NCBI GenBank assembly: GCA_951406725.2
Contig: OX597817.1
Coordinates: forward strand, 103,788,001 to 103,852,000
DNA: 64,000 bases
DNA from: Octopus vulgaris
Taxonomy: Eukaryota
Direction of reading: 5' to 3'
Positions within the stretch are counted from its first letter, which is position 1; every line of letters begins with the position of its first letter. Shown here in pieces: positions 1 to 64,000 of this stretch. Both the position numbers and the translations under genes were made by a program. Under the pieces are notes generated by a model. It saw only the letters and a list, made by a program, of their open reading frames with translations, was not told the DNA's origin and ran no database searches.

Positions 1-31
1 ATATCAAAATAAGCAACAAGAATGACTCCGG

Positions 32-116
32 TAATTTGGTACGATCGTTTCGTACTACATTAAATGTTGTAAGTATTACAACAGATTTAAAATGCCGAGT
101 ACTCATCAGCCAATTA
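32..116 (-). ncRNA. Type I hammerhead ribozyme motif, intact core
   Basis: Minus strand: TAATTGG-CTGATGA-GTACT...(TGTTGTAA/TTACAACA hairpin)...AGTAC-GAAA-CGATCG-TA-CCAAATTA. All core nucleotides and stems I-III are present; predicted cleavage after GUA, between 40 and 39. Confidence 0.85.
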
Positions 117-204
117 TAGAGGTTTTCCATTAATACAAAAATATTCATATCAAGTGGCAACATAAAAGAGAAGGTAGATACATAGACAAAAATGTGGATT
201 TAAA

Positions 205-209
<5 letters not shown>

Positions 210-252
<43 letters not shown>
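210..252. repeat. (TA)n microsatellite, Tc1 target
   Basis: Direct read. Confidence 0.95.
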
Positions 253-255
<3 letters not shown>

Positions 256-1873
256 TTGCGGCCAAAAATGTTCAGAACGGCATTGTTTTCGTCAGAAAAG
301 TAAGTATAAGTTTTTATCAAAGTTGTTTTATATTTTATAATTTTCACAGACAATAAATACGATATTATTTGTTATTGCCTGAGATTTTGGTGTTAATTTG
401 AGAGGATAATACAAAAGTTATGAATGATTTAGTGATTTACTGCAAAACCCATGGCGGCCAAAATGATCAGAACGGTTGCTTTTACTCTGTGTTTTATCAT
501 ATTTAACTGGCGAACTCTAATGTTTTGAATTTGTTTACGTGACGGTTCGTTTACTAAACATTAGTAAGAATATTTGCAGTGTACTTTGTTAATATAATGC
601 CACTTACTCCGTTACCAATTCGTCAGCAGATTATTAAGCTTCGAAGGAAGGATAATTTAAGTATTGGATCTATTGCAAAGATTGTTAACAAGTCTAAAAG
701 TGTTGTACATGGTATTCTTAAGGTCTACGCTGATTGTGGTTCGTGTGAAGCAAGAAAGCTTACAGGTAGGCCAAGAAAAACGACCAAGAGTGAAGATCGT
801 GCTATGGTAAAGTTGGTTAAAAAGGACAGATTTAAAACTGCTGCTGCTGTTTCTCGGAAAATGAGCATTGTATTAAAGAAAACGATCTCTCGAAAAACTG
901 TGTCTCGTCGTTTAGTTGAACATGACCTACAAGCAAGAGCACCTGCAGTGAAGCCACTGATCAGCTCCAAGAAAAAAAGTGTCGTCTTACTTTTGCAACC
1001 GAACATGTGTTGTGGTCTCAAGAAAAATGGCAAACGGTGCATTTCAGTGATGAATCTAAGTTTATGTTATTTGGCTCAGATGGGAAAAGGTACGTTCGTC
1101 GAAAAATAGGTAAAAGATTGTCGCGTAAATGCCTTAAGACTAGTGTTAAATTCGGTGGAGGAAGTGTCATGATTTGGGGAATGATATCTGGCGATGGTGT
1201 GGGCCCTGTGGTGCGATTACATGAAAGTTAAATGCAGGAGTGTATAAACAACTTGTAAAAGATCATGTCTTGCCTGTGCTGAGAAATTCAACTAAGCGAC
1301 CATCCATATTCATGCAGGACAATGCCCCATGTCACAAGGCTAAGGTGGTCATGAACTTCCTCAAGGCTGAAAAGGTTATTGTTATGAATTGGCCTGCTCA
1401 AAGCCCAGATCTCAATCCTATTGAAAATGTGTGGAATATTTTAGGAGAACGTTCGAAAGCCAGAAATCCTAAAACAACTGAGCAATTATGGAATGTCCTT
1501 CAGGAAGAATGGAATAAGATCACCCAGCAAGAAATTGAAAATTTAATTTCCTCATGCAGTCGAAGATGTCAGAGTGTGATTGAAGCTAAAGGGCTTCACA
1601 CTAAATATTAAATAATTCCAGTATTCTCCGTCATTTTCGATTATTTTTTCAACCGTTCTGATCATTTTGGCCGCCATGGGTTTTGCAGTAAATCACTAAA
1701 TCATCCATAACGTTTGTATTATCCTCTCAAATTACACCAACATCTCAGACAATAACAATTAATATTGTATTTATTGTCTATGAAAATTATAGAATATAAA
1801 ACAACTTTGATAAAAACTTATACTTACTTTTCTGACGAAAACAATGCCGTTCTGAACATTTTGGCCGCAACTG
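253..1873 (+). mobile_element. Tc1-family DNA transposon, IR/DR type, near full length
   Basis: ~225-bp TIRs (253-478 and 1650-1873) starting CAGTTGCGGCCAAAAATGTTCAGAACGG, each with an inner direct repeat GCGGCCAAAATGATCAGAACGG; TA on both flanks. Confidence 0.96.
597..1611 (+). pseudogene. Tc1 transposase (DD34E) with two frameshifts
   Basis: HTH and GRPRK motif, VHFSDESKF, FMQDNAPCH, SPDLNPIENVW (34 residues between D and E); frame changes near 970-980 and ~1228. Confidence 0.93.
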
Positions 1874-1896
1874 TATATGTTATATACATGTTTATT

Positions 1897-1929
<33 letters not shown>

Positions 1930-2049
1930 GTATATTTATATATGTTATTTATATATAGGAACGTCAACCTATATGTAAATTCGTCGCCACGCCAATATTT
2001 TTACTAAATATTGGAGGCCTGTTGCATCGCAACAGCAAAAGCAAAATGT

Positions 2050-3230
2050 TTTTCCTGAAACACTTCGCTACATGCAATCAATCCCTATGCATAGAACTGT
2101 CATACACAAATACAGTATGTAACATTCTAATTATATACATAAAACAACACAATATAGTCATATGCAATACATATTGCCCACAGGATGCTCCAAACCACAT
2201 AGGCCAATTTAAAGATTGCCTCACAAGAATTAAAGTAATCCTCATAAAACTGGGACATCTTGCAAGTGTGTTTCTTATGAGTGATTTCAAATTCCCCAAT
2301 GTCAAATAGCCCGTAGGCCTCATGCCCTCAGGAATGACTCATTGCAAACAAATACAGATGGAGTCCCTACTCAACCTCGCCAATGCTCTATTCATGGAGT
2401 ATGTTGTGCTCAGACCAACTAGGGTGATTAACATTTTGTATCTCTGCTTCACAAACAATATGGACTTCTTTCATTATGTGAAAGTGACGCTGACATTAGT
2501 TTCGGATCACAACATAATAGAGCTATGTATGGACCCAAAGTAGCCAGAGCCATACAGCCTAAAGGAAGCACCCAGAATCTTTCCAATCTCAACTTCCACA
2601 AAGCAGACTGGAAATCGATCCAAAAAGAGATCTTCAGCCAGGACTGGCCGAAATGTCTCTCCACACAGGACATTGGCATGAAACTAGAATAGTTCGTGTC
2701 TTATGCAAACCGTATGCCAGAAAAATGTCCCAGAGCAGAAGGCCAACACAAAAAGGAACAAGGTTCTAAGGGAGAGGAAGATCCTAATGAAACGACGGAC
2801 GAAGGTTGCAAATCGCTTCAACCAATCCCAAAAGTAGTGAAAGGTCCCGCTTAAAAACAACACTGATGGAGATTGAAAAAAGCCTACAACAATCTTGTGT
2901 AGGTTATAGCAGACAAAGAAACCTGGGTTATAAAAAAACATCAAGTCAAACCCAAAGACTTCATTTCATTATGCCAAAAAACAGCCTCAGTACGCTGCAA
3001 AATTGGACCCCTCTTCCAAAAGGATGGCTACCACACAGATAACACAACCAAGATCAGTGAGGTACCGAATGACCAATTCAAAAGTGTCTTTACCACACCG
3101 TTGGAACACAGACAAGTGAACGAACGAACCAGTGGGTTTCTTTACCGTCTCAGTGAGGCAGTTACGATGGATTACATCGACATTGCTGATGAAGATATAA
3201 TACTAGCCATAAATGAGGTGGACGCAGACT
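2050..3230 (+). mobile_element. Decayed CR1/Jockey-like LINE fragment (APE endonuclease to pre-RT region)
   Basis: Degenerate motifs MSDFKFP (GDFNxP), PTRVINILYLCFTNN, SDHNII, NFHKADW; many stops. Confidence 0.7.
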
Positions 3231-4289
3231 CAATTAATTCCATTATCTTATATAAAAATAAAATTTGAAAATTTCACTATTATCATGGTAGCTCTATCAT
3301 TGCTGGACATTATTCACATGTAAAACGTATGTTTCCAAACGTTATCCTCCATATGACCGGTAACATATTAGGTGAACTATAATTTCGGATGATTGTGTAT
3401 TAGACCATAAACAGAAAGCACCATTTATTGAGTAACTTTTAGTAAGCACAATCTATGCAGAAGTGACATGACTTTGTGGATAGGATATTAGACTAACTGC
3501 AATGAGGTAGGATTTCAAAACCGTTGCTGGAAGTTCGTTGCATTTTGGGGCAGATAATTTTACTTTGCTTCATTTTGATGTAGTTATCACAAATAGCTAC
3601 CACACACACATTATATATATATGTGTGTGGGTGTGTGTGTGTGTGTGTGTGTGGAAATATTTAACCTCATATCAATCTGCCACCTCGCTATTATATTGAG
3701 ACCGTTATTCCGATTATGAGATATATATAATGGTTAGTGTATACTACAACCTGTTTTGCATTAAACTGCTCATATTCATGGATGCCCATCGTCGCCGATA
3801 GCTTAAAGGAGCCTCCACATGATCGCTCGACCTGCTTGTAATAACCAAATTTCCTTTCAATTCCACTTACTGTCATAAACAAGTTGATATCTATTACATT
3901 TGAATAACATGGTATCATAAATACAATGACTGAATAATAGAGGTGATAATCACAACTGGAACACATCTACTTAGTCAGGACAGATCTGCGACTATGCAAC
4001 AACAATCCTTTAAACACAAGCCCTTTCTGTAGGAAGTCACTTAACTCGACACAAACAAATCGCTCGTACTTTATTGATCATTTAACAGAATTTGATATCA
4101 AAAATTCCAATGCTAAAAGCATTGGAATCTCTAATATGAATTTAATAACACTGTAATTTCTATAAATAGGACAAACCTAAGAATAATGATTATTATTAAA
4201 ACTTCGTCCATCTCAAGGCTTACGTTCATTACTTGCATTCATCAGCTTTATGTTTTCTAAATTAACAATGTTAAATCAATATTGATTTC

Positions 4290-4570
4290 TTACATTAGTG
4301 CCAAGACATGCATTTATAGAGACGGGAGCTCATTCGATCTAGTCGACTCCAATTCATTACTGGAACATGTTTTACCTACCCTAGAGAGATGAAAAGCAAA
4401 GTCAACACTTCTAGAAGTTGATCTCGAAGACCTGTTCAAATATTGGTTTCAAATTTTCACACAACCCCAGCAGTTTCTGTGGAGAGAGTTAAGTCAATGA
4501 CATTGATTCCAGTGCTTAACTGGTACTTATCTCATCCACTCATAAAAGATGAAAGGCAAAGTCGAATGCA
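4290..4570 (-). mobile_element. Decayed SINE family B remnants
   Basis: GATGAAAGGCAAAGTCGA and ACTGGTACTTA motifs. Confidence 0.55.
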
Positions 4571-5419
4571 GAACGGAAAGACCAACCAATGGTTCGGCCA
4601 GCTCTGGCCCTGTTCAAATATTGGAAGACATTTTTGTTTGGGATTCTACTGATTCTACCCTCCATCGTCCTTAATGTATTAACAGAACTAAAATGTAAAG
4701 AAGGGAGCTGGTGAGTATTTTTCGGTATTGAATATGTAGCTCTCTCTTTCAAAGTTAAAATCCCACTGGAATCGGTTTTGCATTTTGTCCTTTGGGGTCA
4801 ATCCTCACGTGTCTAACTGACAAATCAATATGCGTGAGTTAGCATTTCAAATACTTGATTCCAAGCCTGTCACATAAATGTTAAGTGTTCAAGTCGGTTT
4901 TCATGACAACGAGTTCTATATGAATATAAACAATTTATGCATACATCATAATATTTTTTTAACAAAATAAAATTAGAAATATTCAGCAAAAATCTAAATC
5001 CCCCTCTGTCGAAGTACTAACAATGTACTGATGAGGCATGTGAAACTATCTTTCCTTAGTTATGTTCTGTAATGGAATTTTCGTATAATGTTTTACATAT
5101 TATTTTTCTCATGATTTGGATAATGAGATAATTATCATATTCACTTCAGATTCAGGAAAGTATAGTTCAATGTGTACCGAACTTTGCCCAATTTCTTTTT
5201 AAACATGTTTTTAAGCAATTTTGAAACCGTCTTAACAAGTAGCCATGTATACATACATATGTAACTGCCATTTGTGGAAAACATTACACAGGAAGGGGAA
5301 AATCTCAAGTTGAATGTACTAATTAAAAATCAGGAAATATTGACTCCAGTTGAAAATCTTACGAAAGCAAACCTTTACAGCTAATTTTTCCATCATAATC
5401 ATAGGTTAGCAAGGAAAAT

Positions 5420-6630
5420 TCATGACGAGAGCCATCTACGCCGATTATATGTTTGCTAGCTATTGGTTGAAGATTTTAATACTGAACAGTCAGATGTGGC
5501 TGCAGTAGCTACAAGAGAAATTCTGCGCTAGGTTAGGTGCTAGTGTGTCAAAATTTTCCATTATTATACTTTGTCTTCGATATCACCTTTGATCTCTAAG
5601 GAAGGAGCCTGGTAAATATTCTTTTTTACTTTGACACAAGGCCCGAAATTTTGGAGGAAGGGGGCCAGTCGATTAAATCGACCCCATTACGCAACTGGTA
5701 CTTAATTTATCGACTCCAAAAGGATGAAAGGCAAAGTCAACCGCGGCGGAATTTGAACTCAAAACGTAAAAAACACGAAATACCGCTAAGCATTTCGCCC
5801 GGCGTGCTAACGTTTCTACCAGCTCGCCGCCTGGTAAATATTGTGCCCCCAGACCTCCTGATTGAAATCAATGGCAATCCACCGGTAATGATAAATATGA
5901 CAGACACCAAAGGATTTCTTCAGAGTGCCCTTATACATTTATTGCCCATGTTACATGGTGACTACTGGATAGTTCATTATGCAGCACAGAAAATTTGCCC
6001 TACCCTGTGCAGCATGACCTTGTTTGTGACATCCATCTGACTGAAGATTTCCATATAGGTAACGAAGTTACCAGCAACAGAGTCATCAGCATTGAAATTA
6101 CTCCAGTTGATATTGAGGATAGCGCGAAAGCAGCGCCGGGGGACGAGCTCAAAGTGCCCTCGGTAATGATGGTAGGTAATTCATGGCCCGGAGCCATACA
6201 GCAGGAGATCACTCGAAAGTTTCTATACACGCTGATCTTGATGCCTTTCCAAAGAGGTTTACAGTTTCAGACATTTATGTACAATCTACCAAATGCTCTA
6301 TTGTTTTGCCAGTCTGTTGAGTTTTTGTCGATCATTGCATCTGATGAAATGATGCCCACTGTACACCAAGTAGTTGAACTGATGAACTGTCTTTACCTCT
6401 GACTCACCAATGGAAATGCAGCAAATGTGGTAACATTCATGAGATATGGGTTGATGAAGACCTTTTGTTTTCTTCAAGCTGTCCTCCAGACTGAAGTGCT
6501 CGATATTTTCTGAACTTTCTGAACCCATAACAAGCAAATTGGTCTCGACTCAACAGAGATGACTACTGCAAATATCATACGTGAAGCCAATTCAAGATCT
6601 TTTAGCAGGTCATCTTCAGAGTGTGAGATC
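5420..6630 (-). mobile_element. Decayed RTE-like LINE, 3' part (RT C-terminus), interrupted by a SINE
   Basis: SLKKTKGLHQP...VHQFNYL...NRLAK, KISVYR, VRWMS, LHNEL, KGTLKKSF resemble the RTE ORF2 C-terminus. Confidence 0.7.
5621..5832 (-). mobile_element. tRNA-derived SINE family B with TSD
   Basis: Head AGGCGGCGAGCTGG, B-box-like GAGTTCAAATTCC, central GCCTTTCATCC...GTCGATAAATTAAGTACCAG; TSD GGTAAATATT at 5611-5620 and 5833-5842. Confidence 0.9.
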
Positions 6631-8590
6631 CAAACTGCTTAAAATGTGGTTTAAAACTCCGCTCCGGGTAATACACAGTTTACAGGATTGAAATCTATGT
6701 TGGGTTTATGTACTAGTATTCCCCTTACTATTCTGTTGGTCGTCTGCAAATTAATAAGTATTTGCATTTATTGGCGCAAGCAAACCTTACGCTGTGCTGA
6801 TAAATATATCGCATAGTCAACAGAAAATACGACAATAGATGAAATTTACAAACTCATTTAACCACACTCAGAGACAATCAACAAGATATAACTACTACGT
6901 GTGTAACAAGAAAATGTTCTGCTTTTAAAATAAGCAAGGGTATTGAAGACAAATAGGATAATTATTTGATATCAAATGAGGTGTATGAAAACACCAGGAA
7001 AGACAAAATAATAGCAAATGAATTTAAGAATCGAAAAATTGTGGAAGTACGATTTCAGAATAGTTCAAACGTTACAGTATAAATCCAATAAGAACTATAC
7101 ATGCCATGTATCCCCCGTCAGAAAATTAATTTGCAAAGATTCAAGTTATTCTGCTTTTTGCTTCATTTTTGATCAGTTTGTTGAAAATTACAATTGTTTG
7201 AATTGATTTTAAACAGCTAACTAATCAAAAACTATAGGTAAAAAGTGAATATTTTTAAAATAGGCGTAAAGTTCTTACTTCCGACCATAAGCACTATGGG
7301 AAATATATTTGTTCTAAGTTATAAGGGAAAAATCTCAGTTGACTCACGTACAACGAGAGATCAGAGGTAAGTAATGTAAGTAATATTTCTGAGAGAACAC
7401 ATATGTGTACATATTTATGATGTATAAATCTAATTCTGTATAATTTTAGTCTTTAAAAAATGTATGAGTATAGATAAGAAAGTATATTTTACAAAATAAT
7501 TTAAATTTAGTTTGTTATAAACATTCTTGATATGCGTGGAGCAAATTTTACGTCCATTATTATACATGGAGTTAGAAGCAAGTGAGTTATATTGTGTATT
7601 CGTACATAATTATCTAAATTCAATGTAATTAAATAGTGAGTTATCATCTAAAAGAAATATTTGTGCAATGTATATCTAAGATTATCTCATATTTCATATA
7701 TATATGTGTGTGTGTGTGTATGCAAACACATATATATCATTCTGATGGTCACTTTTTTAGTATGAAGTTTCAATACTCATTGCAAATTTTAATTTGCGCG
7801 TGTTAATTGGAATGGTTAATCTACCTTGATATTATTTAAGATTTTTCAGTCCAAGTTGTGCAAGAAATTTTCTACTTTTTATCAGAAAAACACTAATTGA
7901 AAAAATGTGTGTTGAAGATTTACATTTTAAACTATTTCTAAAACCCTTCTAAGTATCAAAAGGGTAATCTATTTTCGCCACATTGTTTCGTGTCAATATA
8001 TTTTAAATGTCTATTTATTTAAAAGAAGATTTTAATATGCATTTCCTGGTATTTAAATTCAGTATAGAAAGTACAATATAAAAAACTATTTCATGTCATA
8101 CAATGTTGAGGTGTAATGCAAAATATTTCTCATTTTGCACCAAAAAAACCTGTTTCATTTTTTTCATTTACTTTTGAACGATTTATTCACTTTTCTGAAA
8201 TTCATGTTCAGATAAAGCTAAATTATTTTGATTTCTGTGTCACTACACAATGACCTAGTTGCATAAAAAAAAAAAGATAGCGAGAGCTAACACCCTTCAT
8301 AGTATTTGAGGTCATTTCCGAATACCAGTAAAAATATTTCATGGAAATTTAAAATCTGGAACATAAAATATTGAAGTTAATTTGAAATAAGTGAAATACA
8401 AGACAAGGGTCTATTACAGAGAGAAAGAGAGGGGGCAGACAAAAACAGAAAGAAACAGACTGACACGGAAAGAAAAAGAGATCACCAAAGTTATGTAGGA
8501 GTGTGTAGACACACATTTTATACACATAATTACACACACCACATAAATTCTATCTCCCCCCCTTTTTTTCTCTCTCTCTCTCACACACAT

Positions 8591-8636
<46 letters not shown>

Positions 8637-8704
8637 TTAAGTGTCTAACCTCTGGACGATCAAAGCATTTTGAGTAAATTTAATTGAACTAAAAAAAGCC
8701 CATC

Positions 8705-8740
<36 letters not shown>

Positions 8741-8811
8741 TGTGTGTGTGTGTGTGTGTGTGGTGTACATAAATACATAGACTATAAGAGATTGAGATGC
8801 CTTATCCAACA

Positions 8812-8862
8812 GGTTTTGGGATCTGATGATGGACGTGAAACCAAAGGTAATCCCAATAAACC
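8812..8862 (+). ncRNA. Minimal type I hammerhead motif with degenerate stem II
   Basis: TTGGGAT-CTGATGA-tggacgt-GAAA-CCaaaGG-TA-ATCCCAA; 7-bp stem I. Confidence 0.6.
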
Positions 8863-8980
8863 GGCCTTTTCTAACATTTTATATTATATATACATGCATA
8901 TATACACACACACGTATGAACAGACACTCTCTCTTTCTCTATCTCGTATATATATATACACACACACTATATATAATATA

Positions 8981-9450
8981 TTAAAGAACCGCAGTAGAGT
9001 CCGTTCGAACAGACAGCCATGTTAAAGTCGTTACAACTATCAATTGTCGGTACAACTACTGCGTTGATTTCTTTAAAAGATTTTAGAACTAGCATTTTTG
9101 CTTGTTGCAAAATCAGCAGCTGTGTGTTCACTCGAAATATGTATACTGCGAGCAGAAGTGAGCAACTACCATTTCTAGCAGACGAGGTATCCAGTACTGA
9201 TGAGTGGCAGAAATAGCCCGAAACCAGAACTGGTCTAGTCGTTAGAATGTGGTAGAAGTTCACTCCCCTGCTCGCAATTTATCGGAAGCAGCTGTGCATC
9301 ATTAACCAGCTAGAGGAGATGCCCTTTGGGTTTAAAAAAATCGTAGTAGAGTCCGTTCGAACGGACAGCCATGTTAAAGTGGCTACGAATATTACTTGTC
9401 AGTACAACTACTGCATTGATCTGTGAAGATTTTAGAACTAGCATTTTTGC

Positions 9451-9452
<2 letters not shown>
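8981..9452 (+). mobile_element. Retrozyme-like element (352-bp monomer plus ~120-bp repeat)
   Basis: Direct repeats 8981-9103 and 9332-9452 (offset 352) enclosing a hammerhead; no coding capacity recognised. Confidence 0.75.
9147..9276 (+). ncRNA. Type I hammerhead ribozyme in a long stem I
   Basis: CTGATGA 9197-9203, stem II GtGGC/GCCC, GAAA 9220-9223, stem III CCAG-aa-CTGG, GUC site at 9235; extended stem I TGCGAGCAG/CTGCTCGCA, AGTGAGC/GTTCACT, CTACCA/TGGTAG, TTCTAGC/GTTAGAA. Confidence 0.85.
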
Positions 9453-9495
<43 letters not shown>

Positions 9496-9524
9496 GTATG
9501 TACACGCACACACACCATGTATGT

Positions 9525-9735
9525 ATTTGGTACACAGAAACTGAAAGCGGTCCATTGTATGTGTCATTATCGCGTGAGAACAGGTTTTAGTTCATTTACG
9601 TCCGTGTAACATAACACTTCGATAGAATAACTAGTAGACTTTAAAAAAAGTACTGGAGTTGATTTGTTCGACTAAAAACTTCAAGGCGGTGCCTCAGCGT
9701 GGCCGCAGTCCATTGACTGAAAAAAAAAGTAAAAG
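9525..9735 (+). mobile_element. SINE family A, decayed 3' part
   Basis: GAAACTGAAAG...TTCGACTAAAAAC...GGCCGCAGTC tail. Confidence 0.65.
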
Positions 9736-10512
9736 TAATGTATTTATTCAAAGCTCTATTGTAGTGCTCTCTCTCCAGTTGAAAACCACAAACGATGAAT
9801 TTCGAGAAATGTCAGACAGAGAGTGGGGAGAGACTGATAAAGACAGAAATGCGTACAGCCATGCAAACAGACGTGCATATATTTATCTGTACAGCTAAGC
9901 AATATGAGCATATTTTCCTACCTGTTTGCTTACCTATATATATATATATATATAGTGCGAAACGTTTCTTAATACAATTGTCATACAAGGGTAAATTTAT
10001 TTGTATATTTTTCTTTTATGTATTTTTAGTGTTGTCACTTGATTGTTGGCATTCTGAGAAATATTTTCTTTGTCGGCCTCTGGATCGATTCAAGGCAAGT
10101 ACCGACGTAGACGGAATTACAACTCACACAGTAAAGAAACGCGAACAATCTGATTACCACCAAGTATCTTGTCTAACGGTCTACACAACCTACCAACAAC
10201 ACGTGCGCTCGCATACCAACAGAGGAATCCATACATGTGTTAATATTAGGATTGTTAAATTCTAAAATTTATTAATAGGTCTTAGTACTTTTAGGAGATA
10301 AACTATTAAATATTGCGTGAGCACGGTCCTTAAATTCCCTGCGTGGCAGTATACGTAACTCGTTCGGTTCAATAAATCGCTACAAACGGAACTTGATCAC
10401 CAGTTTCCATTTTGCATTATATGCACTCATGTATGCATGCAAGCAAGCAAGCAAGTAAGCAAGCAAGCGCACACTTACACACGTGAGTGTATGAGTGTTT
10501 GAAAAAATACAT

Positions 10513-10656
10513 AGGCACAGGAGTGGCTGGGTAGTAAGTAGCTTGCTTACCAACCACATGCTTCTGGGTTCGATCCCACTGCGTAGTACCTTGGGCAAGT
10601 GTCTTCTACCATAGCCTTGTGAGTGAATTTGGTAGACAGAAACTGAAAGAAGACGG

Positions 10657-10694
<38 letters not shown>

Positions 10695-10893
10695 ATACAT
10701 GTTTGTGTTTGTCCCCCACTATCGCTTGATAACCTATGTTGGTGTGTTTACGTCCCTGTAACCTAGCGGTTCGGCAAAAGAGACCAATAGATTAAGTACT
10801 AGGCTTACAAAGAATAAATACTTGGGGCTATTTCTTTGACAAAAGACAGTGCTCCAGCATGGCAGCTGTCAAATGACAGTAACAAATAGAAGA
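10513..10893 (+). mobile_element. tRNA-derived SINE family A with internal microsatellite
   Basis: A-box-like TGGCTGGGTAG, B-box GGTTCGATCCC, CCTTGGGCAAGTG, internal (TA)n, conserved tail. Confidence 0.9.
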
Positions 10894-10904
10894 ATATATA
10901 TAAT

Positions 10905-11205
10905 ATTGTTTCCCAACCATGTGGTTCCGGGTTCAGTTTCACTGTGTGGCACCTTGAACAAATATCTTCAACTGTAGCCTCGGGCTGACCAAATCTTTGA
11001 GAGTGGATTTGGTAGATGAAACAAAGAAGCTCATCACTTGCGCGCGCGCATGTTTACGTCCCCTTAACTTAGCGGTTTGGCAAAGGGTGCGACAGAATAA
11101 ATATCAGGCTAAAACAAAAAATACTGAGGTCGATTCGTTCGACTAAAATTCCTTGAAAGCACTGCTCCAGCCTGGCGCAGTTTAATGACTGAAACAAGTA
11201 AAAAA
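10905..11205 (+). mobile_element. SINE family A, 5'-truncated
   Basis: Similarity to the other family A copies. Confidence 0.8.
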
Positions 11206-11702
11206 ATATACGAGAGATAGCGAGAAACAAAGTTGTTTGGAATCTTTTTGAATGGCCTGCATCCAGTTCGTGCGGCGCAAAACTTACTTTAATGCTATAA
11301 GCCTTCGTGAAATATTTTGCTACGTACACGCCCATTTAAAATGTTTTATTGATACAACTGACTATACTACACTGAAACTGACAGGTGATCACACACACAC
11401 ACTTATGCGCGCGCGCACGCACGTAAAAGTATGTATTTGTAAATAAACACACGCGCGCAGTGTGGGTAGTGGTGAAGATGTATGGCTTAGTGGTAAACGT
11501 GTTGCACTCACGATAGCTGTTGTCAATTCAACTGAAAATGGCTATGCCTACAACGGAATAGCCTTCTTCCGATCAGGGGAAATGTTGACCTGTCCGCCCA
11601 GCCAGCGAGGGCATCATTCCAAAGCTAAAACTATTCGAGGAGCATTGTGACCAGCGATGTATAATAAAAACCAATAATCTGGTCAATAGCGTGATTTTAT
11701 AT

Positions 11703-11733
<31 letters not shown>

Positions 11734-12127
11734 CAAGTGTATATCTATATACACACACAATTGTATATCTATATACACACACACAAGTGTATATCTATAT
11801 GCACACACAGAGATACATACACACACGCACACAACACATACATGTAATTGGTTACAACACATGCGACATAAAGAAAACAACGTAACACGAAAAAAAAATC
11901 ACTTCTAAAAATTAGTTACCGTACATCCGTTTTATATTTTTTTTCACACGCATTTTATTTCATTTTCTACTTCAGCTTTAATTTTCTGCTATTCTTTAAA
12001 TATGTTCGGTGAGACCGACATAAAATCGGATAAATCCACTGAAGTTGATGCTTGTTTCTCAAAAAGAAAAGAAAGTTGGCTGAGTGGTAGAGTCTGTAAA
12101 ACGACGTAAGTTGAAGTATGTCTGTAT

Positions 12128-12182
<55 letters not shown>

Positions 12183-12709
12183 CTTTTTCAGGATATAAAT
12201 TTCTAATGGGAAGCATTTCAGTGAGAGAAAGAGAAGGGAGGTAGAGATAGAAAGAGGATATGTGTAATTGAATGGTTGTGGAGTGGTAAGTTACGTAGTC
12301 AGTAATGGCGAGACACTATTGATATGGTCATAGTGTACACTTACCGCTACTCTCTATTCTATTGTCAGAAATACCACGGCTGGGTGCAGATTTCGGCTCT
12401 GCTGTGCTATGTTAACCATTGCATATTGGCACAGAATGACACTCACTCACCTCGATAGGTACTTAATTTTATAGATACGGAGGAATGAAAGACAAAGTTA
12501 CCCTCGGTGGGTTTTGAGCAGAGAACGTAAAGAGCCGAAACAAATGAAAAAATATACCTGGCAATCTTTTCTCGTATATATGTGTGTGTGTGTGCATACA
12601 TTTATATACATTCATGCACGCGTACACACATAATTGTATACAAAAATACACCCACATATGCATTCATATTCACGCACACAAAAAAAAATAAAACTAACTA
12701 TATATATAC

Positions 12710-12742
<33 letters not shown>

Positions 12743-12799
12743 CATAAATGAATTTGTATTAAAACACCTCTCCCACATATAGTATATATATATATACTC

Positions 12800-13179
12800 A
12801 TTACTTGTTTCAGTCATTTGACTGCGGCCATGCTGGAGCATCGCCGTTAGTCGAAGAAATCGACACCAGAACTTATTCTTTGTGAGCCTAGTACTTATTC
12901 TATCGGTCTCTTTTTCTGAACCGCTAGATTTCGGGGACGTAAACATACCAACATAGGTTGCCAAGCGATGGTTGGCGGGGGGGGGGGGGTACAAACAGAC
13001 ACTCAAACATATATATGCCGGACTTCTTTCAGTTTCCGTCGACCAAATCCACTCACAAAGCTTTGGTCAGCCAGAGGATATAGTTGAAGACACTTGCCCA
13101 AGGTGCCACACAGTGGGATTGAACACGGAACCATGTGGTTGTGAAGCAAGCTTCTTACCACACCGCCACTCCTGCACCT
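12800..13179 (-). mobile_element. SINE family A
   Basis: Reverse complement of family A. Confidence 0.9.
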
Positions 13180-13184
13180 ATATA

Positions 13185-13252
<68 letters not shown>

Positions 13253-13540
13253 AGGCGCAGGAATGGCGGTGTAGTAAGAACCTTGCTTCACAACTACATG
13301 GTTTCGTGTTCAGTCCCACTGTGTGGCACCTTGGGCAACTGTCTTCAACTATATCCATGGACCGACCAAAGCCTTGTGAGTGAATTTGGTAGACGGAAAC
13401 TGAAAGAAGTCCGTCATATATATATATATATATATATATTTGAGTGTCTGTGTTCCCCCCCCCCCCACAATCATCACTTGGCAACCTATGTTGGTGTGTT
13501 TACGTCCCTGAAATTTAGCGGTTCAGCAAAAGAGACCGAT
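13253..13540 (+). mobile_element. SINE family A, 3'-truncated, head-to-head with the previous copy
   Basis: Family A head and internal (TA)n. Confidence 0.88.
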
Positions 13541-14204
13541 ATAGATAGATAGATAGATATATGCATACATACATATATACGTATGTGTGTGTGTGTTTCC
13601 TTTCAGTCATATATCCAAGGACAAGGAGATTCACTTCAGTGTTTGGATGAGAAACTCAACCTCACCTACCTTGGTGCCGTCCATTAGTGTAAAAACCGAT
13701 AATATTACAGTTAATTACTATTAATAAACGACAGCGCTGCTGGCAAAGTAAAAATATAATACACATTATCAGCGTCGAACGTTTTTTGTTTTTTTCCGAA
13801 ACTAATAGCAGACGTTACAAGCTTCCTAAATTGGCAGAGAATATAAAAAACAAAAACAAAAAAAAAAAGAAAGAAAACATTCGCAGTCCTGTTTCTTGTT
13901 ATCTTGTATTCATGGATACCCGAAAGAGATTTATTTTTAGTGAATACTTAGTTGTATGTATACAAGTTGCTTTTCCGGAGAGAATTATATTACTTTTCTA
14001 TGCATTTGTAGATATGCGCACAAGCGTGAATGTTTTTACTCAACTTTTAGAAAGACGTGAATAAGTATTATTTTGTCAAACGGACTATTCAGTTTCAGTG
14101 GTAAGGCGTGTTTTATATATTTACCTGAGCTTATTTTTTGTTTTACTTTTTCCTTCAGTTTTAAGAGAAGTAGCGCATTCATACTGACTAGATAATAGAC
14201 GAAT

Positions 14205-14237
<33 letters not shown>

Positions 14238-14982
14238 CTATAGATTTCTTTATATATTCGCAAGACTTAATGCATACCTTACATGAAATACTGAAACTTA
14301 TAAAAGTATTTTTTTTATAATGCTGGCAGGGTGTTAAGAGAAAGACTAAACCTGTTATTTTTTCATATATGTAAGGTTGAAGTGGCTACTGCTACTTGCC
14401 TATATAGATCCATGTATACTAAACACGACAAACCAACGAAACTCGACAGTTTTTATAGTACTTTCGCATTTTTGCCTCAGTGAACCATAACCACCTAGTA
14501 GCTCGGTAGAATGGGCCGTTTTCTATTTAGATATATTTAACCAAACACCAGCGGGTTAATTGAAAAAAAGATATGAATAACTGAGTGTTCCATTTTTTTT
14601 TTTTTTTGGCAAGGTTTTAGATTTTCGTTACTCCAAATTAGACGTGTTGAGATTTAATCACAGATCATGTTAATTTTTTTTCCTAAATATTTCAAATTTT
14701 CGAAATTTAATGCCCTTCAATCAACAATTCGTCTTTTCTTTTTTGCCTATTTTAAAATGTATTCTAAATTATTTATGGAACACAAAACTGCAGCCATTCA
14801 CCTAGCAACTGAACAATGATGTCTTCACACTTTGTTATTCGCAAAGAAGAATGATCATATGCTATTTGAAATTATATAGTATCGAATATTAATCAGTACT
14901 TACTGAACTGAACCAGAAGAATTTGAATTTAGAAATATTGGAGTTAAAAATTAAATCCTGTAAATTATCTTGTGCAACTATT

Positions 14983-15014
<32 letters not shown>

Positions 15015-15516
15015 ATCATATAAATATGTAGCTTTCTGTTGCAGTAAAGCTTATAACTACTTGTTACGGATGCGATTCATAGCCATGTGATGTATTATCC
15101 CATAATCCCCTAATATCATGAAAAAAAAAAAGAAAAAAAGGAACTGAAGTCTTTAGTATACAAAGCGTCCGTATATGATTTGTACATGTCTGTGGAAATT
15201 TTATTCAACACCGTACAGCAAATAAGTTGGTGCATTTGCAAAGCGCATCGTTTCCGAGGTTCTGTATCACTTAAGAAGACTTATACAGTAAGTATTTTCT
15301 TAGCATTTTTAAAATTCAATCAGACGACCTGCCAGCTACTATGTAGAATAGTATGAAAATTAAAGGAACTACATATATATTAAATCTGACATAAAATAGT
15401 GAATAAACACGAAACACTCTCTCTCTCTCACACACATTCAATTTTGTAATTTCAGAACTCTCAAAACATAAGGTGGCTAACATTGAATTTGTTTTAACTC
15501 ATATATACACAAAGTA

Positions 15517-15518
<2 letters not shown>

Positions 15519-15582
<64 letters not shown>
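15519..15582. repeat. (TA)n(GA)n microsatellite
   Basis: Direct read. Confidence 0.9.
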
Positions 15583-15583
<1 letters not shown>

Positions 15584-16161
15584 TAGGGCAGAGAAAGATA
15601 CTTTTGATAATTTAGGATCGACATCTTGGTAAAAATTATCAGAAATAAATATGAAGCTATTCAAGAAATATTACGTTTATAAATATTTCTTTAAATTCAC
15701 AGAAACATCAAAATAAATGTTAGACTAAGGACTTGATAATGTCGAAGCTATGCCATACACAATTATTATCTCGCAATAAGAAATTGTGTTTTAGTTCACA
15801 AATGGATAAGGAAGTGCCCTAAATAAATTTAGCCAAGCAAAACTCAAAGGTAAAAAAAATGCAAGAGAAAATCCATCCTGGTTCTCTTTGCCGTAGGAAA
15901 ATGAAAATCAGCACTGAATTACTTTGCATAATGCAAAGGCCATGAGAAAAGGTTTAAACAATATTTTTCTTATTTAAAAATATACATTAACTGCAACATT
16001 CCTATTATAATTAATAAATTACAACAACAAAAAATGGCGTAATCACTCACCAAGACTTCCACTTTTCAGATATTGGCATGCTATAAAAATGTTTGCATTA
16101 CACATGCGCATTAGCACGACTTCTGACGTGGACAAACCTAATACCTCAAATCATGATTCAT

Positions 16162-16202
<41 letters not shown>

Positions 16203-18495
16203 CACACACATATATGTATATATTTGTGTGTGTGTGTGTGGATAAACAGTCGTTAGCGCGCGCGCACACACGCACACACATTATGTGTGTATGCTAAACA
16301 TTTAATGGATGCGTCTATGCATAATTCGGTTCTTTAAACACATATTCAGTAAAGAAAATTAGCAGGTCTTCCTGTTAGATAAATATCGATCTAAAACCTG
16401 GAAATTGAATAGATCTTAATTTATAAATTCTCTCACGTCGTAAAGACGTCCCCGCCCCAAAACGCCCAGCATTTTGAAATAGTGTTTCTTTGAACTCTGT
16501 TGTTTTTTAGCCCCAGTTCAGTTCTGCTTCAGCAGACCTATGATAAATGGCGTCCCATATGTGACCTTCTCGCCTTTTTGTGAATTACGGCTTATGCTTA
16601 GACTCTGCCCAGCTCTGCTAAATCGAGCTTTTGATTAAGCGGCATTGCATCCTTATCTATTCTGCTTCTTAGACGAACCTAGAACAACGCTGTTTTCTAT
16701 GTCCTTTAGATGAAGCACTAAAGTGATAAATACTAGGAAATGTGAGGGGAGAAAAATAATTCACATCCACGAGATAAGCTGCTAGAAAATATCTAATACA
16801 TAGTAACTTGTTTATCTTATCCCTCTCATCACATTCTGTATGTCTCCTTCTGTCTCTCTCTCTCTCCCTCACTCACACACACACACACAGAGTTCCCCGC
16901 TTGTTTTGTTTTCATGGTTATTTAAAAGAACAGAAAACAAAACAAAAATTCTAAAATGTGTATGTCGACATGCCGAGTAAATTAAGATTGTTTGCTAAGA
17001 TTCTTTCAATTAACAACTCTGATATTAAATCCAATTGATCGTGAACCGAATCTCCCATAAAAGCAATTCCACTTGGCTTATACTGCTAATGTCCATGGAA
17101 AAGGTTTGGAAGTCATAGTAACCCCCTCCCTTCTTGTGTAAATCAGATGTCTTGTACCTAGCCAAAAAGAAGTTGACATCATGCAATAAATAAGGAACCA
17201 ATCATGATATAAAGACGTTTATTGTGAAAATCTTTGTCTCATTCTTTTCTGTTCCGTTTCATTAGATTCAATTTCCTACCCTGAAAACAGCGCATTCAGC
17301 CTCTGATAGAAAGCGTATATTGATTTTTCTTATATTAAAAAGGGATTCACGGGATAGAAATTTTCTAGTGGATTTTCTTACCGGCCATTCATTTACTACA
17401 ATTTACTACTATACAAATCTGATATCTTCACACATTTCAATAAACAAGCAAGGTAAAAATTTTACATATATATTTATATAACTAAGAATGTAAGATAGCG
17501 TTACTCGAAATAAATGCGACTATATTTTGCGCTGCGGTTAAAATTATCGCAAATCTAATGTGAAACTAAAACGTAGCTGAATAGTAGTGCTATTCATTTA
17601 ATGTTCGATCAACAGCATAGTATTGTTTCCAGTCCTGTCCACTTCTAAATATAGATAAAATAATTCAATGTAAATCTCTTTAATGTTTCTTAATTATAAA
17701 AGCAAAGTGTTAGAATAAATAAATTTTTACAGCGAAATAAATATCTTTTAGAAGAGTTTTTAAGACAATTAATGAAAATAGAACTTAAATAGTAATAATA
17801 TTCTAGTTTGAAAAGCAACACATGGCCACTATTGCTGTTGAAATAGACACTCGTGTATAAATTCTTAACGTTATTTTCTTTGATGTTCACAAGATAATAA
17901 TATACTATTTTAAGTAAATATTGATTTCTAACATTTGTTCAAAGAATGAAATTTATTGGAAAATAAAAAAACAATTGATTAAATCAACCAAGCATTGATT
18001 TTGTCGGCTCCAGAGAGATAAAAGGTAACGACGCTACATCAGGATTTGAATTCGGGACGTAATTAATAATCGCAAGTCATTTGTCCAACTCTGTCTGACT
18101 GCTGTCTACCTCTGTTTTTCAAATCGAATGTTGTTCCGAAATAAATATTTATAATGCAAGAAATAGGGATCTGTTTAACTTTTGTCTTGATATTTATTTC
18201 ACAGGTACAACTAACTGTTCTTCGTATATCTCAAATATCCGGCTGTACATGCATTGAACCTTGCGTACCGCACCAGGAAGAAGCTTCCCCACGAACCGTA
18301 ACTGGGAAGCATCAGCTCCATTTCAAAACATAGAAGATAGCCAGCAAGAAAACATCACATGATTCACGAGCTTCCACGTCTCACAAATTGTAACATAGCT
18401 TTCTGGGTTAAAAAGGGATTTTACTAACTTTAACGAATCCTCTTAATTTTAGCATCTTGGAATTTGTTACCTATTTTGCATTCAGTTCCACTCAA

Positions 18496-18529
<34 letters not shown>

Positions 18530-18534
<5 letters not shown>

Positions 18535-19959
18535 TCTTTCCAAACTACCTCTTTTTACACAACCACATGCTTCACACCCTCAAGCACAAAATTGTTTACT
18601 TCACTTTAATTCAACAATTATCATCGTTAAGAAATTCAAATCCAGAATTTTCAGCATCGAAGAAACAAATTTCAGTTCGCAAAGTAATAAAATATACTCT
18701 CACATAGAGATGCAAATTGTCTGCACTGTAGGGAATGCGATTTTATGTAATTCACCACAACGTTGTCCATCGTCTTCAGGAGACCAGCTGGTAGAGATTT
18801 TGACACCAAAAGTTCGGGGTGAATCATGCAATGTACAATTTTAACTTGTGAAGGTTTGTTTTATAATACATGAGCCACGACGCCTATTTTTTCGATCGTG
18901 CATGGATGGAGCGCCATCAGGGCGAACGCTAATACAAGTTTTCCACTGCATCCCTCTCAATACATTTTGGTTTACCAGGTTAAAGTCATATTTTCCTGTC
19001 GTTCTTTCCTTCAATTCACAACGAAAGAAAAACTGATTTATGATTTTACCACCTCTGATGATTCACAGAAATGAAATTAGTTGAGCTTCGTTACTGATGT
19101 TGTAAGGCCCACAAGTTTTCGAGTTCATTTTTTGCTTCAGTGAAATCTTGGCGAAGCTGATCATCATTGTCTCACGAAATGTCTTGAATTTTACGAGAAA
19201 TCATGTGTGCAGGCAAAGGAATGGTCTTAATTTGTTTGAAGGTTTGTCCTTCTGCTGGGATAATTTGTTATTAAATGACACTGAAGTTTACTTGGATCCA
19301 TCGCTTCATTTGAGAGTGTTGTTAAATTATACAAAAGGGAACCGAGTTGTCTTTTATCCGATAATATAAAACCATATTGGATGTAATTTTCATTACATTT
19401 TCGTTTTGATGAGGTGGACTTTCTATTCTGGTGTTCGTCTCGTTTTTTATGACTCTCTTTCTCATTTTTCTGGGGTGTCAATAAAAATTCGTCCATGTTT
19501 AAATCTAAAATTAAAAATCGATTGAAGTTAACGTAAAATAATTCATGTAAATTATAAATAAATCAAAAATTAAATCTTCTTGGACTAATATACAACTTAC
19601 TTACAATCCCGGTTTACATGCAAAAATGTAATATTTTTTCTACTCTAGGCACAAGGGCCGAAATTTTTTGGGAGGGGCCAATAGATTAGATCGACTCCAG
19701 TACGTAACTGATACTTAATTTATCGATCCCGAAAAGATGAAAGGCAAAGTCGACCTCGGCGGAATTTGAACTCAGAACGCAAAGAGAAGTGTAACATATT
19801 ATAGCAAATGTTCTGTCCGTCGTGTAACGTCATTTATATTTACCATATTTTACGATTTATATAAATTTATATTTACGCTCGAACTATGCAAATGTTCTTG
19901 GATCGTTGTTTCTCGAAAATCCCGAAATTACTTTCCGCGGCACAGTTTGACAAACACTG
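18530..19959 (-). mobile_element. Decayed hAT (Buster/Charlie-like) transposon
   Basis: RKCNENYIQYGF...SNEAMDPSKLQCHL (BED region), CISVRPDGAPSM (catalytic D motif), HCMIH (CxxH); TIR-like CAGTGTTTGTCAAACT at 19959. Confidence 0.8.
19635..19785 (-). mobile_element. SINE family B inside the hAT remnant
   Basis: GAAAGGCAAAGTCGACCTCGGCGGAATTTGAACTC. Confidence 0.85.
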
Positions 19960-20324
19960 GCTTAAACGAATACAACATTGCTATTCGATAGACGTATATC
20001 AAGTTACTCAATTGTTGGCTATTACACAATGTGCACTACAGTTTACTGAATTAGTATTAAAATATTTTTGCATTACATACAAACTAAATACTTAAAACAT
20101 AATCTCAACTAGCCAAATGGTAGCCTCACATTACATCTTTCCCTCCTAGGAAAGACGAGTTGATTAAAGATGGAATTTTTTGATCACAGGATTGCTCAGT
20201 CAAAGCTAACTTGACCAAACAATAGTACAACTATTGTGTGTATGTATCATACACACACAGACGAAAGGAAGTGACATTCAACGTATTTGGAGTTATATAT
20301 ATCTATTTAGTAATAGTTTGATCC

Positions 20325-20372
20325 AGTTCCACGCAGTTTAGTTTCGTAGAACGAACCTAAACTGTCAGACAA
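20325..20372 (-). ncRNA. Decayed hammerhead copy in the 3' pLTR of the PLE
   Basis: CTGAC-A...CTAC-GAAA-CTAA; homologous to 22057-22106, with core and cleavage site mutated. Confidence 0.5.
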
Positions 20373-20781
20373 CAAAGCAGATACGAGACAAATTCAAGGT
20401 GGGCCTCTATTGGTCAACTCAGTTCTCGAAGTTTTATTGGTCCGTCTGGATGTGACATCAATTTTTTTTCTTAAGTTTTTATATTCGCGTAGTCGGACAG
20501 GATGTTGGTAGGTACCCGTCACCGCTAAGTCTGGAGATGGCAGTATAATTTCTTTAGTGACATCAGTTCATTGCATTTGATACTACACATGGCAAAGCGA
20601 TAGTTGTCGCAGGTTAGTGAAAAACTAACACCTAAGCGGCAACTATCTCTCTGAAAGAGTAACCAGATTTGATGATGTTAGATTAGATATGGTGGTACAA
20701 TATGGTAGCAATAGTTTATACAGGCGGAAGGGATTAACTACCGTGCTCTTGTGTACTTACAGGTTCAAGGAAAATGCTTTT

Positions 20782-21634
20782 CATTGGCGTCAGGAAACTC
20801 CTAGCTACGCTGCTTAAAACGTCTAGATTGAATGGCGGATTGTACCAAATTATCTTTCTCTTTCTGACTCTCTTCAGGTTCGAGAGTGAAGTTGTGTCCT
20901 CCATATATACTATCTTCTCACTGAATTCACTACTCGCTAATGCTTCCCTATAATGCAGGGCAGCCCTATTGAGGATCTCTCTATCCACTGATAGTTAAGA
21001 GATTCTTCTACTTATGCCTAGGTTTCTATTTATGACTAAGATTCTAACTATAGCTGGTGGATGGTTGGAGTTTCCTCGTAAGGCTTCCTGTAAGAGTAGT
21101 ACTTGTCCGTTTTCAGGTCGCGGGTTACATCCAAGAAGTCTACCCATGTCAAGTTGGTGGTGGTTGTTTTAGATGGACCAAATTCTTTGATGATCTTTGT
21201 TAAATCCTTCCTGAACTTGTCCTTGGTATAGCCGTTCATGTGGCTTGAGATTGCGAAACTGCCGTCCCTATAAAGGGCTGAGTTATGGAGGTGTGTGCGT
21301 TTCTTTAGAGTATCCCGGAGAGAATACCCGACAAAGTCAGCGATCTCAGACCAAGTACCCGTCATAGCTCCCCATAGTCATAAGTAGAAACCTAGACATA
21401 AGTAGAAGAATCTCTTAACTATCAGTGGATAGAGAGATCCTCAATAGGGCTGCCCCGCGTTATAGGGAAGCATTAGCGAGTAGTGAATTCAGTGCGAAGA
21501 TAGTATATATGGAGGACACCGCAACTTCTCCCCCGAACTTGAAGAGAGTCAGAAAGAGAATGATAATTTGGTACAATCCGCCATTCAATCTAGACGTTTC
21601 AAGAAGCGTAGCTAAGAGTTTCCTGACGCCAATG
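20782..21634. repeat. ~260-bp inverted duplication within the PLE (20782-21038 vs 21375-21634)
   Basis: Nearly identical peptide MDREILNRAA...WYNPPFNLDV on opposite strands. Confidence 0.92.
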
Positions 21635-22056
21635 GGTCGCCTTCCTTCTTCACCCAGTAGGAATCCTTGTGAACCAATATTGACTTTCATGATAATTCTA
21701 ATATCGCTGATATGGTTGAATTGCCTAAAGCCTTCAGAGACAAGGATTTCGACACTGAAAAGTAGAAATCTATGATATCGAAGTGGGTGAACCTACAGAC
21801 TGCTTTATTTTGATACCTCTGAACCAATCGATTACTGCGATGCTGCAATCTCATTGGATCAGCCCCGCAGCTTTTCTAATAGCGAACCGTGAATACACTT
21901 ATTTACTATTCTTATTTCGCTCTTACAGGGTTTAATTAACCGGCATTTAGGAAATTAGTGATGTCGTTTCCCGACTTATAAAACCACTAGACCTGAGTTA
22001 ACCAATACATTCCTAACATCTGGAAGCGATCTTGGATGTCTCATAACCTGTTATAG

Positions 22057-22106
22057 ATGCCTGACGAGTTAAGTTTGGTCTACCAGCCTACGAAACTAAG
22101 TTGCAT
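22057..22106 (+). ncRNA. Minimal type I hammerhead in the inverted pLTR
   Basis: ATGC-CTGACGA-G...TGG tcta CCA...C-GAAA-CTaAG-TT-GCAT. Confidence 0.72.
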
Positions 22107-22519
22107 GGAGTAGAGTCAAACTGTTACATATGTGTGTGTGTGTGTGAGAGAGAGAGTCGAATAAAGTTAAAATATCGTCTGGTTTTCATGTTTTTTATTA
22201 TGGTATTTAAAAAAATACAATGTTGAAGTGTGTTAAACATTAAAAAAAATATTTTGTAATGTTCATAAAGTTCAATTAGCACGTTCATACGTTTGTCATA
22301 AGATTCCAAAATGTATTTAACTGATAGTTGAGTTCTTGACAAAAGAACTCTGGTAGAATACGTGGTCCCTTAACTGGATAATATTACTACGAACAATAAT
22401 TATTTCAATATCTTTTGATAATGATGATTTCTTAATTTGACAAGGATTTCTAATAATAATTGATTTTGCTATCGATTAACCACTTATCTCAAAACCAGAG
22501 ATTTTAATCGATAACATCG

Positions 22520-22865
22520 TTCTTGGTACTTGTACTTTATTTTATCGACTCTGCAAGGATGAAAGGTAAAGTTTACCTTGGAGATATTAGAATTCAAAGC
22601 GTTGGGAAAATGGCACAAAATTTTTTGCTATGCTCTAATGATTCTGCTACTCTAATTGTTTCCAATTTAGGAACAAGTCCAAAAGATTTGAGGGGAGGGG
22701 TTTAGCGCTAACATCATTCGCAGTATTTGACTGGTGTTTTATTTTATCTACTCTGAAAGGATAAATAGCAAAATTAACCCCGGTGGGATTTGAATTCAGA
22801 ACGTGAACAGTGGCAAGAAATACTGTAAAGCAATCATTCATTCATACTGTCTTCCAATTCTTCCA
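22520..22865 (-). mobile_element. Decayed SINE family B remnants
   Basis: GGATGAAAGGTAAAGT and ATTTGAATTCAGAACG motifs. Confidence 0.6.
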
Positions 22866-24445
22866 ACTCACTGGGAGCAATTTCATTGAATTCATTTATG
22901 CACCCAGAATAGGAAACGTTAATAATAATGGTTTACAAAACGTATTGGATAGTACAAATAAGCAGTGTGGATCAGGGACGTTATACAAAGAAGACAATTA
23001 AAAAATTTGTGTATAAATAAGGACATATGATAAATAAATAAGTAAACAAATACATATAAAAGATGGATACATAATAATACATAAAAGAGGATATTAAATA
23101 AATAATAGCATACTGAAAGACATTTAGGGTTGTCAACCAACACAAAGGGTGATAATCCACTGGTTATGTCAAATTAAAGCATCCTGTATTCTCCATGCTT
23201 GCTACCGTTTGTGCTGGAGTCTCGTGTACCCAAAGGTAACGTTAACATATGCGTGAGGTGAGACAAAAAGCAACCCATATTCTCTGAATACTTCTACTTC
23301 AGTATGTGACAATATTGTGCGATTGCTTTTACAAAAAACTCTGGCATTTGAAGTCCTGTATTCTGGCTCTGCTTAGAGTTCTGTGATAAACATCTCAAGG
23401 CAATATCTGCCACTTCAGGGGTTCATCTTTCGAAGGACCGCGAATTTTGTGTCCTTTCGTCGTCGTCGTCTTAAGGAGGAACTCCTCCTCACTCTTTTTA
23501 GTTTTCTTCTGCTGGGATTCACTCATATTCATTTGATGAAGCTCATAATTTTTTTCCTCTTCCGACAGTTTGGAAACCTTTTTCAGCTCCATATTCCTTT
23601 CGTCATAAGACGAGACTAAGGCTCTTCAGTTTATGTTAAGGGGGAAGGGGGGCAAAGTACTGAGTCGTTGATTTCAAGGATTGGGCACCAAGTGACTTCT
23701 TCCACCATCTCTGGAATTGTGACCGGTGGTGCTCTGGAGACTGGGGTCTGCTGTTAGCGTTGCTACTGTTCACAAATCTTCAAAAATCGGGAAAAAATGC
23801 TGTGAGGCATTCTAACGATTCTACTAATCCTTCAATTGTTGACAGGCAGCTTATTTTATCGACATCGGCAGAGTTAAATGTAAAAAAGGAATCAAGAAAA
23901 ATTTGAATTTAGAACGCGTGAAGATATACATCAAAGTATTTTTCCTAATCTTTCTCCCACTGAATCATACACCACAAATAATGATTTTATTCTGTTTAGG
24001 TAATGAGGTTGTTGATGGTGTAAGGGTTATCAATATTGTTCTATAAGTAGAAAAAAAAAAGAGACGCTCAATCTTTTTCTGAAGACGTGGAGACGGAAAG
24101 GCAGAAGGGTCAGTTATGTGTATACCAGCGGGCAGGCCTAAATGCTTACAACAGAATGAACCTTAATAACACCAACAACGGCAAATCCAAAGTCGTGGTG
24201 TAAAATCAGAAGATGGATTAAATGTGCAGCCCAAAATGAAGAACAGTCAATTCACAGTTACCGTCTTTCAAATTTCTCTTACGAGGCTTTGGTTGACAAG
24301 AGAGAGAAAAAAATCTCTCTCAGAAGACACATGCCGTGCAGTACGGTTGAACCTGAATCTACATATTTACGAACCAAACTTCTTTAACACTGAGTAAGGT
24401 TCATGTTCAATCTAACCATCATGTAATTGTTGTATGGAAAACGGG

Positions 24446-24845
<400 letters not shown>

Positions 24846-25114
24846 TAGGAGTATCGATAGACTAGGAAATAAATAGCAAAGATGTACTAAAACAAATTAA
24901 GGAAAACAGGGAAGGAATCAAACGTACTTAAAATCTAGCAGCGATAATGCATGAGATATACAGGGTGAGCGGACCACATAATGACGGACACTTTATATAC
25001 TTGTATTTGCTGTAGTCGAAAATATGTTACATTTAAGGAAGGGGACAACCAAAGCCCACTTTACGCCACTGAAATCTGCTGTCAGCTAAGGGCTGCCGCA
25101 CATACATATACATA

Positions 25115-25320
25115 TACGATGGTGGGGGATGAAAAATCCCTGGCTTTCGGTAAAAAAAAAATACAAGAGGATTAGTTAATTATGATTTTATGTTCACCTC
25201 TCAGATTCACACACTTATTGCAGTGGTCTTTTAGGTTTTCTAAGCTCTGTAAAAGAACTCGGAAGATTGGGCCTCCAACTAGGCCTTTCGCGATACCATT
25301 AAAGCCAGGAACTTCCTCGT
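25115..25320 (-). mobile_element. Second copy of the mariner-derived MITE, opposite orientation
   Basis: Reverse complement of the 24500-24660 internal sequence. Confidence 0.7.
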
Positions 25321-25631
25321 GTGTTTATATATACCTGCCCGGAATACATGCATACATTATTGGATGGCCTTTGACAAGTTGTTTTTCATCATAGTGTTCA
25401 ATTAATCACTGTCCTCTCCTGGCAAGCAACTGGTGGAGTTACCGGTTTAGTCACCGATGACTCGGCCAACGGTTATTCTGGGTTACATGTTACTATTAGC
25501 GCTCAAGAGTGACCTGGTATAACACACACACACTTGTGTGTGTGTGTTATTCTCATAAGGAAACAGCATGACACAGTAGATGACAAAGCTACAGTGTACC
25601 TGCATTTTCACATGTTTTTAGAAATGTCACA

Positions 25632-25648
25632 TCTATATACATAAAACA

Positions 25649-25691
<43 letters not shown>

Positions 25692-26452
25692 CGCATGTTC
25701 CTTATGGATTCGAAAACTGAGTTACCGATTTTGACGTATGAGGTATCAAAAGATTCAGTAATCTTTCGGCTATCAAATGAAGTATGTTTTTGTACAACTC
25801 TGTTTTACTACAAAAGTAAACTCGAAAACGAAATCGGGCCGCACAAGTTTGAGGTCATTTTCGGACAATATTTGGATTTGCTTTAATCTACATTGCCAAT
25901 TTTAACGTTTTCGGTGTCAGAAATGCAGCAATGAAGAAGGTGTGTTATGAGTGCATTTGTGATGCACGAAACCCTAATCATCAACAGAAAATAACCAAAA
26001 AACATGACTTTTTGAAACAATTATTGGCACATTTTCCGTCGATAATGGCCTTTGTGCCACAATTAAACTGCCAATGGGAACCTCTTCAGTATTTCAGGAT
26101 TAAACAATGTCTTTTGTTTGAAGTATTGTGATATCATTTCTTTGCACAAAGCCCCAACAGAAAATTGACTAATGAACGTGTTCTGGCATAATTGTGATCG
26201 CTTCTGGCATTACTACCGAAAACAATTTTTCCATATAGATTTTCATGGTAGCAAAGGACTCAAAAATGCCAAAGGAGCGTTCTCGGGTATAAATTCAATA
26301 AATTTCCCCAAGGATTAAGCACAGTAAGAACCTATATTCGTTCAAGTGTGGTAAAGACATGAAGCAATGACGAAAACCTTTCGAGCCTTTTTGCCTTTAA
26401 TATTTTTCTCTTTATTTAACCCAATTTATGCAAGGTTGCTCATCGTTATTAG
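25632..26452 (+). mobile_element. Possible non-autonomous Helitron-like element
   Basis: 5' A|TCTATATACATAAAA followed by (GT)n, and a 3' TTAG|T end; no TSD; pattern only. Confidence 0.4.
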
Positions 26453-27049
26453 TATATATTCATACTTATTATTCAATCCATAAGCCGCAAATTTCGTAAG
26501 GATTTTGCTACAATCTCCCTATTTTTCACAGTGGTTGAGCGTGTACTATAACGCGGGTGATGCGATGGGAAACAAATGTCTAACTTGATAATCTCAATGA
26601 ATGCACTAAAGCATGTATATGCATGCATGTATGTATATCTTACCAACTCAGTTTTTCTTTCTCCTCGCTTATTTCTGTTTTAATTAGGCAAGTTACCACC
26701 GGCCAGAAATGTTCTCTATTTTTGTATGTCTATATGTGTTGTCCCTTTTCTCATTTGGATTCAGTTGTAGTTACCACTCGGTGTTAGAGTTACCGCCTCG
26801 GAGACCTAACGAGAAATAAGTTTGAATGACATTTTATAAACTACTATTCGCCTTTATTGTAAAAATTTATGTAACTAGCAACACTGCATTTTCTTAGATC
26901 ATTTTTGTTTAAAGTGTGTGTGTGTGTGTGTGTGTATAAAAAAATTTCAGGATTCGAAAGAATCAGGTATTTAAACAGTGAAAGCACCATAGTCGTGTCG
27001 GTGATAGCGCTATCTTGTACAAATATACACGCATACACATAATAATGTA

Positions 27050-27115
<66 letters not shown>

Positions 27116-27829
27116 CGCGCGCACGTACAGTACCGTTTTTATGCTTATAATGTGTGTGTGTGTGTGTGTGTGCGTGCGCGCGCACACACACACACGAGCA
27201 GATTGTGTGCATGTGTGTGAAATGGACACTGAGCAAACACTGGGCAACGTGCTGAAAGAATTGGCGACTGTCCTTGTTTGTCCTCTCTGTGTTTAGCCCT
27301 TGTGGGTAGTAAAGAAATAGGTATTTCGTCTGCCGCTACGTTCCGAGTTCAAATTCTCACGAGAACGAATTCCACAGACATATTTACACTTTATGTAATT
27401 TTCAAGTTAACTCTACGTGACACAATATGACGAGGCCGGACATTTCAAATTACGTCTATGTATAGACCACTCGGCGTAATTCTTCACGTTCCATCTATTT
27501 AATTTTTTGTAACAAATCTACAGTCGACCTGAGCTTGTGTAGAGGCATTTACCAAAGAAAGATGTTTTTCCCCCACGAATCCAGTCCCTTATTACATTGC
27601 GTTGCAAGCGTTTTAATGATTTACGGCCACATAATGAATATATTTGTTCCGCTTAATCACTTACTCGTGCTGATATATAAAGGGTGTCCATAAATTGTCT
27701 TTACAACTTCCATAATTTATTGTACCTATTAAAGTTGAGATCCATCAATCAACTTCTTTGCATGTTAAATAATTATTAAAAGTTTCTAATATTTCTAATA
27801 AAATTTTATTTGCTTATCTTTTATTTATT

Positions 27830-28158
27830 TTTTTTACTAGTTTCATGCTGGGACATTTGGAAATTTTTTAGTCGAACAAATCGACTCATAGGCTTAATTA
27901 TTAATAAAACCTGGGTACTTATTGTCAGTCTCTTTTGCCGAACCGCTAAGTTAACAGGGACATAAACACACCAGCACCGGTTGTCAAGCGGTGGTGGAGG
28001 CCAGATACAGACACAAGCACGACGGTTTTTTTTTTTCAGGTTCCGTCTACCAAATCCACTCACAAGCTTTGGTCAGCCCAGGGCTATAGTAGAAGACACT
28101 GGCCCAAGATGCCACGCAGTAGGACTCAACCCTGAACCCTGACGTTGGTAAACAAGCT
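27830..28158 (-). mobile_element. SINE family A, decayed
   Basis: Family similarity. Confidence 0.8.
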
Positions 28159-28844
28159 TATCTTTATTTTACAATTTTTCTTGAATTTTTCAAATTGCAA
28201 AGGTAATTTATAGATACCTAATAATAGATAGATAGATAGATACATGCACGCGCACGCACTCATTCCCTCATACACACATAAATGCAAAACAAGGTGGAAA
28301 AAATAGTACTCGAATACCAAAAGTAGAGTAATATGGTATTTCATTAAAGGCTAAAGAAAAAAAAAATCTTCGCAAACTGTTACTCAAATTTCTTTTAGTA
28401 TGATCACAACTATCCGACGAACGTTAACGTAAACTGAGTAAGAGTTTGTGAAGATTGTTTTCGTCTATAACAAACAGTATACACACACACACCTGTATCG
28501 ACCAGACTGTCTGACCACGTTGTGATAGTCAGCACAATACACTAACCACTCGACCACGGACCTTCACGCACGCACGCGCGCATGCACACACACACACGTG
28601 AGAACATACGTGCAATACAAGGTGAAGAAAATAGAACTCCAAAACAAAAGGTAAAGTAAATGTTTTATTGAAGCTTAGAAACACCTTCACGAATTGATAC
28701 ACAAAGTTTCACGTAACCGTTCGCACTACTCACGAGATGGCTATCTTGAATACATAAATACTTTTAAACTAATTGTTTTGAATAGTGACGACATTCTGAA
28801 AAAATGTGAAACTGAAGTTTTTTTTAAAGTTTCAATAAAATGAT

Positions 28845-28943
28845 GTAGCTGGCTTACCAACCACATAGCAAGTGTCTCTTGCCTCGGGCCGACCGAAGCC
28901 TTGTGAGTGGATTTGGTTGACGGAAGCTGAAAGAAGCCCGTCA

Positions 28944-29002
<59 letters not shown>

Positions 29003-29217
29003 ATGCATGTGTGTGTGTGTATGCATGTATGTGTGTGTGTCCATCATTGTTTGATAACTGATGTTAGTGTGTTTGCGTCCCCGTAACTTAGTGTTTCGGC
29101 AAAAGAGACCGGTAAGATAAGTATTAGGCTTACAAAGAATAAGTCCTGGGTCGATTTGTTCGACTACAAGTGGTACTCCAGCATGGTCACAGTCAAGCGG
29201 CTGAAGCAAGTAAAAGA

Positions 29218-29218
<1 letters not shown>
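28845..29218 (+). mobile_element. SINE family A with internal deletion
   Basis: Family similarity; internal (TA)/(TG) tract. Confidence 0.85.
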
Positions 29219-29257
<39 letters not shown>

Positions 29258-29889
29258 TCATACATAGAGTGGGGGCATGTGCGTAAACATTTACTCACAC
29301 ATACATTTTTGAATGTATGCGTGTGTGTGTATGTCTATATATACACATGTGTAAGAGTCTCTTTCTGCCTGTTCTATGTATAAATGTATACCGACGCACA
29401 GAGCTGCATATAAAAACAAAGACAAAAGCATGAAAATAGGCACGAAAATATAAGCGTATATAAAAAGCCTAGACAGGAAGGGATAATGAAACTTGTGTAA
29501 ATATATGTGTAAGAACAACTATAAACTTACTTTAGGCAAATATCCAAATAATTCTTCCGAAAATACAATTTCCATATGTTAAGAAAATTATTTATATAGA
29601 AACATGTTATCAGAATGACTGCCGGTATGAAGTGATAAGATGTATTCAGTGATATACCACAAAAGCTCACTCACTCATACATTAGTGTCAGCTTGGAAAA
29701 CATATGCACGGCGCGCAGTAAGCATATGTGGGAAGAAAGCAAATAACCAATCAAAATTGCTACGTGTATTGTTTCATTCACAACTCAATTGATGAACTAT
29801 GGTCATACGCCCTCTCTCTCTCTCTCTCTCTCTAAATGTGTGCATATATGTTGATATAGCATTATAATATACACATGTAAATACATCTC

Positions 29890-30102
29890 TCACTCTCTCA
29901 TATATATATATATATACACGCACACATACAAACTCACACGCACATATATACATATTTTCACACACACACACACACAAAATATATATACACACACATATAT
30001 ATATAAACCTATATATATATACACACACACATCTACACACACATATATATATATATATACACACACATCTACACACATATATATATATATACACACACAT
30101 CT

Positions 30103-30142
<40 letters not shown>

Positions 30143-30234
30143 ATATATATATACACACACACATCTACACACATATATATATATATATATATACCTATAT
30201 ATATATACACACACACATCTACACACACACATCT

Positions 30235-30285
<51 letters not shown>
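29890..30285. repeat. Compound microsatellite/minisatellite (CATCTA(CA)n(TA)n units)
   Basis: Repeated ACACATCTACACACATATAT blocks. Confidence 0.9.
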
Positions 30286-30290
<5 letters not shown>

Positions 30291-30699
30291 TTCAAATTAA
30301 TGTACCTCATCTTGAAAAGTGGCAAAATCTTTGTCGGTTGGCATCTGGGATAATTTTAGTAACAAATCAATGAAGTAAGATGCATTAAGAATTTCAATTT
30401 TAGAGTATATCCATAATGTTATTGCTTTTACACCTGTTAATTAAATTTATCTGCCCATAAAAGTCAAATTTACTCAACAAGATCAGATAAAATTATATAA
30501 TAAACCAGTGGTGTATAAAGCATCCACTGACAATATTTCAAATCTGTATGTAAAAAATTTACAAAGTTACAAGCAAATATTGTGGACATCCCGCTTGAAC
30601 CTGAATAATTCAAAATAATGAACAAATAAGCATTATATTTGACAGATTAATATAAACACTAAACATGATTGTAAGTGTTTTTTTTCTTACACACACACA

Positions 30700-31440
30700 T
30701 AACACGGCCTCGCTCGGTTGGGACTATACGTGTTACTTTGACATCATCATTCCATAAAATTTGTTTATGGGGAGAAAAATATTGAAAAATATCAGATGTG
30801 TGAGTGAGAAAGAAACCAGGACGAATGTTTTGGGATGTGCTAGAAACAACAGCACATTTTCCTCTGAAATTATTGACATTTTTTTTAAGCGAAAATGTTT
30901 TTCTCGTGGGTTTTAAGTGCTTAGTGAAAAATAAAAAATGAACAAAATCGTTTCGGACGGGTGGTAAGGGAATAGCGGGAGTAAAAAATAAAAAAATTTC
31001 AAATTTTTTTCTTTTTTTGCCTCCCATCATTCTGGTGAAAAACATTGAAAAAATCCCCGTCAAAACAGAGGAATTCCAACTTATGTGGGCCGTCTGATCC
31101 GAAACTCCGTTCTCCAGCAACTCACCCCTTTCCTCACCCCTTCAAAATATTTTGCCTACAAATTTTTTTTGTAATCGTAATCTACACCGTTTGAAAAGTA
31201 TTAGTATAAAATTTCATTTAAAAATACCTATTCCCCAGAAAATTATGAGGGGAAAAATGGTCCTGTAAACTTTCTGAAACTCCGCTCCCCAAACCCTCGG
31301 AAAACGTTTTCCAACAAATCTTTACATATACTCAAGCTACAGGATATAAGCGATTATTTGGTGAAAGTTTCGTTAAATAGTATTCCTTTGTTTGGAAGTT
31401 ATGAGGCAACAAAGTCTCTGGGGTGTTAAACTATAGTTAT
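30700..31440. mobile_element. Unclassified DNA-element remnant, possibly Helitron-like
   Basis: CGGCCTCGCTCGG terminal hairpin-like start and AAATTTCA/AAAGTTTCG motifs; weak. Confidence 0.3.
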
Positions 31441-31453
31441 GCCTTTTTCAATA

Positions 31454-31592
31454 AAAGTTAACGCTAACGGATTAACGTTACTTTCGTTACATCTTCAAAG
31501 AATTAATGGATTAATGATTAACGAAGTTAACTTTTTGGTAAACGGATTAACGATTAACGAAGTTAACTTTTCGATAAACGGTGCCCACCTTT
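31454..31592. mobile_element. hAT-like MITE terminus with subterminal TTAACG repeats
   Basis: Tandem GGATTAAyGATTAACGAAGTTAACTTTT units ending in GCCCACCTTTG. Confidence 0.5.
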
Positions 31593-31621
31593 GCATATAT
31601 GCACGCGCGCGCGCGCACACA

Positions 31622-33700
31622 CAGTCGAACCTCGCAGTACGAGTACACAATTGTACAAGTAATTTGCTGTACGGGCCGAGGCTCGTGGAAATTTTTGTCT
31701 TGAAGTACGAGCGGAAATCTGCAGTACAAGCGAGTTTCATACAAGCGACTGCTAGTCGGCGCTGACCTCGCACAAGCTCTCCCAACAAGTGCAGTCTCCG
31801 CTCGCTCAGTTCACGTGTTTATCGCGTTGTGGCAGCATCTCTGGGTTGTTTTTTTTTTCCAGTGTTTTTGTTTAGTTTTGTGCATTTTTTGCTATTATTT
31901 TATAATAATCAGTTGTGTTACCCATGGGTCCTAAGAAGGTTAGTACAAAGGATGGTGCTGAGAAGAAGAAAAAACTAATTGCAATAGAACTGAAGAAGGA
32001 AATCATTGATAAACATAAGAGAGGAGTTCGTGTAGTGGACATAGCACGTCAATACGACCGAAGCACGTCGACGATCTGCATCATCCTGGAGAAATAGGAC
32101 GAAATCAAGACCGTTACAGCAGAAAAGGCTGTCTCCAGGCTCTCTAAGCAACGCACATCTGTCCACGAAGGATGGAAAAATTGCTTTTCCTGTGGATCAA
32201 CGAGAAGCAACTCGCAGGGGATACGATTACGGAGACTATCGTCTGCGAGATATCACGAGCGCTGTATGGGGATCTCCTGAAGCCGAACCCTGGAACATCA
32301 ACGGAGGAGACATCAGCAGATGCATTTAAAGCCAGTCGCGGCTGATTTGATAATTTCAAGAAGAGGACTCGTGCTCATAGCGTCGTCAGGTATGGAGAAG
32401 CAGCGAGTTGTGACACGAAGGCAACTAAAGATTTCGCGTAGGAATTCCGTCAGCTTATCGCAGCCGACGGGTACATCGCACAACAGGTATTCAACTGTGC
32501 TGAAACCGGCCTTTCTTGAAAAACAATGCTCAGAAGAACCTGCTCAACTGCAGAGGAGAGGAAAATACCAGGTCACCAGCCTATGAAAGATGGGCTAACT
32601 CTCGCCCTTTGTGCCGGTGCAATTGGAGACCTGACTACCATTCCGAAAACCCACGAGCGTTCAAGTTGCACAAAATCCTGAAGGAGAAGCTGCAGGTCAT
32701 ATGGAGAGCAACGTTAAAGCCTGGGTCACCAGGCAAATCTTCTCCGAGTGGGTCAACTTTGCCTTCGGACCATCAGTGAAAAAGTATATTCTGGAGAACA
32801 ATCTTCCTCTCAGGGCCCTCCTCATCCTCGACTATGCTCCAGCTCACCCTCCTAACCTTGCAGATGATATCCTAGACGAATTTAGATTTATAAACTTAGT
32901 TACCTTTAACGCAACACCACAGCTTTCTTGCAGCCCATGGACCAACAGGTGATTTCTAATTTTAAGAAATTGTACACCAAATATTCGTTTCGTCGGTCCT
33001 TTGAAGTCACCGAAAATGCAAATCATTTTCGTGAGTTTTGAAAGGAGTACCACAGCATTGTAAACTGCCTGAAAATCATCGATATGGCCTGGCAGTGTAG
33101 AGGAGGACAGAGAAGCGGAGAATGTTATCTTTACGAATGACATAAAAGCAGTGTTGGCAAAGTGGCAGTATGTTTCTGAATTTGTACAAAAATATCGTCC
33201 TGAAAATACAGCTACAGCCCGTGTAGTAGCTTATTTAATGACACTACTCTGACGCATTTTCGTGACGTTTTGAAATGGCAGGAAAAGGGAGACTTCTCTT
33301 GATATATCTCTAATGAAATGACCTGCAAGTGTAAAAAAATGAAGAAAGTGTGTCCAAAAATGAGAGAGAAAACGCCAGAAATTGTTCTTCCTGAAGTCTT
33401 ATTGCGAGGAGAATCTCCTTTGAAACAGTAATCTACCTCCTCCCCGCTCTATTGTCTTCCTCACGCACAAATCGTCCCATCTTTGAGGTATTTCAATTAA
33501 TAAACCTAGTTTACATATTTCGTATGCATTTTCCTTTTTTATAATTGTCATTTTACTTGTAACTACACCCTTTTCTGTTTTAAAACCCATAAAAAATTAT
33601 TTTAGGGTTGTTTTGCGGACTGGAACGAGCTAATTATATTTTAGTTAATTTCAATGAGGAAAATTTATTTTTAAAACGAGTAAATCGAGCTCAGTCGTGT
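31622..33700 (+). mobile_element. Decayed Tigger/pogo transposon
   Basis: TIR-like CAGTCGAACCTCG; from 31924 MGPKK...IELKKEII...VVDIARQY, FKASRGxF, NVKAWVT, LILDYAPAHP, QPMDQ-like motifs, with stops and frameshifts. Confidence 0.9.
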
Positions 33701-34036
33701 ACACGTATACATATACATGCATAAATATGTATGCATTTACTTACACATGTATACATATACACATGTATACAAATATACATACACATGTATGCATATACAT
33801 ACACATGTAGACAAATTACCCAAAGAAAACAGCAGCTTCAAAGATAAAGCACAACCTCCAATAATTGATGAGCTCCCGACAGCTCTTGCTCTGAAGAAGT
33901 CAGCGGGATTCCAACATCCCCATAATCAAACGGAGAATTTAGGAATTGAAAACATTTATCAGGAAAGGAAGAATGCCATTAGAATCATTCACTGCATGTT
34001 ACGTTGATCGGACGAGTGAATACCTTATTATTATGA

Positions 34037-34380
34037 TGCAGGCGTGGCTGTGTGGTAGGAAGTTTACTCCCCAACCACATGGTTCCGGATTCAGTCTCAT
34101 CGCGTGGCACCTTGGGCAAGTATCTTCTACTACAATCCCAGGTCGACCAAGTCTTGTGAGTGGATTTTGTAGACGGAAACTAAAAGGAAGCCAGTCATAT
34201 ATATATGTATGTGTGTGTGTTTGCTCCATCCAACCCCACATGACAAAAGGACCGATAGGATAAGTACCAAGCTTTAAAAATACAAAAGAACACTGGGACG
34301 GATTTGTTCGAGTGAAATCCTTCAAGGCGATACTCCAGCATGGGCGCGGCCCAATAAGCGAAATAAGTAAAAGATAAAAG
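34037..34380 (+). mobile_element. SINE family A
   Basis: Family similarity. Confidence 0.85.
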
Positions 34381-34883
34381 ATCGTGACAAAATAGTAATT
34401 ATTCTAGAAAACAACCGACCCAAACAATGAACTATATAATTATTCTTTCATAACACGAACAATAGATTTCCGTTAACACTTTCTTTATTGACTAGCGTAG
34501 CATGTAGGCCGGTGACAATATGAGCATTACCAAGCTTTGTTGAGTTAGGTCATATGAATGTAATCATTTGTGTGCTATCGAATAAGTGTTATATTGTTAC
34601 TAGCAGTTTTATGTTGAATAAACCCTTCAGAAAAGGCAGCTTTCAGTTGCACAATAATACAATTTATTAATATATGAACAGGCCAATTTCAAACTTAATC
34701 AAACAAAATCATTGTTTATTGAAGCTAACTATATCATTTTAATAATCTTCTATATTAAAATTAATCCTGATAAAAGCTAGAAATTAAATTTAGGTATCCT
34801 TTACTTTAGTTTTGCCCCTTAAACGTCTTTAAAACACGGCCTTACATCACCTCTGACTCGTAAATTAATATCTACAAATTCTA

Positions 34884-35300
34884 AGGCGGTGAGCTGGCAG
34901 AATTCTTAACATACCAGACGAAATACTTAGCGGCATTTCGTCCGTCTTTTACGTTCTGAGTTCTCATTCCTCCGAGGTCGAGTTTGCCTTTCATCCTTTC
35001 GGGGTCGATAAAATAAGTACTAAGTTGATTACTTGGATCGATGTAATAGACTTACACCTCTCCCCCATAATTTTTGGATTTGTGCCAAAATTTGAAACCA
35101 CTATCGACTAATGTCAGCCTTTTCTGACCCAGAAGGCGGCGAGCTGGCAGAACCATTAGCACACAGACATTTCTTCCGTGTTTACGTTCTGTATTCAAAT
35201 TCTACCGAGATCGACTTTGTCTTTCGGAGTTCAGTTGAGCACATGGGTCGATGTAATCAACAAAACCCCCTCTTCAAAATTTCAGGCCTTGTGATAAAAT
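34884..35300 (+). mobile_element. Two SINE family B copies (34884-35100; 35133-35300)
   Basis: AGGCGG(T/C)GAGCTGGCAGAA heads. Confidence 0.85.
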
Positions 35301-35539
35301 CATTTTCGATCTTAAGACTCCACTTGCTATTATCGCCAACTATGTTATATACATACGAATGATACGTACATGAATGAGGATTCTCAACTTCTAATTTGGT
35401 GGTTGAAGATGTTTGATCGCTTTGATGTGGTTAGTAGTACAGAGATATTGTTTATAGATGACACGAAGTTCGATTCTCGAAGGCGATGTTACGATTTCTA
35501 TATTATGTATGCGTGTGCAGTTACATGAACAGTGAGTGT

Positions 35540-35760
35540 AGAGGTGCGTGAATTAGTTGTTAGCATGTTTGACTCATGGTTGTAAGATTGTAGTTTCGAT
35601 TCTTGGACCGGGCGATGCGTTGTTCTTGAATAAAACACGTCATTTCACGTTGCTCCAAACTACTCAACTGGCAAAAATGAATAATCCTGCGATGGACTGG
35701 CATCCCATTCAAGTGGGGAATATATACGCCACGGAAACCGGCCCTATGAGTCGAGAAGGA
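35540..35760 (+). mobile_element. tRNA-derived SINE family D (V-domain-like tail)
   Basis: GTTTCGATTC B-box; CCTGCGATGGACTGGCATCCC...GGAAACCGG; related fragment at 49672-49760. Confidence 0.6.
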
Positions 35761-36879
35761 TCTTTAACCTTTTATAATGTAGTGAGTTGAAAAGCTTCGA
35801 TCGACGGCGATTTCTCAAGTAGACCTTCAGTTAAATTTTTTTATACATATTTTAAAACTGACTTTCGCGGTTGATAATGAAATTTAAAATGTTAAAGCAA
35901 AATCGGACAAACGATTTCTATCAAAATAAAGATCCAAATATTTAATCAAGTTCAAAAATGAAAATTTTTAGTCCATCATATCGAATTCAGTACATATTAA
36001 AGTTTGATATTTATTTTACTCCCAGACTTTATCGAACCACTAATATTCGAAATATGAAATGACAAAATGTAAACATCTATGGTTTATACTGGTGTAACCA
36101 CAAAGATGGACATAGGGGCATATATGCATATCGACGTTAATCGACATTTTTGTACCCATTCAATAAATAATTGCTTAAATTTTGTTTGTGATTTTCTTTT
36201 TTAATAATATTATTAAAGTACATCTCCCTCAATATATACTTTCTCCATTTGCACGATCACTCGTAGAGCCATTCTAACTCATAAACCGGTGGACAACTGT
36301 ATAACAAGCATTAAATATGTGGATAGATACCTGGTTACACATTCTATCTTCCTAACAAACGTGCACGAGCCCGCAAAAGATCAGGTAAGGAGTTCTTGAA
36401 ACGTCATTGAACTCAGGAACGTTAACTGTTCTAAACCAGCACCTCTTTTCACAGAATAGTCTTTATGAATGTCTCTCCACATGTTTTATAAAAACAAAAA
36501 GATTTTTTAACTAGACAGAAGCTAATTTTGAATGGTGGTTTATTGACCATATTTTAATTACACTATCCCATCTAGTATGTACACCTCTTTATTTGTGTAC
36601 CCCCACCTAAGTAAATTTTTATAGATAATTCTAAAGAAAGTGAGGACGTATATAACAAAATTATTGGACTTTGACGCATCATCAGTCACATGTTTTGCTT
36701 ACTGATAGCACAATGTCCAGTTCATAATTTAATTCAAACATATTTGATTTTTAATATAAGTATTGTACCTGGTTTAAATATTTTGTTTCTAGTACCTGCT
36801 TCATTTGCACTAATGTGAGCTCCCAACATCCCCAAGGGTTGATTTCGCTCAAGCTTAAAACCATTATGGTTTTAATAAC

Positions 36880-37222
36880 CCCTTCTAATAAAGGTACAAA
36901 GCTTGAAATTTGGTGGGCAGTGGGGGTGTTAATCGATTATATAGACCCCAGAGTTCACATCAAAAAATTAAAGAATAAAGTCGACCTCGACGTAATTTGA
37001 ATTCAGAGCGTAGAGTCGTGACCAGAAGTTAGGAACATAGATCAGAAAAATAGATTTTTATATTTAATGCTCAAAGTTATATTTGGTCGGAACGTATATC
37101 GGGCATAATTTTAATTTCTAAAAAAATGTTCCAAACTTTTAGCCACAACTGCAGAGACAAACAAAATACCGCTAAGAATTTTGCCCGAAATGCCGTTAAG
37201 CATTCTGCCAGCTGATCGCCTT
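36880..37222 (-). mobile_element. SINE family B, split and decayed
   Basis: AAAGTCGACCTCG...TTCTGCCAGCTGATCGCCT. Confidence 0.65.
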
Positions 37223-38307
37223 AGGGATACATTTATTAACGTAGAGAGATAAATACAAAATACACATGCCATTGCATTTGACATTATTTCTGCTTAATGT
37301 AAATTATGAACGGTAGCTATGCGTGTTAAACCAAATAAAAAATAGAGGGAGAAGACACTGGAAGAATGAATACATATAATTTGTAGCAATTAAATGTAGG
37401 TGTAATCATCCTTAACGCGTCGATTGTAATTTAAGCAAAGTACGTACTGACATCAAACATTTATTCCTGTTATGCTTTGCCAGTGGTATTACTTCTTGTT
37501 TGTGTTTTGTTTTTTAACGCAAACTTCATGAAATGTATTAATCTCTATTTTCAGAATTCAAGTAGCATTAGTTTATAAAATACCTGTTTATAGATATGTT
37601 TAGATTAGTATGATCACAAACAGTAGGGAACATATATAAAAATTTGTATATAGAGTAGTTAGAGTATTTACCTGCGCCAAAGGAGCGTCTAATCCAGAGA
37701 TTCGTCTCTCCTTAATCGGAATTAATCCTTTACTGAATGAGATAGGAGACAAGAAATTAAAAATTGTAAAATGTATGACTTTATACTAATTCTCTTTTCA
37801 CTATATTTTAAATAAATGTATGCTAATATAATGAGCATTTTCTTCGAATCTTTTTTCACCGTTATCCATTGCTTGTAGAATTTCCAAGATATTTCCTTAC
37901 AAATAACTTTCAGAAGCAAACTTCAAACGAGTCTTTCACTTTTATGTCCGAATGCGCGTCACGACTGACAACTTCCCTTACCAATTAGTTGCAAGGAAAT
38001 GTTTCTGTCAAGCAACTATTTCTCTCTCCCTCCCTTCCTATCTAGAATTAATGAGTTGAGTCATGCTAAACTTGCTTTGTGCTAGCTAACAGCTTAAATT
38101 GCCGTTCTCTTTTCAGACACAATCGTTACAAATATATATTTATTTCGGTTCTTTACGGTTTCAGTTCAAATCACAGCAAAGTTACATGGTTAGTTTTGCT
38201 TTTCATCTTTCGGATGTCGAGAAACTAGAATAGTTCTGTTTTTGTAACTGCGTGAGAAATCTTTCTCATTCCCTCTCAGAACATATATATATATATATAT
38301 TATATAC

Positions 38308-38542
38308 TCTTTTATTCTTTTACTTGTTTCAGTCATTTGACTGCGACCATGCTGGAGCACCGCCTTTAGTCGAGCAAATCGAGCCCAGGACTTATTCTTT
38401 GTAAGCCTAGTACTTATTCTATCGGTCTCTTTTGCCGAACCGCTAAATTACGGGGACGTAAACACACCAGCATCGGTTGTCAAGCGATGCTGGTGGGACA
38501 AACCCAGACACACAAACATATACACACATACATACATACATT

Positions 38543-38604
<62 letters not shown>

Positions 38605-38745
38605 CGATGGGCTTCTTTCAGTTTCCGTGTACCAAATCCACCCATAAGGCTTTGGTCGGCCTGAGGCTATAGTAGAAGACACTTGCCTAAGGTGCCCCGC
38701 AGTGGGATTGAACTCAGAACCATGTGGTTGGTAAGCAAGCTACTT
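38308..38745 (-). mobile_element. SINE family A, head interrupted by a Tx1-like LINE
   Basis: Family A sequence ends at GGTAAGCAAGCTACTT. Confidence 0.9.
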
Positions 38746-41350
38746 TATTTCATGAAATTTGCCATGACGGCATTACAAAGAGGGGACAAAGACACAAACA
38801 TAAAAAGGTGTAGTAGCTGCTATAACGATTAAAACTTTATGACGACAAATACAATTTAAAAATTACAACTAACAATTTATAATTTACACTTTACAAATTA
38901 CACATTACTATTTATTGATTACATTATGACATGTTACTCATTGCGATTTGCAATGACTTCCCTGAAGGAAAGGCATCCGACCAGGGTAGAACCCTTGCTC
39001 TCTCTTTCCCTTTCTTTTCTGGACTCCACTTACCTGGTGCCAATCGCTCCCAACTTCCTTATCACAGGCTTCCATCTTTTCATGAATCTGTCTTGTGACA
39101 GGTACCTCTTCTCCAGCCTGACCTTCCCTATCCTGCTCGCACCTTGGACATGTCGGTGAGACGGCCCTTCCGTACATTGATAGTTTATCACAAACTGGTA
39201 ACGCCGCACGGAAGCACTGCCAAGCCAAAGATTTCTGGTAATTATCCAGGTACCCAGGCCCGAACGTTCTTCTGCCAAAATCTTTAACTCTGTGTTTAGT
39301 AGAGTTATGGACCGGAAGTTACTAATCTCGTCCCCCTTGCTCGGGTCCTTTCTGATCAGCGTCACCACCCCTCGGCTTGCAAACTTGGGAATTCTCCTAT
39401 TCTGCGGCCAATTGGCGTAAACGTTGGCCAGCAGGTGCCCGAACAAGTCTGGCATACTCTTAGTACCTCGATCACCTCATCGACTGTGATTGACCCTGAA
39501 CAGCACTCAGCCTCTCATGCGGAGAGACGCGACCGCCAGAGAGGAAGTCCCTAAGGGCCTCACCATGATCCAGCTTCCCGCTCCTCCCGAACAACCCTGC
39601 AAAGTGCTTGTAAAGCGCCTCACACATCTCGTCCCATCCGTCGACCGAACTCCCATAGTCGTCAATCAGAGACCTAATTGTGGTATCATTGCCACGCTGT
39701 GTTTCTACCGCACGGGCCCATCCGGCAACATTAATTCCCTCACGGCCCAATGTTCGCACTTTAGCCTGAACTCTACATCCCTCATGTTCAGATGGTCCAG
39801 TCTGTAACGATCTGCTAACTGAAATTTCTTCAGCAGATCTACGAGATGCGAATTTACTTTTCTATCGGTCGAGACAATGCTATCGATGTGTGCGTCACCG
39901 ATAGCGTTATAGTCTCTTAACACCACTAATGTCTTCGACGACACGATAAAGTTCTCTAGGCGCCGATAAAAATCAGTTTGTAATCGTCTAGCATAGGGTG
40001 CATAGATCTTGATCAACCTGAAAGCCTTTCCGCTGTGTGTCACATCATGGACGACCAGCCCACCTTCAGGGTCCGCATAGACTGTACTTGTCTGCAGAGC
40101 CAAGCCTTTACGGACAAATACTACTACGCCCCCACGAACTCCAGTCTGGCTAGGAGTCATGATTTTCTCATATCCATTCAGAAGGGGTGAGAAGGTTAGT
40201 AGACTGTCCAGCTTGGTCTCTGTAGCAACCATCACATGCATGTGTGATCTGAGGTCGTCGTAGAAACAGGCTTGTTTCCACTTCAAGCTCAGACCACGCA
40301 CATTCAAACATCCAAGATTAAGCGATGCCATAAATACAGTGGAGAAGAAAGCAAGGGCTCTACTTACCCTTGACTGATGATGTTGGGGCCGACCTTACCA
40401 CACGTAAGGCAGCCCCTTCTTTCTCCTCCTTCTTCAAGTACTCGGGCAGGGCCACAAGCCTCCTGAAATTTTCAGGATGCCTTTCCTTTAACTGTCTGTA
40501 TAGGGTTTCCCCTATACAGGCACACCTTTCATTTAAGTCCCTGTGTTTGGGAAAATGTTTGTGAGATGATGATTGACGACAATCTCATCCATATACATGT
40601 CTTTAGTTTTATATTCAATTAAGACTTTGGTGTCTTCTTTCTTTTCTGGGGCGATGGGACTTTTTTTTTTTGTAACATGTGGTGCTGTGCTGTTTTTGTG
40701 GGGGTGGGGTGGGGATTGCACATGAGCCCGTTTCCAAACTAATGTGCACTCCCTCTCGGACACCTCCATGGTGTCGTCTGGAGGAGTCATGTTTTTCTTT
40801 ACACTGGGTGCCTCAGATATCAAGGGAGTGGGGGCTTGTGTCTGCAGGGATTGGGTCGTTTTGTTTGTGTGTTTTGGGGACGGCACCGCAACAGTGGGTG
40901 GTGGGAATGTTTGTCTTTCTAGGGGCTGGGGTGTGTGTAGGCTTGGGGTTATTTTTCATAATTGTAGGGCCTAGTGTCTGTAAAGGTTTATCATCCCTTA
41001 GTTTCTCCTTCTTTCTCTCTTCACAAGGGAGCCGAATGTGTCCCTTCTTTCCACATTCATAACAGGTGGGCATTTTACCCTCCTCCTGTATTCGAATGGT
41101 CACATTCTCCCCCACGAGCACCCGGTCTGCTTTGTCCCACCCAATTTTGAGGGGCAGAGCATGTAATTTGTAAAAATTTGATTTTTTTCTGCTCTGTTGT
41201 ATAACACCTCCCTCGGGTCTATTTCAGGCGGCACTTCTGTCACCTTTACACAAGAAGTGCGCCTCCCTATGTATGTTGACAGAAGTACCACCTCCTTTAT
41301 TTTCAAGGGGCTCAACGAGTACCTGTGGACCATTTCTTCTGTTTTAAATC
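38746..41350 (-). mobile_element. Tx1/L1-clade LINE, internally deleted
   Basis: ORF1 CCHC knuckle CYECGKKGHIRLPC; ORF2 APE endonuclease (LNVRGL, ETKL, YAP, DYN); RT start NFRSITLLNTELKILA; C-terminal CPRC; 3' tail ending AATAAA. Confidence 0.88.
39705..40331 (-). pseudogene. LINE ORF2 APE-type endonuclease domain
   Basis: 208-aa ORF MASLNLGCLNVRGL... with APE motifs; joined to downstream sequence by a deletion. Confidence 0.85.
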
Positions 41351-43110
41351 TTCTGTTTTAGGCAGTTATTACATATCCCAGGGCTCTAATAATTACAGGA
41401 TAGAGTGACTGCAGATTTTTCAATAGTTCAGCGTAGGTGTTCTCTTTTTTACTGATCTTCAGCTTTATGTTAACATCTGTTGGAATGCTAATTTCCACTT
41501 CTGTGCACAGTTTCTCCTCTCTATCTCAAATCATTATATCAGGTCTGTTGTGTTTACATTTTATTGAGGTCTTCACTGGCGCATTCCACCAGTATTCCTT
41601 TTTATTATGAGTGGCTATGGCTTCTGCCATATTGTGAGTTCTTATTTTTTTGTCCTCGGAATTATCCTTCCGGTGGATTTAAATATAGTGTGTCCTAGCT
41701 ACAACGCCATGTCTCATCGGTAGATAATATTGTGATGACATTTTCGGACAACTGCTTATGATGTAGGTGTTATCTTCAGTGTGAACTCCACAAAGTCTGC
41801 ACCAGTTGTCACATTTTACCGCTTTTCTTACAACTCTATCCCTTTTGTGCATCAGGTATTTGATTGATATTTCCTGTTCCTAGATTCAAACGCATACCCT
41901 TCAAAATGGGAAGTAGTAATCTGGTCTATGATAAACTGTTTCGATGAACGATGTTACTATCATCTCGGAGCTTTCTAGTAACATATCCATGCATAGTCTT
42001 CCACTCATATAGACTCATCTTTTCATCTGATCATACGTTGCGGTAGAGTCGTGCGACTTCTATGGGCATGTGTTCTAGGTTATCAGACAAAGAGTGTTTC
42101 TCAAGGAGCTGCCTTCCATGTCTTTAGAATGTTATCAGCTTCATGTATGCAAACTTTGTCAAGAGATGCACCTCGATATTTGGTGGTTAAAAGATGTTGC
42201 AGAGGGGATATGATGCGACATTCAAAGGCATTTTGGATCGATGTTAAGCCTCTTCCACCTTGTTTTCGTTTAGGTAGAGGCGGTCTAAATCATTGTTTAT
42301 GTGGAAATTATGTGTGCTTGTTAGTATTTTTCGGGTTTTCATATCAATGGCTCGGTTCTTATATAACAACATTTATCCTGGCCAAACTCCGACCCTACAT
42401 CCTTTGAGAATGTTGTAACTAGGTCAAGTTTTCATCTCATGTATATTCTTTTCATAAAGGGTTAAGTCATCCACAAAGAAATATTGTGTAATTTTGTTAT
42501 TTCCGTTTCCTTGTGAACCAGTGAGATATCCTTCAAACTTCCTTAACATGAATGACAAAGAGTTTACAGAAAGTATAAACAACATCACAGAGAGGCTGTC
42601 TCCTTGGAATACGCCTTTGCGATACTGTATTCTATCGATGATAATAGTCACTCTTTGTGTTTAATTTCAAGACGGCGGCCCACGATGAAGTCAGGTCAGC
42701 TATGGCTATGACTATTCTCACTGGAACTTTAGCAACTTGGAGGGCTTCTAGCATCCATGAGTGGGGAACAGAGTCAAAGGCTTTCTTGTAGTCTAGCTAC
42801 ATTGATACTAGGTCCCTCCTATGCTCTCGAACCTGCTGTCTCCAAACATCATTTCTATCTCCTTATTTACTTTCTGTTGGTGGGAATTATAGTGATTTGT
42901 TTGTTTGCATGCAATAAGCATCATCACATTGATGGTCTTCCGTAAACCAGTTACCTTTTTCTCTCACTTCAAAATTATGGTACTTTCTTCATTTCGGTTT
43001 TATTTACTTTTTGAATATCATACCAGTATGTGGGTTCATTTCATTGTTGTAAATACTTATCACCAATTTCGTTAACAGCTTTTAATACCGTATCTAGTGG
43101 GTTTTTTCTA
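41350..43110 (-). mobile_element. Decayed RLE-type LINE (R4/Hero/NeSL-like)
   Basis: RT: KGVFQGDSLS, FFVDDL; CCHC-like CRLCG...SSC...RH; restriction-like endonuclease RPDIMI...EISIP...K. Confidence 0.82.
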
Positions 43111-43227
43111 CTTTGGTTGAGAATACTCTCTCGAGGAGAGAGTACTTCAAAGCCGAAGTTATTTTTTCTCAGAAAATTACAATAAGAGCAAATTTCACCG
43201 GCATATAATCCTGATTACCAATGTATG

Positions 43228-43258
<31 letters not shown>

Positions 43259-43940
43259 GCATGTATGTATATACATATCTGTATATATATGTACTGAACG
43301 AATAAGTGCCTTTCTGCAGGGACTCCATTTAGCTATATATCTTTTTAACGTGGACCCTTTTTTTTACTTCATTCTTCTCCAAGGGCTTCCCGCGAAAGCT
43401 ATCCAAGAGTGTGGTAAACTGATCTTCACTGACTCTCACAGCATTCTTCAAAATGTTATCGCCTATACTTAACACTAGCACCCTATAGACTGCAAAAGAT
43501 GGTAGCATTACACACACGTGCACGTACGTACTCACACACACAGATATACACAGGCATACGCAGATACACACACACAAATTATCATAAGCGCATATGCATA
43601 TTTATTCATATATGTGCGTATGTGTATGTATGTGTGAGTGAAGGCGTGGGTTTGATTCCACGGCAGAGTGGTGCTCTGACTCCTTGAGTAACGTACTTAA
43701 TTTCACTTTGTCCAATCTATTCACCCGAAAATGAGTATCAGCCTAGTGTTGGTGCAAGCCACTCGCATTCCGCTGTTACATTCTAAATGTTCTCCTGGGT
43801 GAAGGGTGACAGGACCGTGAGGGAGTCCACGTCTGCTCGCGACTAGATAGCTACATAGGTCCCTAAAGCTATTTGGGAAAAGCATCGTACATGTCAACAA
43901 GTCACACTCGCCAGTGAGTGATGGTTATGTATGTATATAT

Positions 43941-44177
43941 TCTTTTATTCTTTTACTTTCACTCATTTGATTGCGGCCATCCTGGGGCTCTGCCTTTAGT
44001 CGAACAAATCGACCCCAGGACTTATTCTTTGTAAGACTAGTACTTATTCTATCTGTCACATTTACCAAAACGCTGTTACATAAACACACCAGCATCGGTT
44101 GTCAAGCGATGGTGGTGGGGACAAACACACACACACACAAATATATCATATATATATATATATATATAATATATATA

Positions 44178-44227
<50 letters not shown>

Positions 44228-44365
44228 CTGACTTCTTTCGGTTTCCGTCAATCGAATCCACTCACAAAGCTTTGGTCGGCCCAAGTCTATAGTAGAAGAC
44301 ACTTTCCCAAGATGGCACGCAGTGTGACTGAACCCGGAACTATGTGGTTGAGAAACAAGCTTCTT
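43941..44365 (-). mobile_element. SINE family A, head interrupted by an ORF1-only element
   Basis: Ends at GAGAAACAAGCTTCTT, the site equivalent to 38745 and 62856. Confidence 0.88.
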
Positions 44366-46100
44366 TTATTCATTAAATTGGCCATAAAGGCCTTACAAAG
44401 AAAGGAAACTGGGCTGTACAAGGACATAATGAGATGAAATGATAGACGATATGATAATAATGAGGGCAACAGCAACGCCCGCCAATTGTTGTTTACCCGA
44501 GAACATTATTCTTTATAAGTATCATATTAAAGCAACAAATCATTTACATAGTAAAACATCAAGGAGGCAATAAACCTCTTACATTTACAGCACAAAAAGC
44601 CATTGTGATACAATAAACCTCTTACACAAGTCAATTATAAATAAATGAAACATTACAACTGAGGCACCAAGTTGTAATTATTTTAATTAGTTACAAATCT
44701 TCCTGCCCAACCAGACTTCTCGCCTCAGTTAAACAACTGGACGGCACCAAGTCGGGCCAATTTAGCATGAATCTGAAGGTATCCTTAGGGAAGGAGTTCA
44801 ATATCCTGAACAGGTCGTTCTCCCCCATGACCTTCACAGCCACCTGCGAAGTCCAGTCAGGGTCCTCCGTGCAGGACAGAATCTCCTCCCTTCGGCCCTT
44901 CGTTTTGAGCTTCTTAACAAAGTCCTCTAATGTTCCTCCCTTATGGAAGAGGATCACAAATTCCTCCTCCGTATCATGGGGGATGTACAGTTTCCACCGT
45001 TGGTGGCACAACTCCCACCAAAGGTGTTTCGGGACACTCCGGCAGTGTATCACAAACCGCTGGCAATGTCCCGTTTTTCTTTTTTATTTCTTTTTTTTTT
45101 CCTTTGACCTACGGGAGGGTGGAGTTCCTCCGCTTTGTCCAGTAGATCCTCCCTCCCTTCCGTAGCCTTTGGATCCTTCGGTAGTGGTATCTTTATCAAC
45201 TACTCCAGGGCCTTATTTTGGTCCTTAGAGCAGTTCTTTTTGATATGGCCCGGTTTCAGGCACAGGTGACACTTGAGGGGGGGCATCCCTCAAGTATCAC
45301 CGGATACCTAGACCCGGCCATTCTTAAAAAATCTGGAAATACCAGATTTTCGGCTGATTGGGTCCATATGGTCAAAACAGCTTTTGATCACTCCCAATCA
45401 GCCTCAGGCAGAATGTTCACAATGAGGAGCTTGGTACTGCTGCCACCTAGACCCCGGCGGATAGTATCCTCTATCCACTCTGGCTCAATTCCGGGTGGCA
45501 AACCGCAGACCCAAGCCCTCGTCAACAAAATTTCCTTGCCCTCCTGGGGCTGGCTCGCGAATTCGCAAGCCTCTTAGAGGGAGGCAAACAGCAACCACAC
45601 CGTTGCATATTTGACCCCAACCCCGAGAGATAAACTTAATGGTTGGCATATATTCTGCCAACCCCTTCTCAATCCTTTTTTTTTCCAAAGATGACGATGG
45701 TGTCGAGGGACTTGGAGTAAGTCTTCAACACCACCGTCTTCTTTTTAAATTCCTGTAACCACTTTTTGGGTGGTGTTATTTTCCATTCTATAAGTTTCTC
45801 TTTGTTCTTTGCCATGTGAAAACATTAACCGTTCAAGTCTCAAATTAAATCAAATTTGGAGGCAGCATACGCCTCCAAACAGCAATTCTCACAATTAAGT
45901 GAGAAAAAAAAATGCTCCACTGCAGTGAGGACTCCTTACTTGTGCAAAAATAAATATCACAAACAACGAACCCCCACTAGACCCAAAAAGCATAAAACCT
46001 TACCTTACAATAGAGCCTCTTTCAGTAACAACTTTCGTCCGCTGTAGACCAGCGTGGCGACTTCTATAGGTGAGTGAAGAAAACTAAACGACCGGAACCA
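44366..46100 (-). mobile_element. Non-autonomous Tx1-related element (ORF1-like only)
   Basis: VCGLPPGIEPEWI and CHLCLKPGHIKKNC knuckle; no EN or RT motifs seen; 3' tail homologous to 38746-38790. Confidence 0.72.
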
Positions 46101-46129
46101 GAAGCTCCTGTATATATTTATAAAAAGGG

Positions 46130-46392
46130 TAAAGGATAAAGGCTCAGTCTGTCATAATTGATCATGGGATTGCACGTAGGAAGTTACTCTCCGAGGCACA
46201 AGTCCGAGCACAGTTGTTTATGGAAAGGCAAAGGCTGATACAGCTTGGCACCAGTGCACCAGTGACATCGCAACTCATTTCTACAGATGAGTAAAATAAA
46301 GTGTCTTGCTTAAGAGCAGAACACACAGCCCGGTCCGGTATTCAAACTCACTGCCCCGTGATTGTCATCCTGATGCTCTAATCATTGAGCTA
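46130..46392 (-). mobile_element. CORE-like SINE (family E), decayed
   Basis: AAGTGTCTTGCT...ACACA...TTCAAACTC...CTCTAATCATTGAGCT is a reversed tRNA head plus CORE-like segment. Confidence 0.6.
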
Positions 46393-46429
46393 TGTGCCTT
46401 ATACAGACATGCACGTGTGTATAAGTATG

Positions 46430-46486
<57 letters not shown>

Positions 46487-47019
46487 GCGATACATACATA
46501 CATACATACATACATACATACATACATACATACATACATACATACGGGTGTATTCATGTCTGGCAAAGAAAGCTGGTTAGCCAATCAAGAATTGATGCAG
46601 CACGCATAGACTTGGCTAATAGCTTCGACCACATTGATTACGAATAGGGCGCAAGCTACGGGATATCAATATAGTTTTAAAAAACTGGGAGAGATTATTT
46701 AACTTATGATGCTAAGGAACAGAAGTTAATATGGTACTCTTTGAATAATGTCAATGATCCAATCTGGAATACTTTAAGAAGTAGTTTTGGACTCTTTATT
46801 GATTGTAATTACTCTCGCAGCTGTATGGTTAATTTCAAAAATAACACTAAATAACTATACTGTTTATACCAAAATTTCAATAGCAACCAAGAGTTCTAAT
46901 GAAATCAAAAGCGTACGTAAGGATCTCGATGTTATATACTAATACACTTGAGTTGATTAAAATTATACAAAATGTTGTTAGAAAATATCAAGCGCTTAAT
47001 GGCTCTGAGTAACAAAACT

Positions 47020-47058
<39 letters not shown>

Positions 47059-47085
47059 TTCATTTAGTTGTCTTTAGTCTGTTAG

Positions 47086-47493
47086 TGTTATTTCCTATTT
47101 GCTCGTATGTAGAAATCAAAGGAAATGACCACTATTCCTTTCAGACTTTGCTTTTGTAAACTGGACATCAGCGTTTTGAAACTGACTCATTTTCCATTAC
47201 ATTTCAGACTGATTCAGTGCTGAGTTGCTTAAGCAGAAATATCGTTATATCAAATATTCTGCTCAATACCACTGATTTGCTTGTCAGCTGCCTGACCTTT
47301 ACCACTTGAGCATGTCTTTTAGTAGCTGACAATATATGCATCTCTGATATTGAGCAGTAGTGTAGCTGAAGAGCATCACACCCATGTGTTGAGAGGGATT
47401 CTTTGGAGTTTAAACAGATTAACAAAAGCAAAGTTCGACGGAAATATTAGCAGTTTTTCATACTTTCTAAGGGTAAGCAAATAGGAAATAACA
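47086..47493. mobile_element. Foldback/MITE-like element
   Basis: Inverted repeats TGTTATTTCCTATTTGCT/AGCAAATAGGAAATAACA and ACTTTGCTTTTGT/ACAAAAGCAAAGT, plus internal hairpins. Confidence 0.65.
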
Positions 47494-47582
47494 GATGCTA
47501 TCCAACGACAAAAGCTGTCATTCATCAAATACATTGCTGAGTGAATACTAAGTGGCAGCAGTAAGAATAATCCTAGTGTTAT

Positions 47583-47786
47583 AGGCGTAGGAGTAGCTGT
47601 GTGGTAAGTAGCTTGCTTACCAGCCACATGGTTCCGGGTTCAATCCCACTAGGTGGCATCTTGGGCAAGTGTCTTCTGCTATAGCTTCGGGCCGACCAAA
47701 GCCTTGTGAGTGGATTTGGTAGACGGAAACTGAAAGAAGCCCGTCGTATATATGTATATTTATATATGTGTGTGTGTGTGTGTGCG

Positions 47787-47868
<82 letters not shown>

Positions 47869-48068
47869 TGTGTGTCTGTGTTTGTCCCCCCAACATCGCT
47901 TGACAACCGATGTTGGTGTGTTTACGTCCCCGTAACTTAGCGGTTCGGCAAAAGAGACCGATAGAATAAGTACTAAGGTTACAAAGAATAACTCCTGGGG
48001 TCGATTTGCTCGACTAAAGGCGGTGCTCCAGCATGGCCACAGTCAAATGACTGAAACAAGTAAAAGAG
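47583..48068 (+). mobile_element. SINE family A, full length, long internal (TG)n
   Basis: Well-preserved copy; B-box GGTTCAATCCC. Confidence 0.93.
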
Positions 48069-48321
48069 TTAGTGTCTGCGCGAGACCAGTTAATAGCAAT
48101 TAGAAAAATACTAACAACTGGTATTTTACAAAAGCGCACAAAAAACCAACATGATAGATCTTGAGACATTGTCGCCGTAGGTTGGAATACTTCCCTTAAC
48201 TATAGTTCTGTTGCGCTCTCATGGTAGACATCCGATGATTCTTCACATAGAATATAGCATTTATGCAATGCTATAAGAAACAATTGAGAACATGGAATAA
48301 TTTACATGAGAAATTATTCAG

Positions 48322-48507
48322 AGGCGCAAACGTGGCGGTGTGATAACAAGCTTGCTTCCTAACCACACAGTTCCGGTTTCAGTCCCACAGCGTGGCATCT
48401 TGGACAAAAGTGTCTTCTAATATAGTAGATTAGGATTTGGTAGATGGAAACTGAAAGAAGCCCGTCCTATATGTGTGTGTGTGCGTGCGTGTATGTGTAT
48501 TTGTGTG

Positions 48508-48578
<71 letters not shown>

Positions 48579-48770
48579 GTGTGTGTGTCCCACCACCGCT
48601 TGACAGCCGGTGCTAGTGTGTTTTGTCCCCGTAACTTAGAGGTTCGGCAAGGGACCGAAAGAATAATTGCCAGGTTTAGTAAAATATTAAGAGCTGCGGT
48701 CGACTAAAAATTCTTCAATGTGGTGCCCCAGTATGACCGCAATCTAGTGACTGAAACAAGTTAAAGATAA
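48322..48770 (+). mobile_element. SINE family A, older copy
   Basis: Family similarity. Confidence 0.85.
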
Positions 48771-49252
48771 AAAAAATAAATAGTACTCGCACCAAAAACT
48801 TACACATAAAAAAATTGTGTGTCATTACATAGGACTAACAATTCCGTATTTTCCCGAGATTCTAACTAAATACTACAATAGCCCATCTACTCAATACAAT
48901 CTCACACAACATGAGGAACCTGCATGGAGTGGATTTCAAAATATTCAAATATCACTGAAATGCATATGATACCGGATAAATTTACATTATTCGTGGAGAC
49001 ACAATTGAAGTCAACCACGTCAAAATCTCTCACTAACCGGATACAACATAATATATTAACATAATTAACACACTATTGAAGGAGATCAAAATTTGATGGT
49101 TGAGATCAATAAGAGTCTAAAACAGTAAACCGGAAGACATTGCGCTTCAAGAAACTCAGAATTCACGTGGGCGAGCATGTATATGTTTTTGTTTGTGCAT
49201 CTGTTTGTGTGTGAAACTTATCACACACATACACACACACTTATAAAAGATA

Positions 49253-49458
49253 TCGGAGAACGGAGTAAGCAAATAGCATTTATTGCTTGGTTTACAATTG
49301 TTTCACCGATTTCTATTATTACCATTCTTGCATCGTGTCATTACCATATCTACAATTAATGATTTGGTAACGACATGCTGCAAGATTGGTTACAATGGAA
49401 ATCGGCGAAATAATTGTAAACTAAGAAATAAATGCAACTTGCTAACTCCATTCTTCGA
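49253..49458. repeat. Long imperfect palindrome (~94-bp arms)
   Basis: 49253-49346 is the reverse complement of 49365-49458 with scattered mismatches. Confidence 0.9.
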
Positions 49459-49778
49459 ATGGTTTGTAGATTTGGGGATTATTGGAGCAGTGGTGTCTTA
49501 AGAGACATTCCCACTTTTCAGATTTTAGATAACCATCATCCGTAGTAGTGATCATGCGGTGAATGCCTGGATTATATATCCCAGTTCGGGTGCGATAAAA
49601 TAAAGTACCTATGAAACACTGTCGTTGATGAAATCAAGTCGTCCACTCTCCTCAAAAGTGTTGGTCTTGAAACCTGCAACGGACCAGCGACCCATTCAGC
49701 AGGGCTCGGTCATTTATACGCTATGGAAACCGGGTAATCGGTATTATGAGTCCATGGGTCAAGAAATAGATTGATAGC

Positions 49779-49884
<106 letters not shown>

Positions 49885-50082
49885 TGTTAAATACACATAC
49901 TAATGTATATGGTTTGTGTATTTTCCGTTGGCTGCGATGGCATAGCGGAGTATATAACTTTCATGCTGCTGGTGTTAAGATACCTTAGAGTCATGGACAG
50001 ACAAGACAACTCTCCCTCAATTCCATTTGGGAGTGATGGACATTGATGTTTGCAGCACCGGAAAATGCACAAAACATCTATA

Positions 50083-50657
50083 CAGTAATCTCTCGACTAT
50101 CGCGGGTGTTACGTTCCAAAACCTCCCGTGATAAGTGAAAATCCGCGAAGTAGAAACAGTACAGTATATATTTTTTATCCTTTTTATAATTTGTATATAT
50201 TTATTTTATTATAAATGCAAAGCAATACCACACACTCGCATCCCCAGTTTCGTTTTCCATACAGTATGTGCGATTCTTTGTTTACTCATCTACGGTACAC
50301 TACGTATTTTCCTTTAATATATTTTAACTAATGTGTTATACAGTGCAGTACTGTACTCTATTTATATTTATTAATTTATTAATTTTTAGGCGTGAAAATG
50401 CTTATTTTACCACAGAAATAATTACAATCTAAAAAATATAAATACCTATCAGCCGCAGAAACCCGCGATATGCTGAGGAGTCGGCGATATAAATTTACAT
50501 ATATTAGCCAGAAAAATTCTCAATGTACTGAGTGCGTGATTGGAGAACCGCGATGTACTGAGTGCGTGATAGGTGAACCGCGATAGGTGAACCGCGATAG
50601 GTGAACCGCGGTAGGTGAACCGCGATAGGTGAACCGCGATATGGCTAGGGATTACTG
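50083..50657. mobile_element. Tigger/pogo-type MITE with TA TSD
   Basis: TA|CAGTAATCTCTCG...AGGGATTACTG|TA; internal GAACCGCGATAGGT tandem. Confidence 0.88.
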
Positions 50658-50819
50658 TATATGTATTTAATAATATTTATTAAACTAGGGTTGTTTTTAC
50701 TTCATATGTAAATTTTCTCTTAAGTATGCAATTTCCGGACATACCAGCTCATGATTTTACAAGCCATGAGCATATAGATCGTGGACTGACTAGTTGATTC
50801 GCCTTCAACACAAACGACT

Positions 50820-50870
50820 GTGTGATGCTGACAAGCCACAGAAATGGCGAAACATCGATGTCCATCACAC
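50820..50870 (+). ncRNA. Type I hammerhead with one core substitution
   Basis: GTGTGATG-CTGACAA-GCCA cagaaa TGGC-GAAA-CATCGATG-TC-CATCACAC. Confidence 0.82.
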
Positions 50871-51167
50871 CCTAATGGGACTGAGGGTGAGTTACCTTGC
50901 CTGTCCAAGACTCTAAGGTGTTTTAACACTGGCGACATGAGAGTTATATACTCCGCTACGCCATTGCAGCCAATGGAAAACACCCAAAACATATACATCA
51001 GTAGATGTATTTAATAATATTTATTACACTAGAGGTGTTTTTACTTCATATATATATATATTCAGAAAATAAGCGGCAACACAAAGGAAAATTCTCGCAC
51101 AAAACATGGATGTTGCTCATTCCTTGTCAGTTATTGTCTAGAAAATTCTTACAATTACACGCCTTAC

Positions 51168-51180
51168 AGACAGACAGACA

Positions 51181-51212
<32 letters not shown>

Positions 51213-51292
51213 AGCAGGCAGGCAGGTGGGTAGGTAGGTAGGTAGGTAGGTAGGTAGGTAGGTAGGTAGGTAGGTAGGTAGGTAAGTAGATT

Positions 51293-51339
<47 letters not shown>
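51168..51339. repeat. Compound tetranucleotide array (GACA)(GGCA)(GGTA)(GATA)
   Basis: Direct read. Confidence 0.9.
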
Positions 51340-51341
<2 letters not shown>

Positions 51342-52747
51342 AATAAAAGAAATGAAATTAAAAATGCAGCACGGGACCCAGGAAATTCTAAATTACATAT
51401 TAATAAGGTTACAAAAATTCCTTATGGCGGAAATCTTAAAACACAAAGTCGTGTATCCAGCGAATAGACAGAAAGATACGAATAATAACTCTCGCTAAGA
51501 CGCAACAACTCCCCCAAAACACAAGCATTCAAAATTAAAGCCATTTGCATGGAATATATTGCCATCTTGTGCCTATACATATGACATCCAACTCAATCAA
51601 CCGGCCCACTGAATTACATACGTTCCTACTGCGTCTTAATACATATCCAAAGATCTTAATCTGTAGGTCTTAATGCACACAGCACACCGTGACACAAACA
51701 CCATACAAATAACTCATAGGGTGGTACAATAGCATCGCAGCCTAACAGCCTTCACATTAACACAACCAGGATTGACTGTCACATACCTCACCATGTTAAC
51801 TACAGCAACTTTATCACCCTTTGTTCCATATGTTTAACCACAACAACGAATGGTAATGAATTCATAAACACTTCTCTATATACATACCTTTTATTATCTT
51901 CCTCCTCGTCCTCATGGTCTTCTTTATCATCATCAGCATCGTAATAACTGGCAATCAATGAACATAAACGCACACACAACAACACAGTGGAACCATTGCT
52001 ACAAGCAAATAGAATTAACGATCGCCAAAGTCAGTGAAGAAGTCAATCCCTAGACACTGCAGTACACACATTCAAACTAACTCCAAACAAAGGTTTGTTC
52101 GATGATGAGGCTACACAGCTGCAATAATTAAAGCGCTAGCAAAGAAACAATAGGATGGATTCTGACGTCATTTAGAAAACTGTTCTGGGCAGTTGTTTTC
52201 CTGTAATGTTCCATTGTAGTTTAAAGTTTATTAACAGATTAGAGAACCAATGACTATTCATGAAGAATTTACAAAAGTTAATTTACCTAGGAAAAAGAAG
52301 GGAGTTTGAAATACTGTGTGATAGAGTGACTTCCGGTAAACTGGGCTTGGAAACAACAAAAAATGTAATCAGTGGCGCGTGGAATGGGTTTATGGTGGGT
52401 TTTGGCCGACCTAGCAGCCTTCTTCCTTATACGTATCACGCCGCCAATATATATTTGTAAATGGCTGCTCCGTGCGGTCTGCACACACTACATACTTCCC
52501 CTAGATTAATGAGAATAATCCCGATTAATGATCGAAAAATAAGTAATCTTCACGGAATAGCTACAAATGTTTCGGAGCTAAAATTCAACAAGCAACTCTG
52601 GAAAAAAAACAGTCTTGGAAGAACTGATTATACTTGAAAAAATTCACCATTTAACTTCGTTGCACAACAGAGAAAGAACTGTAATGATACCACCTATACC
52701 ACTTGAGAAGCTGTAAACAGGCAAAGAATACCACTCCCCACCTATAT

Positions 52748-53139
52748 GGAATAGAATGGAAGCACTCCGTCGGTTACGACGACGAGGGTTCCGGTTGATC
52801 CGAATCAACGGAACAGCCTACTCGTGAAATTAACGTGTAAGTGGCTGAGCACTCCACAGACACGTGTACTCTTAACGTAGTTCTCGGGGATATTCAGCGT
52901 GACACAGAGAGTGACAAGGCTGGCCCTTTGAAATACAGGTACAACAGAAACAGGAAGTAAGAGTGAGAGAAAGTTGTGGTGAAAGAGTACAGCAGGGATC
53001 ACCACCATCCCTGCCGGAGCCTCGTGGAGCTTTTAGGTGTTTTCGCTCAATAAACACTCACAACGCCCGGTCTGGGAATCGAAACCGCGATCCTACGACC
53101 GCGAGTCCGCTGCCCTAACCACTGGGCCATTGCGCCTCC
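52748..53139 (-). mobile_element. tRNA-derived SINE family C, full length with TSD
   Basis: Head GGAGGCGCAATGGCCCAGTGGTTAGGGC...GGTTTCGATTCCC; TSD CCACCTATAT at 52738-52747 and 53140-53149. Confidence 0.92.
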
Positions 53140-53488
53140 CCACCTATATATGATTGTGAGTATATATATTTGTGTGCATAATGTCATATGTATGCAACCA
53201 GTGACCAATCAGATGAAGTTATTACAGTAAGTTCAGCTTCCTTTACAAAAGGAAAATGATAAACGCACATATCATTATGCATATATCACCTGTAAATTAT
53301 GGTTATTATGTGACTCTTGGCTTTTTGAAACAGCTGTCGTGATAAGTCATCATATATTTTCTCAACATATATTTCTTTATTTTCATCCTGTATTTTTCAT
53401 GCTTCATATAAATAAATACATGCATTAAGCTTGTATTTATCTACCTTACTACCTCTCTCTTTCTCTTTGTTTGTGTGTCTGTATGTGC

Positions 53489-53554
<66 letters not shown>

Positions 53555-54185
53555 TCGTGTGTATGTATATATATGTATGTGTGTGTATGTGTTCATACGC
53601 ACACTCGCACTCATATATATTTTTTTTAATATTTGATTTGATCGCATACTATATTGTTTACTTGCTTAGGATATATTAAAAAAAATTTTCTCGTATTTTT
53701 TAACGATATAATATTTCATCGCAGTTCCAATCATGCAGTTCCAATCTATCTGAAGCGCTGCATGTAACCTTGGAAACATAACTTTGTTGCGATCAAACTC
53801 ACGGCGTTCCTTGGTTGGAATCAATCGCATAATTCCATTGCCGCGAAGAATAATATTGACCTATACAGTTTGATCACAACAACTACGTAACAATGGAAGA
53901 ATCTCTTATAAAAAGATTTCCTTTGAGATCGATGTCACATAGGAATATCAAGAACTGTGTAATCTAGCATATGACTCATGTATCTTAACATGCATAACTT
54001 GACACAAACGATAATATAATTCTATTTGTGTGATGTCTTAATCAGCCAAAAGTTCAAATATACTTGCAACTAAAATAAAGATCGGGAATCATTAAATAAA
54101 TATTTGATCGGTGAAGTGTGGTGTTTGTCAAACATAATTCAAACTAACTTGCTTCCCGGAAACATTTCAATACAGTAGGATACTA

Positions 54186-54650
54186 AGGCAGTGAGCTGAT
54201 AGAAATGTTAACGCGCCAGACAAAACGCCTAGCAGTAAATTCTTCCGGTTTTATGTTCTAAGTTCAAATTCTTATTTCTTTATTACCCACAAGGAGCTAA
54301 ACAGAGAGGGGACAAACAAGGACAAACAAAGGGATTAAGTCGATTACATCGACCCCAGTGCGTAACTGGTACTTAATTTATCGACCCCGAAAGGATGAAA
54401 GGTAAAATCGACCTCGGCAGAATTTGAACTCAGAACGTAAAGACAGACCGCTAAGCATTTCGCCCGGCGTGCTTACGATTCTGCCAGCTCGTCGCCTTTT
54501 CAAATTCTAAGTTCAAATTCTGCCGAGGTCTACTTCGCCCTTTCATTCTTTCGGGATCGATAAAACAAGTACTAGTCGAGTACTGAGGTCGATGCAATCA
54601 ACTAGATCCCCTCCATCCAAATTTCAGTCGTGCTTATAGTAGAAAGAAAA
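54186..54650 (+). mobile_element. SINE family B carrying a nested antisense SINE B (54273-54497)
   Basis: 17-bp TSD TTCTAAGTTCAAATTCT at 54256-54272 and 54505-54521. Confidence 0.88.
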
Positions 54651-54832
54651 AAATAGAGTAGGAAATTGGGAGAAATAAGTAGCGAATAACAAAGTTATTG
54701 TATAATACACTCTCTAGCAATAGAGAATGAATTATGCAATTATGTGGGTTAAAGTTCATGTCACTTGTACCCACAAATTTTTTTCATCTTACCAAATCAC
54801 TCAATGGATGAACGTACGTTTACTTAAAGGTG

Positions 54833-55045
54833 AGGCGAGCTGGCAGAGTTGTTAGCACTCCGGACAAATACCTAGCGGCATTTCGTCCGTACTGACGTTC
54901 TGAATTCAAATTCTGGGGAGGTCAACTTTGCGTTTCATCCTTTTATGGTTGATAAAATAAGCATCAGTTAAACACTAGCGTCGATGTAATCGACTAACTC
55001 CCAACTTCAAAATTGCTGACCTTGTGTCAAAATTTGAAACCAATA
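54833..55045 (+). mobile_element. SINE family B
   Basis: Family similarity. Confidence 0.85.
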
Positions 55046-55132
55046 TTAGAACGCCGAGAATATACGGATAAATAATAATAGAAATATAAGCGTTGATCAG
55101 GAATAGTAATTTTAATTATCAAATGTAATCAT

Positions 55133-55535
55133 AGGCGCAGGCATGGCTGAGCGCTAAGAAACTTGCTTCCCAACCACATGATTCCGGGTTCAATCCAACT
55201 GCATAGCACCTTGAGAAAATGAGTGGATTTGGTAAACGGAAACTGTGAGTAGATTCGGTAGACAGAAACTGAAAGAAGCCCGTTGTGTGTCTGTATGAAA
55301 GAAGCCCGTTGTGTGTATGTGTGTGTCTGTGTTTTCCCCTGCCATCACCACCACTTGACAACCGGTGCTGGTGTGTTTACGTCCCCGTTATCTAGCGGTT
55401 CGACAAAAGTGACCGACAGAATATGTACCAGCCTGTAAAAGAAATAAGTACTGAGGTCGATACATTCGACTAAAACTTCTTCAAGGCGGTGCCCCTGTAT
55501 GGCAGCAGTCTAATGACTGAGACAGTTAAAGCATA
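55133..55535 (+). mobile_element. SINE family A
   Basis: Family similarity with small internal duplications. Confidence 0.85.
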
Positions 55536-55689
55536 AACAATAGTACAATCGTTCTCATCGTGACAACTATCGGAAATTTTTTATGAATTGTTCTAACAAT
55601 ACCTTTACCCTTTCAAATTATTTTCGAGTCTAATAAACAACAATCTCAATTCATAAACACCCACATGATAGGACGACTTGAGAAATAAC

Positions 55690-56310
55690 ACTTTCTAATT
55701 AAAGCACCTTACCAGAAATTTGGCAGGAATAAACAGGTTATCTTGTCGAACGCAAAAGTTGACTGGTATTTTATTTTATCGAACCCCGAAAGATGAAAAA
55801 GTAAAATTGACTTTGGTGACATTGCTTCACGGGCTGCAAAAGAGCTGGAACAAATGTCACAAAACATTTTGCATGACCCTCCAATGATTCGACCAATCTA
55901 TCGCCCTGATCAGTTGAGAAATGAGTGTTTCTAATTTAAGCAGAAGACCGGCAATTTTGAGTGGGCGGAGTTAGTCAAATACACCACTCCCAGTGCTTAA
56001 CTGGTATTTTTGCTTTTATTGAACCCAAGGGAATAAAAACCAAAATTGACCTCATGGGTTTCGAACCTAGAATATAAAGAGCCGGAACAAACATTGGTTT
56101 CAAATTTTGGCACAAAGCCAGCAGTTTCGGGTGAGTGGGTAAGTCAATAACATTGACTTCAGTGTTCAACTGGTATTTTTTTATTGACCTCGAAAGGATG
56201 TAAGGCAAAGTCGACCGAGGTGGCATTTGAACTCAGTGGCATTTCTTCCGACTTCACTTTCTAATTATTTTTTTCCCTGCGAAGAAACGATTCTGTCAGC
56301 TCACCACCTT
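55690..56310 (-). mobile_element. Cluster of three decayed SINE B copies
   Basis: Repeated ACTGGTATTTT...AAAATTGAC / AAAGTCGACC motifs. Confidence 0.7.
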
Positions 56311-57254
56311 GGAGTCGGAGAAAATATCTCAAAAAGCATTTTGTGCTGAACTAATGCCCTGATAATTTGAGAAATAAATTATATAATATAGACACGAAAA
56401 TTAATTATGAGGAAAACTTCAGATGTATTTTACTTTATTAAAGTTTATCAACAGAAGTGCAACCTCGCAACAACTTGAGTAGTAGTGTTGCATAAACACT
56501 GTAGTTTGTATATTTATTGCTGTAGAGTAGGAGAGATTTTGAAAACTTAATTTTGTGAACGACACTATCCACATTATAATTAAACATTCATGGCAAGGGA
56601 AGTATATTTAATTAAAACATAAGACAAACAATATTCAGATAAGTGATAGAAGCAATATAATATTGGATCAATGCCAATTTTATTGATTTTTTTAAAGCCT
56701 TTTAATCATTAAATATACTTTCATCTATTTAATTGCTTAACTATCTTGGCGATACATCAAATAAATTTAATTTGTCATTATGCATGCATATATTATCATG
56801 GAATGGATATAAATAGATAACTTGCGCATATGAAAAATACAGATTGGGAGTTGATTAGTATATATGTTACTTAGTCAGAAGAGGAAGGGAAGCGCCCTTG
56901 ACCCATTTTTATACTTTCTGAGACTCATAGAAAGAAGAGAAAACGTTATCCCCGGGCGGAAGACTTAGCCTTGATGCTTGCAATAGAAATGACACCACTG
57001 AAGCCATCCAAGGACTACGTTATGTTGTAAAACTGAGCGACAGATGAAGTGTACCACCAAAGAACCAGAAGGGTCCCTCTGACAAGTTTCCACAGAGGTT
57101 CTACTTACTAAATTCAGCTGACATTATTGCGGTAGACACGAGAGTTCAGCTGAAAACATTTGCTCAAAATTCAGCCCATTAGAATAAATTTCAAATCAGC
57201 GTTGTTGCAAAGAGAACTCTTAAACACACGGCCTTGCCTATCTAAATGTTAATA

Positions 57255-57945
57255 TTGGTTTCAAATTTTGGCACAAGGCTAGCAGATTCGGAGGAGGAGT
57301 AAGTCGGTTACATCGACTGCAGTGATCAACTTCTACTTATTTTATCGACCCCGAAAGGATGACAGGCAAAGTCGACTCAATCTGCATTTGAATGAGAACG
57401 TTAAGTCGGAAGAATTTCCGCTAAGCATTTCTTTGCATCGCACTAAGGAATCTACCAGTTTGCTGTCCTGCCCTAAATATTATATTAACGTTAATATTAA
57501 ATTTTAGGCGGCGAGCGGGCAAAGCCGTTAGCACGCCGGGCAATATACTTAGCGACATTTCGTCCGACTTAACGTTCTGAGTTCAAATTCTATCGAGGTC
57601 GACGTTGTCGTTAATCCTTTCGGGGCCGATAAAATAAGTACCAGTTGAGTAATGGAGTCGATGTAATCGACTTACACCTCCCGTGAAATTGCTAGCCTTG
57701 TGTCAAAAATTGAAATCAATATTAAGGTGGAATATAAAGGTGACATGCTGGCAAAATCGTTACCGTACCGAACAAAATGCTTACCGGTATTTTCAGCTTG
57801 TTTGCGTTGAGTTCAAAACCTGTCGTAGTCGACTTTGCTTTTCATCCCTTTGGGCACTGTTAAAATAAGTATCAGTCGAGCACTGGGTGGTTGTAATCGA
57901 TTTCCCCCTCCCCTCGAAGTTGCTCGCCTTGTACCAAAATTAGAA
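57255..57945. mobile_element. SINE B cluster (57255-57473 minus; 57506-57720 plus; 57728-57945 plus)
   Basis: Family similarity. Confidence 0.8.
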
Positions 57946-58090
57946 AGCATACAAAGTCGAAATTTTAAAGAAATCTTCAAAAGTATTGAACGATGCATTT
58001 TATTATAGTTTGCTTTGTCAGTGACAGGATTTCGATCATCGGTTGAAACCGTTACAGTTCTTCATAAAACTCGCAAAACCTTCTTCTTCC

Positions 58091-58497
<407 letters not shown>

Positions 58498-58499
58498 GA

Positions 58500-60007
58500 A
58501 TGAAGATAAGGAACAATTCTTTACAAAAATGAAGATATTAGGATGGGCAATAATGTACAAGGGAAAGTGTCTTGTGAAGGAGCTCGATGAAACAGATATG
58601 CATACAATTTCTTTCACATTGTGAGGTCATTATTATACAGACTAAGCTAATAGTTCTGGATAGGTTTATAGGAAAGTTGCTGTGCTTTTCATATTTTCAG
58701 CCATTCAGTTTGGGGGAGAACTTTGTTATGAGGTATTTTTCTGAAGGTGTCATTTCTTGAGCATTTATAGAAGGGAAAGATCTTAAATTTTCCTTCACAT
58801 GTTTCTAAGTGTTTACTCAGTAGAATCTTTCGCAGTTCCTCCTGTCGGACATGTTGTCGGTGAATTCTGGCTCGTTGGCATAAAGAATTTCCAGTTTCGC
58901 CTATATAATTCTCCTTGCATGTGGGACAGGTTATGCAGTATATTACGTTCTGCGTCTTGCAATTCATGTCTGCATTTACTTTGAATGTGTGACCACTCTT
59001 ATTTGTTTGTTTTCCTCAATATATTTGTAGATGGGGTTACTGCAGATCCCACATCTACCATCTCCACACACTTTTACAAAGAATTCGGTTTTATTCTCTG
59101 ATGAGAATTTTGCCCTTGTTAGTCGTTTCTTCAGGTGTTTCTCTTGGCGTTTACTGTTTTTTATGCAATATTTGTTTAATAGGTTTCCCATTTTGGGGCC
59201 TTGTAAGACTATTGGTAAGTTTGAATGTTGAAACATGTTGGTAACTCCAGGGTTGTGTGTGTTTATGAAAAGAATGATGTTTTCTTTGTTTTTCTTTTTT
59301 TGGGAGTTCTGAGTTGTGTGATATCCGGTTTCATTGCTCTTGAGATCCCGTTTTTTATTAATTTGAGTGGTAATTTCTGTTCTAGTAGGAAGTTTTAAAG
59401 TTCATTTAGTCTTATTTGGCGTGTTTGTGAGTCGGTCACTATGCTGCATATGCGTCTTGCCATACTATATGGAATGTTTCTTTTTATGTGGGATGGGTGG
59501 CAGGAGTAGAAATTTAAGTATTGGTGTGTGTTGGTTATTTGTAGTAGATGTCTGTTGTGGAAATGGAGTTGTGTATCTTGATGTTGATGTCTAGGAAGGG
59601 AAGTTCGTTGTAGCTGGTATCTATCGTGAAGTTGATAGATGGGTTCAGTGTGTTGAGGATGTTGTGGAATGTTCGTAGATCTACTGATCTGTTCCAAAAG
59701 ATGAAACAGTCATCGAGGTAGCGTTTCCACTTTTTCTTGATGTCTTCTCTGAAGTCGTGTTCGAAGACTTTCCCTATTTCATCGTATAGTTTGTTCTCAA
59801 GGAAACCGATCACCAGGTTGACATATGAAGGTGCGAATTTCGTACCCATAGCCGTGCCTTTTATCTGTCGATATGTCTTGTTAAATGAGAATGAGTTTTC
59901 TTCGAGTATTAATTGGATGGCTTTGGTGATAAAGTCTTTTTTGAAACGTTTATATATGAGTTCCCTGTATTTTTCTACCCGTTGTTTTATTTCCTTGCAT
60001 TGGATCT
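58500..60007 (-). mobile_element. Penelope-like element (RT plus GIY-YIG), frameshifted, 5'-truncated
   Basis: YRQIKGTAMGTKFAPSY, RYLDDCF, LPFLDI, YLNFYSCHP...RRI, NVIYCITC...YIGETG...R..H. Confidence 0.93.
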
Positions 60008-60008
60008 C

Positions 60009-60068
<60 letters not shown>

Positions 60069-60477
60069 ATAAATACAAGGTTCTGGTGGGACATAAAGAT
60101 AGGGTATTTCCAATGAAGCACTCAACCCGAGTTCTAGGCTATCAACACTCTCGTATTCCAGACTAATACCGAATTTCTTCAGCTGTAGAAAATCCTGGCT
60201 GCACGACGGTGAAACCGTTATGTGGATTTAGCAAAGAGTAAGATATAATTCAAATGATAAGGCAAAGAAAATACTTTAACATAACTTTAATGATCAGTTA
60301 CAATTTTTTCCTACCATCTCTGCTTGCAATACCAATTTACGCAAAAGTTCGAAGTGAATATTTACGTAATATTTGCGGTTTTAAACATTAGAGTGGCACT
60401 TTATCAGACTTGCATCAAAAGTGCGCTCTTACACACACACACATACACACACACAAACACTCACACAAACATGTGTG

Positions 60478-60887
60478 TGTGTAGCTGTGTGGTAAGAAGC
60501 TTGCTTCCCAGTCACATGGTTCCAAATTCACTTCCACTTGCGTGGAGCCTAGGGTGTCTTCTATTATAGCTTCGGGCACACCAAAGCCTAGTGAATGGAT
60601 ATTATAGACAGAAACTGAAAGAAGCCCGACGTATGTATGTGTGTGTGTGTGTGTGTGTGTATGTCAGTGTGTGTGTGCGTGTATGTGTCTTTGTGTCTGT
60701 GTTTGGCCCCCACCATCACCGCTTAGCAACCGGTGTTGGTAACTTAGCGGTTCTACAAAATAGACCGATAGAATAAGTACTGGACTTAAGAAACAAGTCC
60801 TGGAATCGATTTGCTGGACTAAAACCATTCAAGGCGGAGCTCCAACATGACCGCAGTCAAATGACTAAAACAAGTAAAAGAATAAAA

Positions 60888-60890
<3 letters not shown>
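60478..60890 (+). mobile_element. SINE family A
   Basis: Family similarity. Confidence 0.85.
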
Positions 60891-60952
<62 letters not shown>

Positions 60953-61649
60953 TATTATCATATATTATATATACATATATTTTAATGATGGCTTTTCATC
61001 AACAAGTGCTATAACTTTTCCTATTCCAAAATCAAATAAAGAAAAATTATAAAGAATATTCAACATGTGTATGTACTCTATTATTATGAAGCTATCTCTT
61101 GCTAATATAGCAAGTGTCACGTTTGCTTAATGACATCAGTACTAAACACCAAATATGCTGGCTACTACAAAGTCCCTTATCGTATCGGTTGACTGTTTCA
61201 TTATTTGCAGTATGCATTTATTTTTATCCCTTTTTGCATATATTAGCGAGCTTTGAAATGCTATAGAAAATGCCACAACTTATAAATCAAGAACATGCTT
61301 AAAGGTCATCCAAATTATTATAGGCTAATCACCTCCTGACATTTTTGAGTGTGACTAGAAAACTAGTTATTGTTGGGGAATGAAAATTGATTTGGATTTA
61401 TAGGTCAGTCATCATTAGATGAGGACTTGGTCTGCCATTGTGAAATAACATAATACAGGGATTATATCTCCTTAATAGTTAATGTAGATCATATTTCAGG
61501 CATGGAAAAAAAAACAGAAAGATAAAAACAATATAAGGGCAAAAACGGGATTCGCTCTTTGCACGAGGAAATCTAAATGAAATCCTCCAAGGATTTAAAA
61601 TTGATTTTTTTTATTATTGTTTTGAATAGGAATATGGCGGTTGCGCTAG

Positions 61650-62145
61650 AGATGATGCTGATGGTGATGATGAGGAGGAGGAGGGTGAAGGGGTGGAGGA
61701 GGAGGGGGACGTAGTGGAGGTGAGGAGGTGGAGGGGAGTGGCGGGGAGGAGGGGTGGAAGAAGAGGCAGAAGAGCAAGATAGGGAGGAAGAGGAGGAGGA
61801 GATGGAGGGGAGGACGGAAAGGAGGGAGGAAGAAGGGAAGGACAGAGAAAAGGAAGAGGATATGAATGGTTGTAGAAGAGGAGCAAGAGAATGACGAAGA
61901 GAAAACGAAGAGCAAGAGAGGGACAAAGAGAAAGAGGAGGAGGAGGCAGAAGGAGGGAGAGGGAGAAGGAGGAAGGAAGGAAATGGGGAGGAGGATGGAG
62001 AGGAAGGAGGAAGAAATGGGACATAGTCGACAGCAGTAGTAGTGTTACGGTGGTGATGATGAGGATACGGTGGTGCTGATACTGAGGCTGCTGTTGTTAA
62101 TGATGATGATGGTGACAACGACGACGACGATGATGATGATGAAAT
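61650..62145. repeat. Purine-rich low-complexity tract (GGA/GAA/GAT/GAC)
   Basis: Direct read; explains the spurious S/P-rich ORFs. Confidence 0.85.
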
Positions 62146-62455
62146 ATAGTGAAGAACAAATACTGCTAAGTTGATTAAAAGCATTCTAAAAGTTAACACA
62201 TAAATAAATAAAACATATGCATACATACATATATGTACATACCTACAGCTATATGTATATATACATGCATATATAGGTACAGGACACAAAAAAAACGTAG
62301 AACACAACGAGAAACGAAAACATGAAAACAAAAACATGCAAACGGACTTTTCCAAACAACGAAAAAACAGAGTACAAGACCGATGCCCAAGACATTGTTC
62401 TGCGACATATCAAAGGTGGGTGGTTGTGGTTACCAAGAAACCATTCCAAATATGC

Positions 62456-62670
62456 TCTTTTACTCTTTTACTTGTTTCAGTCATTTGACTGTGGTCATGC
62501 TGGAGCACCGCCTTTAGTCGAGCAAATCGATCCCAGGACTTATTCTTTGTAAGCCTAGTACTTATTCTATCGGTCTCTTTTGCCGAACTGCTAAGTTACG
62601 TGGACGTAAACACACCAGCATCAGTTGTCAAGCGATGTTGGGGGGACACACACAGACACACAAAACATAT

Positions 62671-62713
<43 letters not shown>

Positions 62714-62919
62714 TACGACGGGCCTCTTTCAGTTTCCGCCTATCAAATCCACTCACAAGGCTTTGGTCGGCCTGAGACTATAGTAGAAGACACTTGCCCA
62801 AGGTGCCACGCAGTGGGACTGAACCCGGAACCATGTGGTTGGTAAGCAAGCTACTTTATTTCATGAAAATTCGCCATTAAGGTAAGCAAGCTACTTACCC
62901 CACGGCCACTCCTACGCCT
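62456..62919 (-). mobile_element. SINE family A with a 24-bp Tx1-tail insertion in its head
   Basis: TSD GGTAAGCAAGCTACTT at 62841-62856 and 62881-62896. Confidence 0.93.
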
Positions 62920-63168
62920 AATATTTTTTTTAATTTACATCTGGCTTTTATTTTATAAATAAATTCACAATTATTCTGGTTTCAGTTACATGTGCATTGT
63001 TTTATATTTATAACACATAGTAAAAAGCATACGAAAGTATTTTTAATTTCAAAGACAATTGTATATTGTTAAATGTTTGTTACAAACTTATTTTCTTTTG
63101 CACTGAGTTCCAGCTGAACGTTTGTATTTCCTATGTTTAAAGAGGTACCAGATGTAATCATGTAAGCT

Positions 63169-63570
63169 CAGGCATAGTTGTGTAGTTAAGAAGCTGATCG
63201 CTTTGCAACCACGCGGTTTGGGGTTCAGTTTCCATTACCCAGCACTTTGAGTGTATCCTCAAATGTAGTCCTGGGCCAACTAGTAGTTTGTGAAGAAATT
63301 TGGTTGACGGAAACTGTGGAGGACGCTTTCGTTCATGTGTGTGTGCCTTTGTGTCTGTTTTTATCACACCCCAACCAATGCTTGACAGCCTGTGTTCGTT
63401 TGTTTCATCCCCGTAAATTAGCGGCTCGACAAAAAAGAGCGGCAGAATAAGTATCACTCTTAAAAATAAGTACTGTATCAATTTGTTCCGCTGAGACCCG
63501 TCAAGCCAATACTCCAGAGTGGCCGCGGTCCAATGACTGGAGCTAGTAAAATATAAAAGGTAAAATAAAT
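63169..63570 (+). mobile_element. SINE family A, older copy
   Basis: Family similarity. Confidence 0.8.
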
Positions 63571-63609
63571 GATGAAACTAAAAGGACGAATAATATTACA
63601 ATTCTTTTA

Positions 63610-63805
63610 AGGCGGCGAGCTTTTACAGAATCGTAAGCACGCTGGGCTAAAACGCTTAGCGGCATTTCGTCCGTCTTTACGTTCTGAGTTCAAATTCTGC
63701 TGGGCTCGACTTTACCTTTCATCCTTTCGGGATCGATAAAATAAGTACCAGGTGAATATTGAGGTTGATGTAATCAAGTTACCCCCTGCCAAAATTTGAA
63801 ACCAA
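63610..63805 (+). mobile_element. SINE family B
   Basis: AGGCGGCGAGCT head, central domain. Confidence 0.85.
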
Positions 63806-64000
63806 CATTACTATCCCTTGCTTAGACGAGTTCACATGACCATTGAACAAAAAAACCATACGTTGGTATCATGTATTGCAATGTAGAGTACCTTTGATTT
63901 TGATAACAAAGACTGTTGTTGTTGGTTATGTACAGTGTCTGTCGAAAATGCGTGGCCGGTGGAAAGATATTAGGTTGTTTCACATGAAATGTCGAATTTG

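Follow-up and report, generated by a model that had tools for sequence, protein, structure and literature searches.

A 24-nucleotide LINE stub in an octopus SINE points to a preferred insertion site of an L1-group retrotransposon family

Introduction

LINEs that aim at other transposons or at small-RNA genes are already established (PMC4494074, PMC3706591). Elements of the Tx1 clade have been described within transposons, with Tx1L found in Tx1D, Tx1-Mar in Mariner-N4_AMi and Tx1-9_AMi in Harbinger (PMC4494074), and Keno, Mutsu and Dewa insert into U2 snRNA, 5S rRNA and the tRNA-Leu spacer, respectively (PMC3706591, PMC4494074). By one published definition, a retrotransposon is target-specific when more than 20% of its copies are flanked by one sequence type (PMC4494074). 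In Dictyostelium, the TRE5 and TRE3 elements, which combine APE, reverse transcriptase and zinc-finger domains, insert near Pol III promoters, outside the gene: TRE5-A lands 37-90 bp upstream and TRE3-A 14-228 bp downstream (PMC5006619). For elements with a loose target preference, the structure of truncated copies is well documented. In human L1, target site duplications (TSDs) are most often 14-16 bp long, and microhomologies are overrepresented in 5'-truncated copies (PMC2912911). Of truncated zebrafish Nimb-2 inserts, 95% are joined by microhomology or extra bases, and truncation is documented to arise when the target end anneals to the nascent cDNA (PMC4245944).

The genome of Octopus vulgaris is rich in L1-Tx1 families, which are active there (PMC13282606); the word 'target' is absent from the text of that paper and from one of its supplementary files. 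A LINE targeting the head of a SINE was not found in the full-text literature searched, including PMC5035012, PMC8869645, PMC4758252 and PMC3747384, a body of text that covers few subscription papers.

Here we describe a locus in a 64,000-nt stretch of the Octopus vulgaris genome (the window), whose repeat classes are among those reported for octopus genomes (PMC13282606, PMC8967140). A 24-nt fragment lies there between two identical 16-mers in the head of a SINE, at the base where two longer LINE copies end in other copies of the same SINE. Like the Tx1 elements that target transposons, the locus combines an APE-RT element of the L1 group with insertion, more than once, at one position of a high-copy transposon; the expected TSD of SINEU-3 in Mariner-N4 is also 16 nt (PMC4494074). 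The target here, however, is the Pol III promoter region of a SINE, and no SINE target is named in the text of PMC4494074; moreover, SINEU elements end in poly(A) (PMC4494074), whereas the tail copies described here do not. The likeness to Keno, Mutsu and Dewa lies in sequence-specific insertion into multicopy small-RNA sequences, although their targets are functional RNA genes or spacers and the SINE head has no tRNA score in Rfam or ARAGORN. With the truncated inserts of human L1 and of zebrafish Nimb-2 and ZfL2-1, the locus shares a TSD of about 15 bp, a putative nick at a TpA step and a short 5' microhomology (PMC2912911, PMC4245944). Those elements have a loose target preference, and L1 has poly(A), whereas here three of three copies are base-exact and the insert is 24 nt long. 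Unlike the Dictyostelium elements, finally, the insertions lie inside the SINE head, at an invariant position.

Results

A 24-mer between identical 16-mers in a SINE head

Positions 62841-62896 of the window consist of 16 + 24 + 16 bases, two identical 16-mers around a 24-mer, within the following arrangement:

62450-62856, minus strand: body and tail of the host SINE copy, with a B-box-like motif at 62815-62825, a microsatellite middle and the tail end near 62450
62841-62856, plus strand: duplicated target, the copy at the LINE 3' junction; its last TT (62855-62856) may belong to the target or to the AATAAA end of the LINE
62857-62880, minus strand: putative LINE 3' end of 24 nt, with an AATAAA-type end and no poly(A); it agrees with the tail of element A at 20 of 24 bases and with that of element B at 18 of 24 (below), with one gap each
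62881-62896, plus strand: duplicated target, the copy at the 5' junction; its first GG (62881-62882) is common to the continuation of both long elements
62897-62920, minus strand: first 24 nt of the host SINE head, with an A-box-like motif at 62898-62908; 92.5% identical over 40 nt to the intact copy at 47582-47621

The host repeat is about 430 nt long (minus strand, 62450-62920) and has about 15 copies in the window by blastn. We call it a SINE because it carries A-box-like and B-box-like motifs 43 nt apart together with a microsatellite middle. Its head gave no tRNA match in Rfam or in ARAGORN at default score, and a relaxed ARAGORN search was discarded as noise (200-319 calls).

To read the site in other copies, we considered 16 candidate SINE copies. 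The site was mapped in 13 and read separately in a further one (28843), giving 14 readable copies; those at 10906, which ends about 7 nt before the site, and 9500, a fragment without the site, were left out. Nine of the 14 continue across the site and on into the opening 24 nt of the head, with neither the 24-mer nor a duplication, and the 16-mer, double at the stub, is single in the intact copies at 10536-10551 and 47606-47621. Three copies break at the same base and continue into related sequence (38745, 44365 and 62856, the last being the stub's host). The other two (28162 and 28843) break within about 2 nt of the site and have unrelated flanks, which score 0 to 2 against element A and -2 to 1 against element B, too low to show that they belong to the same insertion family; these breaks are possibly older insertions of other families, or plain 5' truncations. 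As separate observations, AATAAA occurs within 12 nt of each of these two junctions (28163, plus strand, and 28842, minus strand), as it does at 0.9% of random positions, and two SINE copies stand in tandem at 10512-11203, the second of which follows immediately on the tail of the first and begins some 7 nt into the duplicated region.

A 16-bp direct repeat is not by itself rare in the window, which holds 15 exact non-microsatellite direct repeats of at least 13 nt no more than 300 bp apart, the stub's included; it is the content of the site that exceeds chance. When the 26 nt that follow the first repeat were compared with the tail of element A they scored 34, and the best of 127,771 other window positions scored 19; against the tail of element B the corresponding scores were 26 and 22. 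When a profile was made solely from the tails of A and B, the stub ranked first among non-training hits, but with an E value of 0.3, so the case for the stub needs sequence and position together. Profile and mismatch searches found no further stub and no fourth tail copy in the window, the next profile hit having an E value of 0.6. The identity of the two 16-mers provides no date, since it has a 29-34% chance at the host's distance of 6.5-7.4% from its two nearest copies (92.6-93.5% identity, the nearest, at 93.5%, being an empty copy). Short exact local duplications of 16-30 nt were also seen at 55270-55316, 31516-31571, 44568-44626 and 50523-50640, one of them within a SINE copy and one within the 3' UTR of element B.

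A first-pass annotation of this DNA had described the 16-24-16 structure and the resumption of the SINE head behind it. Letter-by-letter comparison bore out both, the head running on to 62920. The same annotation had read the 24-mer as an extremely 5'-truncated, target-primed insertion with a TSD, a reading that depended on homology between the 24-mer and LINE tails. Such homology was found with the tails that begin at 38746 and 44366 in the window and, together with the empty sites, it makes the reading of the 24-mer as the 3' end of an L1-group LINE, inserted by target priming and truncated at its 5' end, well supported.

Two long LINE copies end at the same SINE base

The related sequences at the other two broken SINE copies belong to long, decayed elements:

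38302-38745, minus strand: headless host SINE of element A, of the young type, ending at the site
38746-41310, minus strand: element A, a decayed L1-group LINE with internal deletions, sitting at the same SINE base; its 5' limit is approximate
43935-44365, minus strand: headless host SINE of element B, of an older type with 4 differences in the 16-mer, ending at the site
44366-46120, minus strand: element B, likewise at that SINE base, a decayed ORF1-like frame that has a CCHC knuckle, and a 3' UTR of about 330 nt; its 5' limit is approximate

Element A comprises an ORF1 with a CCHC motif, an endonuclease, the start of a reverse transcriptase, a zf-RVT zinc finger and a 3' UTR of about 190 nt, with three internal deletions in ORF2. 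Four collinear tblastn pieces align it with the 1145-aa ORF2 protein P0037: endonuclease (residues 1-182), linker (342-425), reverse transcriptase start (474-531) and zinc finger (965-1036). P0037 carries Pfam Exo_endo_phos, RVT_1 and zf-RVT, and scored 251 bits against human L1 ORF2p and 91 against R2, in a comparison set free of RTE, CR1 and I references. Element A's own zf-CCHC (E 0.0067) and zf-RVT matches lie below the Pfam cut-off, its endonuclease matches that of L1 only at E 0.15, and most of its reverse transcriptase is deleted. The APE, reverse transcriptase and zinc-finger pieces, together with the upstream CCHC knuckle, indicate that element A is an L1-group LINE and thus point to the 24-mer as a LINE 3' end. 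A full protein scan returned 312 relatives of element A at E values up to 0.001. A word-index search yielded no named relative, one of the 36 cluster members examined had a name ('exonuclease III'), and no named Tx1 protein was present among the relatives found; judging by its features, element A is a likely candidate for the Tx1 clade. Next to the 5' part of element A lies another decayed LINE piece (about 41310-43130, minus strand), with a reverse transcriptase piece that matches R2 proteins (E 0.002), followed by CCHC and restriction-like motifs recognised by eye, the latter giving no match in a search; presumably it is Dong/R4-like.

Element B has only its last 35 nt or so in common with element A (a 33-nt match to the A tail, E 9e-5). 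The likeness between the two ORF1 frames is weak, its score being reached by 15 of 500 shuffles, and tblastn with five ORF2 proteins found no endonuclease or reverse transcriptase pieces in element B. Its C-terminal 130 amino acids, which by reading appear RRM-like, showed no likeness to ORF2 and no relatives were found for them; in the Atlas, small bacterial prodomain clusters reached a score of 0.92 with them, sharing 86-93 of 256 features, a fold-level lead only. With ORF1 and a 3' UTR and no ORF2, element B resembles what we take to be the layout of HAL1 'half-L1' elements. It is a single decayed copy in the window, in which a deletion of its own and a family trait look alike, and it is possible that it represents a HAL1-like passenger. 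Directly at the 5' end of element B stands a second SINE-like repeat (about 46121-46403, minus strand), with A-box-like and B-box-like motifs seen by eye. A SINE-derived piece considered at this end was rejected, 710 of 1000 shuffles scoring as well.

Among the other contents of the window are a Tc1-type transposase in two reading frames (558-1611, plus strand; HTH_Tnp_Tc3_2 and DDE_3) and a reverse transcriptase fragment (58976-60227, minus strand; RVT_1, E 1e-4) with a cysteine motif downstream, which we assume to be Penelope-like.

Three tail copies share one base and one orientation

All three tail copies in the window (element A, element B and the stub) lie at the same SINE base in the same orientation. 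The window has 3001 TT|A steps, 14 of them such sites; the joint chance that the second and third copies would fall there, given the first, is about 2e-5, and it is about 0.013 when only the 122 CTT|AC steps of the window are considered, both figures assuming independent events and all counts coming from one 64-kb window. Flanking by one sequence type in three of three copies, albeit a very small sample, exceeds the published threshold of 20%.

Elements A and B represent separate events, because they differ in everything but the tail and their hosts are only 83% alike. Element A and the stub are less clearly separate, and may have had a common donor: their tails differ at 4 of 24 positions and their hosts by 7.4% (92.6% alike), an excess that is not significant (p about 0.10), but the two hosts do not group with support (bootstrap 44).

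The copies at the site thus comprise one truncated insert with both junctions and two distinct elements in distinct hosts. A second repeat or a remainder of the head was sought for element A, element B and the SINE copy at 28162, and none scored above shuffles; a partial match for element A at 40349 was rejected, being reached by 9 of 200 shuffles and lying inside element A. The stub is accordingly the only one of the three tail copies with a TSD. The missing heads of A and B can be explained by what adjoins their 5' ends, an unrelated LINE piece in the case of A and a second SINE family in the case of B. Taken together, these sequence comparisons suggest that the LINE family probably prefers one base in the head of this SINE.

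Both junctions of the stub carry an ambiguous dinucleotide

The three inserts are alike at their 3' junctions: each ends in AATAAA, with one or two A's beyond the two supplied by the target, and none has a 3' poly(A) or simple-repeat tail. In its exact 3' end, its 5' truncation and its target duplication relative to the empty site, the stub conforms to a target-primed non-LTR insertion. At the 5' junction, the next two bases of both element A and element B are GG, which are also the first two bases of the duplication. GG comes next at 4 of the 40 places where A could have been broken off and at 3 of 40 in B, a chance of about 10%, and its presence points to microhomology joining, which is suggestive, not proof.

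Because of this GG, the TSD is 12-16 bp long by sequence, and 16 bp if both dinucleotides were paired. The first-pass annotation had given 14-16 bp, having recognised the TT ambiguity at one end and missed the GG at the other. Its placement of priming at TT|AC is supported to within 2 nt, and its claim that the stub defines the target site holds for the first-strand site, on which three junctions agree, whereas the TSD length comes from one event. The stub is valuable as a marker since it is the only place in the window that keeps both junctions, and so gives the length of the duplication and shows the shared junction to be an insertion site.

Discussion

Taking these observations as a whole, we consider it likely that the stub was left by a site-specific L1-group LINE through target-primed insertion, with capture by microhomology at the 5' end. 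The element's endonuclease would select the site and nick the antisense strand of the SINE at CTT|AC, between the A-box-like and B-box-like motifs; a nick at a TpA step fits L1-type endonucleases (PMC2912911). The exposed 3'-TT would pair with A's of the AAUAAA end of the RNA and prime reverse transcription, and the second strand would be cut about 16 nt away. After 24-26 nt had been copied, the second-strand end would anneal to the cDNA through a 2-nt CC/GG microhomology, the parent having presumably carried GG at the break as A and B do, and repair would close the gap to leave the 24-nt insert and the 16-bp duplication. As a structure, the stub itself is an ordinary product of target-primed reverse transcription.

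The truncation could have arisen differently, with the same insertion cut short by a reverse transcriptase stalling at a 3' stem-loop. The tails of A and B have a predicted stem of 4 bp with a 5-nt loop, 15-28 nt from the 3' end, and the two sequences share one compensatory pair (U-A versus G-C). The first-pass annotation had placed the end of the stub within this stem-loop, which is so, at the boundary of the loop and the 5' arm, and had concluded that reverse transcription aborted at the hairpin. That conclusion fares poorly: the stub holds the whole 3' arm (62872-62875) and the loop (62876-62880), so the stem had already been opened, and an enzyme halted by the stem, which it must open to copy the 3' arm, should have left an insert of about 15 nt rather than 24. 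In principle, the enzyme could be held up by a protein that sits on the loop. The stem pairs in 100% of cells as against 10-50% for slid controls, yet the tails fold no better than shuffles (z 0.12 for A and -0.27 for B; 106 and 78 of 200 fold as well) and the single covarying pair in two sequences is reached by 258 of 500. The hairpin takes up 13 of the final 40 nt, so that one break falling inside it is nothing out of the ordinary. We regard stalling as unlikely, and annealing of the target end appears to fit the truncation better. The choice of site might also lie with the RNA: transcripts reading past a weak AAUAAA into the SINE would be complementary to the nicked strand and prime exactly there. 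This is compatible with the rest of the preferred explanation and would in addition account for the missing poly(A); all three inserts lie in the SINE orientation with one or two non-target A's at the 3' junction, and target-specific integration is said to be reinforced where an element is transcribed together with its target (PMC4494074). A sequence-specific endonuclease, the stated main determinant in the Tx1 clade (PMC4494074), gives the same picture, however, and both copies of the 16-mer are identical, with no donor-type base to be seen, which leaves a priming role for read-through doubtful, if worth keeping in view.

It is also conceivable that no targeting took place, and that chimeras of LINE tail and SINE body spread by retroposition or conversion, the stub having been copied from such a locus by conversion or template switching. 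Neither A nor B has the upstream head or the second repeat, which is what one would see in chimeric copies, and the hosts of A and the stub are 92.6% alike. Yet different elements at the same base of different host types require no fewer than two original hits, the nearest relative of the stub's host is an empty copy, its grouping with the host of A lacks bootstrap support, insertion of a chimera would leave two SINE bodies in tandem where one is present, and the missing heads can be accounted for by neighbouring repeats. In addition, the insert adds a run of four T's to the SINE sense strand (62866-62869), and Pol III transcription terminates at T runs, which should make the stub a poor donor; we think this origin quite improbable. 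Still less credible is a longer insertion with this TSD that was later deleted down to its last 24 nt: the three ORF2 deletions in A show that such losses occur, and the GG microhomology also suits end joining, but the deletion would have had to end exactly at the TSD boundary, leaving no 5' base of the element and removing none of the target. Equally hard to credit is a fragile palindrome whose breaks were patched with LINE RNA or by local duplication, with no LINE endonuclease involved. The young-type target is an imperfect inverted repeat (47600-47622 and equivalents), with both ends of the duplication near symmetric positions, and folds as a DNA hairpin of -7.1 and -7.7 kcal/mol (values that 14 and 9 of 200 shuffles match); in the copies at 28162 and 28843 the head is cut off no more than about 2 nt from the site, next to unrelated flanks, and local direct repeats are common in the window. 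The older-type target, however, folds weakly (-1.1 kcal/mol, 160 of 200 shuffles as good; the half-site in B's host -2.1) and was hit by B all the same, and each of the three inserts starts precisely at the element's 3' end, which target priming demands.

The insert widens the spacing of the A and B boxes from 43 to 83 nt and, together with the T run, this should disable the stub's SINE copy. More broadly, we tentatively raise the possibility of an L1/Tx1-type lineage, with at least three subfamilies and an ORF1-only passenger, that may be specialised on one base in the Pol III promoter of the genome's commonest SINE. Such a lineage would have hit 3, perhaps 5, of the 14 copies in the window, may prime through SINE read-through instead of poly(A), and would silence each SINE by splitting its promoter boxes. 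A site-specific endonuclease with a short, defined target would be of interest for targeted-insertion tools. Should the preference hold genome-wide, the SINE head would join the list of site-specific LINE targets, and many insertions into a constant sequence would make it possible to tell how far RNA structure and how far microhomology shape 5' truncation, two influences that varying targets normally confound. A lineage of the kind raised here would be a SINE parasite not described before, and its stubs would form a large natural collection of 5' truncations, all made at the same target sequence.
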